64,000 nucleotides of DNA from Methanotrichaceae archaeon. Its GTDB lineage: Archaea; Halobacteriota; Methanosarcinia; Methanotrichales; Methanotrichaceae. Shown in pieces: positions 1-64,000 of this stretch. The stretch spans positions 224,001 to 288,000 of the forward strand of contig CAWDLW010000015.1 of NCBI GenBank assembly GCA_963803145.1. Direction: 5' to 3'. The notes beneath the pieces were generated by a model. The model was given only the letters and a program-made list of their open reading frames with translations, was not told the DNA's origin and did no database searches. A program made the position numbers and the translations under genes. Each line of letters starts with the position of its first letter. The stretch's first letter is position 1.

Positions 1-457
1 GTCGCGATCTGACTAGGCGCATCCTGCCGCGAGCTTCGAGGCATTCAGTTTAAGATAAAGATACAATTAGTGAATCGGATGGTGAGCTTCGTGATTGCGG
101 CGATCGATTATCCCGATCATAGGCACAGGAAGTTCATCCTTGCCTGGTTGGTCCTGTTAAAGCTCAGGATGACTCATCTCTTGGCATCCTGACTACTACT
201 ACTGCCTGAGCAGCGCGAAGGTATGTCGAACTGATCTATCATCATCTCCGGATAGCCCATAGGCTTGTCGGTCCTTGACCATCCAAACGTTCTTGTGGCC
301 TTCATCCGGCCATCTTTAGACAAGTTCGCCCCTACGGTTTCAAAGAGGGCGGCGTTATCATCTACAACTCACCGATATTCTGAAGTGGTAGGATGTTGGA
401 TGATGAACAATGCTTATATTCTTTAATGCCCATTCAATGTGTATTGAGTGAGGGTCC

Positions 458-694
458 ATGAACATTAATTTGGGCGCGCCCTACGAGGCCGCCATAAAGA
501 GCATCATCGAGAAAGGCTATGCTGGAAGCCAGACTGAGGTTATACGCCAGGCCATCCTTGCCTACGAGCGGATAATCGAGGAGGAAGAGCTTGCCCTGGT
601 ACACAAAGCGGTTGAGATAGAGATGGAAGAGATAGAGGCCAGAGAGAGCAAGACCTATTCTTTCGAAGACATAAAGAAGATCGTCAAAGGCTAA
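458..694 (+). CDS. Ribbon-helix-helix (ParD/CopG-like) antitoxin
   Basis: 78 aa; MNINL...GYAGSQTEVIRQAI RHH pattern, acidic C-terminus; directly upstream of RelE-like ORF. Confidence 0.75.
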   Translation: MNINLGAPYEAAIKSIIEKGYAGSQTEVIRQAILAYERIIEEEELALVHKAVEIEMEEIEARESKTYSFEDIKKIVKG

Positions 695-704
695 CCTGGA
701 CATT

Positions 705-965
705 ATGGAGCTTATCTTTTCAGAATCTGCCAGAAGGGAGATGGAGGATCTAGAGCAAGAATTGAAATTTCTTTTTATCGAGCATCTTGAAAAGATGCAA
801 AAGGCGCCTCCTCGCAAGCACATGATGCATGGTATACCCTGTCATGTAGAAAAGGTGACGAAGCAGGCAAGAATAGTCTACAATATCAAAGGAGAACAAA
901 TCTATGTGCTACACTGCTTCGCCAGTCACAAGGAGTACGAGCGCTGGTATAAATCATACAAATAG
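705..965 (+). CDS. RelE/ParE-superfamily type II toxin
   Basis: 86 aa; IFSESARRE N-terminus, RIVY motif, C-terminal HKEYERWY; paired with antitoxin. Confidence 0.75.
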   Translation: MELIFSESARREMEDLEQELKFLFIEHLEKMQKAPPRKHMMHGIPCHVEKVTKQARIVYNIKGEQIYVLHCFASHKEYERWYKSYK

Positions 966-1079
966 GGCAGCGTGACCTTTGCGAAATGGAGTTGGATCTT
1001 GCCAATTCCTTAGTGATTGATCCAATCCCAAACCGGATGCTCTAGAGATCGATGATGCTAAATACTATTACTACAATTA

Positions 1080-1781
1080 TTGTATGTTATGCAAAGGATT
1101 GCTGTATTAACATTGTTGGTACTATCTCTGTTAGTACTATCCCTTCTAGAGATACCCACTCTCGCTGCCGTTGGTGGGAATTCATCCGAACAACTAGCGC
1201 CGGATTTAGTTGGACAGCTCAATCAATCCAATCAAACCGTGACTGCAAAAGAAGAGAGTTTATGGCTGCAAATGAGGACTCTGTGGCTGGAAAATGTGTT
1301 CTGGACCAGGATGGCTATGGTCAGCATAATCCAGGGCTGCGATAACAGAGTATCGGTTCAGAACAGATTAATGAGAAATTACCAGGATATGGAAACTACG
1401 CTCAGTCCTTATCTGGGGAATGAGACAGCAACCAGATACGGAGATCTGATCGAAAAGAATACTCAGATCACAATTGATCTTGCCACTGCCGCGGGGAATA
1501 AAAACCAATCTGCTCTCGAAAATGCAAACAAAAGCTTGTTTGAAAATGCTGATAGCATTGCCTCTTTCGAGAACACAACTGTTGCCAAGCTCCCCATCGA
1601 TGACAGAAAGGCTATGTGGCATAATTATCTGAATCTCACCAGAAACGAGACCACTGAGCTGGCTAACAAAGATTACAATGCCTCAATTGACACATTTGAT
1701 CTGCTGGAAGAGCAGACCAACATTATGGCTGATTCTCTGACCAACGGAATCATTCAGAATTCACCAATGGGGTTCGAGTAA
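1080..1781 (+). CDS. Secreted helical-bundle hypothetical protein (MRxLWxx[H/N]VxWTR family)
   Basis: Signal-peptide-like N-terminus, many NxS/T sequons, QMRTLWLENVFWTRMAMVSI motif. Confidence 0.6.
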   Translation: MYVMQRIAVLTLLVLSLLVLSLLEIPTLAAVGGNSSEQLAPDLVGQLNQSNQTVTAKEESLWLQMRTLWLENVFWTRMAMVSIIQGCDNRVSVQNRLMRNYQDMETTLSPYLGNETATRYGDLIEKNTQITIDLATAAGNKNQSALENANKSLFENADSIASFENTTVAKLPIDDRKAMWHNYLNLTRNETTELANKDYNASIDTFDLLEEQTNIMADSLTNGIIQNSPMGFE

Positions 1782-1815
1782 CATGAGCGCAAAGTCAGCT
1801 TTAATAGGTGGAAAA

Positions 1816-2667
1816 ATGAAAAAGATATTAGCACTGGCAATCCTGATTGTGCTCCTCACAGTCAGCGCATGGGCTCAGCCAACTCCACAAGCTAAACCCC
1901 CAAGCCCGGAGTCTTTAGGAATTCAGATCCCAACACCCGCGTCCAGCACTCAAGCCCCGCCGACCTCCGAAAGCACACAAACTTTGATCGCTACAAGCGA
2001 ATCATCAGCCCGCGCCACAGGTTCCTCAGCTAGATCTGTATCAACGTCACCAACACTGACCGCCATAATAGTCCCGCCTGGGACCTCGTCACCCAACAAA
2101 TTCTATGTTCCCTACACACCATCTACTGTGGCCAGCTGTTATTACGGTCAGTGGCTCCCCTTATGGCTAAACGTGCAGGGCACTGGACAGCTGTATAGCT
2201 ATGAATGGTATCCAAGCGGACGGTTAGTTAGCCAGTACCTGACCAATATACGGAATCCAGGCTGGCAGAAGATGTGGTTTAACGGAGATGCCGCCGGATG
2301 GCATACACTGCAGTACTATTGCAGCGGCTGGAGCAATTACATATACATTTACGTCTATGGATCGTCCAACCCAACTCCAACACCACTGTCACCGTATCCG
2401 CCATCACCGTATCCACCGTCGCCCTATCCGCCATCCCCAGGATGCAACGCCAAAATAACCGTTACATCCAACTCGATTAGAGGATATTCGGTTTATGTGG
2501 ATGATAACTATGTTGGAGGAGACGGCCAAGGCAACCCGCGCGATGGCACATTCAGCTTCACTGTATCTGGAAATCAACCGCATACCATAAGGGTATACAG
2601 TAATGGCTTCAGCTATTCTCAGACCAAGCTCTATAGCTGCGGGAATAGCTACACGCTCAAAGTATGA
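1816..2667 (+). CDS. Secreted Pro/Ser/Thr-rich surface protein with Trp/Tyr-rich beta domain and C-terminal PEGA-like domain
   Basis: GGTGG RBS before MKKILAL signal peptide at 1816 (track start 1783); PYPPS x3; YSVYVDDNYVG motif. Confidence 0.7.
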   Translation: MKKILALAILIVLLTVSAWAQPTPQAKPPSPESLGIQIPTPASSTQAPPTSESTQTLIATSESSARATGSSARSVSTSPTLTAIIVPPGTSSPNKFYVPYTPSTVASCYYGQWLPLWLNVQGTGQLYSYEWYPSGRLVSQYLTNIRNPGWQKMWFNGDAAGWHTLQYYCSGWSNYIYIYVYGSSNPTPTPLSPYPPSPYPPSPYPPSPGCNAKITVTSNSIRGYSVYVDDNYVGGDGQGNPRDGTFSFTVSGNQPHTIRVYSNGFSYSQTKLYSCGNSYTLKV

Positions 2668-2694
2668 TCGGATCGAAATGATCCGATTTTTTTT
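2667..2694 (+). terminator. Hairpin plus T-tract terminator
   Basis: ATCGGATC-gaaat-GATCCGAT followed by T run right after the stop codon. Confidence 0.7.
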
Positions 2695-2940
2695 GGTTAT
2701 CGTGGACTATTTCGCTATTTGATTTCGTTGGTTATCAGAAAGTCGGCGAAAACAACTTTAGCCTGATGCTTATTCGTAGTTTCACTTGGTTATAAGATAT
2801 ATTATCCTTTGTATTATTATAGTGCATCTTTAATGCAATTTGAGATAGTGCCATCCAAGTGGCAAAGCAATATGAGAGACCCTAGAGATAAGTTAATATT
2901 GCTGTATCTCGATTTAATGCCAATGTCTGGAGGGACCCAT

Positions 2941-4107
2941 GTGAAGCTATTTGCGATATCTTTGGCTTTCGTCTGTTTATTGCTAATATCACTATTGGCA
3001 AATGGATCGACCGTCTCACAAGATCTAGGCAAAGATGCCTTGATGAATTTGGCTGGGAATATATCGTACAACGTGAGGAATCTCACCGTTAATGATACGG
3101 CCATTAGTGCCGCGAAAAATCAGTCTTTCAGTATGGCGATACCTGTCCGTAATTTGAGCGGCGGCCGAGCGTGGGATTTCCTTATGCTAAAAATAACGAA
3201 TAACGATACGAAAGGCACGATTGCCTCTGAGATCTCTGCCCTGAAGGGATCCGATGGCAGTTTGCTGTGGAAGAAAGATTTCCCTGAAGCGATTGCCTAC
3301 GCCTTCCCGGTGGATGATCCTAATGGAGATGGCAGCAGCGATGTTGTAGTTGACGTGGCTCTGACAGGCATGAGCTTCATACCTTATAGCGAGTTGCTTG
3401 TTCTGGACGGCAGTAACGGCACAGAGATCTGGAGAAGGCAAAACTTCCTGGCTGCAACTATAGCATATCCGCTGAACAAGACAATGCTTCTGGAACATCT
3501 CTTTGGAATAGATCCTGCGAATAAAACCGCTGTGACTAAAATAAGCTCAATTCTAGCCGCCAATGGAACAGAGATCGATTCCAGGATCTTCCAAGGGGCG
3601 ATAGCTATTGAGTACCCTGCATGCAATCTCACAGGAAATGCGAGCCATGATAGCATAATAGCGGCGTATAATATCGATGAGAAGAACAGCTCGGTATCAA
3701 CGGACATAAGTGCTTTGAGAAGCTTGGACCGCTCAGAGCTATGGCATAAGAAATTCAACAATTTGGCACTCGCGATTCCCAATGAGGATGTGACTGGAGA
3801 TGGCCTCTCGGATATTGTTGTCTATGAGATGCGCCCTGAAAGAAACAGCTCAAACAGCATAAATAGCACAAATACAAGCATCTCCCTTCTCAGAGGGTCG
3901 GACGGAGTGATGCTCTGGCAGAGGCTTTATAACGGCTCAGTTGCAATCGCCTCTACAGTTCCTGATCTTACTGGTGATGGGATCAAGGATTTCATCATAT
4001 ACAAATTCGGTGGCTCCGGCAAAGAAGCCGCTAGCGTTGAGGCGCTCAAAGGAGATAACGGATCGCTGCTGTGGAGCAGGCCATCGATGATTCTGTTGCC
4101 GCAGTAA
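2941..4107 (+). CDS. Secreted FG-GAP/PQQ-like beta-propeller protein
   Basis: Probable GTG start after GGAGG (track start 2809); repeated DxTGDGxxD Ca-binding loops and GxDGxxLW blades. Confidence 0.75.
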   Translation: MKLFAISLAFVCLLLISLLANGSTVSQDLGKDALMNLAGNISYNVRNLTVNDTAISAAKNQSFSMAIPVRNLSGGRAWDFLMLKITNNDTKGTIASEISALKGSDGSLLWKKDFPEAIAYAFPVDDPNGDGSSDVVVDVALTGMSFIPYSELLVLDGSNGTEIWRRQNFLAATIAYPLNKTMLLEHLFGIDPANKTAVTKISSILAANGTEIDSRIFQGAIAIEYPACNLTGNASHDSIIAAYNIDEKNSSVSTDISALRSLDRSELWHKKFNNLALAIPNEDVTGDGLSDIVVYEMRPERNSSNSINSTNTSISLLRGSDGVMLWQRLYNGSVAIASTVPDLTGDGIKDFIIYKFGGSGKEAASVEALKGDNGSLLWSRPSMILLPQ

Positions 4108-4522
4108 GCGGCATATCCTTTTTAATCCTCGTACGTGCGCCTCATAGCTGGCGTACAGCTGATGCACACTTCTTAATTCGCAATATGATAAAAGCGCCCA
4201 AATTATGCTTTAGATTCTAATTTATATATTATGATCATAGTTGCAGCTTAAAAACCTTTGATTAAGCTGTCATATTCTACTTACATTCAAAAATAAGCCC
4301 ATTTCATAGATCGTTTGCCGGGCATAGCTTATTTTGCCCGATACTCTAATATAGTTCTGGATTCATTTTCCGAAACGTTATGGTATTGATTTAAGTGATG
4401 CTCATGCTGGGATTGGACAGGAAAATTTTCCTTTGCCTGAAAAGCTTTTTCTAATATGGCTCCAAGGCATGTCCCCAGTAACGTGCATCTTATGTAAAAT
4501 AAAGCGCCTGGAGGGGATCGAT

Positions 4523-4768
4523 ATGGCGAGCGAGATCAAGAGGTGTTATAAGGAAATGGCCCATATAGATACTACTGAACAAGCCGTACAATGGTGTGCA
4601 GATGAGTCTGCTGATGTCGAGTTCTCCAACAACGTCGGCGTACGTAGGGTCTGGGTAAGGATCCAGGGTCACCCTGTTGTCGTCAGAGAGACATTGATCG
4701 ATGCGGTCAAGGTTCTAAATGAGATAGTCAGGAAGCGTAAGTCAGACGAAAGTCTGTATATCTGGTGA
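4523..4768 (+). CDS. Small hypothetical protein
   Basis: GGAGG RBS before ATG 4523 (MASEIK...); track start 4433. Confidence 0.55.
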   Translation: MASEIKRCYKEMAHIDTTEQAVQWCADESADVEFSNNVGVRRVWVRIQGHPVVVRETLIDAVKVLNEIVRKRKSDESLYIW

Positions 4769-5286
4769 TGGGGGGATTAACGGTCTGAACACATTTACCT
4801 ATAAGCCAGCAAGGGATTGCCAAAAGGGCACGCTGTTGGCGCATGTGCACCGTATTGTATATTTCTAATATGGGATATTTCCAGCCAATCCTTATCATAA
4901 GATCTGCTATATCTCTGCGGTATGCCACACAATTTGCATGCGCTTACAATCGCTCGACACGTTGCTTGGTTCAGCTGAAGACCATGCTACAATGAATTAA
5001 TCTAAGGGCGACAATGTCATTGATACAAATTCAACTATATCATTTATAGCACCAATGGCTTTATAAAATAACTTTCGATTCAATGAAGTAATTATGGATA
5101 TACCCGTTATCAAATGAATAAGATCATCGATCATATTCTCATAGGAATGGTTAGCGCCAACAGAAGCGCCTCGATGATTATTATATATACCAAACGATGG
5201 CATTATTAGCAGATTTCAAACGCTATCTATACAACATGTAACATTTTTTAGTAATGTTTTTAAGCCTAGAAGAGACAATTATATTT

Positions 5287-5523
5287 ATGGCAAGTCAAAG
5301 CGATACGGATATCAAGGCGGAAGAGGAGTATAGAGAATATATCTGCAGAGAGGTATATCAGAATAAAGAATGCGGCTTTTCGGTGCGTGCAAAGAGCGAA
5401 GATGAAGTTATAGAGCACGCGCAAATGCACCAGGAGCAAGCCCATGGTATGACAGGAAGAACTCCAGATACTGAAAACAACATTAGAGGAAATATTAGGA
5501 CAGTCAGAGTTCCAGTTACCTAA
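5287..5523 (+). CDS. DUF1059 small metal-binding protein
   Basis: C...CGFSVRAKSEDEVIEHAQMHQEQAHGM signature; track start 5254. Confidence 0.8.
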   Translation: MASQSDTDIKAEEEYREYICREVYQNKECGFSVRAKSEDEVIEHAQMHQEQAHGMTGRTPDTENNIRGNIRTVRVPVT

Positions 5524-5740
5524 ACCTTATCGATAATTTTTATATTTCGTTATATCTTTTAGTTACATATCATATTTCTCTTAAACAATTAGCATGCTAA
5601 CCCTCGAACTGATAATGATAACTTATAAATCAAATGGTAAGCAGCCGAAGGTGCCATTGGATAGATATCGAATAAAATCGAATCTTAGTCTCGAAAATTG
5701 AGGCTGGCCTCTATCTGAGACCAGCGCCTTAATTGTTAGT

Positions 5741-6646
5741 CTAGTAGTTTGTGCTACTGTATGCTCCAGTAGTCTGCCCAGTGGTCACACCTCCGACAGT
5801 CTGGCTCTGGGATGTCAGGCTGGATGAAACAGCTGTGCCAGTATAGGGTGTACTGTAGGTTGCGGGTACACCGTAGGCTATGCCCTGTGTGTCACAGACG
5901 CCCACAGGAAGTATCCAGGCATTATAGCCGTACATCCTCAATAAAGTCATTGCCACGGCGGAGTTGATGTCGTTATCGCTTATTACAGCTACCGTCGAGC
6001 CTATAGGAATGCTTGCGATATTATTGGCCAGATTAGCAAGGGGTATTCGAATGACGTTACCGTATCCAACAGGTATGATAGCAGTTCCACTAGGGCTGAC
6101 ATCCAGGACGATGACATTTCCAATGCCTTGAGTTACAATTGTCTGGAAATCGTATATAGGCATAATGAACGCCCTGTATTGCGGATATAGAACTAGGAAA
6201 TTCTCAGCTCTGCTGTTTATGACTGTTCTTTCTTCAGTTGTCAGCTCAGATTTCTGGCTTACAGTATAGTAGTTCCGGACATCTGAGATCGCGGTCTGAT
6301 TGGCATTCTGGTTAAGATTCTGGCTAATGTTCTGATTGGCATTACCACCAGCTGCAAATTGGGTACCGGTCTGGCCTATATTCTGTCCGACATTGCCAGC
6401 GCCGATAGCTATTTGCCTTGCATTTTGATTCAGAGTCTGGTTAGCGGTCGTATTGTTGTGCCCAAAGGCCAGCTGATTGGCTCTCTGGTTTATGTTCTGA
6501 TTGATATTTGCACCGCCAGTCGCCCCAGCGAACTGATTCGCATTTTGTGTGATGCCCTGATTTACTACTTGGGCTGATGCAGTTGCTGCTAGAACAACAG
6601 ATACCATCAGCACTGTTAAGATAATTTTGGTATTCGTATAAAACAC
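5741..6646 (-). CDS. Secreted protein with Q/N-rich repeats and inactive rhodanese-like domain
   Basis: Signal peptide; QN(I/L)xQxANQxA repeats; VLDV...IRIPL...AVISDNDINSAVAMTLLRMYGY rhodanese-like segment without catalytic Cys. Confidence 0.65.
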   Translation of the reverse strand: MFYTNTKIILTVLMVSVVLAATASAQVVNQGITQNANQFAGATGGANINQNINQRANQLAFGHNNTTANQTLNQNARQIAIGAGNVGQNIGQTGTQFAAGGNANQNISQNLNQNANQTAISDVRNYYTVSQKSELTTEERTVINSRAENFLVLYPQYRAFIMPIYDFQTIVTQGIGNVIVLDVSPSGTAIIPVGYGNVIRIPLANLANNIASIPIGSTVAVISDNDINSAVAMTLLRMYGYNAWILPVGVCDTQGIAYGVPATYSTPYTGTAVSSSLTSQSQTVGGVTTGQTTGAYSSTNY

Positions 6647-6682
6647 CTAAGCAATATGGGAATCTAATCTATTTAAAAATTA

Positions 6683-8584
6683 TTAAACACTCGTATATTT
6701 TTTCAGCACCTTCGCCAGCTCCCCAATCTGCACGGGCTTGCTGATATATTCATCCATTCCCGACTCCAAGCATCGCTCCCTATCGCCTTTAAGAGCATGA
6801 GCAGTGACAGCTATAATCTTCGGTCCACCATCGGGCCAGCGCCTACGTATCTCTTTTGTGGCCTCTATGCCATCCATCTCTGGCATTTGAACATCCATAA
6901 GGATAATATCATAGGGCTGGCGCTCCAGTGCCTGGAGAACCTCCTGGCCATCAGCCACAGGATCGGCTTTATATCCCAGCTTCTTAAGCATGAGCAGAGC
7001 CATCCTTTGATTTACTAGGTTATCTTCTGCCAGGAGTATACGTAAGTCTTTACATGCCTTAGCTTCGCTTAAATATACGATAGAAGGCTTCACTTTCTTG
7101 GAAGGATGATCAGGCACATAAGTAGAAATCGTGAAGTAGAAGATACTGCCCTCACCTTCCTCGCTCTCCGCCCAGATCCTCCCGCCCATGAGTTCCACAA
7201 GTTTCTTGCTTATTGCGAGCCCTAAGCCAGTCCCTCCGTACTTCCGGGAGGTGGACGCATCGGCTTGCGAAAAAGGCTGAAATAATCCGCCAAGGATATC
7301 CCGAGATATGCCTATGCCGGTATCCTTTACAGAGAATAGTATCTCATAGCTTTCGTCCTCGCGCTGATCGGCCTGAATAGAGACCGCTATCTTTCCCTTA
7401 TCTGTAAACTTCACAGCGTTGCTGAGTAAATTGACCAAAACCTGACGTATCCTTGATGCGTCTCCAGCTAAGATCTCTGGGATATATCCAACTTCCTTGA
7501 AGGAGAGTTCTAAACCCTTCTCAGAGCCACATGGAGAGATCAGATCAAGAGACTCCTCAATGCAGGATCGGATGCTGAAGGGCTCACACTCAAGTTCAAG
7601 CTTTTCGACCTCTATTCTGGAGAAGTCAAGGATATCGTTTATTATAGCGAGCAGGGCTTGGCCGCTGTTCCTAATCGTCTCGACAAATTCTTTTTGCTCC
7701 TGATCTAAATTTGTCTCCATGAGAAGGCTGGTCATCCCTATAACTGCGTTCATGGGAGTTCTAATTTCGTGGCTCATGGTTGCCAGAAACTCCGACTTAG
7801 CCCTACCTGCAGCCTCGGCAGATTCCTTGGCCTTAAGGAGTTCTGCCTCCGCTTTCGTACGCTTCTTGATCTCCAGTACAAGCTTAAGATTGATTTTTTC
7901 TAAGCGTTCATTGGCCTTCAACAGATCATCCTCTGTTCTCCTCCGCCCTAATGCCTCAGCCTGTAGTGTCCGATCAGCCTCCTTAAGTTCCTCCGTCCTC
8001 TCCATGAGCCGCTGCTCTAGGGCATCCTTGGCCTCACGGAGTGCCTCATCCATCTGCTTATGCTTTGTGATATCAGTGAATATCAACGCAAGCTGGCTCG
8101 GGGCAGGGCGATAAGCGGATATTTCGCAATCCCTATTGAGCACCGAAGAATGGATTTCAAAATGAATCGGCATGCCTGCAAGAGCAATATTGCCATATAC
8201 TCGGGTCCAATATGGATCGTTATCAGGTAATATTTCGCTCTTAAATTTGCCTACAACATCCTCACGCTTAAGACCTATAATCTGTTCAAATGAGGGATTT
8301 ATATCCAGGAACCTGTAATCATATGGCTGACCTTTTTCATCACATATAATCTCGTGAAGAGCAAAGCCCTCAGCCATTCCATTAAACAGAGACTTATAGC
8401 GCTCCTCTGAATTCTTGAGTATTTTCACAGTTGATGATAAATCTTCCAATCGGGTTCGAAGCTCTTTCAAAACATCTGGCAAGATACCAATAAAGCTGCC
8501 TTGAACATCAGCATCCTTTAGCTTTAAATCATCCATACGCTGGAAGATTTCATCAATCCTCTGTTGGGAAATAGCATCAGTCAT
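6683..8584 (-). CDS. Hybrid sensor histidine kinase (PAS, HisKA, HATPase_c, REC)
   Basis: [15 protein letters not shown]-box, NAVKFT, DTGIG, GGTGLGL, C-terminal AEDN...LMDVQMP...SKP receiver. Confidence 0.95.
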
Positions 8585-8625
8585 ACTATTATCCTGCCAT
8601 GGCCCACATTTCTTAAAATATTATA

Positions 8626-8683
8626 TTTAGTAGTATCTCTACTATTCATAGTTTTTTAGTAGTATCTCTACTATTCATAGTTT
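8626..8683. repeat. 29-bp perfect tandem duplication with internal inverted repeat upstream of kinase
   Basis: TTTAGTAGTATCTCTACTATTCATAGTTT x2; each copy has TAGTAG-N5-CTACTA. Confidence 0.85.
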
Positions 8684-8838
8684 ACTACTATTATTCCGGG
8701 ACTAACGACATGGCTTCAATAACTTATCTAGATCAATTCTGTTTATATAAATATGTAGCCGACCAGTTTCGTTGTCATAAATGATAATAAAAAATCTATG
8801 TATACCAGTTTATCTCTTTATGAACAGCTCTACTTTTC

Positions 8839-9690
8839 TCAAAATGGAAAATCTTTACACGAAAACCCAGCTGCTCCTTTATGGCCTCCTCCGCCATATT
8901 TCTTCGCCAAGACAGCACAGTTAACCTCCAGCTTATCGCTATAGAGGGTAATTCCCCAAAACTGACCACGAATATAGCTGTAGGCTATCACGAGGTCGTG
9001 TTTAGCAGGATCATACATGCTCTCGAAGAACTTGGATGAGACATTGCCTACGTTCACTGCTAGCGTTCGAAGACCTTCAAACTGGATCTCATACGCATGG
9101 GAGTGCATATATCTGGCACTTGTCTGTGCGACGTAAGAAAGGATCATTTTGCCTCGGCCAATCGTATTTTCATAAAAGGTACGATCTGCTATGAAGAGAT
9201 TATTCCAAAATTCCCAATTCTTAAGTGGATCAGTGTTTTCTAGCCGCAGTCCGTATTGGAATGGTAATATCTCGTTATCCCATTGGACTTGATCGCTATG
9301 GTCCCAAACATCATAGCGGCCTAAAAGATAGATAAACCTCGGCATCTCAACGTTTGGATATAGGTACTCCCAGGCAAGCTCACATGCTCCTTTGCCTATC
9401 TCTCGTTTTCCAAGTATAGTCTCGCCTGATGCTCCCCAAGCCTCAATAGCACTTATATGGTGATCGATCCAGACCAATTTACAGGATTGATTGAGCCTTA
9501 TCATCTGTTCAAATGGCTGCAGGCCAAAATCCACCACATAGATTGTATCTTCTGGCTCGATAGTCTCCCATGGAAATGGTTGGTTATAATTAATTGGATG
9601 GAGCTCTGCCTCTGGAAAACGGTGCTTGACTATAGCACCCGAGCAGTATCCATCGAAATCTGCTGAATGATAGAAAACATGAAGAGCCAT
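8839..9690 (-). CDS. DHH/DHHA1 family phosphoesterase (nanoRNase-like)
   Basis: YHSADFDG, VVDF, WIDHH, GGGGHKGAAGF motifs; likely start MALHVF (track start 9753). Confidence 0.9.
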   Translation of the reverse strand: MALHVFYHSADFDGYCSGAIVKHRFPEAELHPINYNQPFPWETIEPEDTIYVVDFGLQPFEQMIRLNQSCKLVWIDHHISAIEAWGASGETILGKREIGKGACELAWEYLYPNVEMPRFIYLLGRYDVWDHSDQVQWDNEILPFQYGLRLENTDPLKNWEFWNNLFIADRTFYENTIGRGKMILSYVAQTSARYMHSHAYEIQFEGLRTLAVNVGNVSSKFFESMYDPAKHDLVIAYSYIRGQFWGITLYSDKLEVNCAVLAKKYGGGGHKGAAGFSCKDFPF

Positions 9691-9990
9691 TACTGTTCCT
9701 TCATAGATTTGCCTATATATATGGCTACAGGCGAATTGCGCCTGTGCATTCACTGATTGCTTCAGGGCGTTCGAAAAAATATATTAGTTTATTCACTAGA
9801 CCATCTTTCAAGCGCATATCCCCATTTTGGAGGGTCTAAGATACGCTATCTTAAAAGGTTTGTCATCTATAACTTGGTCGTTAGCAGCTATTTCCGAACT
9901 CAGAAAAGGGTAAATGGTCTCCGATGCTCGCAGAGGAATTTAATCATCTCTATCGAAACATTTATTACGACTATTGACGTATATGATAAG

Positions 9991-10070
9991 TGGCAAAAGT
10001 CGATCCTATTCGCCTTGCCTCCTTATTGCTAGTCTCCGTGCCAAGACGTATAATCAGACTTTTGCCTTCC
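9991..10070 (+). ncRNA. Candidate small structured RNA
   Basis: BRE/TATA-like CGAAACATTTATTA at 9954-9967; 10-bp terminal stem GGCAAAAGTC/GACTTTTGCC; CCTCCTT in the enclosed region. Confidence 0.35.
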
Positions 10071-10397
10071 CCAATTCTCATTAATGCTTCCGCATGCCCC
10101 AGCATTTTGATATATTGATATTCCTGCGATCATCATGCTATCTATTGAACACGCTATAATATTTTAGCGTCGGCAGGATGCACTTCGCCAGTTCGTTCTA
10201 ATTTCGGTGATTCTACTTCAAGATTTAAATTGGCTAACTCAAGATAGCATAAGGTCCTAAAGGGCATCCATTAAGATCGGCTGATATTCTTACGATATTG
10301 GATTCGTCAATTGAAAGCAATAATATATATAGTTTAGAGTGAAGAAAATTATAGAAGTAGAGAACCCTAGAAATTGAATCGATAGTAGGAGTGGATT

Positions 10398-11966
10398 ATG
10401 AGAAAACACAAATCCTTTTTGGCCTTATATGTTTTGATTATTTTAGCATGCGCAATGGGTGCTAACGTTCAAGCACAACCGACGACCAGAGTCGAAATCA
10501 GCGATAATTCTTTTCAGCCGGATATAATTTCTATCCCGGCAGGTACAACCGTGATTTGGACGAATGATGATACTACCGATCACACAGTAACCAGTGATGA
10601 CAGCGCATTCCATTCCGGATATATTGCTCCCGGCGGACATTACAGCCGTCTTTTTGACACTCCGGGGGACTATCCCTATCACTGCAATATTCACCCATTT
10701 ATGCGCTCTATGATTCATGTAGAGCCGAAGCCATCGTCTACATCGGCTAATACGCCGAATGCATATCAAAGCGCCGTTTCCACAGAGGCTACTCAGAACT
10801 CGGCCACGCAATACGCTCAATATCCTCAATACGCTCAGAACTATCAGACGAAGATGATTTCAGGAGCCTCATCATATACTCATATAACAAATCCCAAAGA
10901 ATATGATATCCAAAGCAATCCGCCCGCATATTTATATTTCCGCGATCAAGAACAGGCAGTGCCTTACAACCAGTATCAAACCTATGCCGAGCAGGAAGAA
11001 GGCAACTTCTTATGGGTTCAGGGAACCCCTAGCTGGAGCCAATATGCAACAGCTCCGGAAGGGACCTCAGTATCGCTCATTGCATCCACTCCTACAGGAG
11101 GCAATGGTTATCTGTATGAGACATATCCAGATGGCCATACGATCAAGAACTACTATTACTTCTTCCCATACAGCCAGTTAGGCATTAATTTAGATACAGT
11201 TGGTCAGCACAAACTGTTCTTCTCAAAAGACGATCAAATGAGCAACTCAATAGTTATCGATGTGACAGGATCGAATCAATTATCCAATGTGCAGCCAGAA
11301 TATCAGCAGCCGGGTAATCCTCAGCCAAGCTATGTACAGCAGAATTATCAGCAATCAAATTATCAGCAGTCGAATTACCAGCAGTCGACCTATAATTACG
11401 GATCTCAAGGTTATCAGCAGTCTGAAGGCCAGCAGGAAAGCTATAATCTCCAGCCGAAGCCTCAGGCAAAGGAGACACCTACCGAATATAGCTCATTCTT
11501 GGAAGAATCAATGGTGAGACAGGACAGCAATGGTCGGCTAACCAGCGATGGCATCCAGGGGACTGATTTCGATCTGCAGTCTTCAAATGAGAACATTCTT
11601 ACACGGGGGCTGCTCTATGGCGGCACCTCATACATTCTTGTTGCGAACCCGAATAGTGCTTCATATACGGTCACAGTGAATCCCGGGTTAAGCATCTGGA
11701 ATGTGCAGTGTGCCCAGGTCCAATATGGCAACTTGATGATTGCAAAGGCCAATAATTTGCTTCAAATAACAGTTCCGGCACACCAATCAGGCTTGATAAT
11801 CATCCAGCCGCAGAGAAAGAGATATTCCTTCTCAATCGGACCCAAGCCAGCTTATAGCATCAGTGTAGGACCGAAACCTGCATACAGCTTTAGTGCAGGA
11901 CCCAAACCAGCATATAGCTTTAGAGCTGGTCCAACGCCGCAATACAGTTTCAGAGCCGGATATTAG
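10398..11966 (+). CDS. Secreted cupredoxin (plastocyanin/azurin-like) multidomain protein
   Basis: Signal peptide; WTN..HTVT and YHCNIHPFM type-1 Cu ligands; YQQSN repeats; C-terminal decapeptide repeats. Confidence 0.85.
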   Translation: MRKHKSFLALYVLIILACAMGANVQAQPTTRVEISDNSFQPDIISIPAGTTVIWTNDDTTDHTVTSDDSAFHSGYIAPGGHYSRLFDTPGDYPYHCNIHPFMRSMIHVEPKPSSTSANTPNAYQSAVSTEATQNSATQYAQYPQYAQNYQTKMISGASSYTHITNPKEYDIQSNPPAYLYFRDQEQAVPYNQYQTYAEQEEGNFLWVQGTPSWSQYATAPEGTSVSLIASTPTGGNGYLYETYPDGHTIKNYYYFFPYSQLGINLDTVGQHKLFFSKDDQMSNSIVIDVTGSNQLSNVQPEYQQPGNPQPSYVQQNYQQSNYQQSNYQQSTYNYGSQGYQQSEGQQESYNLQPKPQAKETPTEYSSFLEESMVRQDSNGRLTSDGIQGTDFDLQSSNENILTRGLLYGGTSYILVANPNSASYTVTVNPGLSIWNVQCAQVQYGNLMIAKANNLLQITVPAHQSGLIIIQPQRKRYSFSIGPKPAYSISVGPKPAYSFSAGPKPAYSFRAGPTPQYSFRAGY

Positions 11967-12077
11967 GCGGCTCTCTCTATTTTATATATACATTTGTACA
12001 GAAGCACATGTAATATTTCTTTGAAGGCTCTTTCTGCATGCAAAAACTTTTTCTTAAGGTATATCTATTATTTAGCT

Positions 12078-13007
12078 ATGATGAAACCGATCAGGGAGTG
12101 GTTTGTAGTTGCTTCTTTAACGTTTATTTTGATAATACCTAGTTTGTTATGTATGCCTGCACTAGGGGAAAAAAATACCGCTAGCTACTGGTTTGAAAAA
12201 GGAAATGATTTTTTGGACAATCGATCTTATGAGAATGCGATCCAAGCATATAATAGTGCTATTGATATGAATCCGCAGTTTACGGGAGCATTGGCCGCTA
12301 AAGGCATTGCCCTTGTAGGCCTGGGCAAATATAACGAGGCTATTGAATGCTTTGATAAGGCGACTACGATAGACCCTGACTACGCTGATGCCTGGAATAA
12401 CAAAGGGCTAGCTCTTGCCAAAGGCTTAGGCAAGTACGATGATGCAGTTTCAGCATGCGATAAGGCTATCAACATCAGTCCACAGGATGCTGACTTCTGG
12501 AACGGCAAAGGCGTTGCCCTTATTGGCCTAGGCAAGTACGATGAAGCAGTCCAGGTTTTCGATAGATCAATCGAACTAGATCCATCGGATGCATCTACCT
12601 GGAAGAATAAAGGCAATGCACTTGATAACCTAGGCAGATATGATGAGGCGATCAAAGCCTATGAAAAGGCCCTCAACATCAATCCGCGAGATGCAGAATC
12701 GTATAGCTATGAAGGCATTACTCTCATGCAGGAGGGTAAATACGATGATGCCATTAAGGCATTTGATAAGGCCATAGATATTAACTCGCAATATGCAGAT
12801 GCCTGGTTCAACAAAGGCAACGCTCTTGGCAGCCAGGGCAAATTTAGTGAAGCCGTGAAGGCATTTGATATGGCTATAAAGCTAAATCCAAAATTCGCGG
12901 AAGCTTGGGACAATAAAGGCCAGGCCCTCAAGGATCTTGGAAATAACTCTGAAGCAGATGCAGCCTTCTCGAAAGCTAAGGAGCTGGGGTACAACAGCAA
13001 TGATTAG
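12078..13007 (+). CDS. TPR repeat protein with N-terminal signal/TM
   Basis: About 8 TPRs (AWxNKGxALxxLGxYxEA); track start 11994. Confidence 0.9.
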   Translation: MMKPIREWFVVASLTFILIIPSLLCMPALGEKNTASYWFEKGNDFLDNRSYENAIQAYNSAIDMNPQFTGALAAKGIALVGLGKYNEAIECFDKATTIDPDYADAWNNKGLALAKGLGKYDDAVSACDKAINISPQDADFWNGKGVALIGLGKYDEAVQVFDRSIELDPSDASTWKNKGNALDNLGRYDEAIKAYEKALNINPRDAESYSYEGITLMQEGKYDDAIKAFDKAIDINSQYADAWFNKGNALGSQGKFSEAVKAFDMAIKLNPKFAEAWDNKGQALKDLGNNSEADAAFSKAKELGYNSND

Positions 13008-13045
13008 ACAGTGGTTATAAATAATTTGGAGTTGTAGTAATAATT

Positions 13046-13249
13046 ATGTTCCCTAAAAGAGAACCTGGTCCAGGTCTGCCCAACCTTGGAGATAATCTGA
13101 TCGTCCCCGAACGACCTGAGTTGCCTGAGATAAATCCTCCAATGCCATCTGTGAATCCCTTCAACCCACTCCAGGCATCTCTTGATAGGATCGAGAGAAA
13201 GCTGCAGGAGATTGATAACAGGTTAAAGACAATTGAAAGCAAGCTCTAA
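13046..13249 (+). CDS. Small Pro-rich protein with C-terminal coiled coil
   Basis: 67 aa; heptads LDRIERKLQEIDNRLKTIESKL; GGAG upstream. Confidence 0.55.
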   Translation: MFPKREPGPGLPNLGDNLIVPERPELPEINPPMPSVNPFNPLQASLDRIERKLQEIDNRLKTIESKL

Positions 13250-13783
13250 TCAAGCAGATTCTTGGTAACATCTCAAATAAATCAATATCAATCTGCCTTA
13301 TACCTTCTTAAAGCGTTTTTTCTTGGCCCAGATCTTGTACAGCAACAAAATAAGCTTCGAATTTAGATGGCATCAGTAGATCAAATTCCTGTATATCCTA
13401 GCCAGATGTGCGCGAACCCTATACAGGCAGCTTACTAATCAAACCCTATTTAGGACTGCACTAAGTATATCCTGTCGCCGAATCTGATTTATTCTCCTTT
13501 TAGGCTCGGATCAAACTCAAATTTCTTGTAGAGGTGCAAGATATACTCAATATAAACTTATTTTATCATAATAACATAGTATAAATAATATCATAATAAC
13601 ATGTAAATATATTGCAATGAAATTAATTAAGTTCACCCTGATATGAGGCGCTAGATACGTGTTTATGAATCAGCATTCAGCTGCATAATAGAATGTAATC
13701 TCCTAAAGTGCTTATCGAAGAGACATGTTTTAATCAAAAATCTTTTAATACTGAAAATCAATCCTTAGATAGGAGGGATCCAC

Positions 13784-14062
13784 ATAGCTGATAAGGAGAT
13801 TAGGAACTTTGCCCTCAGGGATGCTCAAGGCAACGAAATAGGCGTTTTTACTGGTAAATCACCTAGGCAGGCAGCATTGAAGGCTGCAAATAGAGGCTAT
13901 ACAGATATAAGGCTCAGAGAGCGAGGCACGAAGAAGGTTCATCTGTTCGAGGGCGAGAGGGTCCAGGTTGATAAGCCCGCGGGCGCACCTGCCTGGATGC
14001 CAGATAAAATCTGGAAGCCAAAGGTGAAGAAGGTAGGCATTGAAAAACTCGCTGAGGTTTGA
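13784..14062 (+). CDS. Non-histone chromosomal protein MC1 (probable ATA start)
   Basis: In-frame RNFALRDAQGNEIGVFTGKSPRQAALKAANRG...RLRERGTKKVHLFEG...PAWMP MC1 signature; GGAGG RBS before ATA 13784; track ORF (13877) is N-truncated. Confidence 0.9.
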   Translation: MADKEIRNFALRDAQGNEIGVFTGKSPRQAALKAANRGYTDIRLRERGTKKVHLFEGERVQVDKPAGAPAWMPDKIWKPKVKKVGIEKLAEV

Positions 14063-14245
14063 GGTCCTATAATTCCTAAGATTGGATATACATATTGAGG
14101 CTAATGGAGCCTTCTTGACCTCAAAACCCTTAGCCTCTTCTCGATTTTCCTGTTATTACAAAATTATGCTTAAGACGTTTTCTTATATTAGAGAACACTA
14201 CAGGCAAAGCAATTAATCATCCGACTATATCTAAGAGATCGTATG

Positions 14246-15286
14246 CTATTGTTTTCTTCTTAGCCACAGCGTGTAAGGGTAAAAAATGACAGAAAGAACT
14301 TTATCCAGGATTCCTCTATTAGATGTATCACATTTTTCGCTATGCTCCTTTCCCCCAGGCGCTTCGCTTACCAACGATGGCGGCATTCGAGTCCCATCCG
14401 GCGCCTTACGCTCAAACGTGACAAACATAGCATCTTTTTTGGGAACCATTCTAGAGCCCATAGTGTTTGCATAAACCCTTGTAAATTCTGCACCTAATAA
14501 CAGTATATTTGCAGAGTAGAAGATCCAGAGCAGCAGGACCATAAGCGATCCAGCGACGCCATAGACGGACGCTATGGAGCTATAGCCTAAATAAAGACTC
14601 ACAAGATACTTGCCTATAGTAAAGAGTATCGATGTTGCGATTGCTCCGACCCAGCTATCCCTCCAAGAAATATCAATATCAGGGACAATCTTGAAGATCA
14701 CAGCGAAGATAAATGTTATCGCCAGAAATGAGACAATGAAGTTAGTAGTTTGCAGTTCTGTGTAACTTCTCATTATGCTTTCAAAGTGTGCATTCAAGAT
14801 AGCCAGACCTGTGCTTATAATCAACGAAATCAGCAGAAGAAAACCCAGCCCAAGAACCAGCAGGAATGAAAAAATACGATCGCGGACGATGCCTATGATG
14901 CCTCGACCCGACCTTGGCTTAACATCCCAGATAGTATTTAACGCATCCTGGAGTTGGCCGAAGATTCCAGTTGCCCCGACGATTAGAGCTGCAATACCAA
15001 TAATTGTTGCAAATGGACCTCCTCCTGATTTGCCTGCATTCTCTATTATGACCTGTATTGCCTGAGCGCTCTGCTCGCCGACAAGACCGCGGATCTGAGC
15101 GACTATATGCCCTTTGGCGGCCTCCTGGCCAAAGGCTATGCCCGCTATGCCTATTACTATCACAAGCAGTGGGGCAAGCGAGAATATGGTATAGTAGGCT
15201 AAGGCCGCAGCGAGCCTTAAGGCATTGTCTTCATTCCAATTTGAGAGCGTATCCCTAAACATTCTCAAGATCAGCTTCAGATCCAC
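14246..15286 (-). CDS. YihY/virulence factor BrkB family membrane protein
   Basis: AAALAYYTIFSLAPLL, YGVAGS..LLLWIFYS..ILLLGAE motifs. Confidence 0.9.
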   Translation of the reverse strand: MDLKLILRMFRDTLSNWNEDNALRLAAALAYYTIFSLAPLLVIVIGIAGIAFGQEAAKGHIVAQIRGLVGEQSAQAIQVIIENAGKSGGGPFATIIGIAALIVGATGIFGQLQDALNTIWDVKPRSGRGIIGIVRDRIFSFLLVLGLGFLLLISLIISTGLAILNAHFESIMRSYTELQTTNFIVSFLAITFIFAVIFKIVPDIDISWRDSWVGAIATSILFTIGKYLVSLYLGYSSIASVYGVAGSLMVLLLWIFYSANILLLGAEFTRVYANTMGSRMVPKKDAMFVTFERKAPDGTRMPPSLVSEAPGGKEHSEKCDTSNRGILDKVLSVIFYPYTLWLRRKQ

Positions 15287-15538
15287 GGTTAAACTCCTCT
15301 GTTAAATGCAGCAGGAAATGTTAGGACATGTTATATAATTTGCCGGGCCACTATAGGCCTCCCAGCTAGACCTCTTAAATAGAGAGGAATTTATGCTCAT
15401 ATGTCCAAATGGACCAAATCTCTATGGAAGGCTTCCAAGCCCGTAGTTTAAAATCAGAAGGGGAAAAGGATATATGGCGGCCCACTGCAGAGGATTTGCA
15501 AAGCAGGGCATATTGTCCAGGAATCGCCTTGCGGAGAC

Positions 15539-16807
15539 ATGCTTATAATGTCAGACCAATGTACGTGTCATAGTCACAATACACATCCATATGAGAGAAC
15601 TCAAGAAAACGATTTCTCTTTCAGCATCATCTGTGAAGAGGATGGAACTCGAGCTAGATCAGGAATAATAAAAACCAGGCACGGTAGCATAGAGACGCCT
15701 TATTTCGTGCCTGTCGCAACCCTGGCCTCAGTTCGCTCCCTTGGATCGGATGATTTGGATGCTCTCGGTGTGCAATGCACACTTGCAAATACATATCATC
15801 TTCACTTGAAGCCGGGAGATGAGGTTGTAAGAAGATTGGGCGGCTTACACAGGTTTATGGGGTTTGGCAGGCCCATCTTTTCAGATTCGGGCGGATTTCA
15901 AGCATTTTCTCTAGGATACGGAAGGGAACATAATTTAAATAAAATTGGAGGCGTATTTCCCAGAGGAAGAAACGCCGATGTGCCTAAGGAGAACCTGACA
16001 AAGATCACAGACGAAGGCATCTCTTTCAAATCCCTTTATGATGGAGCATGGCATTTCTTGAATGCGAAGAGATCCATGGAAATTCAGTCTAACTTAGGCT
16101 CGGATATAATAATGGCCTTCGATGAGTGTACTTCCCCGCTCTCGGACTATAGTTATACTAAAAAGGCAATGGAGCGAACCCATGAGTGGGCAAGATCCTC
16201 TCTGGAATACCACGATAATAGTCAGGCAATTTACGGCATAATTCAGGGCGGCTGGTTCGAGGATTTGAGGGCTGAGAGCACCGAGTTCATCAAGTCGCTT
16301 CCCTTCGACGGCATCGCCATCGGCGGCTCCTTAGGCAACTGCAAGAAGGATATGCATCAGGTTCTGGATTGGGTGATTCCAAAGCTTGACACCAGGCCAA
16401 GACATCTTCTTGGAATAGGCGAGATCGACGATGTCTTCGAGTGCATAGAGCGCGGGATAGATACCTTTGACTGTGTCTCGCCCACAAGGATTGCCAGGAG
16501 AGGAAGCCTGTATATATCCCCAGAATCAGGCGGATGCATTGAGAATAAGTTCAGGATAGATATAAAGGCCAATAGGCATAAAGAGGACTTGAAGCCCATA
16601 GATCCTGCGTGCAGATGTCCCACATGTCTCAGATACTCCAGAGCATATCTGAGGCACCTTTATGCTGCCAAAGAGCTGACTTACTTCCGATTGGCATCCA
16701 TTCATAATCTCTATTTCATGCTCAGGCTTATGGAGATGATAAGGGAGAGCATAAAGCAAGGCACATTTACTGAATTGAAGGATAAATGGCTGAATATAAA
16801 TGTCTGA
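15539..16807 (+). CDS. tgt: Bacterial-type tRNA-guanine(34) transglycosylase
   Basis: NTYHL, DSGGFQ, FDEC, GIIQGG, AIGGSLG, PRHLLG, FDCV.PTR.AR, Zn site CxCxxC..H; no PUA domain. Confidence 0.9.
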   Translation: MLIMSDQCTCHSHNTHPYERTQENDFSFSIICEEDGTRARSGIIKTRHGSIETPYFVPVATLASVRSLGSDDLDALGVQCTLANTYHLHLKPGDEVVRRLGGLHRFMGFGRPIFSDSGGFQAFSLGYGREHNLNKIGGVFPRGRNADVPKENLTKITDEGISFKSLYDGAWHFLNAKRSMEIQSNLGSDIIMAFDECTSPLSDYSYTKKAMERTHEWARSSLEYHDNSQAIYGIIQGGWFEDLRAESTEFIKSLPFDGIAIGGSLGNCKKDMHQVLDWVIPKLDTRPRHLLGIGEIDDVFECIERGIDTFDCVSPTRIARRGSLYISPESGGCIENKFRIDIKANRHKEDLKPIDPACRCPTCLRYSRAYLRHLYAAKELTYFRLASIHNLYFMLRLMEMIRESIKQGTFTELKDKWLNINV

Positions 16808-17609
16808 AAGGTTGAATCGTGAGGATAGTTCAGTTATGGTTGATGAGCCCAAATATAGCAGAGATGAGGCCTACAGCTTAAATGATAAGGTACACAAATT
16901 TCTATACAAATTTGAGCTGGATAAAACTCAAGTTACAATAATCATCTGCGGTCTCTACATATTCTTCTCCTTTGCGGGAAATATTGCAGCAACAAAGGTC
17001 ACATACTTCGGAAATTTTGTAATGGATGCGGGGTTCATTTACTCTCTCACATTCACCTGGAGGGATCTTATACATAAACAGCTGGGAAAGAAGGCTGCTG
17101 TTACTACTATATGGATGAGCGCTATAATAAATCTTATTGCAGCCCTTTACTTTCAGCTTGTGGTTCTCATGCCTGCGCAGTCCGGATGGGCCGATAAGGG
17201 AGGGCAAGCTGCATGGCAATTTCTCTTTGGCATAATTGATACCTCAGGCGGTGTATGGTGGCAGGCCATATTTTCACTCCAGCTTAGAATAGTCATAGGT
17301 TCGATAATAACTATGGTGATTGCAGAGCTTGTGGATACCCAGGTATATCATCAGTGGACCTCGGGAATAGGAAAGGATAAACCCGAGTGGACAAGGGTCT
17401 TCGTCTCCAATGCGTTCTCAATTCCAGTCGATAGCATTCTCTTCCCTTTGATAGCCTTCACAGGGATTGTCGGCGTAGACGCGATGATGCAGATGTTCGG
17501 CACAAATATAATCGTCAAGGTGATAACTACACTTCTGGCCTTCTGGACGATATACCTAGTGCCAGAGAAGCCTATCTATAGGGATGTGGCGAAATCAGTA
17601 GAGAGTTGA
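16800..17609 (+). CDS. yhhQ: Queuosine precursor transporter, VUT/YhhQ family
   Basis: NIAATKV..G.IY.LTF..RDL..K.LG motif, R..SN..S..VDS motif; overlaps tgt by 8 nt. Confidence 0.85.
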   Translation: MSERLNREDSSVMVDEPKYSRDEAYSLNDKVHKFLYKFELDKTQVTIIICGLYIFFSFAGNIAATKVTYFGNFVMDAGFIYSLTFTWRDLIHKQLGKKAAVTTIWMSAIINLIAALYFQLVVLMPAQSGWADKGGQAAWQFLFGIIDTSGGVWWQAIFSLQLRIVIGSIITMVIAELVDTQVYHQWTSGIGKDKPEWTRVFVSNAFSIPVDSILFPLIAFTGIVGVDAMMQMFGTNIIVKVITTLLAFWTIYLVPEKPIYRDVAKSVES

Positions 17610-17739
17610 TGCCAAGGATATGAATATACTTAGGATGCAAGGACTTAATATAGCCAGATATGGCTCGAATAGCCATATCTGGCGTCTTTTCTATTTTGAT
17701 CTAAAACTTTATATTAATAATTCATCGATCACTTTCGTC

Positions 17740-18606
17740 TTAGATGAAGTTCTCCAGAACCCGCCTCAGTCCCGCCTCCCTGTCCACTTTATGCGGCTTG
17801 TATCCGGGAAACATCTCATCGAACCTGGGCATATCCTTTTCATAGAACTTTCCAATGGCCACAGGCGCATCAGAGTTGTAATCCCACGACCTTATTATCT
17901 TGAGTGCTTCATCGAAGTTGCTGGGATCATTGTCCTTAACCTCGTAAATGCGCTTGTTATAGAAGTCATAAAGGTTGTTGTAGGTCACACAAACCTGAAG
18001 AACATCCACGAAGGAGAATCCTTTATGCATTATAGCATCCTTGAGCAATCTCTTGAAATGCTCCATCCTGCCAGGATAAGCCCTAGCTATGAAAGATGCA
18101 CCGCTTGCAAGCATTATCTCCAGAGGATTCATAGGATACTCCTCAGTTCCCTTCGGAGTCGATTTTCCTCTAAAGCCCATAGGAGATGTTGGCGTGTACT
18201 GGCCTGTAGTCAGGCCGTAAACGCGGTTATCATGTAGAACCAATGTCAGATCGATGTTCCTCTTTGCGGCAAATACGAGATGATCCAGGCCCTCTGCCAG
18301 CGAATCGCCATCACCTGAGAAGCATATCACCTTAAGCTCAGGATTCGCTAGCTTAATGGCTGTTGCTGCAGGCAGCGTTCTTCCATGTATCGAATAAAAG
18401 CTGTTTACGTTCAGATAATCTGCAATCTTCGCATGCTGGCCGATTCCAGATACTATGACAACATTCTCCAGTGGAAAGCCTTCATCGCTCATCTCCTTGA
18501 GCAGAGATTTCATTGCATTCAGGATGCCGAAGTTCGCACAGCCGGGGCACCACTGGTTCTTGGCATAGGTTGTTATATCTTTAGGATTCATATCTTTAGA
18601 ACTCAT
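17740..18606 (-). CDS. 2-oxoacid:ferredoxin oxidoreductase beta subunit (TPP-binding)
   Basis: WCPGC, SGIG, HGR, GDGD...N..YGLT.GQ motifs. Confidence 0.92.
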   Translation of the reverse strand: MSSKDMNPKDITTYAKNQWCPGCANFGILNAMKSLLKEMSDEGFPLENVVIVSGIGQHAKIADYLNVNSFYSIHGRTLPAATAIKLANPELKVICFSGDGDSLAEGLDHLVFAAKRNIDLTLVLHDNRVYGLTTGQYTPTSPMGFRGKSTPKGTEEYPMNPLEIMLASGASFIARAYPGRMEHFKRLLKDAIMHKGFSFVDVLQVCVTYNNLYDFYNKRIYEVKDNDPSNFDEALKIIRSWDYNSDAPVAIGKFYEKDMPRFDEMFPGYKPHKVDREAGLRRVLENFI

Positions 18607-20264
18607 GCTGCCACCTTCCCAAGCTCTGCCTCAAGGTCGTCCAATGAGAAAGGCCTGCCGTCATACTTCAGTATTTTATCATCAGTACGGATTCCATATT
18701 GCATGAGGAGCCTTGCAAGCTGACCTGTTGAGTTGCATTCTACGCATATCGTCCTCTCGACAGACCTCAATGCCTCTTTCAGCTTTTTCAAGGGAAATGG
18801 AGATAACACCAATACTTGGATTGCCTTCATGCCGAACTTCTCGGCAGCCTCCATGCAGACTCCTTTGTTTGAGCCCCAGCATAATAATGCCGTCTTTCCC
18901 TCGCCGTAAACCTTTACAGTCTCATAGTTATCCAAATCCTTTGACATGGATATTCCCTTGAGCCTCCGCTTATCTACGAGGTCGCTCGTGATTTTGGGGT
19001 CCTCAGTTGTTATGCCATACTCATCATGGACATAGCTATCTATCTTTATCACCTGATCCTTTGCAGGCGGGAACGCAAGCGGCGAGACGCCCGTATCTGT
19101 ATATTTATATCTATCATACTTGCCCTCGCCATTCCATAGTAGAGGAGCCTCCTCATCCGGTTCGCCCGCCGCTCCGATATCGAAGCTATAAAGCCCTTCG
19201 GATACGATTTTATCAGAGAGTATGAATGCAGGAACCTGGTACTTCCATGCCATGTTCATTGCAACACCCGACCAATAGTATGCATCATCTGCATCCCCAG
19301 GTGAGACAACGAACCGCGGAAACTCGCCCTGGCCGGCGTTGAGTATGAAGTGCAGATCGCTCTGAGCCGTATATGTCGGCAGACCTGTAGATGGACCCGT
19401 TCTTTGTCCCATCATTATTACGACAGGCAGCTCTGCCTGCCCTGCCAGGCTCAGGCCCTCGGTCATTAGACAGAAGCCTCCGCCGGAAGTTCCCACTGCA
19501 GTCTTGACTCCAGCATATGCAAATCCTAAGGCCATGAGCATAACAGCGATCTCGCTTTCAGGATGGATAACCTTGAGACCGAACTCTTCTGCGAGAGCTG
19601 CCATAAACTCGAGAAGGCTTGAAGATGGTGTCATGGGGTATGCTACATATGCATTCAATCCCCCCTTGATAAGTCCGAGTCCAATCGCATGGTTTCCTGT
19701 GAGAACAGGCAAACTTGGCTGGTCCAGCTTTTTTATCTCGACATGTTTCTGGGCAACATCGTATCCTCTTCGGGCTATCCTCAAGTTCTCTTCCAGCTTC
19801 TTGGGTATATGCTTTTTAAGAACCAGCTCAAGTACTCTCCAATCGATTCCCAGAGATTTGCAGAGCCCGCCTATAATGCAGGTGTTGCGCATGACTGAAA
19901 GGCCGCCCTCTTCCTTCAATATTTTCTCAATAGGTAGCGGAAGCATTGTCTGCTTCAGGCCTTCAGGCTTCACTTTCCCTTGATCATATATGATGAGGGC
20001 ATCATCCTTGAGCCTGAATTTATGAATGTTAATCGTATCTTGATTCAAGGCAAGAATTGCATCAACACGATCTTTGTGCACCCCGATCTTATGGCTTGAA
20101 GCTCTTACGATAACGAAATTATGCCCGCCCCTGACAAGGGAAGGGTAGTCATAATACATGTAGACCCTGTATCCAAGCTGGTTGAAAAGACGGCCGATGG
20201 TCAGTCCAGCCTCATTTATGCCGTCTCCGGCTATGCCTCCTACAAGAACAGAAAAATCATTCAT
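18603..20264 (-). CDS. 2-oxoacid:acceptor oxidoreductase alpha subunit (gamma-alpha fusion)
   Basis: GG.AGDGI, AYPMTPSS, ESEIA, TSGGGF.LM.E, R.GPSTGLPT motifs; ATGA overlap with beta. Confidence 0.92.
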   Translation of the reverse strand: MNDFSVLVGGIAGDGINEAGLTIGRLFNQLGYRVYMYYDYPSLVRGGHNFVIVRASSHKIGVHKDRVDAILALNQDTINIHKFRLKDDALIIYDQGKVKPEGLKQTMLPLPIEKILKEEGGLSVMRNTCIIGGLCKSLGIDWRVLELVLKKHIPKKLEENLRIARRGYDVAQKHVEIKKLDQPSLPVLTGNHAIGLGLIKGGLNAYVAYPMTPSSSLLEFMAALAEEFGLKVIHPESEIAVMLMALGFAYAGVKTAVGTSGGGFCLMTEGLSLAGQAELPVVIMMGQRTGPSTGLPTYTAQSDLHFILNAGQGEFPRFVVSPGDADDAYYWSGVAMNMAWKYQVPAFILSDKIVSEGLYSFDIGAAGEPDEEAPLLWNGEGKYDRYKYTDTGVSPLAFPPAKDQVIKIDSYVHDEYGITTEDPKITSDLVDKRRLKGISMSKDLDNYETVKVYGEGKTALLCWGSNKGVCMEAAEKFGMKAIQVLVLSPFPLKKLKEALRSVERTICVECNSTGQLARLLMQYGIRTDDKILKYDGRPFSLDDLEAELGKVAA

Positions 20265-20662
20265 TCAATTTCTCCTTTCTTACGCCATATTTAATTGAAG
20301 TCAGCATTCAATATCTCGATTCCAATACTATATCTCATAATACAGTATAAAGAATTTCCTGTATTCTCAAACGGCAATCACAATTTCTTCCATTGTGCGT
20401 ACTAGCCATCTAGCTATCAATTTATCAATTGTACATTTTACAATATCAATGGAACATTATAGTTTACATCTTTTAAAATTATATTAAGGGTTGTAGGACT
20501 GAAGTAGCTATGACGATTTGCGGGTTTTGCTTCAGATTATCCGAATCTAATCCAACTTACCGTAATAATTATTTAGTCCAGATGATATATACTTATATTT
20601 GACAAGCTGATGTTATAAAATATCGCTTGTCTTGCCGCAGAATTTTAAAAGGAGATTGAAAC

Positions 20663-20815
20663 ATGAAGGTCAAGTCCGTTCAGAAGTTCAACTACGCCGA
20701 CTCGTCTGGCGCAACTCAGAGCATCGATCCGGGAATGGTTGTAGATGTTCCTGAGGGTATAGCCAAGAACTGGATCAGTATGGGATGGGCTACTGAATAT
20801 AAGCCTGCAAAATAA
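20663..20815 (+). CDS. Small protein (50 aa) absent from ORF track
   Basis: AGGAGA RBS; MKVKSVQKFNYADSSGATQSIDPGMVVDVPEGIAKNWISMGWATEYKPAK; followed by terminator-like hairpin. Confidence 0.7.
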   Translation: MKVKSVQKFNYADSSGATQSIDPGMVVDVPEGIAKNWISMGWATEYKPAK

Positions 20816-20832
20816 CCGGTTCACTGGATTCT

Positions 20833-20856
20833 AGAGTTTTCAGGAAAACTCTTTTT
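20833..20856 (+). terminator. Hairpin plus T-tract terminator
   Basis: AGAGTTTT-cagg-AAAACTCT-TTTT. Confidence 0.6.
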
Positions 20857-20968
20857 CCTTGACAGCCCGATATTCAATATTTACCACCGCCAATCCTCAC
20901 ATGTTGTGTGGAAATACCCCTCTTTCCTTAGCGATCATCATTTATACCCCTTGAATAGTCTAACTGAC

Positions 20969-22816
20969 ATGCATAACGGGTTGAGCCCCAGATCGGGCAA
21001 ATCCATTGTTATAATTCTAGCGATCATAACAATGATACTTTCTGGTTTCGCAGACGCTACATTCTCCGTCAAACCAGGAAATAGCATTCAGTCAGCCATA
21101 AGCGCTGCCAATCCAGGCCAAATCATTGAGGTGCAAAACGGCACCTTCCATGAGCGGATCAATATTACCAAACCTATCGCCCTTAAAGGGGTGGGTAATC
21201 CAATTATTGATGCAGGCGGCATTGGAAGCGCTATAACCATCTCGGCAAGTGGTTCAACTCTACTCGGATTTACAGTTACAGGATCCGGCATTGGTGGCGG
21301 AGATGCCGGCATAAAGGTGCTCTCCAGCGATAATATAATCAAAGACAACACAGTCATCAAAAATAATAACTACGGAATGATCCTATATCATAATGACAAA
21401 AATACTATACTTTCGAATGCAATGGTAGGAAACAAAAAAGGCGGAATTTTGCTGGTTCATTCCAACAACAATCTGATCTGGGACAACAATGTCAGCATGA
21501 ACTGGAACGGCATCACTATTGAAACCTCTACCGGCAATACCATCAAGTCCAACAATCTGACCAGGAACAAGTTGGGCATAAATGTTTCGAGCAATAACAT
21601 AAGCGAGAGTATCACCCCACATGGCAAGGGTGTATCAATTAAATACAGCGCCATCAGCAAACTGACGACCTACAATATCGACCAGAACAGCACAGGCTCA
21701 TCACCCAACGTCAACATCATCTATCAGAACAATCTTCAGAACAACGGCCAGAGTGCCTTCGACGATGGCAACAACCAGTGGGATAACGGCAAGGCAGGCA
21801 ACCATTATAGCAACTATGATGCCTATGAACAAGGCTGCACTGATCGCAACAGAAATGGCATCTGTGATAATAGTTATAGCATTCCGGGAGGACACAACGT
21901 AGATTCACTGCCGAAAGCCTCTCCTGACGCCATACTCAGCTACAAGTCAAAGGGATTGATGGGCTCAGAGCTGAAGATAGACCATAAAACCTTCCTGCCC
22001 GGCGCGGATATCAATGTAATATATCAGGCTCCAAGAAACTTCTCGGGCTGGGTGGGTGTTATAAAGGCGGATCAGCCCAGAGGAAGCGCCAGCCAGGAAA
22101 TGGCGCTGACCTATCAGAAGTTTGTAGGCTCATCAGGCATATTGAATCTACGGGCTCCAGCCGACAGCGGCGCATACGATCTTCGATTGTACGATGCTAC
22201 CAGCGGCGAGGAGATGGCCTCTTTGAATTTCATGGTCAAAATCCCAACGATTTCCGCCACTCCTAGCCCGGTGTATACTTGTGAGCAGATTACAGTCGCT
22301 TACGCAGGAGCCCCAGGTTTTGATAATGACTGGATAGCCATGTACAGATCGGGATCACCTGATACCAGTTACATTAATCGCCAGTACCTGGATGGAAAAG
22401 AGAACGGCACATTGATCCTTGACTCCCCCGATCCGGGCAGTTATGACTTCAGGATGTTCGAGAATAATAGTTACACCCGACTGGCCGCCAGCAACAGTGT
22501 GACAGTCAGAGCCTATAATGGCACCAAGGTCGAGGCCACACCAACTCATGTTGCGCCCGGAGGTACAGTCACTGTAACCTATTGGGGTGCACCGGCATCA
22601 GGATCAGGTGTCATTGGAATGTATGGAATGACTAGGCCTGACAAGTTCCCCATTGAAACAAGATCCCTTGGCAGCAGGAGCTGCGGAAGAATGACTTGGA
22701 AGCTTCCTTATGACGCAGGGCAATACGACTTCAGAATGTTCTACTCCGCGATCACCGATGTCGGACAAGGAGCTTACCAGATTTTGGGCCAGAGCGATGT
22801 GGTAACAGTAGGCTAG
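20969..22816 (+). CDS. Secreted NosD/right-handed beta-helix surface protein with three C-terminal Ig-like repeats
   Basis: SIQSAI..A.PG..I.V..G, N-rich PbH1 repeats, WDNG..GNHYS..D.N.NGICD motif, G.YDFRMF repeats; track start 20906. Confidence 0.85.
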   Translation: MHNGLSPRSGKSIVIILAIITMILSGFADATFSVKPGNSIQSAISAANPGQIIEVQNGTFHERINITKPIALKGVGNPIIDAGGIGSAITISASGSTLLGFTVTGSGIGGGDAGIKVLSSDNIIKDNTVIKNNNYGMILYHNDKNTILSNAMVGNKKGGILLVHSNNNLIWDNNVSMNWNGITIETSTGNTIKSNNLTRNKLGINVSSNNISESITPHGKGVSIKYSAISKLTTYNIDQNSTGSSPNVNIIYQNNLQNNGQSAFDDGNNQWDNGKAGNHYSNYDAYEQGCTDRNRNGICDNSYSIPGGHNVDSLPKASPDAILSYKSKGLMGSELKIDHKTFLPGADINVIYQAPRNFSGWVGVIKADQPRGSASQEMALTYQKFVGSSGILNLRAPADSGAYDLRLYDATSGEEMASLNFMVKIPTISATPSPVYTCEQITVAYAGAPGFDNDWIAMYRSGSPDTSYINRQYLDGKENGTLILDSPDPGSYDFRMFENNSYTRLAASNSVTVRAYNGTKVEATPTHVAPGGTVTVTYWGAPASGSGVIGMYGMTRPDKFPIETRSLGSRSCGRMTWKLPYDAGQYDFRMFYSAITDVGQGAYQILGQSDVVTVG

Positions 22817-23342
22817 AAGCTAGGGAGTTAGTAGCCTGGCGGCAGAAGGATTGATCTGCGAGTAGCATAGCCGCCTAGGCGCAACTCCCTCCATTTTGAG
22901 GAAGCTATTCATGTCGTCGATTAAATCAACTAACGATCGCAGGAATCTATAAATTTTTTATCTTCCAAGGCTACAAAAATAAAAATTTCATATATGGCGA
23001 TTGATCAAGACCAAAGGGCATATCAATTAATCAAAGAATATATCAGAGCAGTCCAAGAACGTGAAAATGTATTATGGATAGAGCCCCCGATATGAGTATT
23101 GTTGCTTGCTTATCCTCTAGGTATATGTGCTAATTATCAGAATCAAGATTTAATATTCTCTTAATTAAGTACTTTGGCAGCGTATGCGTATATTTAAAAC
23201 AAAATCAGAATCAAAAATTTAGGTAAGATAAGTAAGTAATACGATACTGTAGCCATCGTAATGGCATAACGTTAGAACAGCATATTCCTATACCTTTATT
23301 AAAAAAACAAAGAGAGACTTTATTAACGTTGGTGGGGCGATT

Positions 23343-25460
23343 ATGAAGACATGGATTGTACTGCTTCCAATAATTATTACCTTAGCATTGTCAAATAGCA
23401 TAAATGCAGAAGAAGCGAATACTACTGATCATATCGAAGTGACTACTATCGGTCATCCTACCGGGGCCATTTGCCCTACAGAGTCGGGCTGTCCAACTGG
23501 TTCATCTTGTCCATCCGGAAGCGTCTGCCTAACTGACAGCGGTAGCTGCCCCACAGGAGGAAGCTGCCAGGGAAATACTTGCCCAAGCTGTGTTGAGTGT
23601 GTGTCTGCAGCATTCTGTCCAACCGGCTCCAAATGTGCGACAAGTTCCGGTTGCACTACTACAAGCAGCTGCCCAAGCGGAGCTGATTGTCCGACAGGTT
23701 CAAGCTGTGCGACCAACTCGGGCTGCACGACGGGAGCAACCTGCTTAACGGGGGCAACATGTCCTACAGATAGTGGATGTATCACAGGTGCAAGCTGTCC
23801 GACGGGATCTGGCTGTACAACTGGCGCAAGCTGTACATCAGATGCAAATTGTCCAACCGCAGCAGACTGCGTTACCAGCAGCAAATGCCCAAGCGGCCCA
23901 TCCTGTCCGACCGTATTGGGCTGTTGCGAAATAATAACCGATTCCAATACACCGACTGGTACAGACTGTCCGACAGGATCAACTTGCTTAACGGGGGCAA
24001 CATGTCCTACAGATAGTGGATGTATCACAGGTGCAAGCTGTCCAACTGGGTCTGGCTGTACAACTGGTGCAAGCTGTACATCAGATGCAAATTGTCCAAC
24101 CGCGGCAGACTGCGTTACCAGTAGCATTTGCCCGAGCGGCCCATCCTGTCCGACCGTATTGGGTTGTTGTGAAATAGTAACTGATTCAGGTACACCGACT
24201 GGTGCAGGCTGTCCAACAGGGTCCGATTGCACAACAAGCATAAGCTGCCCGACGGGTGCCAGCTGTCCAACTGGCGCGAGCTGTACATCAGATGCAAATT
24301 GTCCAACCGCGGCAGACTGCGTTACCAGCAGCAAATGCCCAAGCGGCCCATCCTGTCCGACCGTGTTGGGGTGCTGTCAAATAGTAACCAATTCGGGCAC
24401 TCCATCCAGCAATGGCTGTGTAACCGCCGCGATATGTCCAACTAGCGCAAGCTGTATGACAGGCACATCTTGCCCATCAACGAGCGATTGTCCCACAAGC
24501 TTGCTCTGCCCGACATTTAGCGATTGCACAACGAGTTCTCTATGTCCATCCAGCAGCGGCTGTATGACTAACTCAGAATGTCCAACAGGCAGCGACTGCG
24601 TAGCAGGTCCAAACTGCCAAGGTGACCTCACCTGCCCACGCAACATAGTATGCACGACATGCGGCATCTCCTCTGGGAGCAGATATAAGGAAAGCATCCA
24701 GAGACTGCTGACATTATCTGTTCAAAATGTGAACTACTACAAATACTCTGAGAACGCTCAAATGAATGCTATATTCAACGGCCCATATCCAACGACTCGA
24801 CAGATTAGCACTAAAGATGAAAGTGGAATCGTAGATTTAAAGGATAAAAATGCAAAGCAGATTTTAAAATTAGTGAGTTCCGATTATAGCGGCAAAACCC
24901 TCTCATCGCAAGAGAGCGAAGCTTATCTGATCGGCGATAAATTATATACCAAAGTAAATGGAGAATGGGCAGAGTCCGTAATCTCCAATCCTGTAAAGGC
25001 GTTTGAAGAACGCGACAAGCTTAAAGGCCTTGTGGGGCTCATCAGCAGCTCTGATATGGAAGTGATTGGCACTGAGGTAATTGATGGACAGCGATGCTAT
25101 AAGTTGAAGATCAATCCCGAGCTTCATGCTGCGAATAGCATACTTGCAGACCAGGCCATCGCAGCATATTCTTCAACTGCAGTATCGCTCCCATCGATAA
25201 GCTCGGAAGACCTATCGGAAGGCAATACTCTGCTCGATAACAGCAATATATCCTATACAATTTGGATCACATCGGCTACATACATTCCGAAGATGATGAA
25301 TGCAGAGATAACATTCGCTCTGACTCCCGCAAGCCTTAAGGGCGGATCGGACAGCATCCCCGACTTCAGAATTGATGCTGAAACGTTGGATACAATAGTG
25401 TTCAGTGACTTCAATGTGCCGGAGAAAATAGAAGTACCTACAGAGGTAAAGAGCTCCTGA
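23343..25460 (+). CDS. Secreted protein with about 400-aa Cys-periodic repeat region and C-terminal LppX/LolA-like (DUF6612-like) domain
   Basis: Signal peptide; CxTxxx hexapeptides; C-terminal Y.IGDKLY.K..G.W...G.E.IDG..CY.L...FSDFN.P.KIEVP pattern. Confidence 0.75.
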   Translation: MKTWIVLLPIIITLALSNSINAEEANTTDHIEVTTIGHPTGAICPTESGCPTGSSCPSGSVCLTDSGSCPTGGSCQGNTCPSCVECVSAAFCPTGSKCATSSGCTTTSSCPSGADCPTGSSCATNSGCTTGATCLTGATCPTDSGCITGASCPTGSGCTTGASCTSDANCPTAADCVTSSKCPSGPSCPTVLGCCEIITDSNTPTGTDCPTGSTCLTGATCPTDSGCITGASCPTGSGCTTGASCTSDANCPTAADCVTSSICPSGPSCPTVLGCCEIVTDSGTPTGAGCPTGSDCTTSISCPTGASCPTGASCTSDANCPTAADCVTSSKCPSGPSCPTVLGCCQIVTNSGTPSSNGCVTAAICPTSASCMTGTSCPSTSDCPTSLLCPTFSDCTTSSLCPSSSGCMTNSECPTGSDCVAGPNCQGDLTCPRNIVCTTCGISSGSRYKESIQRLLTLSVQNVNYYKYSENAQMNAIFNGPYPTTRQISTKDESGIVDLKDKNAKQILKLVSSDYSGKTLSSQESEAYLIGDKLYTKVNGEWAESVISNPVKAFEERDKLKGLVGLISSSDMEVIGTEVIDGQRCYKLKINPELHAANSILADQAIAAYSSTAVSLPSISSEDLSEGNTLLDNSNISYTIWITSATYIPKMMNAEITFALTPASLKGGSDSIPDFRIDAETLDTIVFSDFNVPEKIEVPTEVKSS
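23742..24380 (+). repeat. Intragenic near-tandem duplications (243-bp/81-aa period, third partial copy)
   Basis: tgcttaacgggggcaacatgtcctacagatagtgg at 23742 and 23985; CTSDANCPTAADCVTSS.CPSGPSCPTVLGCC three times. Confidence 0.9.
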
Positions 25461-25511
25461 AAAACATTGAATTTATATTGACGGCAGCCTTAAGAGGGCT
25501 GCCCGAAATCT

Positions 25512-26495
25512 TCAACCGAATGGAAACTCGCCAACGTTGGCGCTATCGCTGTATCCCATTGATTCCCAATACCCCCTCTCCTCTTTATCAGTTACATCAA
25601 TCAAAGTGATCCATTTAGCCCATTTGTAGCCATACTTGTCCTTGGCAACGAGCTGAAAGGGAAAGCCTCGCTCAGGCGGAAGGGTGAGGTCATTGATTCC
25701 ATATGCCATAAGTATATTGTTATCTCTTAGATAATCCAGCGGAAGACCTGTGGAATAGTTATCTGCCGTATGGAAGATAACGTACTTTGCTTCAGGCCGA
25801 ATGCCGAAGCGGTTCAATAAATCCATAACTCTGAATCCAGTCCACTTGGCGTTGAAGCCCCAGCCCTCTACACATGGCATATATACAACTTCAGAGTAGT
25901 CCTGAAGACCTAAGAGCTCATCATAGCTCCAGTTAGTCTCCTTATTAACAAGCCCAGTAACCTCCAATCGGTAGGTTGCACGATCTATGAACTGAGTGCC
26001 CTGGATAGCATTGTTTCCTTGAGATCTCAGGGGCTCCAGAGAAACGCCAAGATACTCCTTTGCCTCCACTTCAGGCAGCTTGCTTGAGACAGGCACCTGA
26101 AATGTGACATTGTGCACGCTAGACTCCTCAGAGGCGATAGAGGCGATGCCTGAAAGCATCGCCAGCCCCATCAGCAGAGCGATCACTGAAAGCGCTGCTG
26201 CAATATAGCCAAGACGGCAATGCCGTAAGGATTTGCGCGGTATTATCCCATCGATAAAGATATAGCAGGATAACAAGAGTGCAGAAAGGCCGATCCAGGA
26301 ATGAATTGTATGGAAATCCAAGGGATAAAACCGAATATTTCCTGCAGAGAGATAACCAATCAAGCCAAATAAGGCAAAAACCACCGTGGCAATGCTGAGA
26401 TACTTATGAAACTGCTTTTTGAATCCGAAGACAATTAGAATTGTCAAAATTGCAGCGATCGCAGATGGAAGCCAGTGTAAAACCGAGAAGACCAT
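25512..26495 (-). CDS. Molybdopterin-dependent oxidoreductase (sulfite oxidase/MsrP-like) with N-terminal 4-TM domain
   Basis: MPCVEGW Mo-Cys motif, W.G, LAY..N...LP.ERGFP, YGYKWAKWI; TM His residues. Confidence 0.85.
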   Translation of the reverse strand: MVFSVLHWLPSAIAAILTILIVFGFKKQFHKYLSIATVVFALFGLIGYLSAGNIRFYPLDFHTIHSWIGLSALLLSCYIFIDGIIPRKSLRHCRLGYIAAALSVIALLMGLAMLSGIASIASEESSVHNVTFQVPVSSKLPEVEAKEYLGVSLEPLRSQGNNAIQGTQFIDRATYRLEVTGLVNKETNWSYDELLGLQDYSEVVYMPCVEGWGFNAKWTGFRVMDLLNRFGIRPEAKYVIFHTADNYSTGLPLDYLRDNNILMAYGINDLTLPPERGFPFQLVAKDKYGYKWAKWITLIDVTDKEERGYWESMGYSDSANVGEFPFG

Positions 26496-26618
26496 TAGAA
26501 ACTATAACTAGTGTCAGTATTAATATTAATAGGTTTATCTGCAGGAGATGTTTCACTGTTGACATATGGAAAATATAAGAGCCCAGGACTTGACGACCTG
26601 GGCTGGAAAATGTTTTGC

Positions 26619-27944
26619 CTATTGTTTGCTCTGAACCGGGATTGCAGTGGTATTGTTTTTCGTCTGGTTCTTGGTAGTATTTTGGAGGCCCAGCGTCACC
26701 TTCGAAAGCCTTTTCCTCGTCTCATTAATGCTGTCGCTTATCTTTTGGCCAATATTGCTCTGCCCGCCTGATGTTCCGCTTTTTACACCGCTAAGCCTTT
26801 GCTTGGTTGCATTTATTTGATCCTGCAAGGACATTACTGCCTTCGCTGTCTGATTCTTGGAGCTTTGGGCAGACTTATTTCCTGACGGCGCAGAGGTCTG
26901 CGTTGATGGCGCAGAGGTCTGTGTCCCGGTTACAGTCGGCCCCTGTGTCGGGATTGGAGGAGATGAAGGAGTTACAGAGCTCTCAGGCTTCATGGTCGGC
27001 TGAGTAATTTGTGGCACCTGACTAAATTGTGGCATCTGATTGAATTGTGATGCTTGGCTAAATTGCGGTGCTTGATTAATTTGTGGCATCTCATTAAATT
27101 GTGGCATCTTGGTTGTTTGTGATGCCTGAGCAGTTTGGGGTATCTGGGTTGTTTGTGGTACCTGGGCAGTTTGTGGTACCTGGGTTGTTTGTGTTTGCGA
27201 TGTTTGGGGTGCCGACGTACCGTACACTTGGGCATCCGTCAGTTGGCCCATATCCTTGTCAAGATCTATAGTGATCTGGTTACTGGTAGCATAATCATAG
27301 GCCAGAACTGAAGGCCTGCTGAATGGCGATATGCCGCCGAAGATAAGGCTGACCTTTGTGGCCTTCTTAGGTCCGAGCTCTGTGGTTGTAAACCCTTCCA
27401 TCGTGTAATAAGGCCAGCCCCATTGATCAAGAAGTGTGAAGTTATCAGGGCTTACAGTAAAGGGTGTTGTGCCGTTATTGGCTATACCTATCTCAAAAGC
27501 TATTGCCTGCTGATCCGGCTGCATCACCCAATCCACAATACCGTAGTACCTCAAGATTATATCGCCCATAATACCTTTGGGCGTCTTCCACCAGTTGATG
27601 CTGAACGGCTTGCCTCCCGTAGGAGTAACCTTCAGGAGCTTGTAGAGTGCAGTCTCGGGAACAGAGAAGATCAGCAAAGTGCGCCCTGGCTGAAGGCTTT
27701 TATAGGCACTAGGTTTATAGATATTATCCTTGCTGTCCACAAGCTCATAGGTGGCGTTGCTTGCTCCTAGTAGGCCCACATCCAATTCGAGATCCGCCTG
27801 AGTGTTGTTCTTGTCTTGCGATACGGGCGCCTTGGTCAGGCCGAAGAGCGTGCATTTTACAGCATCATTTCCTCCTTGTAGAGGAATAGCCTGAGTAAGG
27901 CCCAGGATCAAAGCGATAAACAGTATCAAAGCGAGCAGTCTCAT
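26619..27944 (-). CDS. Secreted protein with Ig-like (DUF4352-like) domain and Q/P/T-rich hexapeptide repeats
   Basis: MRLLAL signal peptide after GAGGGG (track start 27998); (T/F)xQ(V/M)PQ repeats; C-terminal helices. Confidence 0.65.
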   Translation of the reverse strand: MRLLALILFIALILGLTQAIPLQGGNDAVKCTLFGLTKAPVSQDKNNTQADLELDVGLLGASNATYELVDSKDNIYKPSAYKSLQPGRTLLIFSVPETALYKLLKVTPTGGKPFSINWWKTPKGIMGDIILRYYGIVDWVMQPDQQAIAFEIGIANNGTTPFTVSPDNFTLLDQWGWPYYTMEGFTTTELGPKKATKVSLIFGGISPFSRPSVLAYDYATSNQITIDLDKDMGQLTDAQVYGTSAPQTSQTQTTQVPQTAQVPQTTQIPQTAQASQTTKMPQFNEMPQINQAPQFSQASQFNQMPQFSQVPQITQPTMKPESSVTPSSPPIPTQGPTVTGTQTSAPSTQTSAPSGNKSAQSSKNQTAKAVMSLQDQINATKQRLSGVKSGTSGGQSNIGQKISDSINETRKRLSKVTLGLQNTTKNQTKNNTTAIPVQSKQ

Positions 27945-28088
27945 CCTTACCCCCTCAACCATCGACTTATGATTATTTATCTTTAATACTACCGCCAATA
28001 TTTACAATTCACTTATATACAGTTTATCCCTGAATATTTCGAGCATCTCTGCTTAGGAAATGTATATCTGCTTGTTACGCCATAGACC

Positions 28089-30158
28089 ATGGCGGTGTTC
28101 TTGTTGTCATCTCTCACCCTTGTAACCTGCGGTCTGCCTTATGCCAATGGGCCATGTCATCTGGGCCACCTAAGAACCTATGTCCCTGCAGATATCTTTG
28201 TAAGGGGACTAAGAAAGATGGGACGTGATGTTTTATTTGTCTGCGGCACCGATGCCCATGGAACTCCCATCGTGGTTAACGCCGAGGCGCAAGGCACGAC
28301 TCCCAAGACGCTAGTAGCCAAATACCACCAACATTTCAATGAGGTATTCAAGGGCATGAACGTGGCCTTCGACTATTTCGGCGATACGGATAACCCATCC
28401 AACTATGAGAGGACCCAGAATATTATGAAGGCATTGATGGATGGCGGATACGTTTATCCAAGGGAGATCGAGCTTGCATACTGCCCTTCGTGTAAACGCT
28501 TCCTGCCAGATAGATATGTGGAAGGCATCTGTCCCTACTGCGGCGTATCCGCACGCGGAGATGAGTGTGATCAGGGCTGTGGGCGGCATCTTGAACCGGG
28601 AGAGATTAAGAATGCCGTCTGCAAAGTCTGCGGAAACAAGGCCGAGTATAGGAAGCAGACACACTACTTCTTCAAGTTATCCGCCTTCAGGGATTTTCTC
28701 CTGAACTACCTTCCGACATTGGGAGGGACTGCTGTTGCAAGAAATTATGCGCTTGAATGGGTCCGTCAGGAGCTGAAGGACTGGTGCATCACCAGGAACA
28801 TGAGCTGGGGTGTGCAGTTCCCGGGTCACAATAACCTCGTTGTCTACGTTTGGGTTGATGCTCCCATCGGTTATATCTCCTTCACCGAAGAGTGGTGCGC
28901 CCAAAATAGTAGGGATTGGAAGGAGTATTGGAAAGACGACGCGAGGATAGTTCATTTCATCGGCGGAGATATCGTCTACCACCACTGTATCTTTTGGCCT
29001 GCTATGCTGAAGGGTGCTGACTATAGCCTACCGAGTGCCGTCGTTGCCAGCGGAATGCTGAAGGTTGATGACAAAAAGTTCTCCAAATCGCGCGGCTATG
29101 TTATCTGGGCGAAGGATGACTATCTTGACAAGGGCTTACATCCTGACCTTCTCAGGTATTACCTGGTAAGCTACACATCCCATACAAAAGAGGTTAACTT
29201 TGCCTGGAAGATCTTTGCAGAGAAGGTGAATACTGAGCTTGTTGGAGCCTTCGGCAACTTCTTGAATCGTGCACTGACATTCACAGTTAAAAATTTCGAT
29301 GGCATTGTTCCCCGTGGAGAGATTGATCCCGAAGTCATGGCCAAGATCGATGGAACGCTGAAAGAGGTTACATCAGGCATTGAAGAGTATGAGTTCAAGA
29401 AGGCGGTGGACTCGATCATGGCCCTGGCAGACTTCGGCAACATCTACTTCCAGGCGCATGAGCCTTGGAAGCTCATCAAAAACGATAAGGATAAAGCTGG
29501 CTCAGTTTTGAGAACCTGCCTTCAGATTGCCAAGGCATTGGTTATACTAATGGAGCCGGTCATGCCGTCGAAGATGGATGCTGCCTGGAGACAGCTCGGC
29601 ATGGATAACGTAGGCATGGACAACGTAGGCATGGACAACGTAGGCATGAATAACGTTAAAGACTGCAGATTTGATGAGGCTCTTGTACAGATTGCTGAAG
29701 GCCATGCCCTCGGGACACCTCAAATACTTTTTAGCAAGATGGAAGAAACGACCGTCAAAGAATTAGATAAAATCTTCAAGGAAAGGATAAAGCAAGCTGA
29801 ATCGAGGGAGTTGATAAAGAAAGTGGAGAATCCAGAGAAGATACCCTTTGATCTTTTCAAGTCAGTAGATCTGAGGATTGGTAAGATAGTTGAGGCCCAG
29901 CCAATAAAAGGATCAGATAAGCTCCTCAAGCTCATGGTTGACATAGGCACTGAGACACGACAAGTAGTTGCAGGCATAGCTCAAGCTTACAAACCTGAGG
30001 AGCTTGTCGGAAGCCAGGTAGCAGTAGTAGCCAACCTTGAACCTGCGAAGCTTTTTGGCGTCGAGTCGCAGGCAATGCTTCTGGCGGCGGATGTTGATGG
30101 AAAGGCAGTGCTTCTCAGGCCTCGGGAAGATGTCAGGCCTGGAACAAAGATAAAATGA
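28089..30158 (+). CDS. metG: Methionyl-tRNA synthetase
   Basis: LPYANG..HLGH (HIGH), Zn knuckles, KFSKS, C-terminal tRNA-binding domain. Confidence 0.97.
29598..29657 (+). repeat. 15-bp in-frame tandem repeat x4 (GMDNV) inside metG
   Basis: GGCATGGA(C/T)AACGTA x3 plus GGCATGAATAACGTT. Confidence 0.9.
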
Positions 30159-30176
30159 AATCTAGGAGGTTTTAAC

Positions 30177-31901
30177 TTGCTCAAGGTTGCAAATTTATGT
30201 AAGACTTATAAGCTAAAGAATGGAGAGGTCTCCGCCCTGGAAGACATTAGCTTCACCGCAAAGCCTGGGGAGATTTTGGGCTTTGTTGGGAAAAGTGGCG
30301 GGGGAAAGAGCACCCTTATGAAGATTCTACGGGGCATGGATGGTTTCGATTCCGGCAGTATTACACTGGATGATCTCACAATAACCTCGGATTCAAGCGA
30401 TGATATGATCAGAGAGCAGATGAAGATCACAGCGATACATCTTCAACGAGACTTCGCCTTATGGACTGAGTCTGCCCTAAATAACGTTGTCAGGCGCGTT
30501 TACTCCCGCACAACCGGCTATGAGGTGCTGCCTATCCCAGCGGTACTGGACTACGATGAGATATATGAAGAGGCGATATATTATCTCAAGCTCGTAGGCC
30601 TCGAGAAGAAGGCGCTTCATTTAGCAACAATTCTCAGTGGCGGCGAGAAGCAGAGGCTTCTCATAGCTCGTCAGCTTGCAAAGAAGCCTAAAGTACTATT
30701 ACTGGACGAGCCTGCGACGATGGCGTGTCCTGCAACAAAGCAAGAGGTTCTGGACGCAATCAAGAATGTAAACAAAGAGCTTGGCATCACTATACTGGTA
30801 GTATCCCACCTTCCCGAGATACATGGGTATCTTTCAGATAGATTGATCTGGCTTGATAAAGGGAAAATAGTTGCAGATGGCGAGCCTAAGGTTGTGCTCA
30901 ATAAGTTCTTATCTGGTATAGGAGAGCTTGAACCTCTTTCAGCCAGGTTGAGTGCGCGTCCCCTGATAAAAGTCAGGGAGCTTTTCAAGAGGAACTATCT
31001 TGTAGGACCTGGCGAGGTTTTAAAGATAGAAAATCTCAACTTCGATATAAATGAGGGCGAGATAACATCGCTAATAGGCAATAGCGGTGGCGGTAAGACC
31101 ACTCTACTAAAGATCATGCAGGGCGTAAGGATGCCTGATGCAGGCGTTGTATACTACCGTTATGGCGATAAATGGGTGGATATGACGGCATACTCGCCTG
31201 AAAGGATGTACATTCGAAGAAGCCTGGGAATAATGTATCAGGAGTTCGCCCTATTCCCCGGAGAGATGATTATAGAGCAGATAGCCTATCAGCTTGGCAT
31301 AAAAGGCCAGGATGTTATTGAACATGCAAAATCTGTCGCAGATGATCTAGGGATAAGCGATAAGGTGCTCGATATCCTTTACACACTTACGGATATGTCG
31401 GAAGAAGATGCCAAGGCAGTTCTAGAATCTCTTGGTCTCACAAGGGATGTCTTCAAGGATCTCTTCCCGAGGTTCCCAACGACAGAAGCAGGTGAGTTTG
31501 CTGAGCCCGTGTTCAAGCTTATGGATCTGGACCCAAGCATTTTGTGGAAGCTTCCGGACCAGCTCAGTGGCGGAGAGAAGGTCAGGGCCGCTCTTGCGAT
31601 ACTTCTGGCTGCTAATCCCAAGATACTGATACTAGACGAGCCCTTTGGAGATATAGACCCAATCACCTTGAGAGAGGTATCTAATGCCATAAAGAAGATC
31701 AACTCTGAATTTGAGACGACGATACTTCTTGTCAGCCATCATGTTGACTTCGTGAGGGAAGTCTCGCACAGGGCTATCCTCATAGATAAGGGCGTTATAA
31801 CCGCTGATGGCGATCCTAACTATGTTAGTGATATCTTCATAGCGAAATGTGGGGCTGCTTATCTGAGGCAATCTCCAGAACGCTGTCCAATCAACGGATG
31901 A
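30177..31901 (+). CDS. atwA: Methyl-coenzyme M reductase system component A2 (double ABC ATPase)
   Basis: Two Walker A/LSGGE/DEP sets without TMs; DEPATMACP and FPRFP motifs. Confidence 0.88.
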   Translation: MLKVANLCKTYKLKNGEVSALEDISFTAKPGEILGFVGKSGGGKSTLMKILRGMDGFDSGSITLDDLTITSDSSDDMIREQMKITAIHLQRDFALWTESALNNVVRRVYSRTTGYEVLPIPAVLDYDEIYEEAIYYLKLVGLEKKALHLATILSGGEKQRLLIARQLAKKPKVLLLDEPATMACPATKQEVLDAIKNVNKELGITILVVSHLPEIHGYLSDRLIWLDKGKIVADGEPKVVLNKFLSGIGELEPLSARLSARPLIKVRELFKRNYLVGPGEVLKIENLNFDINEGEITSLIGNSGGGKTTLLKIMQGVRMPDAGVVYYRYGDKWVDMTAYSPERMYIRRSLGIMYQEFALFPGEMIIEQIAYQLGIKGQDVIEHAKSVADDLGISDKVLDILYTLTDMSEEDAKAVLESLGLTRDVFKDLFPRFPTTEAGEFAEPVFKLMDLDPSILWKLPDQLSGGEKVRAALAILLAANPKILILDEPFGDIDPITLREVSNAIKKINSEFETTILLVSHHVDFVREVSHRAILIDKGVITADGDPNYVSDIFIAKCGAAYLRQSPERCPING

Positions 31902-31906
31902 TTCGT

Positions 31907-33031
31907 ATGGACCCCGAGCTTAAGGAGATCTTCGAGCAGGTATCTGAGCAGATCTCCCTGGATGAGTTCGAGAGCAGAGTCGAAGAGAAGATCTCACTTA
32001 TGGCAGGGCTATGTGACAGAAGAACTGCCGCTATGCTTGTGGCACGGGAACTGGGCGCTTCAGAAGTCATTACAAAGATAGAAAGGATCAGGCCTGAGAT
32101 AGGAATGGTCGTATTCACAGGCAAAGTCCTCTTCATCTCAGATATCCGTGAGTTCAGCAGGAGCGATGGATCAACTGGGAGGGTGGCGAACCTAACTTTA
32201 GGAGATGAGACAGGCACGATCCAAGTTGCCCTGTGGGATGAGTATACAGATGTTGTGAAATCGGGCGATCTGAAGACAGGTATATGTCTAAAGGTTAAAG
32301 GCGTAGCCAAAGAGGGCTATAAAGGCACTGAAGTAAGCTTGGGCCATGGCGGAAGCATAGAAGAGGTTGATATAGATATAAAGCCTCGGGAAGAGCCCTA
32401 CAAAATATCTGAGATCAAAAGGGATATGGGCGAGGTGAATATTATTGCACAGATCATTGACCCTGGAGAGGCAAGAGAGTTCACCCGCAATGACGGCTCA
32501 AAAGGCATTGTCAGATCTCTTCTTCTTGGAGATGAAACAGGCAAGATCAGGCTCACGCTCTGGAACGACAATGCCAAGATGGATTTGGCCAGGGGAGAAA
32601 CTCTTGAGATTATAAACGGATCTTCACGCGAGAGATATAACCAGGTAGAGATACAGACTGGCAGTTACACAGTTTTAAGGAAAAGCAATCATAAGATAAA
32701 CTATTCAGAGAAGGTCACTCCTATTGAGGACCTCAAGCCGGGAATGATATGTAGCGTATCAGGATATGTTACTGGCCTTGGAGAGGTTCGTGAATTTCAA
32801 AGAGAGGACGGCAAAGCCGGAAAAGTTGTGAATATTTACATCTCCGATGCTACGGGGAGAGTCAAGGTCGCCCTCTGGGGAGATCATGTCCAACTCATCG
32901 ATGGCCTTGATCTAGGGTATAAGGCTGATCTGATCGATTGCCAAGTTAAAAGCGGCTGGACCGAGGGGTTGGAGATCAGCTGCGGCTGGCGAACAAGGAT
33001 TACTTTCGCCCCGCCTGAGAAAATGAGTTAA
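31907..33031 (+). CDS. rpa: Replication protein A (multi OB-fold ssDNA-binding)
   Basis: Three REF.R.DG..G.V....GDETG.I...LW OB repeats; upstream of radA; track start 31847. Confidence 0.9.
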   Translation: MDPELKEIFEQVSEQISLDEFESRVEEKISLMAGLCDRRTAAMLVARELGASEVITKIERIRPEIGMVVFTGKVLFISDIREFSRSDGSTGRVANLTLGDETGTIQVALWDEYTDVVKSGDLKTGICLKVKGVAKEGYKGTEVSLGHGGSIEEVDIDIKPREEPYKISEIKRDMGEVNIIAQIIDPGEAREFTRNDGSKGIVRSLLLGDETGKIRLTLWNDNAKMDLARGETLEIINGSSRERYNQVEIQTGSYTVLRKSNHKINYSEKVTPIEDLKPGMICSVSGYVTGLGEVREFQREDGKAGKVVNIYISDATGRVKVALWGDHVQLIDGLDLGYKADLIDCQVKSGWTEGLEISCGWRTRITFAPPEKMS

Positions 33032-33068
33032 ATATGCAGTTTCAATGATAGCCGGAGGAAAAGAATAG

Positions 33069-34037
33069 ATGGCAACATTATTAGAAGATCTTCCAGGCGT
33101 AGGACCTGCTACCGCTGAAAAGCTCAGAGAGGCTGGATTCAACTCAATCGAGACGATTGCAGTTGCATCTCCGGGGGAGCTTGTAGCTCTTGAGGTAGGC
33201 GAGGCAACAGCATCAAAGATAATTGCCGCTGCACGCGAGGCTGCGGACATCGGAGGGTTTGAGACAGGAGATCAAATCCTTGAGAGGAGAAAGCACGTCG
33301 GCAAGGTCACAACCGGCAGCAAAAGCTTTAACGAACTTCTGGGCGGAGGAATGGAGACCCAATCCATAGTCGAACTCTATGGCGAGTTCGGCTCAGGCAA
33401 GACACAGGTGGCTCACCAGCTGGCTATAAACGTTCAGCTTCCTCTGGAGATGGGGGGGCTCAATGGCTCGGCAATAATCATCGATACTGAGAACACATTC
33501 CGGCCGGAGAGGATCTCCCAGATGGTCGATGGTCTGCCCCCCCACGAGGGTTATACATGGGATTTTGGAGAGTTTCTCAAGCATATAAATGTTGCAAGGG
33601 CTTTTAATTCCAACCATCAGATACTCCTGGCAGAGAGTGCAATGGAGCTTGCAGAGAACCTCAAAGATTCAGAGAAGCCTGTTCGCCTCCTGATCGTTGA
33701 TTCTGTTACAGCGCACTTCAGGGCGGAGTACGTAGGGCGCGGAACGCTGGCCGATAGGCAGCAGAAGCTGAACAAGCACCTGCACGACCTTATGCGATTT
33801 GCCGATATTAACAATGCCCTGATACTTGTGACCAACCAGGTAATGTCAAAGCCTGATACATTCTTCGGCGATCCCACGAAGCCTGTCGGCGGACATGTGC
33901 TGGGCCATACGGCTACGTTCCGTTTGTACCTCCGAAAGTCCAAAGGCGAGAAGCGTATAGCCAGGCTTGTCGATTCTCCAAATCTGCCAGATGGTGAAGC
34001 AGTCTTCAATGTAACTACAGACGGCATAAAGGATTGA
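33069..34037 (+). CDS. radA: DNA repair and recombination protein RadA
   Basis: LEDLPGVG Hh[35 protein letters not shown]. Confidence 0.98.
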
Positions 34038-34123
34038 GCTAAATTACCAGCTGAGTTGTTTGATGTCTAATCGTCCTATAGGAAACTGAGCTGAAAAGGA
34101 TCAACCGGTCCATAAAAAGTCAA

Positions 34124-34183
34124 ACGGCTGCGGTGCACCCACTGCTTGCAGTGGGGCATACAGTGGGGCATACAAGGCGCCGT
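34124..34183. repeat. REP-like GC-rich palindrome with 12-bp duplication
   Basis: CCCACTGC-TT-GCAGTGGG stem; CAGTGGGGCATA x2; outer ACGGC/GCCGT stem. Confidence 0.6.
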
Positions 34184-34589
34184 CACACTATAGGCAAACT
34201 GATCCATCCCTAAATTAGATAAGGATGCTCTTTATTCCATCCAAGTAAAAATGACTATAACCATCCAATGAGATGCGACGCAGGATAAACGAATTAAATA
34301 TTGTTTTAGAGGATGCGAAGGCTGGTGAGGCCAGATATTTCACTAAAATAGCTTATTATAGCTTATAATGGCGAACTTAAAGGAAATATGGAGTGAACTG
34401 GCTAGATCGCTCTGGAAGATATTTTTAGCTGTTTTATAGCCTTATATAAGGCACAATTTTTGCCATTTGGCCACTAAAAGAGAGCTTTTTATAGTTAGAG
34501 TCATTTAAACAAATAGCTTTTCCGGATTGGAGGCTTGGGATATGAATATCCTGATAGCCGACGCATAGCTATAATCTGGAGATAACAGT

Positions 34590-37256
34590 ATGCTGGCAAC
34601 TCCTGATCGCAGATGCTTTTGCATTGTCCTCTGCATCCTGATCTTGATAGTTCTGTGGGTGATGCCAGCTATGGCTGACGACAGTAGTCCTCAGGTTCTT
34701 ATTCTTAATTCCTACTCAAAGTATAATTCCTGGACGAACGAAGAGATGGATGGATTTATGGAGGTCTACCATCGAGAGATTTCAGGCTCCTTTGATCCCA
34801 TGATCGAGTACATGGATTCTGACCGATATCCGGAAAAAGATGATGAAAAACTTCTTCTTAATATTTATCGTTATAGATACTCAGGAAAAAAGTTAGATGC
34901 AGTCGTTGTTTTTGATGCTCCGGCTCTGGCCTTTGCACTTGAACACCGAGCGGAACTCTTTCCGGGAGCCTACATGATCTTCGCCGGGATTAACAGCTTC
35001 AACGAATCACGTACCGCTAGCCATGACAAGATCATAGGCGTTTTAACGAAACCGGATATAGCCGGCACACTAGGGGCCATGCTTCAGATTCATCCTAATG
35101 CCAAACAAATCCTTGTAGTGATGGACTCCACAGAATCCGGAGATGCCTTCAAGCAAGAGCTGAACCAACAGATCCAACCATTTAAAGATAGGTTGAGCTT
35201 CCGGGCGCTGCAGGATGCCAATATGACCTCAGTGCTTTCGAAAGTGTTGGCCCTTAACAACAGCAGCCTGATCCTTTGTGGACCCTTCAATCGTGACCAG
35301 GACGGGCGAATATTCAACTCCAGTGAGGCCACTGAAGAGATTAGTTCTCACAGCAGGGTGCCTGTTTACGGAGTCTGGGATTTTCAGCTTGGGATGGGCA
35401 TTGTTGGAGGCCGATTAGTATCGGGGAGAGTTCAGGGTGAAAATGCTGCCACTCTTGCAATTGAAGCATTGAGAGGAGATAATCCGGCCATAATCCAAAA
35501 TAGCTCAGCTGCACTAGAATTTGATCTGCAACAGATGGCCCGCTTCGGCATCTCGCCGCAATCATTGCCCAGTGGGAGCAAGGTAATCAATGTTCGGCCT
35601 TCAATTTATGATCAATATAACTCCCTGATCCTGGCTCTTGCAACCATGCTTCTTTCCATAATCCTTGGACTCGTCGCAATCTCGGCTATAAATATCAGAC
35701 AGCGATCTGCCATAGAAAAAGGGCTGAAAGATAGCGAGCGAAAATATCGAGAATTAGAAATCCAGCTGCCCCAGACAGTGTTCGAGCTGGATTCCTTAGG
35801 CGATATAGCATTCATTAATCGTTCTGGCCTCCAGTTATTTGGATATGCTCCTGAAGATCTGTTAGCAGGCTTGAACATCCTCCAGGTTGTAGCAACAGAG
35901 GATAAAGAGATGGTCGATCGTGATGTCAAGCTGGCATTGAGCGGTATTCCACAGGTACACGAATACCGATTGCAAAAGAAGGACGGCAGTACATTTCCTG
36001 CCATCGCCTATTCGATACCTATAGTTAGAAAAGGTAAGACTGAGGGCATCAAGGGAATCTTTCTTGACATCTCTGAACGCAAACGGACTGAGGAGGAGCT
36101 GAAGAGTGCAATGGAGGCAGCACAGGCTGCTGCACGCGCAAAATCGGATTTTTTAGCAAATATGAGCCATGAGATTCGAACGCCCATGAATGCGGTCATT
36201 GGAATGACCAGCCTTCTTTCTGAGACCAACCTGAACAAGGATCAAATGGAATACCTTGAAACAATCAGGACCAGTGGCCATGCTTTACTTGCCATCATAA
36301 ACGATATCCTTGATTTCTCCAAAATAGAGAGGGGAATGATCGAGCTGGAATACAAGCCCATTCACATACAGGATTGCATTAAGGAAGCTCTAAGCCTAAT
36401 CTCTTCACAGGCGTCGGAGAAAGGCTTGAAACTTCACTATAAGCCGGAAGGCTATATTCCAGAAACAATAGTGGGTGATGCCGCAAGAATTCGCCAGGTC
36501 CTGGTTAACTTGCTCTCGAACGCTGTGAAGTTTACCGAAGAAGGCAATATAGAGGTACAGGCATTGGCATCTGAGCTTTCAGAAGATAGCTATGAGCTGC
36601 ATATTTCAGTCAGGGATACTGGTATCGGCATATCTCAGGAGACCAGTGCCAGGCTATTTCAGCCTTTTTCGCAAGCCGATGCTTCTACTTCCAGGAAATA
36701 TGGCGGAACCGGTCTTGGGCTCGCCATAAGCAAGAGACTTGTGGAGCTTATGGGAGGGAGAATTTGGGTTGAGAGTAAGGAAGGGAAGGGCAGTACCTTC
36801 CACTTCACTATTCAGGTCAACGTATCTGATAGCCCGCCCGAGACTTTAAAGCCAACCTTGGCTTGCAAGGATAAGCTAAGAGAAAAAGAAGCTAGGGATT
36901 TGCACATTCTCCTGGCTGAAGATAATCTAATCAACCAAAGGATAGCTATTCTAATGCTGAGGAAGCTGGGATACATTGCAGATTCAGTGGCCAACGGCAT
37001 TGAGGTCATCGATGCCTTGGATAAACAAAAATACGATCTTATACTGATGGACGTTCAGATGCCCGAAATGGATGGCCTAGAAGCCACTAGAGAGATACGA
37101 AAGCGGTGGCCATCTGATGGCCCCAGAATTGTGGCCCTGACTGCACATGCCATTGAGGGTGATAAAGAGAAATGTCTTGAAGCTGGCATGGATGATTATC
37201 TATGTAAGCCAATAAGCTTAGAGAGTCTAAAGGCCGCTCTAGAGCATTTCCTGTAA
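34590..37256 (+). CDS. Membrane hybrid sensor histidine kinase (extracellular ABC-SBP-like sensor, PAS, HisKA, HATPase_c, REC)
   Basis: VLILNSY, EYMD, G.GIVGG.L.SG sensor motifs; TM; [14 protein letters not shown]; receiver domain. Confidence 0.93.
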
Positions 37257-37265
37257 ATGCGGATA

Positions 37266-38297
37266 TTATTTTATAATCCCAAACATTACTTCCAGTAAGA
37301 CTACAATTAATGGAATAATGATGATTAGAGCTACATATAATATCTCATAGATGCCAAAAGGCCATTCGCTCATTTGATCCAATCGATTTTGAACAGATAA
37401 CATATCTCTTAAATGCAATGTATTCTCATCAGTCGGATTACTACCGGATTCATCCAAAGCTGCTCTAAGCTGGGATGAAAACATATCCATCTTTTCTTTT
37501 TTAGTCGAAGCCATCATCCGATGGATGCTGTACTGGGGCAATATGAAGTACGCAAAAAGCAGGACTGCAAAGGCCAAAAACCATAATATAATTTGCAAAG
37601 AAGAGAACTCTGGAGGGACTATCATATGGAAGAATCCCCATAGAATATAAACGCTGGCTGCTAAGATCGTGAACTTTGAGTAGAGTACCCCTATTGCGTG
37701 AAAATCTGAGTACAAAGCATTGACCCGCAATGGGAGTCCCCCTATTTTATGAACTGTCAGGGCAGTCATTGCCCCGATATATAAACCGGCGCCCTCAATG
37801 TAAACTGCAAAATAGTATCCAATTTTGAAAATAGCATCCGAAATTACGGAATTAAACGTAATCGCATGATAATCAATGCCGGAGGCATGGATAAAGGCGA
37901 TAAAGATGATTGCAAATATGGTCATTCTCTTATCGTTGAATATATTAGCCTTCTGCTCCTTGTATGATTTAACTATCACCTGCTTTGGCAGATCAACAAT
38001 GTTAAAGAGAATCTTATCAAAAGAGCCCAGCCTAATAAGCGCCCAATTGATGGTTATACCCTCAAGAGCAATTATAGCTGAAACGATTAAGAAAACACCG
38101 ATATACTCGAATGATTTTTCAAACAGCATCAAGGCGAGATAAGAAATTAACAGGAAAGCAGCTGCAAAGATAGGCCATCCCAGATAATATGGAACTGGAA
38201 TTGGAGATACAATCTTCTCTAGATGAGTCTTCTTAGATCGCTCTTTTGGGGTTGAAATGGCTTCATCCTGGCTGTCGTTGAGTACCATAGATTTCAT
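37266..38297 (-). CDS. Polytopic membrane hypothetical protein
   Basis: About 7 hydrophobic segments; long ORF. Confidence 0.7.
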   Translation of the reverse strand: MKSMVLNDSQDEAISTPKERSKKTHLEKIVSPIPVPYYLGWPIFAAAFLLISYLALMLFEKSFEYIGVFLIVSAIIALEGITINWALIRLGSFDKILFNIVDLPKQVIVKSYKEQKANIFNDKRMTIFAIIFIAFIHASGIDYHAITFNSVISDAIFKIGYYFAVYIEGAGLYIGAMTALTVHKIGGLPLRVNALYSDFHAIGVLYSKFTILAASVYILWGFFHMIVPPEFSSLQIILWFLAFAVLLFAYFILPQYSIHRMMASTKKEKMDMFSSQLRAALDESGSNPTDENTLHLRDMLSVQNRLDQMSEWPFGIYEILYVALIIIIPLIVVLLEVMFGIIK

Positions 38298-38526
38298 AAG
38301 GGGCTACCATCGGGCTAATTTTCCTACTCTGCCATAATTGTCATTGTTTTTCGTTTTAAACATTTGGCGAAGGGTACTATGACGGCATATGATATATTTT
38401 TTTCTCAGACAATGGAATTTACTATAGGGCTTTATTAAGTCATAACCCTTGAAAATGGAGAAGGTATAGTAGATCGTCCCAGTTACCCATTTTATAGCGG
38501 ATCTTAATCTTCATTTTCCTCAATTC

Positions 38527-39318
38527 TCAAGCTGGCGATTTATGCTTGCTCAGGCTTATAGTGTACATCGACGATAACCCCGAGCTGGAGAACCCAGACA
38601 GTATTCCGCTCGCAATCTGAAGATCTACTGTCTCTACTCCGCCCCCGCTAACGTGATTGATTGTGAGAATGCCGCTAGCCGTATCTAATGCCAGGTCTAC
38701 CGCATCAGTCTTGGTTGGATCAAAGGGATATAATATAATGGGCGGAGCTTTCTGGTAGGGATTTGTTAGTGTGTCCAGGTTCCACATCCTATTATTGAAG
38801 TATTGTTTGCCAGCTCCTTCGAAAACACCGGTTTCATCGCTGTATTTTAGAATGCCGTTTATATAGCTAACAGTGTTATCCTGTTGGTTGGTGGCCGCAT
38901 ATATTTCGATATCGTGAACAGAGGAAACATCGGAATTATCCATACACCATTCTATGTAATCATTGAAAAACTCTGAGAGGGCCTTTGCTTTGGCTATCGA
39001 GCTAAGATTGACCGATGGTGTATATGTCCTATATCCCGGAGACGTAGACTCAACAGGTTTCGAGATATTCGTGACTGCACTTTGCCTTGTGGGTTGAATA
39101 TTTGCTATTATATTTTTGGAAATCCCAGTAGATATTCCGTTAGATGGTCCTTTTAAAGTGCCGTTAGAAAGACCATTGACTGATAGATGATTGCCAGATA
39201 GCCCATTACCAGATAACCCATTGCTTAGTAGCCCATTCCCCGTCAACGCCGAATCTGCGATACCTGCTGACAGCAGAGTGATTGATACCATTAAGAAAAG
39301 CACTGCAAGCGGTTTCAT
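38527..39318 (-). CDS. Secreted hypothetical protein with NGLS(G) pentapeptide repeats
   Basis: GGAGGAG RBS, signal peptide, GNGLLSNGLSGNGLSGNHLSVNGLS. Confidence 0.65.
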   Translation of the reverse strand: MKPLAVLFLMVSITLLSAGIADSALTGNGLLSNGLSGNGLSGNHLSVNGLSNGTLKGPSNGISTGISKNIIANIQPTRQSAVTNISKPVESTSPGYRTYTPSVNLSSIAKAKALSEFFNDYIEWCMDNSDVSSVHDIEIYAATNQQDNTVSYINGILKYSDETGVFEGAGKQYFNNRMWNLDTLTNPYQKAPPIILYPFDPTKTDAVDLALDTASGILTINHVSGGGVETVDLQIASGILSGFSSSGLSSMYTISLSKHKSPA

Positions 39319-39681
39319 TTTTTAACCACGCTCCTCCATGGCAAAAAGTATTATTTGTTCATCTATTTAGCCCTCTGCTCCAGGATCAACGGTCATATAT
39401 CAAGTGCTCCAGTCAAGATCGCTCTGATCACATCGATTGTTATTATCTATCTAATATTGTTTTAGGACAATAAGCTTTTCACTATCACGAATGGAAAGGA
39501 TGCCTCTGCCTTAAAATACCCTTTTCTGCAGTGGATAAATTTGGGTTAACTCCATTAAGAGAGAATGTCATGTAGCTTTTTCTTAAGCCATGGTGATCCA
39601 ACAATAAACCATGTGGCTGAAGCCAGGATGCAGCAAAAATAGAACTAGTTGAAATACAATGATCTTTGTGGTGCTCAATAA

Positions 39682-40386
39682 TTGATCCGCGCAATAGCTG
39701 TAGACATAGATGGAACCTTAACAGATGGCAATAGAGTCCTCTGTCCTGAATCTGTCAATGCCATAAGGCATCTTAAACTTCCAGTTGTTCTCGTCACTGG
39801 AAACACTCACTGCTTCACCAGGGCTACATCAGTGCTTCTGGGCACGCCTCGCATATTCATAGCAGAAAATGGAGGCGTCGTCTCCCATTCAGAGAACGAT
39901 ATGGAGATCTTGGCTGATCCTGTTGTCTGCCAGAAAGCATATCAGGAGCTTTCCAAAGCATTTCCCCTCGAGGTATACAACTCATCCCACTACAGATTTA
40001 CGGATATTACTCTAAAAAGAAACTTCGATGTGGCAGAAGCTTCTCGATACGTAGAAGAGCACGATTTGCCAGTGGAGATAATAGATACAACCTTTGCAGT
40101 ACACATAAAAGATAAAAAGGTGAATAAGGGCACTGGGCTACTCCACGTAGCAGAGCGCATGGGCCTGGACTCAAATGAGTTTGCAGCAATCGGCGACAGC
40201 TTGAGCGATATCCCAATGTTCAATCTGGCAGGTTTCAGCGCATCTGTTGCAAATGCGAGCCCAGAGCTGAAAAAGATATCAAATTATGTGGCAGAAGCAA
40301 GCTACGGCTCTGGCTTCGTCGAGATAATAAAGCACATGGGCGAGCATGAGATCTTCAGCCCTGACTCCTGGACTCCATTTCGCTAA
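39682..40386 (+). CDS. Phosphoglycolate phosphatase, HAD subfamily IIB (archaeal SPP-like)
   Basis: DIDGTLT, VTGN, AENGG, NKG.G, IGDS.SD motifs. Confidence 0.9.
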   Translation: MIRAIAVDIDGTLTDGNRVLCPESVNAIRHLKLPVVLVTGNTHCFTRATSVLLGTPRIFIAENGGVVSHSENDMEILADPVVCQKAYQELSKAFPLEVYNSSHYRFTDITLKRNFDVAEASRYVEEHDLPVEIIDTTFAVHIKDKKVNKGTGLLHVAERMGLDSNEFAAIGDSLSDIPMFNLAGFSASVANASPELKKISNYVAEASYGSGFVEIIKHMGEHEIFSPDSWTPFR

Positions 40387-41014
40387 GAAGTCTTGCCCAG
40401 TTGTTCTCGCAGATTATCCACCATCCAAGAGTATCCTTGGCAACCTGGCGTGCTGCCGGGCAGAAGGCATCTACGGCCAGATTGTACGGCATCTCCTTAA
40501 GCGGTGGATGAAGGGGATACTTGGTGCAGGTCTGCGGGCGGATGGAGTATATGCGGCACTCTTTTTTGTTCATATCGTAAAAAGGACAGGGCTGTTTCAA
40601 CACCCAGGCCTTTAAATCTTTATCATATCTGCAAAGGGTTTTGAGCTTCTTTTTTGAGCCAAGATGCCCCGCTATACTCTCGAAGTCCTCCTTTTCCAGG
40701 TAAAGCCCGGCGCCAGGGCTGTAGCAGCACCGCCCGCACTTCTGGCACTTGAACTTCTCCCAAAATAGCTTCACTCCAGCGTCCGACTCCATCCTTCCAG
40801 GATCTCTGGCAGGCAACGGGAGAGCAATGTCAAATGGGACTTTATCTCCGAGATCGATCTGTTTGAACTGCTCATCTCTTTTGAGGATTGACCAGTGGGG
40901 CCTCTGCTTCAGGAGATTCTCATGCATGCCCTGACGCTTTTGATCTACGCAGATTTGGCCTAAATGCTTGTGGCACAATTTGCGTACGTGAGTTAACTGA
41001 TCTTTATTATTCAT
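40355..41014 (-). CDS. YkgJ family cysteine cluster (CxxCxxCC) protein
   Basis: FKCQKCGRCC, PCPF, C.IY..RP.TC..YP. Confidence 0.88.
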   Translation of the reverse strand: MNNKDQLTHVRKLCHKHLGQICVDQKRQGMHENLLKQRPHWSILKRDEQFKQIDLGDKVPFDIALPLPARDPGRMESDAGVKLFWEKFKCQKCGRCCYSPGAGLYLEKEDFESIAGHLGSKKKLKTLCRYDKDLKAWVLKQPCPFYDMNKKECRIYSIRPQTCTKYPLHPPLKEMPYNLAVDAFCPAARQVAKDTLGWWIICENNWARLLSEMESRSQG

Positions 41015-41199
41015 ATCATGAATACCTTGATGATATTAACTGAAGCAAAAAGATATCTGATTTGCCACCCCTCATATCATATTTGACCGTCTTCATTAAG
41101 TGTTTATATATCTTTGTTCAATTATCGATTGGTTAGCTACAAATATATTGGAGATTAATCCAGAGTACGTTATACGAACAAAATCTGTTGGCGGTAAAT

Positions 41200-41478
41200 A
41201 TGGCAAAGAAAAAAGAACACCATGTGGTTCCGGCTTCTGGGGGAGATTGGTGTGTTAAGAAGGGTGGTGGTGGAACCCCCCCAAAAAACGGCCATGTAAT
41301 AGATCCGCATCCTTCGAAGGATGATGTCCATGCAATTGACCATAATGCTGGACATATTGTTCATAGCAAGGATGGAAAGACTGAAGTTGCTGACAGTAAG
41401 AAGCCAGACAAAAAACGTTCCAATAGGTTACCAGGAGATCCAACAGAGCCTCCAGATTATCCATGGGATAAAAAATAA
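41200..41478 (+). CDS. DUF2188-like small protein (copy 1, divergent)
   Basis: MAKKKEHHVVP..G.W.VKK...IVHSKDGK; track start 41188. Confidence 0.65.
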   Translation: MAKKKEHHVVPASGGDWCVKKGGGGTPPKNGHVIDPHPSKDDVHAIDHNAGHIVHSKDGKTEVADSKKPDKKRSNRLPGDPTEPPDYPWDKK

Positions 41479-41517
41479 AATTCCAGTATCGGGAGCGATC
41501 GATTTAGGGGCACAATA

Positions 41518-42501
41518 ATGTTTTCCGACTTAACTAAAATATTTGATAGAAATTTTATTATTGGCTATCTTTTACCTTCAATTCTATTTATCCTGTTATC
41601 TTTAGCTTTAATCTTGCTTTTCTTCCCAAATTATTTTTTATATGCTTGTATTTTTCTGGGGGAACCGCAAAATAATACCTTGAATCAGTTACCCCAAGGT
41701 ACAATTTCTTTGTTGGAGTCTCTACCTAATTTTTGGAGCTTATCATGTGCGATATTTTTGACTTTGTTATTGAGCATTTTATTAATGGTTTTAAATAGGG
41801 TACTTATACGTACGCTAGAAGGTTATAATACTCTCATGAGTATTTTATTGAGGAATAGACAGCTAAAATTATTTGATCGTCTAAAAGAAGAAATAAAACT
41901 AGTTGAACAGAGGGGAGCAGATGAAAAAAGTAAAGGCCCTGTATCAAAAGAGACAGAAAAGCGGTATATGAATTTGCAAATTGAATTACGGACTAAATTC
42001 CCTGTAGAAAGAGATGAAGTGTTACCTACCTCGTTTGGTAATAGAATTAGAGCATTTGAGGTTTATTCTAGAGTAGTATATGGTTTAGATGCAATTCCCG
42101 TTTGGACACGCATTATAGCCGTAGTCCCAAGTGAAGCCCGAGATGGCGTAAATAATTCGAAAGCACAAGTAGATTTTGCAGTTAATTCAATGTATCTCAC
42201 GTTGGTCCTTTTTATTGAGTATGTTTCTTTCGTGGCAATAACAAAAACATATCCTATGTGGTTCATCCTAATTCCAATTTTAATTATGGTAAGGATATAT
42301 TATTATTTTGCAGTATCTTCTGCGATCGAGTGGGGTGAGTACGTAAAAGCAATTTTTGATCTATATCGTAATCATCTATTATCACAAATGGGGATAGAAA
42401 TACCGAAGGATTATATTAAAGAAAAAGAATTATGGAGAAAGATAAATAAGACAATGATTTATGAGGATGCATTGGACGTAGAAAGGGACTTTAAAAAATG
42501 A
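41518..42501 (+). CDS. AT-rich 4-TM hypothetical membrane protein
   Basis: Two TM pairs; LPT.FGN.IRAFE.Y....YGLDAI.VW.R and FDLYR..L motifs. Confidence 0.7.
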   Translation: MFSDLTKIFDRNFIIGYLLPSILFILLSLALILLFFPNYFLYACIFLGEPQNNTLNQLPQGTISLLESLPNFWSLSCAIFLTLLLSILLMVLNRVLIRTLEGYNTLMSILLRNRQLKLFDRLKEEIKLVEQRGADEKSKGPVSKETEKRYMNLQIELRTKFPVERDEVLPTSFGNRIRAFEVYSRVVYGLDAIPVWTRIIAVVPSEARDGVNNSKAQVDFAVNSMYLTLVLFIEYVSFVAITKTYPMWFILIPILIMVRIYYYFAVSSAIEWGEYVKAIFDLYRNHLLSQMGIEIPKDYIKEKELWRKINKTMIYEDALDVERDFKK

Positions 42502-42624
42502 GGAATGAACAGAGGTCTGATACCATTTGAGAGAATGTATATCAAGTGTTCAATAATCATATCGAGTTATTAATCTTTTAGAAAGTTATATATGTCTTTA
42601 TAATACTCAACAGTAAGGGATAAA

Positions 42625-42861
42625 ATGACAAAAAGGAAAGAGCACCATATAGTACCGATTTCTGAAGGAATTTGGGGTGTTAAGAAGAGCGACGGTGAGA
42701 AATCCATAAAAAATTTCGATAAAAAAGCGGATGCTGAAAGCTTCGGAAGGAAAGTTAGTCAAAATCAAGGCTCCGAGCTTGTTATCCATGGTAAAGATGG
42801 GAGAATACAAAGATCCGATAGCCATGGACCAGACCCACATCCTCCTAAGGATAAAAAATAA
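42625..42861 (+). CDS. DUF2188 family protein (copy 2)
   Basis: HHIVP...W.VK..G.......F.KK..A...GR......SELVIHGKDGRIQ.SDSHG.DP.PPKD signature. Confidence 0.85.
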   Translation: MTKRKEHHIVPISEGIWGVKKSDGEKSIKNFDKKADAESFGRKVSQNQGSELVIHGKDGRIQRSDSHGPDPHPPKDKK

Positions 42862-43234
42862 TAGATCATATACGTTTCCTTCAATTAATTTCACTTTTAT
42901 AGTAATCAAGATCATTAAAGACAGGTAGTCTGCTTTCATTAAGTTTATCAATCCTTTTGTAAATTTGATGGGCTAGCCAAGAAGAGTTGATTCGACACGG
43001 TTGACCCTCTATAAGTGCTGTTATCTAGGCATAAGATGTCTTCAGATTTTGTTTTCAAGTCAATCAACTTATTTTCGATAGACTACCTAAAAACCTCAAG
43101 AGCCGAAAATCCTCTTCCTTAACAACTATAATCTTTATTAGCATTTTATTAGCAAAGGAATACTTTCGCTCCGCCTAGGGGAAGCTTATCTACTGATCCT
43201 TTCCTTTTAACTTAAACTGATTCAGGTGATTTTG

Positions 43235-43705
43235 ATGGCTAAGAATTCAGATGCGGTGAGACAGGCCTCAGAGCTGGCGCGGGCTCAGGATTCGATGAGG
43301 TTTGCGAACGAAGAGCTGATCAAGCTGTCCCAAAGATTCGGACGCATGATACCTAGGCTTCAGAAACTGGACAATACGTCGGGAGTTCTCTCCTGGTTCA
43401 CTCAGTATAACAAGCTCAAAGACTCCGTAAACAAGGCGGATGAAGCTTTACGGCCACTTCTTGGTAGTGATGAGATCCTGGCGAATCCCGTGATGGCCTC
43501 ATTGATCTCATATTATGGTGCGCAGAGATCCAGGTACTGCTTCAAGGTGGAGGTCATGGATGATATATTAAACGGCATGATAGAAGATTTGAGCGACAGC
43601 ACCGCATTTAACGACGCTCAAAAAGAGGAGATGAAAGCGGCTCTGGATGAGACCATTGGACGACGCATGAAGAACATCGATCAGCTTCCGGTTCTTGCCG
43701 CCTGA
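43235..43705 (+). CDS. Helical hypothetical protein
   Basis: GGTGA RBS before ATG 43235; 156-aa helical ORF; track start 43226. Confidence 0.65.
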   Translation: MAKNSDAVRQASELARAQDSMRFANEELIKLSQRFGRMIPRLQKLDNTSGVLSWFTQYNKLKDSVNKADEALRPLLGSDEILANPVMASLISYYGAQRSRYCFKVEVMDDILNGMIEDLSDSTAFNDAQKEEMKAALDETIGRRMKNIDQLPVLAA

Positions 43706-43811
43706 GCATGCATATGTCTTCATGATAATTTCCCTCTTAAAGCGTTAACCTTCAGACTTGTTAGGTCGGGAATACAAGTCAGTTGCCTGTACCATGTATC
43801 CTGTAAAGTCG

Positions 43812-43931
43812 AACTTGGATTGGGCAACAACGTAGTAGGCACGGACTGTGTCGAATTCAAGCCTGTGGAGAACCCAGAAGGTGTTCGTTGAAGCAGGAAG
43901 CCCCGCTCTTCTAGGGCGGGGAGGAAGTCAC
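43812..43931 (+). mobile_element. Orphan IS200/IS605 (tnpB-type) right end / omegaRNA scaffold remnant
   Basis: Encodes TnpB-like tail LGLGNNVVGTDCVEFKPVE, then GAAGCAGGAAGCCCCGCTCTTCTAGGGCGGGGAGGAAGTCAC (subterminal hairpin plus TCAC end); no tnpA/tnpB gene nearby. Confidence 0.8.
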
Positions 43932-45223
43932 TCAAGGAAATGGTGAGTCAGCTTGGTCACATCTCTGTAATTCACCACTCCTACCATCCTCTCATCATCA
44001 TCCACGACCGGCAGAGCCCTGAAGTCGTATCTTAAGAACATGGTTGATGCATCTCCAAGAGTGTTCTCCTTCTTTAGAGATATGACGTTCTTGACCATGA
44101 TATCCTTCAGTAGAGCTCTGTCATCTGCCTTCAGCAGTTCCTTGAGGTCGATCACTCCAAGCAGCTTATCGTCTTTATCGGTGACATAGAGATACATTAT
44201 CTCATCTTTGCCCTTTGCAAGCTTGGGATATCCATTCTGAACAGCCTCTACGGTCTCCTCTGGAGAAACCTTCAGGTATTTCTCCGTGGTGAGATTTTGA
44301 ATGTTCTCCTGCTGCTTCTCCAGAATCGACTTTATCTTATCTAGGTTATCCTGTTTCATCAACTTCATTATTGTATTCTGGTCCTCGAAGGTCAATACCG
44401 ATAGCACGTCCGCTGCCTGGCCTGGAGTCATCATATCTAATAGGCATGCCACTTTTTGTTTGTTCAAGGAGGATATTATCTCCCTCTGCATGTTCGGGTT
44501 TATCTCCTCCAGAGTATCTGAGGCATGATCGGCATCCAGCTGGTTGATGACCATCACTCTTTGCTCATGATCCAGGTCCTCCAGCATTTCCGCTAAATCT
44601 ACGGGCGGAAGGTCGTTCAGCTTATCTTTCAGTACCTTTAGCTTTACATTGCCTTTGAAGCTGTCAATATCAGATGGTAAAGCCTGAACATAGAGCCATG
44701 GGATAAGGGGATCCTCACTCTTTTCATGCTTCTTTTTGACCAGATGGGCAAATGGGCTTTCACTTCTCTCAAAATGGTCTAGGCCAATCCTTCTCAGCCT
44801 GGCATACATTGAAGGATCCACATCGGTCACGTAGAGCTTATTCTTAATGAGTACCATCTTGAGGTCGTAAACTACTTCCACTTCGTTGTCTTCCATATCG
44901 AGGATCTTCTTATCCAAAATGTAGTCCTTCAGGAGCACCATTCCTTCAGGGACTTTGCATGCGAACTTTTCGACATCATCGACGTCAATGACGATCTCTT
45001 TTCCATCGAATGATTGTACCTTTTCCCAAGGTATCATTAAGGAGGGATGACCAAAGGGACGGCTGATTACTAGATGTGTGACCTCAGCTGCCTTATCTTT
45101 ATCCAGTATGACCAGATCAGAGATACTGCCTATCTTCTTAGTCTTTACGAGGACCTTTTCTTTGAGCACATCGCTTAGAAAATAGGCCTTTTCAGCCAGA
45201 TGTTTTTCTTGAGGCTTCTCCAT
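43928..45223 (-). CDS. Soluble MgtE-like regulatory protein (PRC barrels, MgtE N-domain, CBS pair)
   Basis: LPPVDLAEMLEDL, ASDTLEE, AADVL, YLYVTD...LLGVI.L.ELL CBS; no TM domain. Confidence 0.85.
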   Translation of the reverse strand: MEKPQEKHLAEKAYFLSDVLKEKVLVKTKKIGSISDLVILDKDKAAEVTHLVISRPFGHPSLMIPWEKVQSFDGKEIVIDVDDVEKFACKVPEGMVLLKDYILDKKILDMEDNEVEVVYDLKMVLIKNKLYVTDVDPSMYARLRRIGLDHFERSESPFAHLVKKKHEKSEDPLIPWLYVQALPSDIDSFKGNVKLKVLKDKLNDLPPVDLAEMLEDLDHEQRVMVINQLDADHASDTLEEINPNMQREIISSLNKQKVACLLDMMTPGQAADVLSVLTFEDQNTIMKLMKQDNLDKIKSILEKQQENIQNLTTEKYLKVSPEETVEAVQNGYPKLAKGKDEIMYLYVTDKDDKLLGVIDLKELLKADDRALLKDIMVKNVISLKKENTLGDASTMFLRYDFRALPVVDDDERMVGVVNYRDVTKLTHHFLE

Positions 45224-45237
45224 GGCTTCTCCTTTAG

Positions 45238-45462
45238 CTACCTAAAACTAACTATAGTATAGAACTTATACATCAATATGACCACCAGAAATATCAAATA
45301 AAGTCTGAGAATCAAGAGGGATGCCTTGACGAGAGGTGTCATCTTCAGCCTCGGTTGGCTATATTTTTTGTTGATCGCCTTTATCGTGGCAGTCCATTCC
45401 TTAAATACGCGACTGAGCCTTCCCTCCTCGGGCGATATACGGCATTCATCATCTGCATTCAT
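45238..45462 (-). CDS. Small single-TM protein associated with the NRAMP-type transporter
   Basis: LLILRLYL motif; tightly packed between NRAMP and MgtE-N genes. Confidence 0.7.
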   Translation of the reverse strand: MNADDECRISPEEGRLSRVFKEWTATIKAINKKYSQPRLKMTPLVKASLLILRLYLIFLVVILMYKFYTIVSFR

Positions 45463-45464
45463 AT

Positions 45465-46733
45465 TTATAACACCTCGGGGAAGAGGACGCTTATTGCATA
45501 CAGCGTCGAGAGAACGACTATCATTGTAACTATTGCTATACCAATTATATTCTGAATTAACGTATTCTTGTATCGCCCCATAAGCTCTTCCTGGTTTAGC
45601 AGCAATATCAGGAACACGAGGGCGGCAGGCAGAAGGGTAACTGCAATCACCTGTACGAACAGAGTTATGAGGACCAATGGTGCCCCTGGGATCAGCACTA
45701 CTGTGCCGGCTACGATCAGGCTCACGAAATAAAACGCATAGAACATTGGCGCTTCTGTTATCTTATTATTAATCGAATGAGCCCAGCCGAAAACTTCCCC
45801 CATGGCCCATGAACTTGCCATAGATATACATATAGCACCCAAGAGTCCAGCATCGAAGAGACCTATAGCCAGGGCAGCTCCGACCAGCGGATAGCTCCCA
45901 ATGATGACCTGAGCTGCCTGGGCTGCGTTATCTATAGTCGTGCCATTAGGCGGCTTGTAGAGCAGCATTCCTGTGAGGATCATGACGAACGCAGCCACGA
46001 ATATGACAAATATGGATCCCATCAGCGTATCAAACCTGGCCCAGGGAATATCCTTCTCTGTGAGCCCCTTATCAACAACTGAGCTTTGGTGGAAGAACAG
46101 CATCCATGGCGCGATGGTAGTTCCTATATTAGCCATCAGGAAGAAGAATATATCCGGAGTTATGCCGTTTGGGAAAACAGGGACTTTTAGAACCTGGCTG
46201 AAGTCAGGATGAAGGAGCAGCGTAGCAGGAACGTAAATCAGATTCAGCCCACAGAAGAGGAGAACAATCTTCTCCCAGGTCCAGTACCTGCCATGCATCA
46301 CAATGGCGACCATCAGTACGGAGACGCATACTACTGTTACTGCCGGTGGCACACCAAATACACGCATTGCCGCAGTCATACCTACGAATTCCGAGATCAA
46401 TGTGAGGAAATCCAAAAAGCCCAGGTCCAGCAGTGAGAACCAGCCCCAGAATGGACCAAATGCATCGAATATGGCCTCAGCATGTCCTCGTTTGGTGACT
46501 GCGCCAAGTCTCACACACATCTCTTGAACGGCAAAGGCTGCGGGACCAAGTAGTATTATAAACCAGATCAAGCTGTAGCCGAATTTAGCTCCCGTTGCCG
46601 CATAGGTGGTGATTCCGCCGGCATCGTTATCTGCTATCATCACGATTATGCCAGGGCCTGCAAGAGCCAAGTATAAACTCAACCATTTTACAAACCTGCG
46701 ATATTTATAGAAAAGGCTGGCTCCAAATTGCAT
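45465..46733 (-). CDS. NRAMP-related divalent metal (probable Mg2+) transporter
   Basis: GPG.IV..ADNDAGGITTY, QEM..RLG.VT, GTTIAPW motifs of NRAMP-related Mg transporters. Confidence 0.88.
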   Translation of the reverse strand: MQFGASLFYKYRRFVKWLSLYLALAGPGIIVMIADNDAGGITTYAATGAKFGYSLIWFIILLGPAAFAVQEMCVRLGAVTKRGHAEAIFDAFGPFWGWFSLLDLGFLDFLTLISEFVGMTAAMRVFGVPPAVTVVCVSVLMVAIVMHGRYWTWEKIVLLFCGLNLIYVPATLLLHPDFSQVLKVPVFPNGITPDIFFFLMANIGTTIAPWMLFFHQSSVVDKGLTEKDIPWARFDTLMGSIFVIFVAAFVMILTGMLLYKPPNGTTIDNAAQAAQVIIGSYPLVGAALAIGLFDAGLLGAICISMASSWAMGEVFGWAHSINNKITEAPMFYAFYFVSLIVAGTVVLIPGAPLVLITLFVQVIAVTLLPAALVFLILLLNQEELMGRYKNTLIQNIIGIAIVTMIVVLSTLYAISVLFPEVL

Positions 46734-46994
46734 TATACCAGATCCCTATTGATAATACTTCATTTCGCTATAGCAGCATATCCTTAGAGTATCACTCACA
46801 CCGGGATACCGTTTTTTTGGACGTGGCTGCTGTACCCAGAGGTATTCGTCTTCGGCACCTTCTGAAGACCTTGCCCCTTCCGATCGGCTGGTTGAGCTTT
46901 GAAAATCAACATATGTATGCCTCATATGCCCCGCAATTGGTCTTAAATTGCCTCAATGGCTATACTCGGCGGGTTGCCTTCTGATGTTATATAA
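46734..46994 (-). promoter_or_regulatory. TATA box and long structured 5' leader of metal-transport operon
   Basis: TTATATAA at 46994-46987 after an A-rich BRE; about 230 nt to ATG with several hairpins. Confidence 0.5.
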
Positions 46995-47103
46995 GCCTTT
47001 TTTTCATGATCTATTAAACATATAGTATTCCAGAGAATATTTATATAGGTTTTTAGTGATATACCAATAACTAGAATAAATTATTGGAAGAAATGGGATA
47101 ACT

Positions 47104-47562
47104 ATGGGCAGTACACAGGATTTGGATGAAATAGATTCATCCATCCTCAAGCTTCTCCGCGAGAATTCAAGGAGGAATTTCCACGAGCTATCCAAGCTAA
47201 CAGGCATTTCAGATGCAACTATCCAGTTCAGGCTGAAGCGCATGAAAGCTCGCGGGATAATTGATAAGTTCACAGTAATTGTGAACCCTGCAGCAACAGG
47301 CTACGCAGTCACCGCCATAATGCTCATACAGACTGAGACCGATAAGCATGACGAGGCCAAGGTAGCACTCGCAAAGATTCCGGAGGTCACAGAGGTATAT
47401 GGCGTTTTAGGAGAGCAGGATCTTTCCATCAAGGTCTGGTCCAGAAGCCTTCAAGAGCTTAATGCTATAATAAACGACAAAATAAGATCCATAGATGGCA
47501 TCGAGGATATTCAAGAGATCGTTGTAGTCGAAAGGGTGAAGGAAGAGATGCCACCTATTTAA
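47104..47562 (+). CDS. Lrp/AsnC family transcriptional regulator
   Basis: LDEID..IL.LL.ENSR...ELS...GIS..T...R.KR HTH; AsnC effector domain. Confidence 0.93.
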   Translation: MGSTQDLDEIDSSILKLLRENSRRNFHELSKLTGISDATIQFRLKRMKARGIIDKFTVIVNPAATGYAVTAIMLIQTETDKHDEAKVALAKIPEVTEVYGVLGEQDLSIKVWSRSLQELNAIINDKIRSIDGIEDIQEIVVVERVKEEMPPI

Positions 47563-47622
47563 AGGATTGATAAACGATAATAACTCAGAATGCCAAAGTA
47601 ACAATGGTCGTGATACACTTCG

Positions 47623-48684
47623 ATGCAGACTGGAAGAGATTCAACCAAATCGGATGCATTATACTCGCATCAGCCCCATGCCTGCAGTTCTGAAGAGGCT
47701 CCAAAGATAACCGTTATCGATTATGATGAAACCCATTACCAGGAGGCGGAGGTTAAGGTAGCTGAGGAATGTTTCACCTTCAGAGCCTTGCCAACAATAA
47801 CCTGGATAAACATAGATTGCCTCCAAAGCATCGATCTTCTCGATAAACTGGGTGCATGCTATGGGTTCCATCCATTGGTGCTGGAAGATATTCTCTCAGA
47901 TCAGCGCCCGAAGTTGGAGGACTACGAGGACTATATCTTCATAGTGCTCAAAATGTTATACTATCATGAGCATAATGGAGAAGCGGCCACAGAAGCAAAT
48001 CAAATAAGCATCATCCTCGGTCCGAATTATGTGATATCATTTAAAGAGAAGGCTGGAGATGTATTTGATCCCATCAGAGATCGCCTGAGGACTGGAAAGG
48101 GCAGAATACGGAAGCTGGGTGCGGACTATCTGGCCTACTCAATGATAGATGCAATAGTCGATAATTACTTTTTTATCATGGAGCGGCTTGGAGACAGGTT
48201 CGAAAATGTGGAGGATGCTGTCGTGACCCGACCGGATCCTGATGTTCTGCTGGATATATACAACCTGAGACAGGATACCCTCTCCCTGCGCAGATCTGTA
48301 TGGCCGGTGAGGGAGGCTATAAGCAAGATGGAGAGGACGGATTCGCCCCTTGTAACGGATGTCACGAAGGTCTACCTGAGAGATGTCTATGACCATACCA
48401 TTCAGGTGATAGAGAACATAGAGAACTTGAGGGATACTTCAGCATCGCTGCTTGATATCTACCTCTCCAGCCTGAGCAATCGACTTAACGAAGTGATCAA
48501 GGTACTAACAGTGATATCAACAATATTCATGCCCTTAACATTTATATCGGGGCTATTCGGGATGAATGTCCAGAGGATGATAGACTGGCTCCAGGTACCC
48601 TGGGCATTCTATGCTATCATCGCCTCTATGATTGCTGTAGTCGTTACAATGCTCGCATATTTCAGAAAGAAAGGATGGCTTTAA
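47623..48684 (+). CDS. corA: Magnesium/cobalt transporter CorA
   Basis: HPLVLEDI..QRPK.E.Y, YLRDVYDH, FMPLTFI.G.FGMN. Confidence 0.95.
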   Translation: MQTGRDSTKSDALYSHQPHACSSEEAPKITVIDYDETHYQEAEVKVAEECFTFRALPTITWINIDCLQSIDLLDKLGACYGFHPLVLEDILSDQRPKLEDYEDYIFIVLKMLYYHEHNGEAATEANQISIILGPNYVISFKEKAGDVFDPIRDRLRTGKGRIRKLGADYLAYSMIDAIVDNYFFIMERLGDRFENVEDAVVTRPDPDVLLDIYNLRQDTLSLRRSVWPVREAISKMERTDSPLVTDVTKVYLRDVYDHTIQVIENIENLRDTSASLLDIYLSSLSNRLNEVIKVLTVISTIFMPLTFISGLFGMNVQRMIDWLQVPWAFYAIIASMIAVVVTMLAYFRKKGWL

Positions 48685-48695
48685 GAAGCTCTCAA

Positions 48696-49724
48696 TCAGA
48701 CCAATATCCTTTCATACCTCTGTTTAACCCTCTCCAATATATCCATATCATAAGGCTGGTGTGTAGGCAGTATCACATCTGCTGTCAGCCCTGAGCAGTC
48801 TGATGCAACTGTCGTGCCATCTGCTTGGACTGAAATCCTCAGGTCCCTGGCAATATCCTCAATGATTGGCGTCATCGGCCTGATTGGCCTGGCAGTCTTC
48901 GCTCTCTCCCTATAACTCTGGAGAAGGGCATCTATCTCTGCAGCTACTCCCTCAATATTGCCTGAACCGCATGCGGCTGATATCTTCTCTGCGCTCTCCT
49001 TGAGCTTAGATAGTGTGCCAACGCTTGCTTCAATAATCTTTCCAGAATAATGCTCTCTGACTTTATCCGCATAGCCTGGTGCTATTACTAGAAGCTCGAT
49101 ATCATTCAGCTTTTCCAGATCGTTCTCATCAGGCTTGTAGGCATTCACTACCAGGAAATCCAGGCCGAGGCGTAGGGCTAGGCTCTCATACATCGGTGTG
49201 ACACCTATCGGCCTTTTATCATTCATTATTACTCTTCTGACAGATTCCGGACGATCCGACATCAGGCCAAAATAATCCGCAAATGCCTTCGTAGTTGTAA
49301 TAACCTTTGTTCTTCCCTGCTTGGCACAGGATATCAGCCCCATCTTCTCAAGACCTTTGACATGAGCATAGCTTTTATTGCCTCTGATCTCTGCAAGTAT
49401 GCTCTGCTTTATTGGCTGTTTATAGGCTATTATCGCCAGAGTCCTTATAAGCGGTGCATCGATCTCTTTAGGGGCTACTGATATAACGCTATGAACAAGA
49501 GCTGTCCTGACCTGCATGGCGTATTCATCGCCGAATCTGATGATCTCCATGCCCCCGTTACGGATTGAGTATTCTTTTGCCAGCTCTTCGGCAAGGGTAT
49601 GAGCCATATCCTCAGGTATGCCCGAGAGGTCAGATAGCTCCCGGATTGAGAGCATTTTGCCGCTTGCAAAAAGCGCAGCCTCAATAACTGCCTTCGGGTC
49701 GATATCCTGAGCTGAAGAGTTCAT
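48696..49724 (-). CDS. scpB: Segregation and condensation protein B with C-terminal extension
   Basis: IEAALF, TLAIIAYKQPI....IRG, TTKAF.DYFGL. Confidence 0.92.
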   Translation of the reverse strand: MNSSAQDIDPKAVIEAALFASGKMLSIRELSDLSGIPEDMAHTLAEELAKEYSIRNGGMEIIRFGDEYAMQVRTALVHSVISVAPKEIDAPLIRTLAIIAYKQPIKQSILAEIRGNKSYAHVKGLEKMGLISCAKQGRTKVITTTKAFADYFGLMSDRPESVRRVIMNDKRPIGVTPMYESLALRLGLDFLVVNAYKPDENDLEKLNDIELLVIAPGYADKVREHYSGKIIEASVGTLSKLKESAEKISAACGSGNIEGVAAEIDALLQSYRERAKTARPIRPMTPIIEDIARDLRISVQADGTTVASDCSGLTADVILPTHQPYDMDILERVKQRYERILV

Positions 49725-49761
49725 AACATGGGATCTGCATTTTGAGTTTTAAGCTCTTTTG

Positions 49762-50930
49762 GGTAGTCTACCTTAGATAAGTTGTTATATTATCAACTGC
49801 AATCATATAATTGGAGGAATACAATGATGAATGAACAATTGGTTCCTCCAAGCACGTTTTGCTGGAACCAAGAGTGTATCGACTATTGCAAAGTAAAAAA
49901 TGAAAACATCATAAAATTTGGCCGAACCGCCAAAGGAACACGCTATCGATGTAAGACCTGTGGGAAGACATTCGTTGAAAACATAGGTACAGTATTCTAT
50001 GGTCGCCATCATAGCCAGGATACAATTCTAAAATGCTTAGCCTTGCTGGCCGAACGCAATAGTCTGGCATCCATCCATCGGGTTATGGGGATTAAAGAAG
50101 AAACAGTTATGGATTGGCTTCACGAAGCAGCTAGCCACGTTGAAGAGCTAGAGGCTCTAATGCTTGCAAACTATAAACTGACTCGTGTTCAACTGGATGC
50201 TATGTGGTCATACGTAGGAAATAAAGGCGAAAAGGGGGCTATCCAGAAGAGAACGATCGTGGTAGCTTCTGGCGCGGTACAACGATAGATATGGATACTC
50301 GCCTTAGAGTTGGGCGGTCAATCAGGAAGAGTGAAAGCGAAGTCTCTATGGAATTGATGGCCCAGTTGAAGGCTCGTGGTAATCCGGATAAACCTCCTGC
50401 TATCGCTACTGATGGCTATGATAGTTATCCGGAGGCCATGCTCGAGACTTGGGGGAAAGTACCTGAATACTCTGGTAGAGGAAGACCGCCTACTCGAAAG
50501 AAGTCTGAGCCTGATTGGAAATGCATTCAGATAATCAAAACACGATCTGGAGGGCATCTTGTTAGTATCCACTACAAAGTTGTCTTTGGTGATACGAAAG
50601 GGGTCTGTGATCTAATGGGCACCCATACTGCCTATATCGAGAGGACTCATCTAACATCCAGACAGATGAATGGGCGATTTGTTAGAAAGACCATTTCTTT
50701 CTCTAAAGAGATCGAGATGCATAGGGCTTCTTGTGCCTGGGAAGATTGGGTTTATAATTTGGCCAGGCCTAATAAGTCATTACGAATCGATTCAGCAGAA
50801 TCTCAACGATGCTGGACGAAAAGATCTCCAGCTATGGCTGCAGGTTTGACTGATCATATTTGGACTATAAAAGAAATCCTTATGAATGTCGTGGTTCCAG
50901 ACGGGAGCAACATGAAATAGGTAGACTACC
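49762..50930 (+). mobile_element. IS1-family insertion sequence (1169 bp)
   Basis: 12-bp TIR GGTAGTCTACCT/AGGTAGACTACC; 8-bp TSD CTCTTTTG (49754-49761, 50931-50938). Confidence 0.93.
49824..50920 (+). CDS. IS1-family transposase via predicted -1 frameshift
   Basis: ORF-A zinc finger/HTH and QLDAMWSYVG; slippery A_AAG_GGG near 50231; ORF-B TDG, IER motifs. Confidence 0.85.
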
Positions 50931-50978
50931 CTCTTTTGATTTGGGCGATTATTTTAATTTGTAGTCCTTCTTTGACTA

Positions 50979-52061
50979 TAGTTAATCTCCTAGCTTTTTG
51001 CACTAAGAAATCGCTCCACCCAGGACTTTGAATATCCATCCTTTTTGGAATAAAATATTTCTAAAGCGCAATCTTGGCTAGCTATAATAGCTTCATCGAA
51101 ATCAGTGTATTTGGCGATCTCTCTTTTGAAATCCTTCCAACCGAATTCTATAGGATTCAAATCTGGTGAATAGGGGATATTATAAATTAAGTGAATATCG
51201 ATTTCCTCAGCTAGTTTTCTAAATTTCTTGGCCAAATGAATTCTAGCATTATCTAAAAGTATACAAATTGGCCTCATAATATTATTATTTCTTATATTTT
51301 GAGCAAATGCCATCAACGCTTCCTTCTTAGAGGAGTTGGAAACCATAACCTCATCATTGCCATTTAATGCTATAAATCCAAAAATAGTTCTTGATCTAAC
51401 CTTTCCAGGTTTATAATTTATTAAATGAGTGTTTAAGACTCTACGTGTATTAGGGCGCTGTTGTAAAGAGCTTTCATCAAGAAATCCTATAACAGGATCA
51501 GTAACAGTGGTCAGCACTGATTTTATCCTTTTTTAAAAAACTTTCTGCATCTGCAGGCCTCTTTTCATTTCTGATGTATGGTTTCCCATACTTAACTTTT
51601 TTCACTACTCTTAAAATTCGCCAGCCATATTTATATGAAAAATCTATACCTCTTGTATCCCTTACATATTTTAATACGTCTTTTATCGTCATTCCTTTGT
51701 CTTCAATTTCTTTAATAACTCTATCCCATTCATCAAGAGACATCTTTGGCTTTTTGCCATTTCTATTCTTTGGTGTCAATCCATTATAGCCATGATTATT
51801 CCATCTGCTTAACCAATGTTTTATTGTCCTCTCGCCCCTTTTTAAAATATCAGCTACCTCATATACGTTTTTCCCTTCATATAAATGTATTATTGCCAAT
51901 AACCGTTCCTTAATCCTTAGATCAGTCTCTTTTTTATATAATTTATCAAGGTCTATCTTTGATATATGCCTAATTATTATAGGTTTTCTACCCATGCCTA
52001 TGTATTTTCACGCATTAATTATTAAATGTATCTATAGGGCAATAAGCTCAATGATTAACTA
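50979..52061 (-). mobile_element. IS630-family insertion sequence
   Basis: Ends TATAGTTAATC (50977) / GATTAACTATA (52063) with flanking TA duplication; low GC. Confidence 0.88.
50990..51995 (-). CDS. IS630 transposase via predicted -1 frameshift
   Basis: ORF-A HTH (51498-51995); T6A6 slippery tract near 51529-51540; ORF-B FLDES, LDNARIH, YSPDLNPIE DDE motifs. Confidence 0.87.
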
Positions 52062-52169
52062 TAATTGACGAATGAATTCAAGAAATGTTCATGATCCGGC
52101 TGTCACCTGATAGAAGCACTATAATCGCCAACCTGAAAGCTCCATAATCCCTAGCAGGCTATCTGGATT

Positions 52170-52859
52170 CTACGGATGCCGCCTAATGTAAAGCTCCTGG
52201 AAGAACTCCTCCTGTTCGAGCCATACCTGCCTTCGCTGTGCCATAAAAAGCAGAGAAACATAATCCATGACCCTCTCTTTGCTTTTTATATCTGTAAATG
52301 TCGCAGTCTTGCTGCCTGCAAAAATACTGTCCAGAATAGGGCCAAGCGCCTTTATACGATCTTCAATTCCCTCTTCATGGGAGAGGTCCATAGCCTTCTC
52401 CGCAGGCGACTCAGGCCAGCGCTCCCTCATGGCCTTCCTCCTGCCGACCATCTCTGCCTTCCGGAGCTCTGAGATCAGCTCCTCCAGAGTTACCGGCCTT
52501 TTTGTATGCCTTCTTATAGGCGGCTGGGGAAGACCATCTATAGTCTCTTCGACCTCAAATTCAACCTCGTCGGGAATAAGCTCCGGCTCCTCCTCTTTGG
52601 ATTCTTCTACAAAATCCGATTTCATCCTGAGAAGCATGGCGGCATAGAGTAATGTCCTGGCCGGTATTCTAAGATCCCTCTTCTCAAGCGAATCTATGTA
52701 CTCAAGGAACCTCTGCGTAGTGAGAGCTATATCTATATCCCAGGGATCTATCTCGCCCTTCTTTGCGAGCTCAACCAGAACCTCGGCAGGCTCACCGAAC
52801 CCAAACTCGATCCTAGGCCCAATAGGGCTCTTCTCGGAAGCAGAACTTCCATCGGTCAT
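52170..52859 (-). CDS. scpA: Segregation and condensation protein A (kleisin)
   Basis: L.EL...GEIDPWDIDI, LLRMKS, RPVTL.EL, LLF.......LEQEEFF. Confidence 0.93.
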   Translation of the reverse strand: MTDGSSASEKSPIGPRIEFGFGEPAEVLVELAKKGEIDPWDIDIALTTQRFLEYIDSLEKRDLRIPARTLLYAAMLLRMKSDFVEESKEEEPELIPDEVEFEVEETIDGLPQPPIRRHTKRPVTLEELISELRKAEMVGRRKAMRERWPESPAEKAMDLSHEEGIEDRIKALGPILDSIFAGSKTATFTDIKSKERVMDYVSLLFMAQRRQVWLEQEEFFQELYIRRHP

Positions 52860-52866
52860 GGAGATA

Positions 52867-55800
52867 TCAGCTCGTGCATATCGTGCATATTCCTGTCACG
52901 CTCGAGATATTGTTCTCCTGCATCGTCACGCCCAGAGTATACTTCGATTGCTGTATCATGGGCTTACGAAGGGAGACAACTATGAACTGTGCCTCCGCTG
53001 AGATCCTCTTGATGAGCTTTGCCACACGCTCGGCGTTAACACCATCAAGGAACATATCGATCTCATCCATAGCATAGAAGGGAGCTGGCCTGAACATCTG
53101 TATGGCGAATATAAAGGAGAGAGCTGTCAGGCTCTTTTCGCCCCCCGACATCGCCTCCAATCTATGGAACGGCTTTCCTGCTGGCCTAGCCTTTATAGTC
53201 ATGCCCGCAGTCAGAGGATCATCTGGATTCTCAAGTATTAGCTCGCCTTCGCCCTTCGAAAGCTCCCTGAAGATTGACTTAAAATTCTTATTGATCTCAT
53301 TGAAGGCCGAGAGAAATGACTCCTTCTTCATCTGACCATATCTATCAAGCCTGTCGATTATGATCTCGCGCTCTCTGTAAAGCGTATTGCGCCTATCCTG
53401 AAGAACGCTGTTTCTCTTCTCAACGTTGTCATATTCCTCTATCGCCAGCATGTTGACAGGCTCCAGATTGGCCATCACTTGAGTAAGGTCCTTTATCTTC
53501 TGGGCAACGCTCTCGCTACTCGGAGGCTCCCGGGTAGAATCAACTCCTCGAGTCTCTATCTCTGATCTCAGGTTTTCGGCACTAGACCTGGCCTCAGCCA
53601 CGGCTGCTTCTGACACAGCTAAACGTGCCTCTGAGCGATCTCGCTCTCTCTCCGCCTGATCTACATCCCTCTGCAGAGCAATTATTTGATCCAGGATCTC
53701 TTTCCGATCTCCTTTTAGACCTTTAAGCTCAGACTCTATCTCAATCTCACGATCAGAAGTGGCCTTCAACTCCACCTCTAATGAAGCTATACTCTCTGAG
53801 GCAATACGCGTTCTCTCTAATGCCTCTGCTATTTTGGCATCCAGAGACTCACGTCTTGTCTGAAGATCCTTAAGCTTCTCAGCGTTTGCCTCCTCGCGGA
53901 TCTTATCTTTCAGGATACTTGCCTCGATCTCCTTCAGTCTAGCCTCAAGGCGCTTGATCTCTGCTGAGGCCGTATCCGCCTGAGCTGAAAGCTCAGGAAT
54001 ATCAGAACCAGCAAGCCTGCCTTCGATCTGATCTATATTCGCTCTGAACTCTTCAAGAGATTTATTGATGCTTTGTATATCTTTCTCGATTGCATCTAGT
54101 CGCTCCCTGGAGCCGAGAGATTCATTCCCCAATTGAGCTAGCCGCTCCCGCTTTTCCTGTAAAGATTTTTCGAGATTGGGTAACGTTACCATTAGGTCAT
54201 CAAGTCTGAAGGTCTTTTTAGATATGGCCTTGTCAAGCTCCTCTATTTCACGGTTTATTCTTGAGATATCCTCCTCGATGCTATCTTGCTTATCGAGAAG
54301 TGAACTGCGATTGCCTTCGGCTGAAGAGATCTTGCCTGAGAACTCAACAAGCTTATTGCCCTCCTCAGCCGCAAACTTTACCCTCGATTTATAATGGCCG
54401 CCCGTCATTGCGCCCGACTTTTCGATAAGATCTCCATCCAGAGTTACCATTCGGTATCTGCCCATGAGCTGCCTTGCATGAGAGAGCGTCTCCACAACAA
54501 GCGTATCTCTGAAGACATACCAGAAGGCTGAAAGAAACTTGGGGTTGAAATCTACAAGGCTTAAGGCATAGCCAATTACCCCAGGCCTCTCAGGCTTTGG
54601 CGGAAGGTTTCCGGCCTCCAGCTTATTCAGCGGCAGAAATGTTGCCCTGCCTATCTGAGATCTTTTAAGGTAATCTATAGCATGAGCTGCATCCTCATCG
54701 CTGTTTGCAACAATGCTTTGCAGACGTGCTCCAGCAGCAACCTCAAGGGCGGCAGAGTACCTGGGGTTCACATCTCCAAGCTCAGCTATAATCCCATAGA
54801 GGCCTGATAGCATCTGCTTCTTTATTGCTGATCTTATCGATTCCACTGCATGGCTATAGCCGGATCTGTCCTCTGATGCCCTAAGGCGCGCATCTATCTT
54901 CGCATACTCGCTCTGAAGCCTTTGTAGTTCACGATCCGCTTCCGCAATATCACGGCGTATTCTGAGTCTTGCGCCATCGAGATTGTCCCTATCCTTTTCA
55001 AGATCGAGGGCATTATTATTTAGAGAGGCAAGATCTATCTTAAGCTGCTCAACTTCCTGATTTGAGGATGATAAAGTGCTTGATATTTCTGCTATGCCTG
55101 TCTCTATATTCTCTCTCTCGGTTGTGCTGCGCCTGACAGAGTCCAGCAGTCGGTCCTGTTCTCTGATAAGGTCTCCTAGTTTGGCTTTTGCGTTCTCCTT
55201 TTCCGACCTCACTTTTTCGAGCGTATCTCTCAGCTCAGAGTACTGGGCATCTGCTTGAGCGATCTTTCCCTTTGCATCTGAGAACAGCAGCATCTGGTCG
55301 TTCAGTTCACCCCGAATGCTCGCCTCCCTGAGGTTCGCATCCATAATCCTCTTCGAGAGCTCCTCGATCTCCTGCTGAAGATTGCCTATCTGAATGAAGC
55401 TGGCCCTTTGCTGCTCCTCTGCCTCGGCTATAGCCTTCTCCGCCATCTCTTTGCGAGAGACTTCACGCGCAATCCCTCCCTTCAGCTCCTCTATCTTACG
55501 TTTGACCTGGATCTGTTCATCCTCGCCTTTGTGATCGATCTCTGAGTTCAGGCCGTTTAGCTTAGAATCGAGCCCGCTAAGCATTGCCTTCTTTGACTGC
55601 GACATCTGCTGAAGCTGAATGCCCTTTGCTTTAAGTCCATTGAGCTCCTTTTCAACGCGCAATAGATAATCTGATGATTCTTTCAGCTTAGCGAGAAGGA
55701 GGAAGGCTTCCTGCCTGCGCAGCTCATCGCGGCTGGCCTGATAGCTCAGGGCTCGGTCTCTCTCATCCTTCAGCTTAGCCAGCTGGGCCCCTACCTCTTC

Positions 55801-56391
55801 AAGGATGACATCAACCCTGCCGATCCTCTCACGAACCACATCCAACTCTTCAAGTGCCTTCTTTTTCTTCTCATCGAATTCTGCTACGCCTGCTATCTCA
55901 TCCACGATCTTGCGACGTTCCACAGGCGCCATCTGGATGATATGCGTCACATCCCCCTGCATCACCACATTGTAACCCTCAGGGGTTATGCCTGCCTTTC
56001 CGAGCTTGTCCTGAAGTTCACCTTGGCTGCAGGGTTTTCCATTAAAATAGTAAGAAGAGGCACATTTATCATTGTTCACCTTGATCTTTCTGGATATCTC
56101 TATGACATCCTCCTCAATAGGAATCGTCCTTGAGATGTTATCCAATTTGACTGTGACCTGGGCAAAATCGGGATTATGACCATTGTCCCCGCGGTATATC
56201 AGATCTGGCAGCCTCTCGGCGCGCATTGCCCGAGAGCTCGATAGACATAGTGCAAAGAGGAGAGCATCGACTATATTCGACTTCCCGCTGCCGTTCGGAC
56301 CAGTTATGGTCAGGAAGTCATTCCTCAGAGGTACCTCTACGCGCTTGCCGAATGACTTGAAGTTCTTTAGCTCCACCTCTTTGATATACAA
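52867..56391 (-). CDS. smc: Chromosome segregation protein SMC
   Basis: NFKSF, GPNGSGKSN, hinge GRATFLPL, MSGGEKS, DEID; 1174 aa with coiled coils. Confidence 0.98.
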   Translation of the reverse strand: MYIKEVELKNFKSFGKRVEVPLRNDFLTITGPNGSGKSNIVDALLFALCLSSSRAMRAERLPDLIYRGDNGHNPDFAQVTVKLDNISRTIPIEEDVIEISRKIKVNNDKCASSYYFNGKPCSQGELQDKLGKAGITPEGYNVVMQGDVTHIIQMAPVERRKIVDEIAGVAEFDEKKKKALEELDVVRERIGRVDVILEEVGAQLAKLKDERDRALSYQASRDELRRQEAFLLLAKLKESSDYLLRVEKELNGLKAKGIQLQQMSQSKKAMLSGLDSKLNGLNSEIDHKGEDEQIQVKRKIEELKGGIAREVSRKEMAEKAIAEAEEQQRASFIQIGNLQQEIEELSKRIMDANLREASIRGELNDQMLLFSDAKGKIAQADAQYSELRDTLEKVRSEKENAKAKLGDLIREQDRLLDSVRRSTTERENIETGIAEISSTLSSSNQEVEQLKIDLASLNNNALDLEKDRDNLDGARLRIRRDIAEADRELQRLQSEYAKIDARLRASEDRSGYSHAVESIRSAIKKQMLSGLYGIIAELGDVNPRYSAALEVAAGARLQSIVANSDEDAAHAIDYLKRSQIGRATFLPLNKLEAGNLPPKPERPGVIGYALSLVDFNPKFLSAFWYVFRDTLVVETLSHARQLMGRYRMVTLDGDLIEKSGAMTGGHYKSRVKFAAEEGNKLVEFSGKISSAEGNRSSLLDKQDSIEEDISRINREIEELDKAISKKTFRLDDLMVTLPNLEKSLQEKRERLAQLGNESLGSRERLDAIEKDIQSINKSLEEFRANIDQIEGRLAGSDIPELSAQADTASAEIKRLEARLKEIEASILKDKIREEANAEKLKDLQTRRESLDAKIAEALERTRIASESIASLEVELKATSDREIEIESELKGLKGDRKEILDQIIALQRDVDQAERERDRSEARLAVSEAAVAEARSSAENLRSEIETRGVDSTREPPSSESVAQKIKDLTQVMANLEPVNMLAIEEYDNVEKRNSVLQDRRNTLYREREIIIDRLDRYGQMKKESFLSAFNEINKNFKSIFRELSKGEGELILENPDDPLTAGMTIKARPAGKPFHRLEAMSGGEKSLTALSFIFAIQMFRPAPFYAMDEIDMFLDGVNAERVAKLIKRISAEAQFIVVSLRKPMIQQSKYTLGVTMQENNISSVTGICTICTS

Positions 56392-56779
56392 GAGCTACCT
56401 CCATAAGGTCATGAGTATACCATCCTACAAGTCGCCTCCCTTCCCCCGCTTCGTTGCCAAAATCTCTCTCCGAAGATCCCTTAGTACATGAACGCAGTAA
56501 TTTACATCCTTAACTTAAGCATGTATTCAAGGATGTATATATCATTTTCCCTATACATCCATATGTTTTCTATGGCGGATTATACCCTTGAACACCAACT
56601 GAAATCATGAGAAATATATTTATTGGATTATCTATATTTACATGATTATTGCTATTACCACTATTGCAAATCTCTCTGCCTTTCTCGCTTCCATAAATTA
56701 TCTTTCTTGATGGCATATCCAGGCATATACATTTTCGAATCAAAAACGTATTTACCCTCAAGAAGATCCGAGCACTACT

Positions 56780-57997
56780 ATGGATATACTTGCCGATGTC
56801 GGCGGAAGGCCGGGCCTAGATTGCAAAGGCTTCTGCAGCTACTGTTATTTCAGAGGTGTCAAGGACATAAAGCCCTTCGGGTGCAAATACTGCATGCCTT
56901 TTCAGAAGGGCTGCGATTATTGCTCTCGCGCCATAGTTGAGGGCTATCCAGGCTTCAAGCCACTGGATATGGTTGTATTCGAGGTTGCGCAGAAATGCAT
57001 CGGCACGGTTCCTGATAAAGTCACAATAAGCGGCGGAGGAGACCTTAGCTGCTATCCTCATCTGCTTCCTCTGGCGGAGATGGTTGGCCAGGGAATAGTG
57101 CCCATAAGCTTGGGCTATACAAGTGGAAAAGGCTTCACAAAAGGTGATGAGGCCAAGGCACTCATCGATGCTGGCGTAAAGGAAGTTTCATTCACGGTAT
57201 TCTCTACGAGTTCAGAGCTTCGGCGCAAATACATGGCGGATAAGCACCCGGAGGCCGCGCTTTCAAACCTCAGGCGGTTCTGCGAGAGCTGCGATGTCTA
57301 CTGCGCGTCTGTGCTCATTCCAGGAGTGAACGATGGCCCAGAGCTAGAGAAAACCTGCAGTGACCTAGAGGAGATGGGCGCAAAAGGCCATATATTAATG
57401 AGATTCGCCAACACTCGTGAGCAGGGTCTGATACTCGGAAATGCGCCTATCATTCCAGGGATTGTGCCACATACAGTCGAGGAGTTCAGGCAGATCGTAA
57501 CCAGGACGAGCGAAAGCCATAGCTTCCGAGTAACAGGCACACCCCTTTGGGACCCGGCTACCGGGGCTCCGTTTGCTCTAGCTACGCATAGAAGCGAGAT
57601 AAGCAGATTGCCAGCAGTAGAAAAAAGCGCCACTATTATCACAAGCTCAATCGCCCAGCCGCTCCTGTCCGTTATATTCGAAGAGCTCGGCGGAAAGGTG
57701 AATGTGGTAGCAGTGAACAAGGACATTGGCTGCCTGATGACCATCGATGACCTTCAAGGGATTGACCTAAATTGCGTGAAAGATACTGTCCTCGTTCCAG
57801 GCAGAGCATTAGCGCATGAGAGGGAGATAAAAAAGGCGCTGAACCGTGACGGGGAGGATAGACTCGTACTGCGAGGGCCCGATCGCCTTACGGTTGATGG
57901 AGAGATGAGCATATCCATGAACACTAGGCAAGTTCTCGATATTGAGATCGAGGCATTCAAGGAGCTTATAGAGGAGATCAACGCACTGGGAGTTTAA
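56780..57997 (+). CDS. mmp10: Methanogenesis marker protein 10, radical SAM MCR arginine methyltransferase
   Basis: DVGG.PG.DC.GFC.YCYF plus second CxxC..CxxC cluster; LMRFAN..QGLILGN; GPD.LT.DGEMS. Confidence 0.92.
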
Positions 57998-58126
57998 TTA
58001 TTGGTATTTAATTCCCGAGATCAAAGTACGAATAATCTTCAGAAGGTATTATCTCTAAACGAGATCTATTGGCATTTGAATAATGTCTTGTCGATGAACG
58101 GAAATACGGAGTAAGAGGTCATAGTT

Positions 58127-58317
58127 TCAGTCTCTTATCAGCCCAGTTTCTCTTGGAATCACCACGGCGCCAGCTATGATTAGGGTGAATTGAGTTCCTA
58201 TTGTGGAGTCCAGATTGGCCTTATATATAACCCGGGTCTTGTTTGCGCCATCTGCACATATATCTAGGATCTGGACTGTAACCAAAGATAGCGTTTATGC
58301 AAGCTGTTTCCCCTCAT
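58127..58317 (-). pseudogene. Degraded winged-helix (HTH_45-like) regulator fragment
   Basis: One minus-strand frame gives QILDICADGANKTRVIYKANL; out of frame with the ATG at 58317 and degenerates downstream. Confidence 0.5.
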
Positions 58318-58340
58318 TTTTTATCTTCAATGGATAAGCC

Positions 58341-58574
58341 TCATTTCTTCAGCATCTTCTTGATCTCTTCCACAGTCGCCGTTTTGCCGACTATCTTAGA
58401 CTGGCCATCAATATAAAGGGCAGGAGTCATCATAACCCCTCGATTCATGATCTCTTGGATGCTGTCCACCTTCACGATTTCTGCCTTGATGCCCAGCTCC
58501 TGGACTGCCTTCTCTACGTTCTTCGTCAGGCTTTTGCATTTCGCACAGCCTGTTCCAAGGATTTCTATTTTCAT
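58341..58574 (-). CDS. Small redox-active disulfide protein (thioredoxin-like, MTH895 type)
   Basis: MKIEILGTGCAKC...GVMMTPAL.IDG. Confidence 0.92.
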   Translation of the reverse strand: MKIEILGTGCAKCKSLTKNVEKAVQELGIKAEIVKVDSIQEIMNRGVMMTPALYIDGQSKIVGKTATVEEIKKMLKK

Positions 58575-58599
58575 GACTTACCACCTATTTCAGACATCT

Positions 58600-59718
58600 T
58601 TATACGATTCTGTATCCCACGATCGCACCATAGAGCATACCCACGAACGTTGAAACCAGCACCACAAGGCTGATATAAGCGCCTCCTTTCTTTGGGCCTA
58701 TTAATTTTATTATTACTATCATGCTCGGCAAGCTCAGCGAAGGCCCTGCTAGAAGTAGCGAAAGCGCTGGACCTGGCGCAGTTATCCCTGCGCTATAACC
58801 AAACAGCGTTCCGACTATGGGTACCTCCAAGAGAGTCGGCATATAGAGGAGTGCACCTATAACCGATGCAATAAAGCATGCCAGGAAGCTATTCGAACCG
58901 AAGATCGACCTGATCAGATCCACAGGCAGGAAGTAACCAATCACGCCTGTAATGAATGTCCCAACGATTAGCAGGGGAAAGATCTTCCTGGCGAGATCCC
59001 ATATTTCACTGAAGAAGACGCTTCTCTCATCGTCGGAGAAGTATCTTCTCAGGATAAAGGCGGATGCTAGTATGAAAGCTGCCGCTATCGTCCATCTCAG
59101 CAAGAACGAAATTCCTGATGTGGCTGAGAGGAGCACTCCTATCAGAAGCGCCAGCAACAATATCGACTTGTGCTTTAGACCACCTGACTCCGCAGAGTCT
59201 TCAGCCGTTTGTAATGGATTTGTAGTTACGGCAGTATCTTCTCCCGGCTTTACTTCGCACTTCGGCGGGTTTCTTTCAAATATAGCCGCCATGATCAGTC
59301 CGATGATAACAGACATGGAGACAGCAGCTACAGCCCTGGCAATGCCTATGTCTAAACCCAGGACTCTTGCTGTAAGCACTATCGCCAGCAAGTTGATTGC
59401 AGGGCCAGAGAAGAGAAACGCGGTTGCAGGACCGATGCCAGCGCCTTTCCTCTCAATGCCCGCAAACATAGGCAGTATGGTGCAGCTGCAGACCGCCAGG
59501 ATAGTTCCTGAAGTGGCGGCAACTGAGTAACAAAGCCACTTGGGAGCACCCGCCCCGAAGTACTTCAGAACAATCTCCTTCTGCAGCAGTGCTGCTATTG
59601 CCCCAGCGATAAAGAATGCCGGCACCAGGCAGGTCAGAACATGTGCTGAGAGGTACCCGAGCAGAGTTGTAATCCCGGCCTGAAGAGCAGGCATAAACAT
59701 TTGAATGTATGTAACCAT
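58600..59718 (-). CDS. ArsP-like permease (DUF318)
   Basis: HVL.CL.PAFFIAG, VCSC.ILP, FL.SGPAIN, LL.GP.LSLP motifs. Confidence 0.88.
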   Translation of the reverse strand: MVTYIQMFMPALQAGITTLLGYLSAHVLTCLVPAFFIAGAIAALLQKEIVLKYFGAGAPKWLCYSVAATSGTILAVCSCTILPMFAGIERKGAGIGPATAFLFSGPAINLLAIVLTARVLGLDIGIARAVAAVSMSVIIGLIMAAIFERNPPKCEVKPGEDTAVTTNPLQTAEDSAESGGLKHKSILLLALLIGVLLSATSGISFLLRWTIAAAFILASAFILRRYFSDDERSVFFSEIWDLARKIFPLLIVGTFITGVIGYFLPVDLIRSIFGSNSFLACFIASVIGALLYMPTLLEVPIVGTLFGYSAGITAPGPALSLLLAGPSLSLPSMIVIIKLIGPKKGGAYISLVVLVSTFVGMLYGAIVGYRIV

Positions 59719-59730
59719 AGGATCAGCTTC

Positions 59731-60070
59731 CTACTTACATAGGGATTTTTCCAGAATCTTTCCTGCCTCAGCCAAGTTGGAGATCTGTCTCAAAGCCAGG
59801 GCATCCACCGCTTTGATGATCTCGAAAACCTGAGGATCTTTTATTCTGTAGAGAGTTTTCTTTCCATCTATCCGGCGATCGAGGATGCCTGCTTCGTAGA
59901 GGATATTCAGGTGTTTAGAAATGGTGGACTGGGGACCGCTGAAAAGCCGGAATGATCTCGCAGACGCACCTCTCGCCAGGTCTGAGGTATTCGATTATCT
60001 CAAGACGGGTAGGGTCCGATAAGGGACTCAGGACCTTCACTCGCAAATCCGAGACTGATATTTGAGCCAT
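59731..60070 (-). pseudogene. ArsR/SmtB repressor with single-base frameshift
   Basis: MAQ...LSDPTRLEIIEYLRPGERCVCEI then shift at the G4 run 59931-59934; other frame continues QSTISKHLNILYEAGIL...; span 340 nt = 3n+1. Confidence 0.85.
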
Positions 60071-60484
60071 GATTAATCTGATATAGAGACATATTTAAAT
60101 ATGAACATATCGCCATAAGACGATATAAAGCCTCAGAATCACAAGTATATACAACCCGTAGAATAACATATTTTTCGATAAGCATCCACTGCAAGATCCC
60201 GTATATTGATCAAATCTGTCCATATCAAACTTCGGCGGCGCATTTGGTATGGTCAATAGAGAAGGTCGACAAGCAGGTCAGTTATTGTCAACAGAAGAGA
60301 CAGTAGCTCTCATTGAAAGGGTAATTAACTTCATAGAAAAATGTCCTTCCAAAGAAGCGGTTAGGAAAGCTAATCGATCGTGTTGGGTGAGACATGTTCA
60401 TGAATGCTATCGACTTAACGCTTTAGTTACTCTAAATCTAGAGCGGCCTTGGATGTTTCCTCGAAAAATCAATAGTCGAAAATA

Positions 60485-61709
60485 GGTCGTGTATGCGTTC
60501 CGATGAAATAGTTATATGTTTATAATGATACATTCTTTAAAAGGGATGTATCAAAAATGTCTGATATTACATTGTCCGATTACTGGTGCCATCATGAAGG
60601 CTGCCAGGATTATGGCATAAACGATAAAGGCAACATAGTGATAAAAGATCACTATGGAAAGAACAACCGTGCGCTCTTGAAGTGTAGAACATGTGGTCAT
60701 TGTTTCAGCGAGACTCGCGGAACAATATTTTTCGGTTTAAGCACATCAGATGAGGAAGTCTTAGATGTCCTGGCCCAATTGGTAGAAAAAGGCAGTATTC
60801 GTGGTGTTGCAAGATCTACAGGTCATGATAAAAATACAATCTGCCGATGGCTCAAAAGGGCAGCGGATCATTGCAAAGAGGTCAATGATTACTTCCTGAA
60901 CCATCTTCATCTTACACAAGTGCAGATAGATGAAATATGGTCATTTTGTAAAAAAACAAAAAAATGTAAGTAGCTATGACTCAAAAGACGTTGGTGACGT
61001 ATATAGTCTGACAGCAATAAATGCTGAATCAAGGTTACTAATCTGCCATCATGAAGGTGGCCGAACTATAGAAGATGCAACTGCCTTATTTAGTGACTTA
61101 GAACATAGACGGGCGACAGGCACACCTCTTCCGGTATTCGTTTCCGATGATTGGGATCCATTTTCCAATGCCCTCCTTGAAGTCTACGGTGTCAAGGAGA
61201 CGCCTGAATACAAAGGACTAGGCAGAAAACCAAATCCTATACTTGTTCATCCTCCTGACCTTAAATATGCTCAAATTGTGAAAAATAAAAAGAATGATGA
61301 AGTGGTTAACACATTTGAACGGATTGTATATGGTGACCCGAAAGATGTGCTTGAACTGCTTTGCCCAACATCGAAAGAACATATCCAGACATCCTACGTC
61401 GAACGAATGAATCTCACTTTCAGGAATTATCTGGCCAGGTTTATACGTGAGTCTATGAACTTTAGTAAAGATAGGCAAATTCATACCGGCGCAATAGACT
61501 TTTTCCAAGCTTGGTACAACTTCGTTAAGCCGCATGATTCTTTAAAAATTGAGATAAACCTTGACATGGAAGAAGTGGGATTCGCTCTGAATCCTAAAAA
61601 ATGGATCCCTCGAACGCCTGCGATGGTTGAATTGATTACCGACCATATTTGGACTATGAAGGAGTTAATGACTTGGAGGATCCCATTTCAATAGGTCACA
61701 TACACAACC
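60485..61709 (+). mobile_element. IS1-family insertion sequence (1225 bp)
   Basis: Imperfect TIR GGTCGTGTATG/CATACACAACC; 8-bp TSD CGAAAATA (60477-60484, 61710-61717). Confidence 0.9.
60557..61694 (+). CDS. IS1-family transposase via predicted -1 frameshift
   Basis: Zn finger/HTH ORF-A, QIDEIWSF, A7 tract 60950-60956, ORF-B SDD, VERMN.TFR, YNF..PH.SL, TPAM. Confidence 0.87.
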
Positions 61710-61761
61710 CGAAAATATATACCCAGACAATCTTATGAATAGTAAAGAAGGTTGAAAGTAT

Positions 61762-61908
61762 ATGGCCTTAGATCCAGTATGCAAGATGATAGTTGATGAG
61801 AAAACCGCGAAGCTAAAAAGCGAGTATAAAGGAAAAACATACTACTTCTGTGCACCAGGATGCAAGAAGGCGTTTGATGTAGCACCTGAGAAATACCTGG
61901 GTAAATAG
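61762..61908 (+). CDS. YHS domain small metal-binding protein (48 aa, absent from track)
   Basis: MALDPVCKM.VD......SEYKGKTYYFCAPGCKKAF..PEKY. Confidence 0.9.
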   Translation: MALDPVCKMIVDEKTAKLKSEYKGKTYYFCAPGCKKAFDVAPEKYLGK

Positions 61909-61923
61909 AAAAGAAGAGAAGCT

Positions 61924-62421
61924 TTATAACTTGGCAGTCCTGACTACATGTTCATTTAAAGTCTCATTTTTGAATGAGGCAACAATTTCTACGCATGTTG
62001 TGAAATTATTGCCCGTTACATATAGTGGTGCAATAATGCCCCAGAAAGCTTGGCCCCCGAGGCGATCTGGCCCTGTTGAAAGGTATCCATCGTTATAGGA
62101 CTGGATAGACATCGTATCGCACATTGCTCCCATAATGCTGGCTAACTCCTTCTCCAAATCACTGATAGGGCGAGGATTCTCATGGCCAATTAAATATGCG
62201 AAACTTGAGCTATTTGTACTACGATCTACCATCTTTACGTAATACGTTGATACATCCATACACTCCTGATAATCCGGTGCCATTGGTATAACGGCGATGT
62301 TTTGTCCTCCGAAGTCTAAAGAGATATTATGGCTACCAAGGGGTATAACCTGATAGCTGCCTAGTGCCGGGATTACAGCAATCATAATCGCAAATATCGA
62401 GGTAAGTATTAAACGGAGCAT
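61924..62421 (-). CDS. Secreted hypothetical protein
   Basis: AGGAG RBS, signal peptide, LGSHNISLD beta-rich start. Confidence 0.65.
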   Translation of the reverse strand: MLRLILTSIFAIMIAVIPALGSYQVIPLGSHNISLDFGGQNIAVIPMAPDYQECMDVSTYYVKMVDRSTNSSSFAYLIGHENPRPISDLEKELASIMGAMCDTMSIQSYNDGYLSTGPDRLGGQAFWGIIAPLYVTGNNFTTCVEIVASFKNETLNEHVVRTAKL

Positions 62422-62523
62422 GCTCGTTCTTCTCCTAATTGCATAACTAACAATTAAAAGGTAATGCGGTCCCTCTAAATTTGGGATTCCTTATAATTAG
62501 CAACGCCATAAGTGGAGGCTAGG

Positions 62524-63417
62524 CTAGTAACCCCCACTTGGCACCGATATAACATTGGATTTCGAAATCGTCTGCGTAACCTTGGAGACGATTTTATCGA
62601 AAGCCTTTCCGGCATCAGTATCCTGGCCCTCGAAAGCCACACCTTGATCGCCAAGCCGCCCAATCTCAGTGTCCAATGGTATTGAGCCCAGAAAATCTAC
62701 ATTTAATTCTTTTGCAGCCATTTCGACATCGCCTTTATTGAAGACCTCTACGACCTCGCCACAGTGAGGGCAACGTAGGCCGCTCATGTTCTCGACTATG
62801 CCCAGCACGGGCACATTCATCATATGGAACATGTTGACCGCCTTCCTGGAATCCAGCAATGCTACCTCTTGTGGCGTAGTGACGATAATTGCCCCATCCA
62901 GTTCGGGTATTAGCTGGACTATGCTAATGGGTTCATCACTCGTCCCTGGGGGTAGATCCACTAGTAGAAAGTCCAAGTCGCCCCAGTTAACCTCGGAGAG
63001 GAACTGTTTCAAGGCAGCCATTTTCATAGGACCTCTCCAGACAACTGCTGAGTCACGGCTCTCCAGGAGAAAGGCCATGGATATTACCTTCACTCCATCA
63101 GCATTTGCAGGCTCTATGCCATCACGCCCTGCTGTAATATGTTGGTTCTCTATGCCAATAAGCTTGGGTATGTTAGGGCCGGTGATATCTGCATCCAGGA
63201 TCCCCACTCGGTAACCTCTACGTTTAAGAGCCACGGCCATGTTGACAGTTACGGTGCTCTTGCCAACCCCGCCTTTCCCACTTCCCACCACGATCTTGTG
63301 CTTTATCCTGCCCATGCGTGTTGATGTCTCGCTCTGTGCTCCGGGATCAGTACAGCTGCTGCGCTCAGCGCAGGAGTCACAACTTCCACTGCAACCGCTT
63401 TCATCAGAACTGCTCAT
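62524..63417 (-). CDS. Mrp/NBP35 (ApbC) Fe-S cluster carrier ATPase
   Basis: N-terminal Cys cluster, SGKGGVGKST, DAD..GP, WRGP, DLPPGT.D, ENMS..CPHC. Confidence 0.95.
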   Translation of the reverse strand: MSSSDESGCSGSCDSCAERSSCTDPGAQSETSTRMGRIKHKIVVGSGKGGVGKSTVTVNMAVALKRRGYRVGILDADITGPNIPKLIGIENQHITAGRDGIEPANADGVKVISMAFLLESRDSAVVWRGPMKMAALKQFLSEVNWGDLDFLLVDLPPGTSDEPISIVQLIPELDGAIIVTTPQEVALLDSRKAVNMFHMMNVPVLGIVENMSGLRCPHCGEVVEVFNKGDVEMAAKELNVDFLGSIPLDTEIGRLGDQGVAFEGQDTDAGKAFDKIVSKVTQTISKSNVISVPSGGY

Positions 63418-63656
63418 ATTGTCATCACCAATTAATTACGAACTATACATTGCCGACAAAAAGTAGCTTATGAGATCATATATTTAAGAATTTCCCAAAA
63501 ATAGAAGACAAATTAAAATATAAAATTATCAGAGAGTGCGGTCTTGGCAATTAGGCTTAAAGGAACTCTACGGAAGATACATGCATCAATCATGCTAATA
63601 TTCATTATCTAGGCGTTATGACTTACTGAGATAGACATAGTTATGATTAGATAATC

Positions 63657-64000
63657 TCACTTCGGGCTTGTCTCCTTATTATACTCCACTGATGCTTTCA
63701 GAGCTATCATCTTTGTATTAATGAGGTCCAGCCTGGTTCTTAGAAGGTGCAGCTCTCTCTCCATCAGGCTGAGTTCTGATTCTTTTGCAGTTTGCTCGCC
63801 CTGCTCTGGAGATGCCTCTCCTTCCTCAGCACCTCTCAGTAGATAGCTTCCTCCCTCGATCAGAATCCCAGAGCCGTAGACTAAAGCCATAGCAATTTTC
63901 TTTCTGGCGATTACTAAATCGTTCCAGAAGGCCTTTCGGGAGATGCCCATATAAGAGGCCGCTTCCTCCTGTTCCAGTTCCAGCAAATCTACTAAGCGCA
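63657..64000 (-). CDS. DUF134 family DNA-binding protein (5' end outside window)
   Basis: RLVDL..LEQEEAA..MGISR......L..AR.KIA.ALV.G..I.IEGG. Confidence 0.85.
   Translation of the reverse strand, partial: RLVDLLELEQEEAASYMGISRKAFWNDLVIARKKIAMALVYGSGILIEGGSYLLRGAEEGEASPEQGEQTAKESELSLMERELHLLRTRLDLINTKMIALKASVEYNKETSPK

Follow-up and report, generated by a model that had tools for sequence, protein, structure and literature searches.

A bacterial-type tRNA-guanine transglycosylase and a QPTR/YhhQ-family transporter form a candidate queuine salvage operon in a Methanotrichaceae archaeon

Textbooks assign queuosine (Q) at tRNA position 34 to bacteria and eukaryotes, and archaeosine at position 15 to archaea. 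In bacteria that possess only tgt, queuine is salvaged by TGT together with a QPTR transporter (PMC11570991; PMC11130926). Chlamydia trachomatis has a bacterial-type Tgt and a QPTR importer with no QueA, QueF, QueG or QueH in the genome (PMC11570991, PMC11130926, PMC5699537), and its QPTR transports queuine, not preQ0 or preQ1 (PMC11570991; PMC11130926). A pocket rule, GG[LS][AS]G, has been given for queuine-salvaging Tgt enzymes (PMC11570991), and eukaryotic queuine enzymes carry Val at position 158 (PMC5699537). Salvage of preQ1 without QueA has been proposed for Bartonella and Pelagibacter, whose enzymes retain the canonical GGLAVG loop (PMC11570991), and the preQ0-specific arcTGT has a Val-Val pair in this loop (PMC5699537). 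For the transporters, the field holds that QPTR specificity is not readable from sequence; E. coli YhhQ transports preQ0 and preQ1 (both PMC11130926), and archaeal QPTR homologues have been proposed as preQ0 salvagers (PMC5372724). Castelle et al. 2021 (PMC8204110) described archaea, "some Methanosarcinales" among them, in which Tgt, QueA, and QueH are encoded in one cluster.

Here we describe a gene pair of a Methanotrichaceae archaeon that resembles the Chlamydia system. It lies in a 64,000-nucleotide stretch of contig CAWDLW010000015.1 (positions 224,001 to 288,000 of the forward strand), the whole of which was analysed and is called the window below. The features concerned are as follows.

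15287..15538, + strand: upstream intergenic region, from a divergent BrkB/YihY-like gene to tgt (open reading frame map)
15539..16807, + strand: tgt, bacterial-type tRNA-guanine(34) transglycosylase, 422 aa (open reading frame list, Pfam, NCBIfam)
16800..16807, + strand: 8 nt shared by the end of tgt and the beginning of the transporter gene (read from the raw sequence)
16800..17609, + strand: YhhQ/QPTR queuosine-precursor transporter, Vut_1 family, 269 aa (open reading frame list, Pfam, TIGR00697)

The open reading frame list and the raw sequence agree with the sequence-only reading that had preceded this work, in which a 422-aa TGT overlapped a YhhQ gene by 8 nt. The transporter start ATG is at 16800 within ...AATGTCTGA, the tgt stop is at 16805-16807, and the two co-directional genes are probably co-translated. 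The transporter could instead start at a further in-frame ATG, at 16836 (Met13), and the alignment of its orthologues begins only at residue 13-38; if this start were used, the genes would be separated by a gap of ~29 nt and would not overlap. The overlapping layout is also present at three ANME-1-family loci (L139, L144, and L146). Both reading frames of the pair are unbroken, and the GC content at the pair (0.445) lies in the window range of 0.387-0.495. An Rfam scan of the whole window at the gathering score gave no RNA family, riboswitches included, and at E<=1 it detected no deazapurine riboswitch upstream of tgt (15200-17000). The public runs that contain the stretch are DNA only, labelled sediment or soil metagenome, with no RNA runs listed among them.

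Our family assignment places the enzyme among the bacterial Tgt proteins, as had been read from the sequence earlier. It passes the Tgt equivalog model TIGR00430 (468.2 bits, cut-off 306.75), and Pfam recognizes the TGT domain alone (residues 38-419, 423 bits), with no PUA or C1-C3 C-terminal domains. Two other identities, which the earlier reading had named as groupings that would contradict it, were rejected, namely DpdA (NF041059; 30 bits, cut-off 200) and arcTGT (TgtA, TIGR00432; 117.3 bits, cut-off 350). The arcTGT, which inserts preQ0 at position 15, belongs to the same superfamily and is encoded in the same genome on a separate contig (C8), but the window enzyme falls below its cut-off and is without its C-terminal PUA-type domains. 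The best relative of solved structure is the Zymomonas mobilis TGT (304 bits), with the eukaryotic QTRT1/QTRT2 enzyme scoring lower (231 bits). The proposed substrate, salvaged queuine, and the dependence on bacteria would be shared with QTRT1/QTRT2; unlike that enzyme, the window Tgt has Cys rather than Val at position 158, and its genome has no QTRT2-like subunit. ESM Atlas returned generic Tgt clusters only.

The window enzyme agrees in family, fold, and catalytic Asp pair with the preQ1-inserting Tgt enzymes of Z. mobilis and E. coli. The motifs NTYHL (84-88), SDSGGFQ (115-121), AFDECT (193-198), AIGGSLGNCKKDM (260-272), FDCVSPTR (310-317), CRCPTC (358-363), and IHN (388-390) are present, and alignment to the Z. 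mobilis TGT equates D116 with D102 and D311 with D280 (catalytic), D195 with Asp156, Q236 with Gln203, and G262-G263 with Gly229-Gly230 (base-binding), and the C358/C360/C363/H389 Zn site with its Z. mobilis equivalent. C197 aligns with Z. mobilis C158, so that the Cys158 of the earlier reading is indeed retained. The canonical bacterial Tgt differs from the window enzyme, which has a GGSLGN loop, an insertion of ~25 aa, and no QueA partner; enzymes with this short loop and insertion are termed "type II" here, a label of our own. The catalytic and base-binding residues are invariant in 17/17 aligned type II sequences, and these and the Zn residues are conserved in 121/121 close homologues, as is the Zn motif C.C..C; FDECT, which contains Cys158, is found in 118 of the 121 by aligned columns and in all 121 by plain string search. 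The insertion (residues ~126-151, after DSGGFQ.FSLG) is conserved in type II enzymes, with Lys135 invariant in 17/17. An AF2 model (pLDDT 93, pTM 0.90) superposes on the Z. mobilis TGT except at the insertion and the N-terminal extension (Foldseek TM 0.93 by target and 0.82 by query, rmsd 1.4 Å), the insertion being modelled at lower confidence than the rest (pLDDT 65-87). Relative to a same-genus orthologue, tgt has a dN/dS of 0.14, a value usable for this closest pair only, more distant pairs being saturated.

The second gene encodes a protein of the same Pfam and TIGR families as E. coli YhhQ (COG1738/QPTR; PMC5372724), scoring 106.5 bits against Vut_1 (PF02592, cut-off 27.2) and 64.1 bits against TIGR00697 (cut-off 50.95), with at least five hydrophobic stretches, and it is the sole Vut_1 gene in the genome. 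Unlike YhhQ, it stands on a long branch, with only 22-48 bits to the remaining Vut_1 proteins of our collection, archaeal and bacterial. The divergent tgt-linked clade to which it belongs, labelled "type B" by us, has an SH-aLRT support of 100 and a long stem (1.77) and comprises, in the named records gathered, only Methanotrichaceae and one ANME-1 record. Linkage to tgt was consistent: of the 15 Tgt-bearing genomes among 41 searched, 13 have a Vut_1 gene directly after tgt on the same strand, type B is directly downstream of tgt in all 12 genomes that possess it, and no case of type B without Tgt was found among the 41. At least one Vut_1 gene is present in 15/15 Tgt-bearing genomes versus 5/10 Tgt-less family members. 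Four genomes have a second, ordinary Vut_1 paralogue in addition to the tgt-linked copy, which argues that the linked copy has a separate job. In Archaeoglobaceae, a Vut_1 gene is present in 30/30 Tgt-bearing genomes (within 2.5 kb of tgt in 14 of these) and in 15/26 genomes without Tgt. A single-sequence phmmer search with the window transporter covered 80 named loci, of which 78 are bacterial and 2 archaeal by record title, and detected an adjacent Vut_1 gene in one, that of a Thermoplasmatales archaeon; type II enzymes thus do not in general come with this operon.

Our survey of the host genome (rated 99.3% complete) found no QueA, QueF, or QueH, all matches to QueG were below the cut-off, and QueA was found in 0/41 relatives searched. 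The window had been described earlier as free of que biosynthesis genes, and NCBIfam scans of 36 further open reading frames and Pfam scans of the eight nearest gave the same result. QueC and QueD are encoded on other contigs, and the archaeon therefore probably makes preQ0. Next to the arcTGT gene on contig C8 is a second TGT-domain open reading frame, a putative ArcS, and beyond these two and the window tgt no TGT-domain gene was found in the genome. All four GUN tRNAs, that is, tRNA-Asp(GTC), tRNA-His(GTG), tRNA-Asn(GTT), and tRNA-Tyr(GTA), are encoded, and T33-G34-T35 was read in the tRNA-Asn, tRNA-Tyr, and tRNA-Asp genes.

We consider the pair to be a two-gene operon that salvages a 7-deazaguanine base in finished form, queuine being the likeliest, for tRNA position 34, with a probability of roughly 60%. 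The QPTR/YhhQ-family membrane protein would import a free 7-deazaguanine base from neighbouring bacteria, and Tgt would recognize the U33-G34-U35 anticodon loops of tRNA-Asp, tRNA-Asn, tRNA-His, and tRNA-Tyr, remove G34, and insert the imported base; by homology, Asp311 would form the covalent ribosyl intermediate and Asp116 would act as the base. The lack of QueA and of QueG or QueH for maturation on the tRNA, and of QueF for preQ1 synthesis, argues that the inserted base would be the end product, most likely queuine, giving Q34. Chlamydia presents the same logic, in which the inserted base must be a finished one because QueA, QueF, QueG, and QueH are all missing from the genome; the present system differs from it in that the host is an archaeon also running the archaeosine pathway, that tgt and the QPTR gene are joined in one operon, and that the QPTR comes from a very divergent clade. 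The sequence-only reading had proposed import of queuine or a preQ base and its placement as Q34. The TGT and QPTR pairing and the missing QueA, QueF, and QueH lend support to this scheme, and from the comparison of sequences we infer the transport, the activity on archaeal tRNA, and, as before, the identity of the base. Counting against queuine are the retained Cys158, the Leu in the loop that departs from the published pocket rule, and the lack of an equivalent of Glu235. To our knowledge, archaeal tRNA nucleoside surveys, Archaeoglobus fulgidus included, have reported no Q.

The specificity loop of the window enzyme reads G262-G263-S-L-G-N and does not conform to the canonical preQ1 loop GGL(A/S)VGE, and the alignment confirms the earlier observation that the pocket, AIGGSLG, is not of the preQ1 type. 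It may match the pocket of the Chlamydia TGT, as the earlier reading proposed. GGSLGN is shorter than GGLAVGE by one residue, with Gly or Leu at the Z. mobilis Val233 position; GGSLG is found in 121/121 close homologues and fits the published queuine-salvage pocket at four of five positions, the fourth being Leu. Within the archaea of the phylum, loop type separates cleanly from QueA, which adjoins tgt in 7/7 canonical-loop genomes (GGL[SC]IGE) and is present in 0/20 type II (GGSLG) genomes outside Methanotrichaceae; it was likewise found in 0/15 Tgt-bearing Methanotrichaceae genomes. The TGT-QueA-type clusters found here, with the canonical loop and QueA beside tgt, belong to Methanoperedens, ANME-2, and one further family. 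The clusters of Castelle et al. (PMC8204110) likewise place a bacterial Q-pathway Tgt in archaea, whereas the window system combines a type II loop with a transporter and is without QueA. In the named loci, largely bacterial but including one Thermoplasmatales archaeon, QueA was absent from 25 of 29 type II genomes and present in 10 of 12 canonical-loop genomes. The four QueA-bearing type II genomes (three Solirubrobacterales and one alphaproteobacterium) each have a single Tgt, so type II is no strict marker of queuine use.

These four genomes bear directly on the possibility that preQ1 is imported, inserted, and left as the final wobble base, preQ1-34, without QueA. With no other Tgt encoded, they imply that a type II enzyme can use preQ1, and the Cys158 retained as FDECT in the window enzyme, together with the salvage without QueA proposed for Bartonella and Pelagibacter in PMC11570991, points the same way. 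The Bartonella and Pelagibacter enzymes, however, have the canonical GGLAVG that the window Tgt does not. The Leu231, Ala232, and Glu235 elements, which read preQ1 (in part after PMC5699537, in part general background), are replaced in the window enzyme, and its loop is one residue shorter. Moreover, the archaeal split between loop type and QueA (0/20 against 7/7) speaks against preQ1 as the substrate, and we regard this outcome as unlikely.

Alternatively, Tgt could place preQ0, the archaeosine precursor, at position 34, either self-made or imported and perhaps then amidated. Bacterial Tgt enzymes accept preQ0, QueC and QueD are in the genome, and there is no second Vut_1 gene in it; the transport of preQ0 by E. 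coli YhhQ (PMC11130926) and the preQ0 salvage proposed for archaeal QPTR homologues (PMC5372724) would also fit. For a self-made base, on the other hand, there is no need of an importer so closely tied to tgt. Four relatives have both an ordinary Vut_1 and the tgt-linked copy, and across the 41 genomes searched type B occurred only together with Tgt. The loop is also unlike the Val-Val pair given for the preQ0-specific arcTGT in PMC5699537. Taken with these points, preQ0 at the wobble position seems to us quite improbable.

A different target, such as another tRNA position, another RNA, or DNA in the manner of DpdA, with the transporter supplying the base, might be suspected from the conserved type II insertion, its invariant Lys135, and its lower model confidence; it is made very improbable by the low DpdA score, by the TM of 0.93 to the Z. 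mobilis TGT with the Zn-binding motif aligned, and by the neighbours, among which no dpd-like genes were seen. That the pair stems from bacterial contamination or a chimeric contig, or is a functionless remnant in decay, has next to no chance of being right, even with the genome bin rated at 6.8% contamination and the nearest non-archaeal relatives being bacterial, given the intact frames, the dN/dS of 0.14, the unremarkable GC, and the spread of Tgt through the family.

The contig itself is archaeal, with mcrA 61 kb from the pair, RadA, RPA, SMC, and Mmp10 also on it, and archaeal core genes within the window, which argues that the pair is not contamination; the gene pair is, in addition, syntenic in relatives. 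The sequence-only reading had named contamination or a chimeric assembly as what would overturn it, and these data go against both. Tgt is present in 76 of 105 Methanotrichaceae species genomes, closed genomes included, and in 37/64 Archaeoglobaceae and 8/54 ANME-1 genomes sampled, mostly with an adjoining QPTR gene in these samples. Several archaeal families commonly carry the pair, and public records already annotate it as Tgt. One genome of the same genus (G001) has neither tgt nor the transporter, which identifies the pair as an accessory trait.

The main reading, salvage of a finished base that is most likely queuine, leads to a broader proposal. We tentatively suggest, as a serious possibility, that wobble-position Q, or a different salvaged 7-deazaguanine in its place, may be a real and widespread trait of several major archaeal lineages (Methanotrichaceae, Archaeoglobaceae, ANME-1, some Thermoplasmatota, and some DPANN). 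The trait would rest on a largely archaeal clade of type II Tgt enzymes, those with the short loop, and on dedicated QPTR importers. If true, a sizeable part of the Halobacteriota would break the textbook rule that archaea have archaeosine and not Q, and such archaea would, like eukaryotes, rely on the bacteria around them for a micronutrient of translation. The clean split between loop type and QueA (7/7 versus 0/20) offers a ready set of enzymes for studying what determines the substrate of Tgt, and the question is open to testing in cultured species. The Methanotrichaceae are acetoclastic methanogens of global importance for methane, and they, like several other archaeal families, keep a salvage-type Tgt and an importer under purifying selection. 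If the genes work as their sequences suggest, the decoding of NAU and NAC codons in these organisms would be tuned by a bacteria-derived base, and consortia of methanogens and of methanotrophs would thereby show a metabolic dependency of a new kind.

The tgt gene and the queuosine-precursor transporter gene lie in tandem, in the following arrangement drawn from the ORF map and, for the flanking genes, from Pfam as well:

upstream of the pair, divergent: gene for a BrkB/YihY-like membrane protein
15539–16807, forward strand: tgt ORF, 422 aa
16800–17609, forward strand: Vut_1/YhhQ transporter ORF, 269 aa
downstream of the pair, convergent: genes for 2-oxoacid:ferredoxin oxidoreductase subunits

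The sequence-only reading had described a bacterial-type Tgt overlapping its transporter by 8 nt, and this was borne out by the ORF map, the raw sequence, and the family models; the transporter ATG falls within the final tgt codons (...AATGTCTGA). The transporter may instead begin at a second in-frame ATG (16836), since its orthologues align from no earlier than residue 13–38, and the spacing between the two genes is at most ~29 nt whichever start codon is used. The GC content at the pair (0.445) is ordinary for the window, and an Rfam search of the window and of the region upstream of the pair yielded no family, the preQ1 riboswitch included. Elsewhere in the window, short IS1-family and IS630-family transposase fragments (49824–50285 and 51501–51995) lie between scpB and scpA/smc, and 10398–11966 encodes a secreted cupredoxin-domain protein with a long, low-complexity, Gln/Tyr-rich middle and a C-terminus of repeated GPKPAYS-like units.

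Our comparison with family models revealed a single Pfam domain in the Tgt (TGT, residues 38–419, 423 bits) and a score of 468 bits against the NCBI equivalog model for tRNA guanosine(34) transglycosylase (cut-off, 307). Identity as the archaeosine enzyme TgtA (117 bits against a cut-off of 350) or as DpdA (30 against 200) was rejected. Among solved structures, the top match was Z. mobilis TGT (304 bits), and Thermotoga TGT (296), mammalian QTRT1 (~231) and QTRT2 (76), and Pyrococcus arcTGT (61) scored lower. Counted along the alignment with Z. mobilis TGT, whose numbering is given second, D116 corresponds to D102, D195 to D156, C197 to C158, Q236 to Q203, G262-G263 to G229-G230, and D311 to D280, while C358, C360, C363, and H389 match the zinc site. 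An AlphaFold2 model built from 131 sequences (pLDDT 93, pTM 0.90) superimposed on the Z. mobilis enzyme with a TM score of 0.93 and an rmsd of 1.4 Å. The Cys/His-rich N-terminal extension (residues 1–25, window 15539–15613; MLIMSDQCTCHSHNTH...) is common to the closest homologues at 88% identity and was modelled with pLDDT <50; most family members begin ~20 residues later. The transporter belongs to the Vut_1/YhhQ family (Pfam, 106.5 bits), exceeds the cut-off of the TIGR00697 "queuosine precursor transporter" model (64.1 bits against 50.95), and contains at least five hydrophobic stretches.

Compared with the Z. mobilis enzyme, the window Tgt carries an extra insertion (residues ~126–151), and its specificity loop reads GGSLGNCKKDM instead of GGLAVGEGQDEM, being one residue shorter and without an equivalent of Glu235; the Val233 position is occupied by Gly or Leu, depending on gap placement. 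All 121 close homologues contain the GGSLG motif, and in 107 the next residue is Asn. Among the best 150 representatives from a library of 1.8 billion proteins, the short loop and the insertion co-occurred and marked a large subfamily, which we term type II, whereas proteins with the canonical GG[LV][AS]VGE loop had no insertion. L265, G266, and the insertion residue K135 were invariant in 17 aligned type II proteins. The insertion (window 15914–15991) follows a G.G.E...KI..F pattern around this lysine and was modelled with moderate confidence only. Type II members include proteins from a Thermoplasmatales archaeon (51% identity), an Aenigmatarchaeota (DPANN) archaeon, Bipolaricaulota, many Patescibacteria/Saccharibacteria, Solirubrobacterales, Rothia, a Rickettsia-labelled MAG, Paracaedibacteraceae, and Bdellovibrionales, and the named hosts are largely reduced, host-dependent, or predatory in lifestyle. 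A eukaryotic type II Tgt-like protein, library protein P0147 (a 632-aa Euglena gracilis transcript), groups with the Paracaedibacteraceae and Rickettsia-labelled enzymes.

The loop type was associated with the presence of QueA, which acts in preQ1 maturation on tRNA:

QueA according to Tgt loop type
Named loci, mostly bacterial; type II: QueA in 4/29 genomes
Named loci; canonical loop: QueA in 10/12 genomes
Archaea of the window's phylum (Archaeoglobaceae, ANME-1 family, one further family); type II: QueA in 0/20
Archaea of the window's phylum (Methanoperedens, ANME-2, one further family); canonical GGL[SC]IGE: QueA in 7/7, directly beside tgt

The separation within archaea is our strongest argument, indicating that type II enzymes would insert a base that needs no QueA. 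The four QueA-bearing exceptions, three Solirubrobacterales and one alphaproteobacterium (G053, G057, G062, and G058; loci L125–L128), have a type II enzyme as their sole Tgt; in G058, QueA and Vut_1 are neighbours. These genomes are natural counter-examples to the equation of type II with queuine, and type II is thus no absolute marker of a QueA-free route. The canonical loci in Methanoperedens, ANME-2, and one further archaeal family (L138, L140, L141, L145, and L147 in G168, G374, G407, G178, and G485) combine the GGL[SC]IGE loop and an LDDCP motif with a directly adjoining QueA. These loci make up a second bacterial-type Q system in archaea, separate from the type II one, and it is probably this system that Castelle et al. 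2021 described (PMC8204110).

QueA, QueF, and QueH were not found in the host genome (99.3% complete), the best QueG-like matches, at 71 and 45 bits, fell below the cut-off of 200, and QueA was found in none of 41 related genomes searched (0/41). QueC and QueD are present, so the host appears to make preQ0 for archaeosine. A separate tgtA, for which the sequence-only reading had proposed a search, probably exists as an arcTGT-like ORF of ~530 aa on another contig, side by side with a weaker TGT-domain match (46 bits) that we read as a putative ArcS. Genes for tRNA Asp(GTC), His(GTG), Asn(GTT, intron), and Tyr(GTA, intron) were identified, and T33-G34-T35 was read in those for Asn, Tyr, and Asp.

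The pairing with a transporter was evaluated in 41 genomes, comprising the host genome, 24 others from its family, and 16 more from its class. Tgt exceeded the cut-off in 15, all within the family; 13 of these carried Vut_1 immediately downstream on the same strand, and all 15 encoded at least one Vut_1, as did 5/10 Tgt-less family members and 3/16 class members. The linked copies formed two clades. Type B, a divergent clade on a very long stem (22–48 bits against other Vut_1 proteins), occurred in 12 genomes and never without Tgt; type C, in three genomes, includes the Vut_1 that adjoins the Thermoplasmatales type II tgt. Four of the genomes have an extra ordinary Vut_1 paralogue elsewhere. 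An identical overlapping operon was found at three ANME-1-family loci, and in one further family Vut_1 directly follows tgt. In Archaeoglobaceae, leaving out 15 genomes of undefined Tgt status, Vut_1 was present in 30/30 Tgt-bearing genomes (within 2.5 kb of tgt in 14) and in 15/26 Tgt-less ones. The link is weak outside Methanotrichaceae, ANME-1, Archaeoglobaceae, and the one further family: a single-sequence search found a neighbouring Vut_1 at only 1/80 named loci, and any Vut_1 was present in 7/29 type II genomes.

Bacterial contamination, raised in the sequence-only reading, was rejected, although the host genome is rated 6.8% contaminated at 99.3% completeness: mcrA lies on the same contig 61 kb away, the window encodes RadA, replication factor A, and an archaeal SMC, the named records with close homologues of the two proteins are those of Methanotrichaceae, Methanothrix, or Methanosaeta, and dN/dS between the Tgt and a same-genus orthologue is 0.14. 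The Mmp10 gene (methyl-coenzyme M reductase arginine methyltransferase; 56780–57994, 589 bits) confirms the methanogen context independently of mcrA.

Tgt occurred in 76/105 species genomes of the family and 11/16 genera (one genus, 0/16 genomes), and in 64/401 genomes of an even phylum sample, including Archaeoglobaceae (37/64) and the ANME-1 family (8/54). In a quick maximum-likelihood tree (LG+G4, SH-aLRT only, arcTGT outgroup), archaeal type II sequences all fell into one weakly supported group (support 89) with six other library proteins, one labelled "bacterium" and five without a usable name. The archaeal canonical enzymes formed a well-supported clade of their own, placed within bacterial canonical Tgt, which suggests that bacterial-type Tgt has two independent histories in archaea, with no direction of transfer implied. 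The ANME-1 copies fall within the Methanotrichaceae clade (support 96), and their operons (L139, L144, and L146, family f14) are ~73–75% identical to that of the window, which suggests that the entire operon moved between orders or that contigs were mis-binned.

Published work bears on the inserted base from several sides. Val233Gly and Cys158Val set eukaryotic enzymes apart, and Chlamydia, without QueA, should salvage queuine (PMC5699537); queuine-salvaging TGTs "typically contain GG[LS][AS]G", and preQ1 salvage is proposed for Bartonella, whose loop is canonical (PMC11570991). The E. coli transporter carries preQ0 and preQ1 but not queuine, whereas that of Chlamydia carries queuine only, and specificity is hard to predict from sequence (PMC11130926); archaeal COG1738 proteins probably salvage preQ0 (PMC5372724). 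We found no literature joining Methanothrix or Methanosaeta with queuosine and, besides PMC8204110, no paper on archaeal Q genes, although relevant material may exist in subscription papers and closed supplements; judged by title and abstract, none of sixteen papers mentioning both Archaeoglobus and queuosine dealt with Q in Archaeoglobus. Both genes of the pair are already annotated by family name in public homologue records ("tRNA guanosine(34) transglycosylase Tgt" and "VUT family protein"), and the Archaeoglobus fulgidus protein is public under an old accession. New here are the loop-and-insertion subtype, the dedicated divergent transporter clade, the clean separation of type II from QueA within archaea, and the breadth across Methanotrichaceae, Archaeoglobaceae, and ANME-1.

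The sequence-only proposal that this archaeon imports queuine or preQ and places Q at position 34 of GUN-anticodon tRNAs holds as far as computation reaches. We place the probability that the inserted base is queuine at roughly one half, with the rest split among preQ1, preQ0, and something else. The pair is no rarity of one methanogen; it is an instance of a conserved archaeal module composed of a type II Tgt and a QPTR importer.
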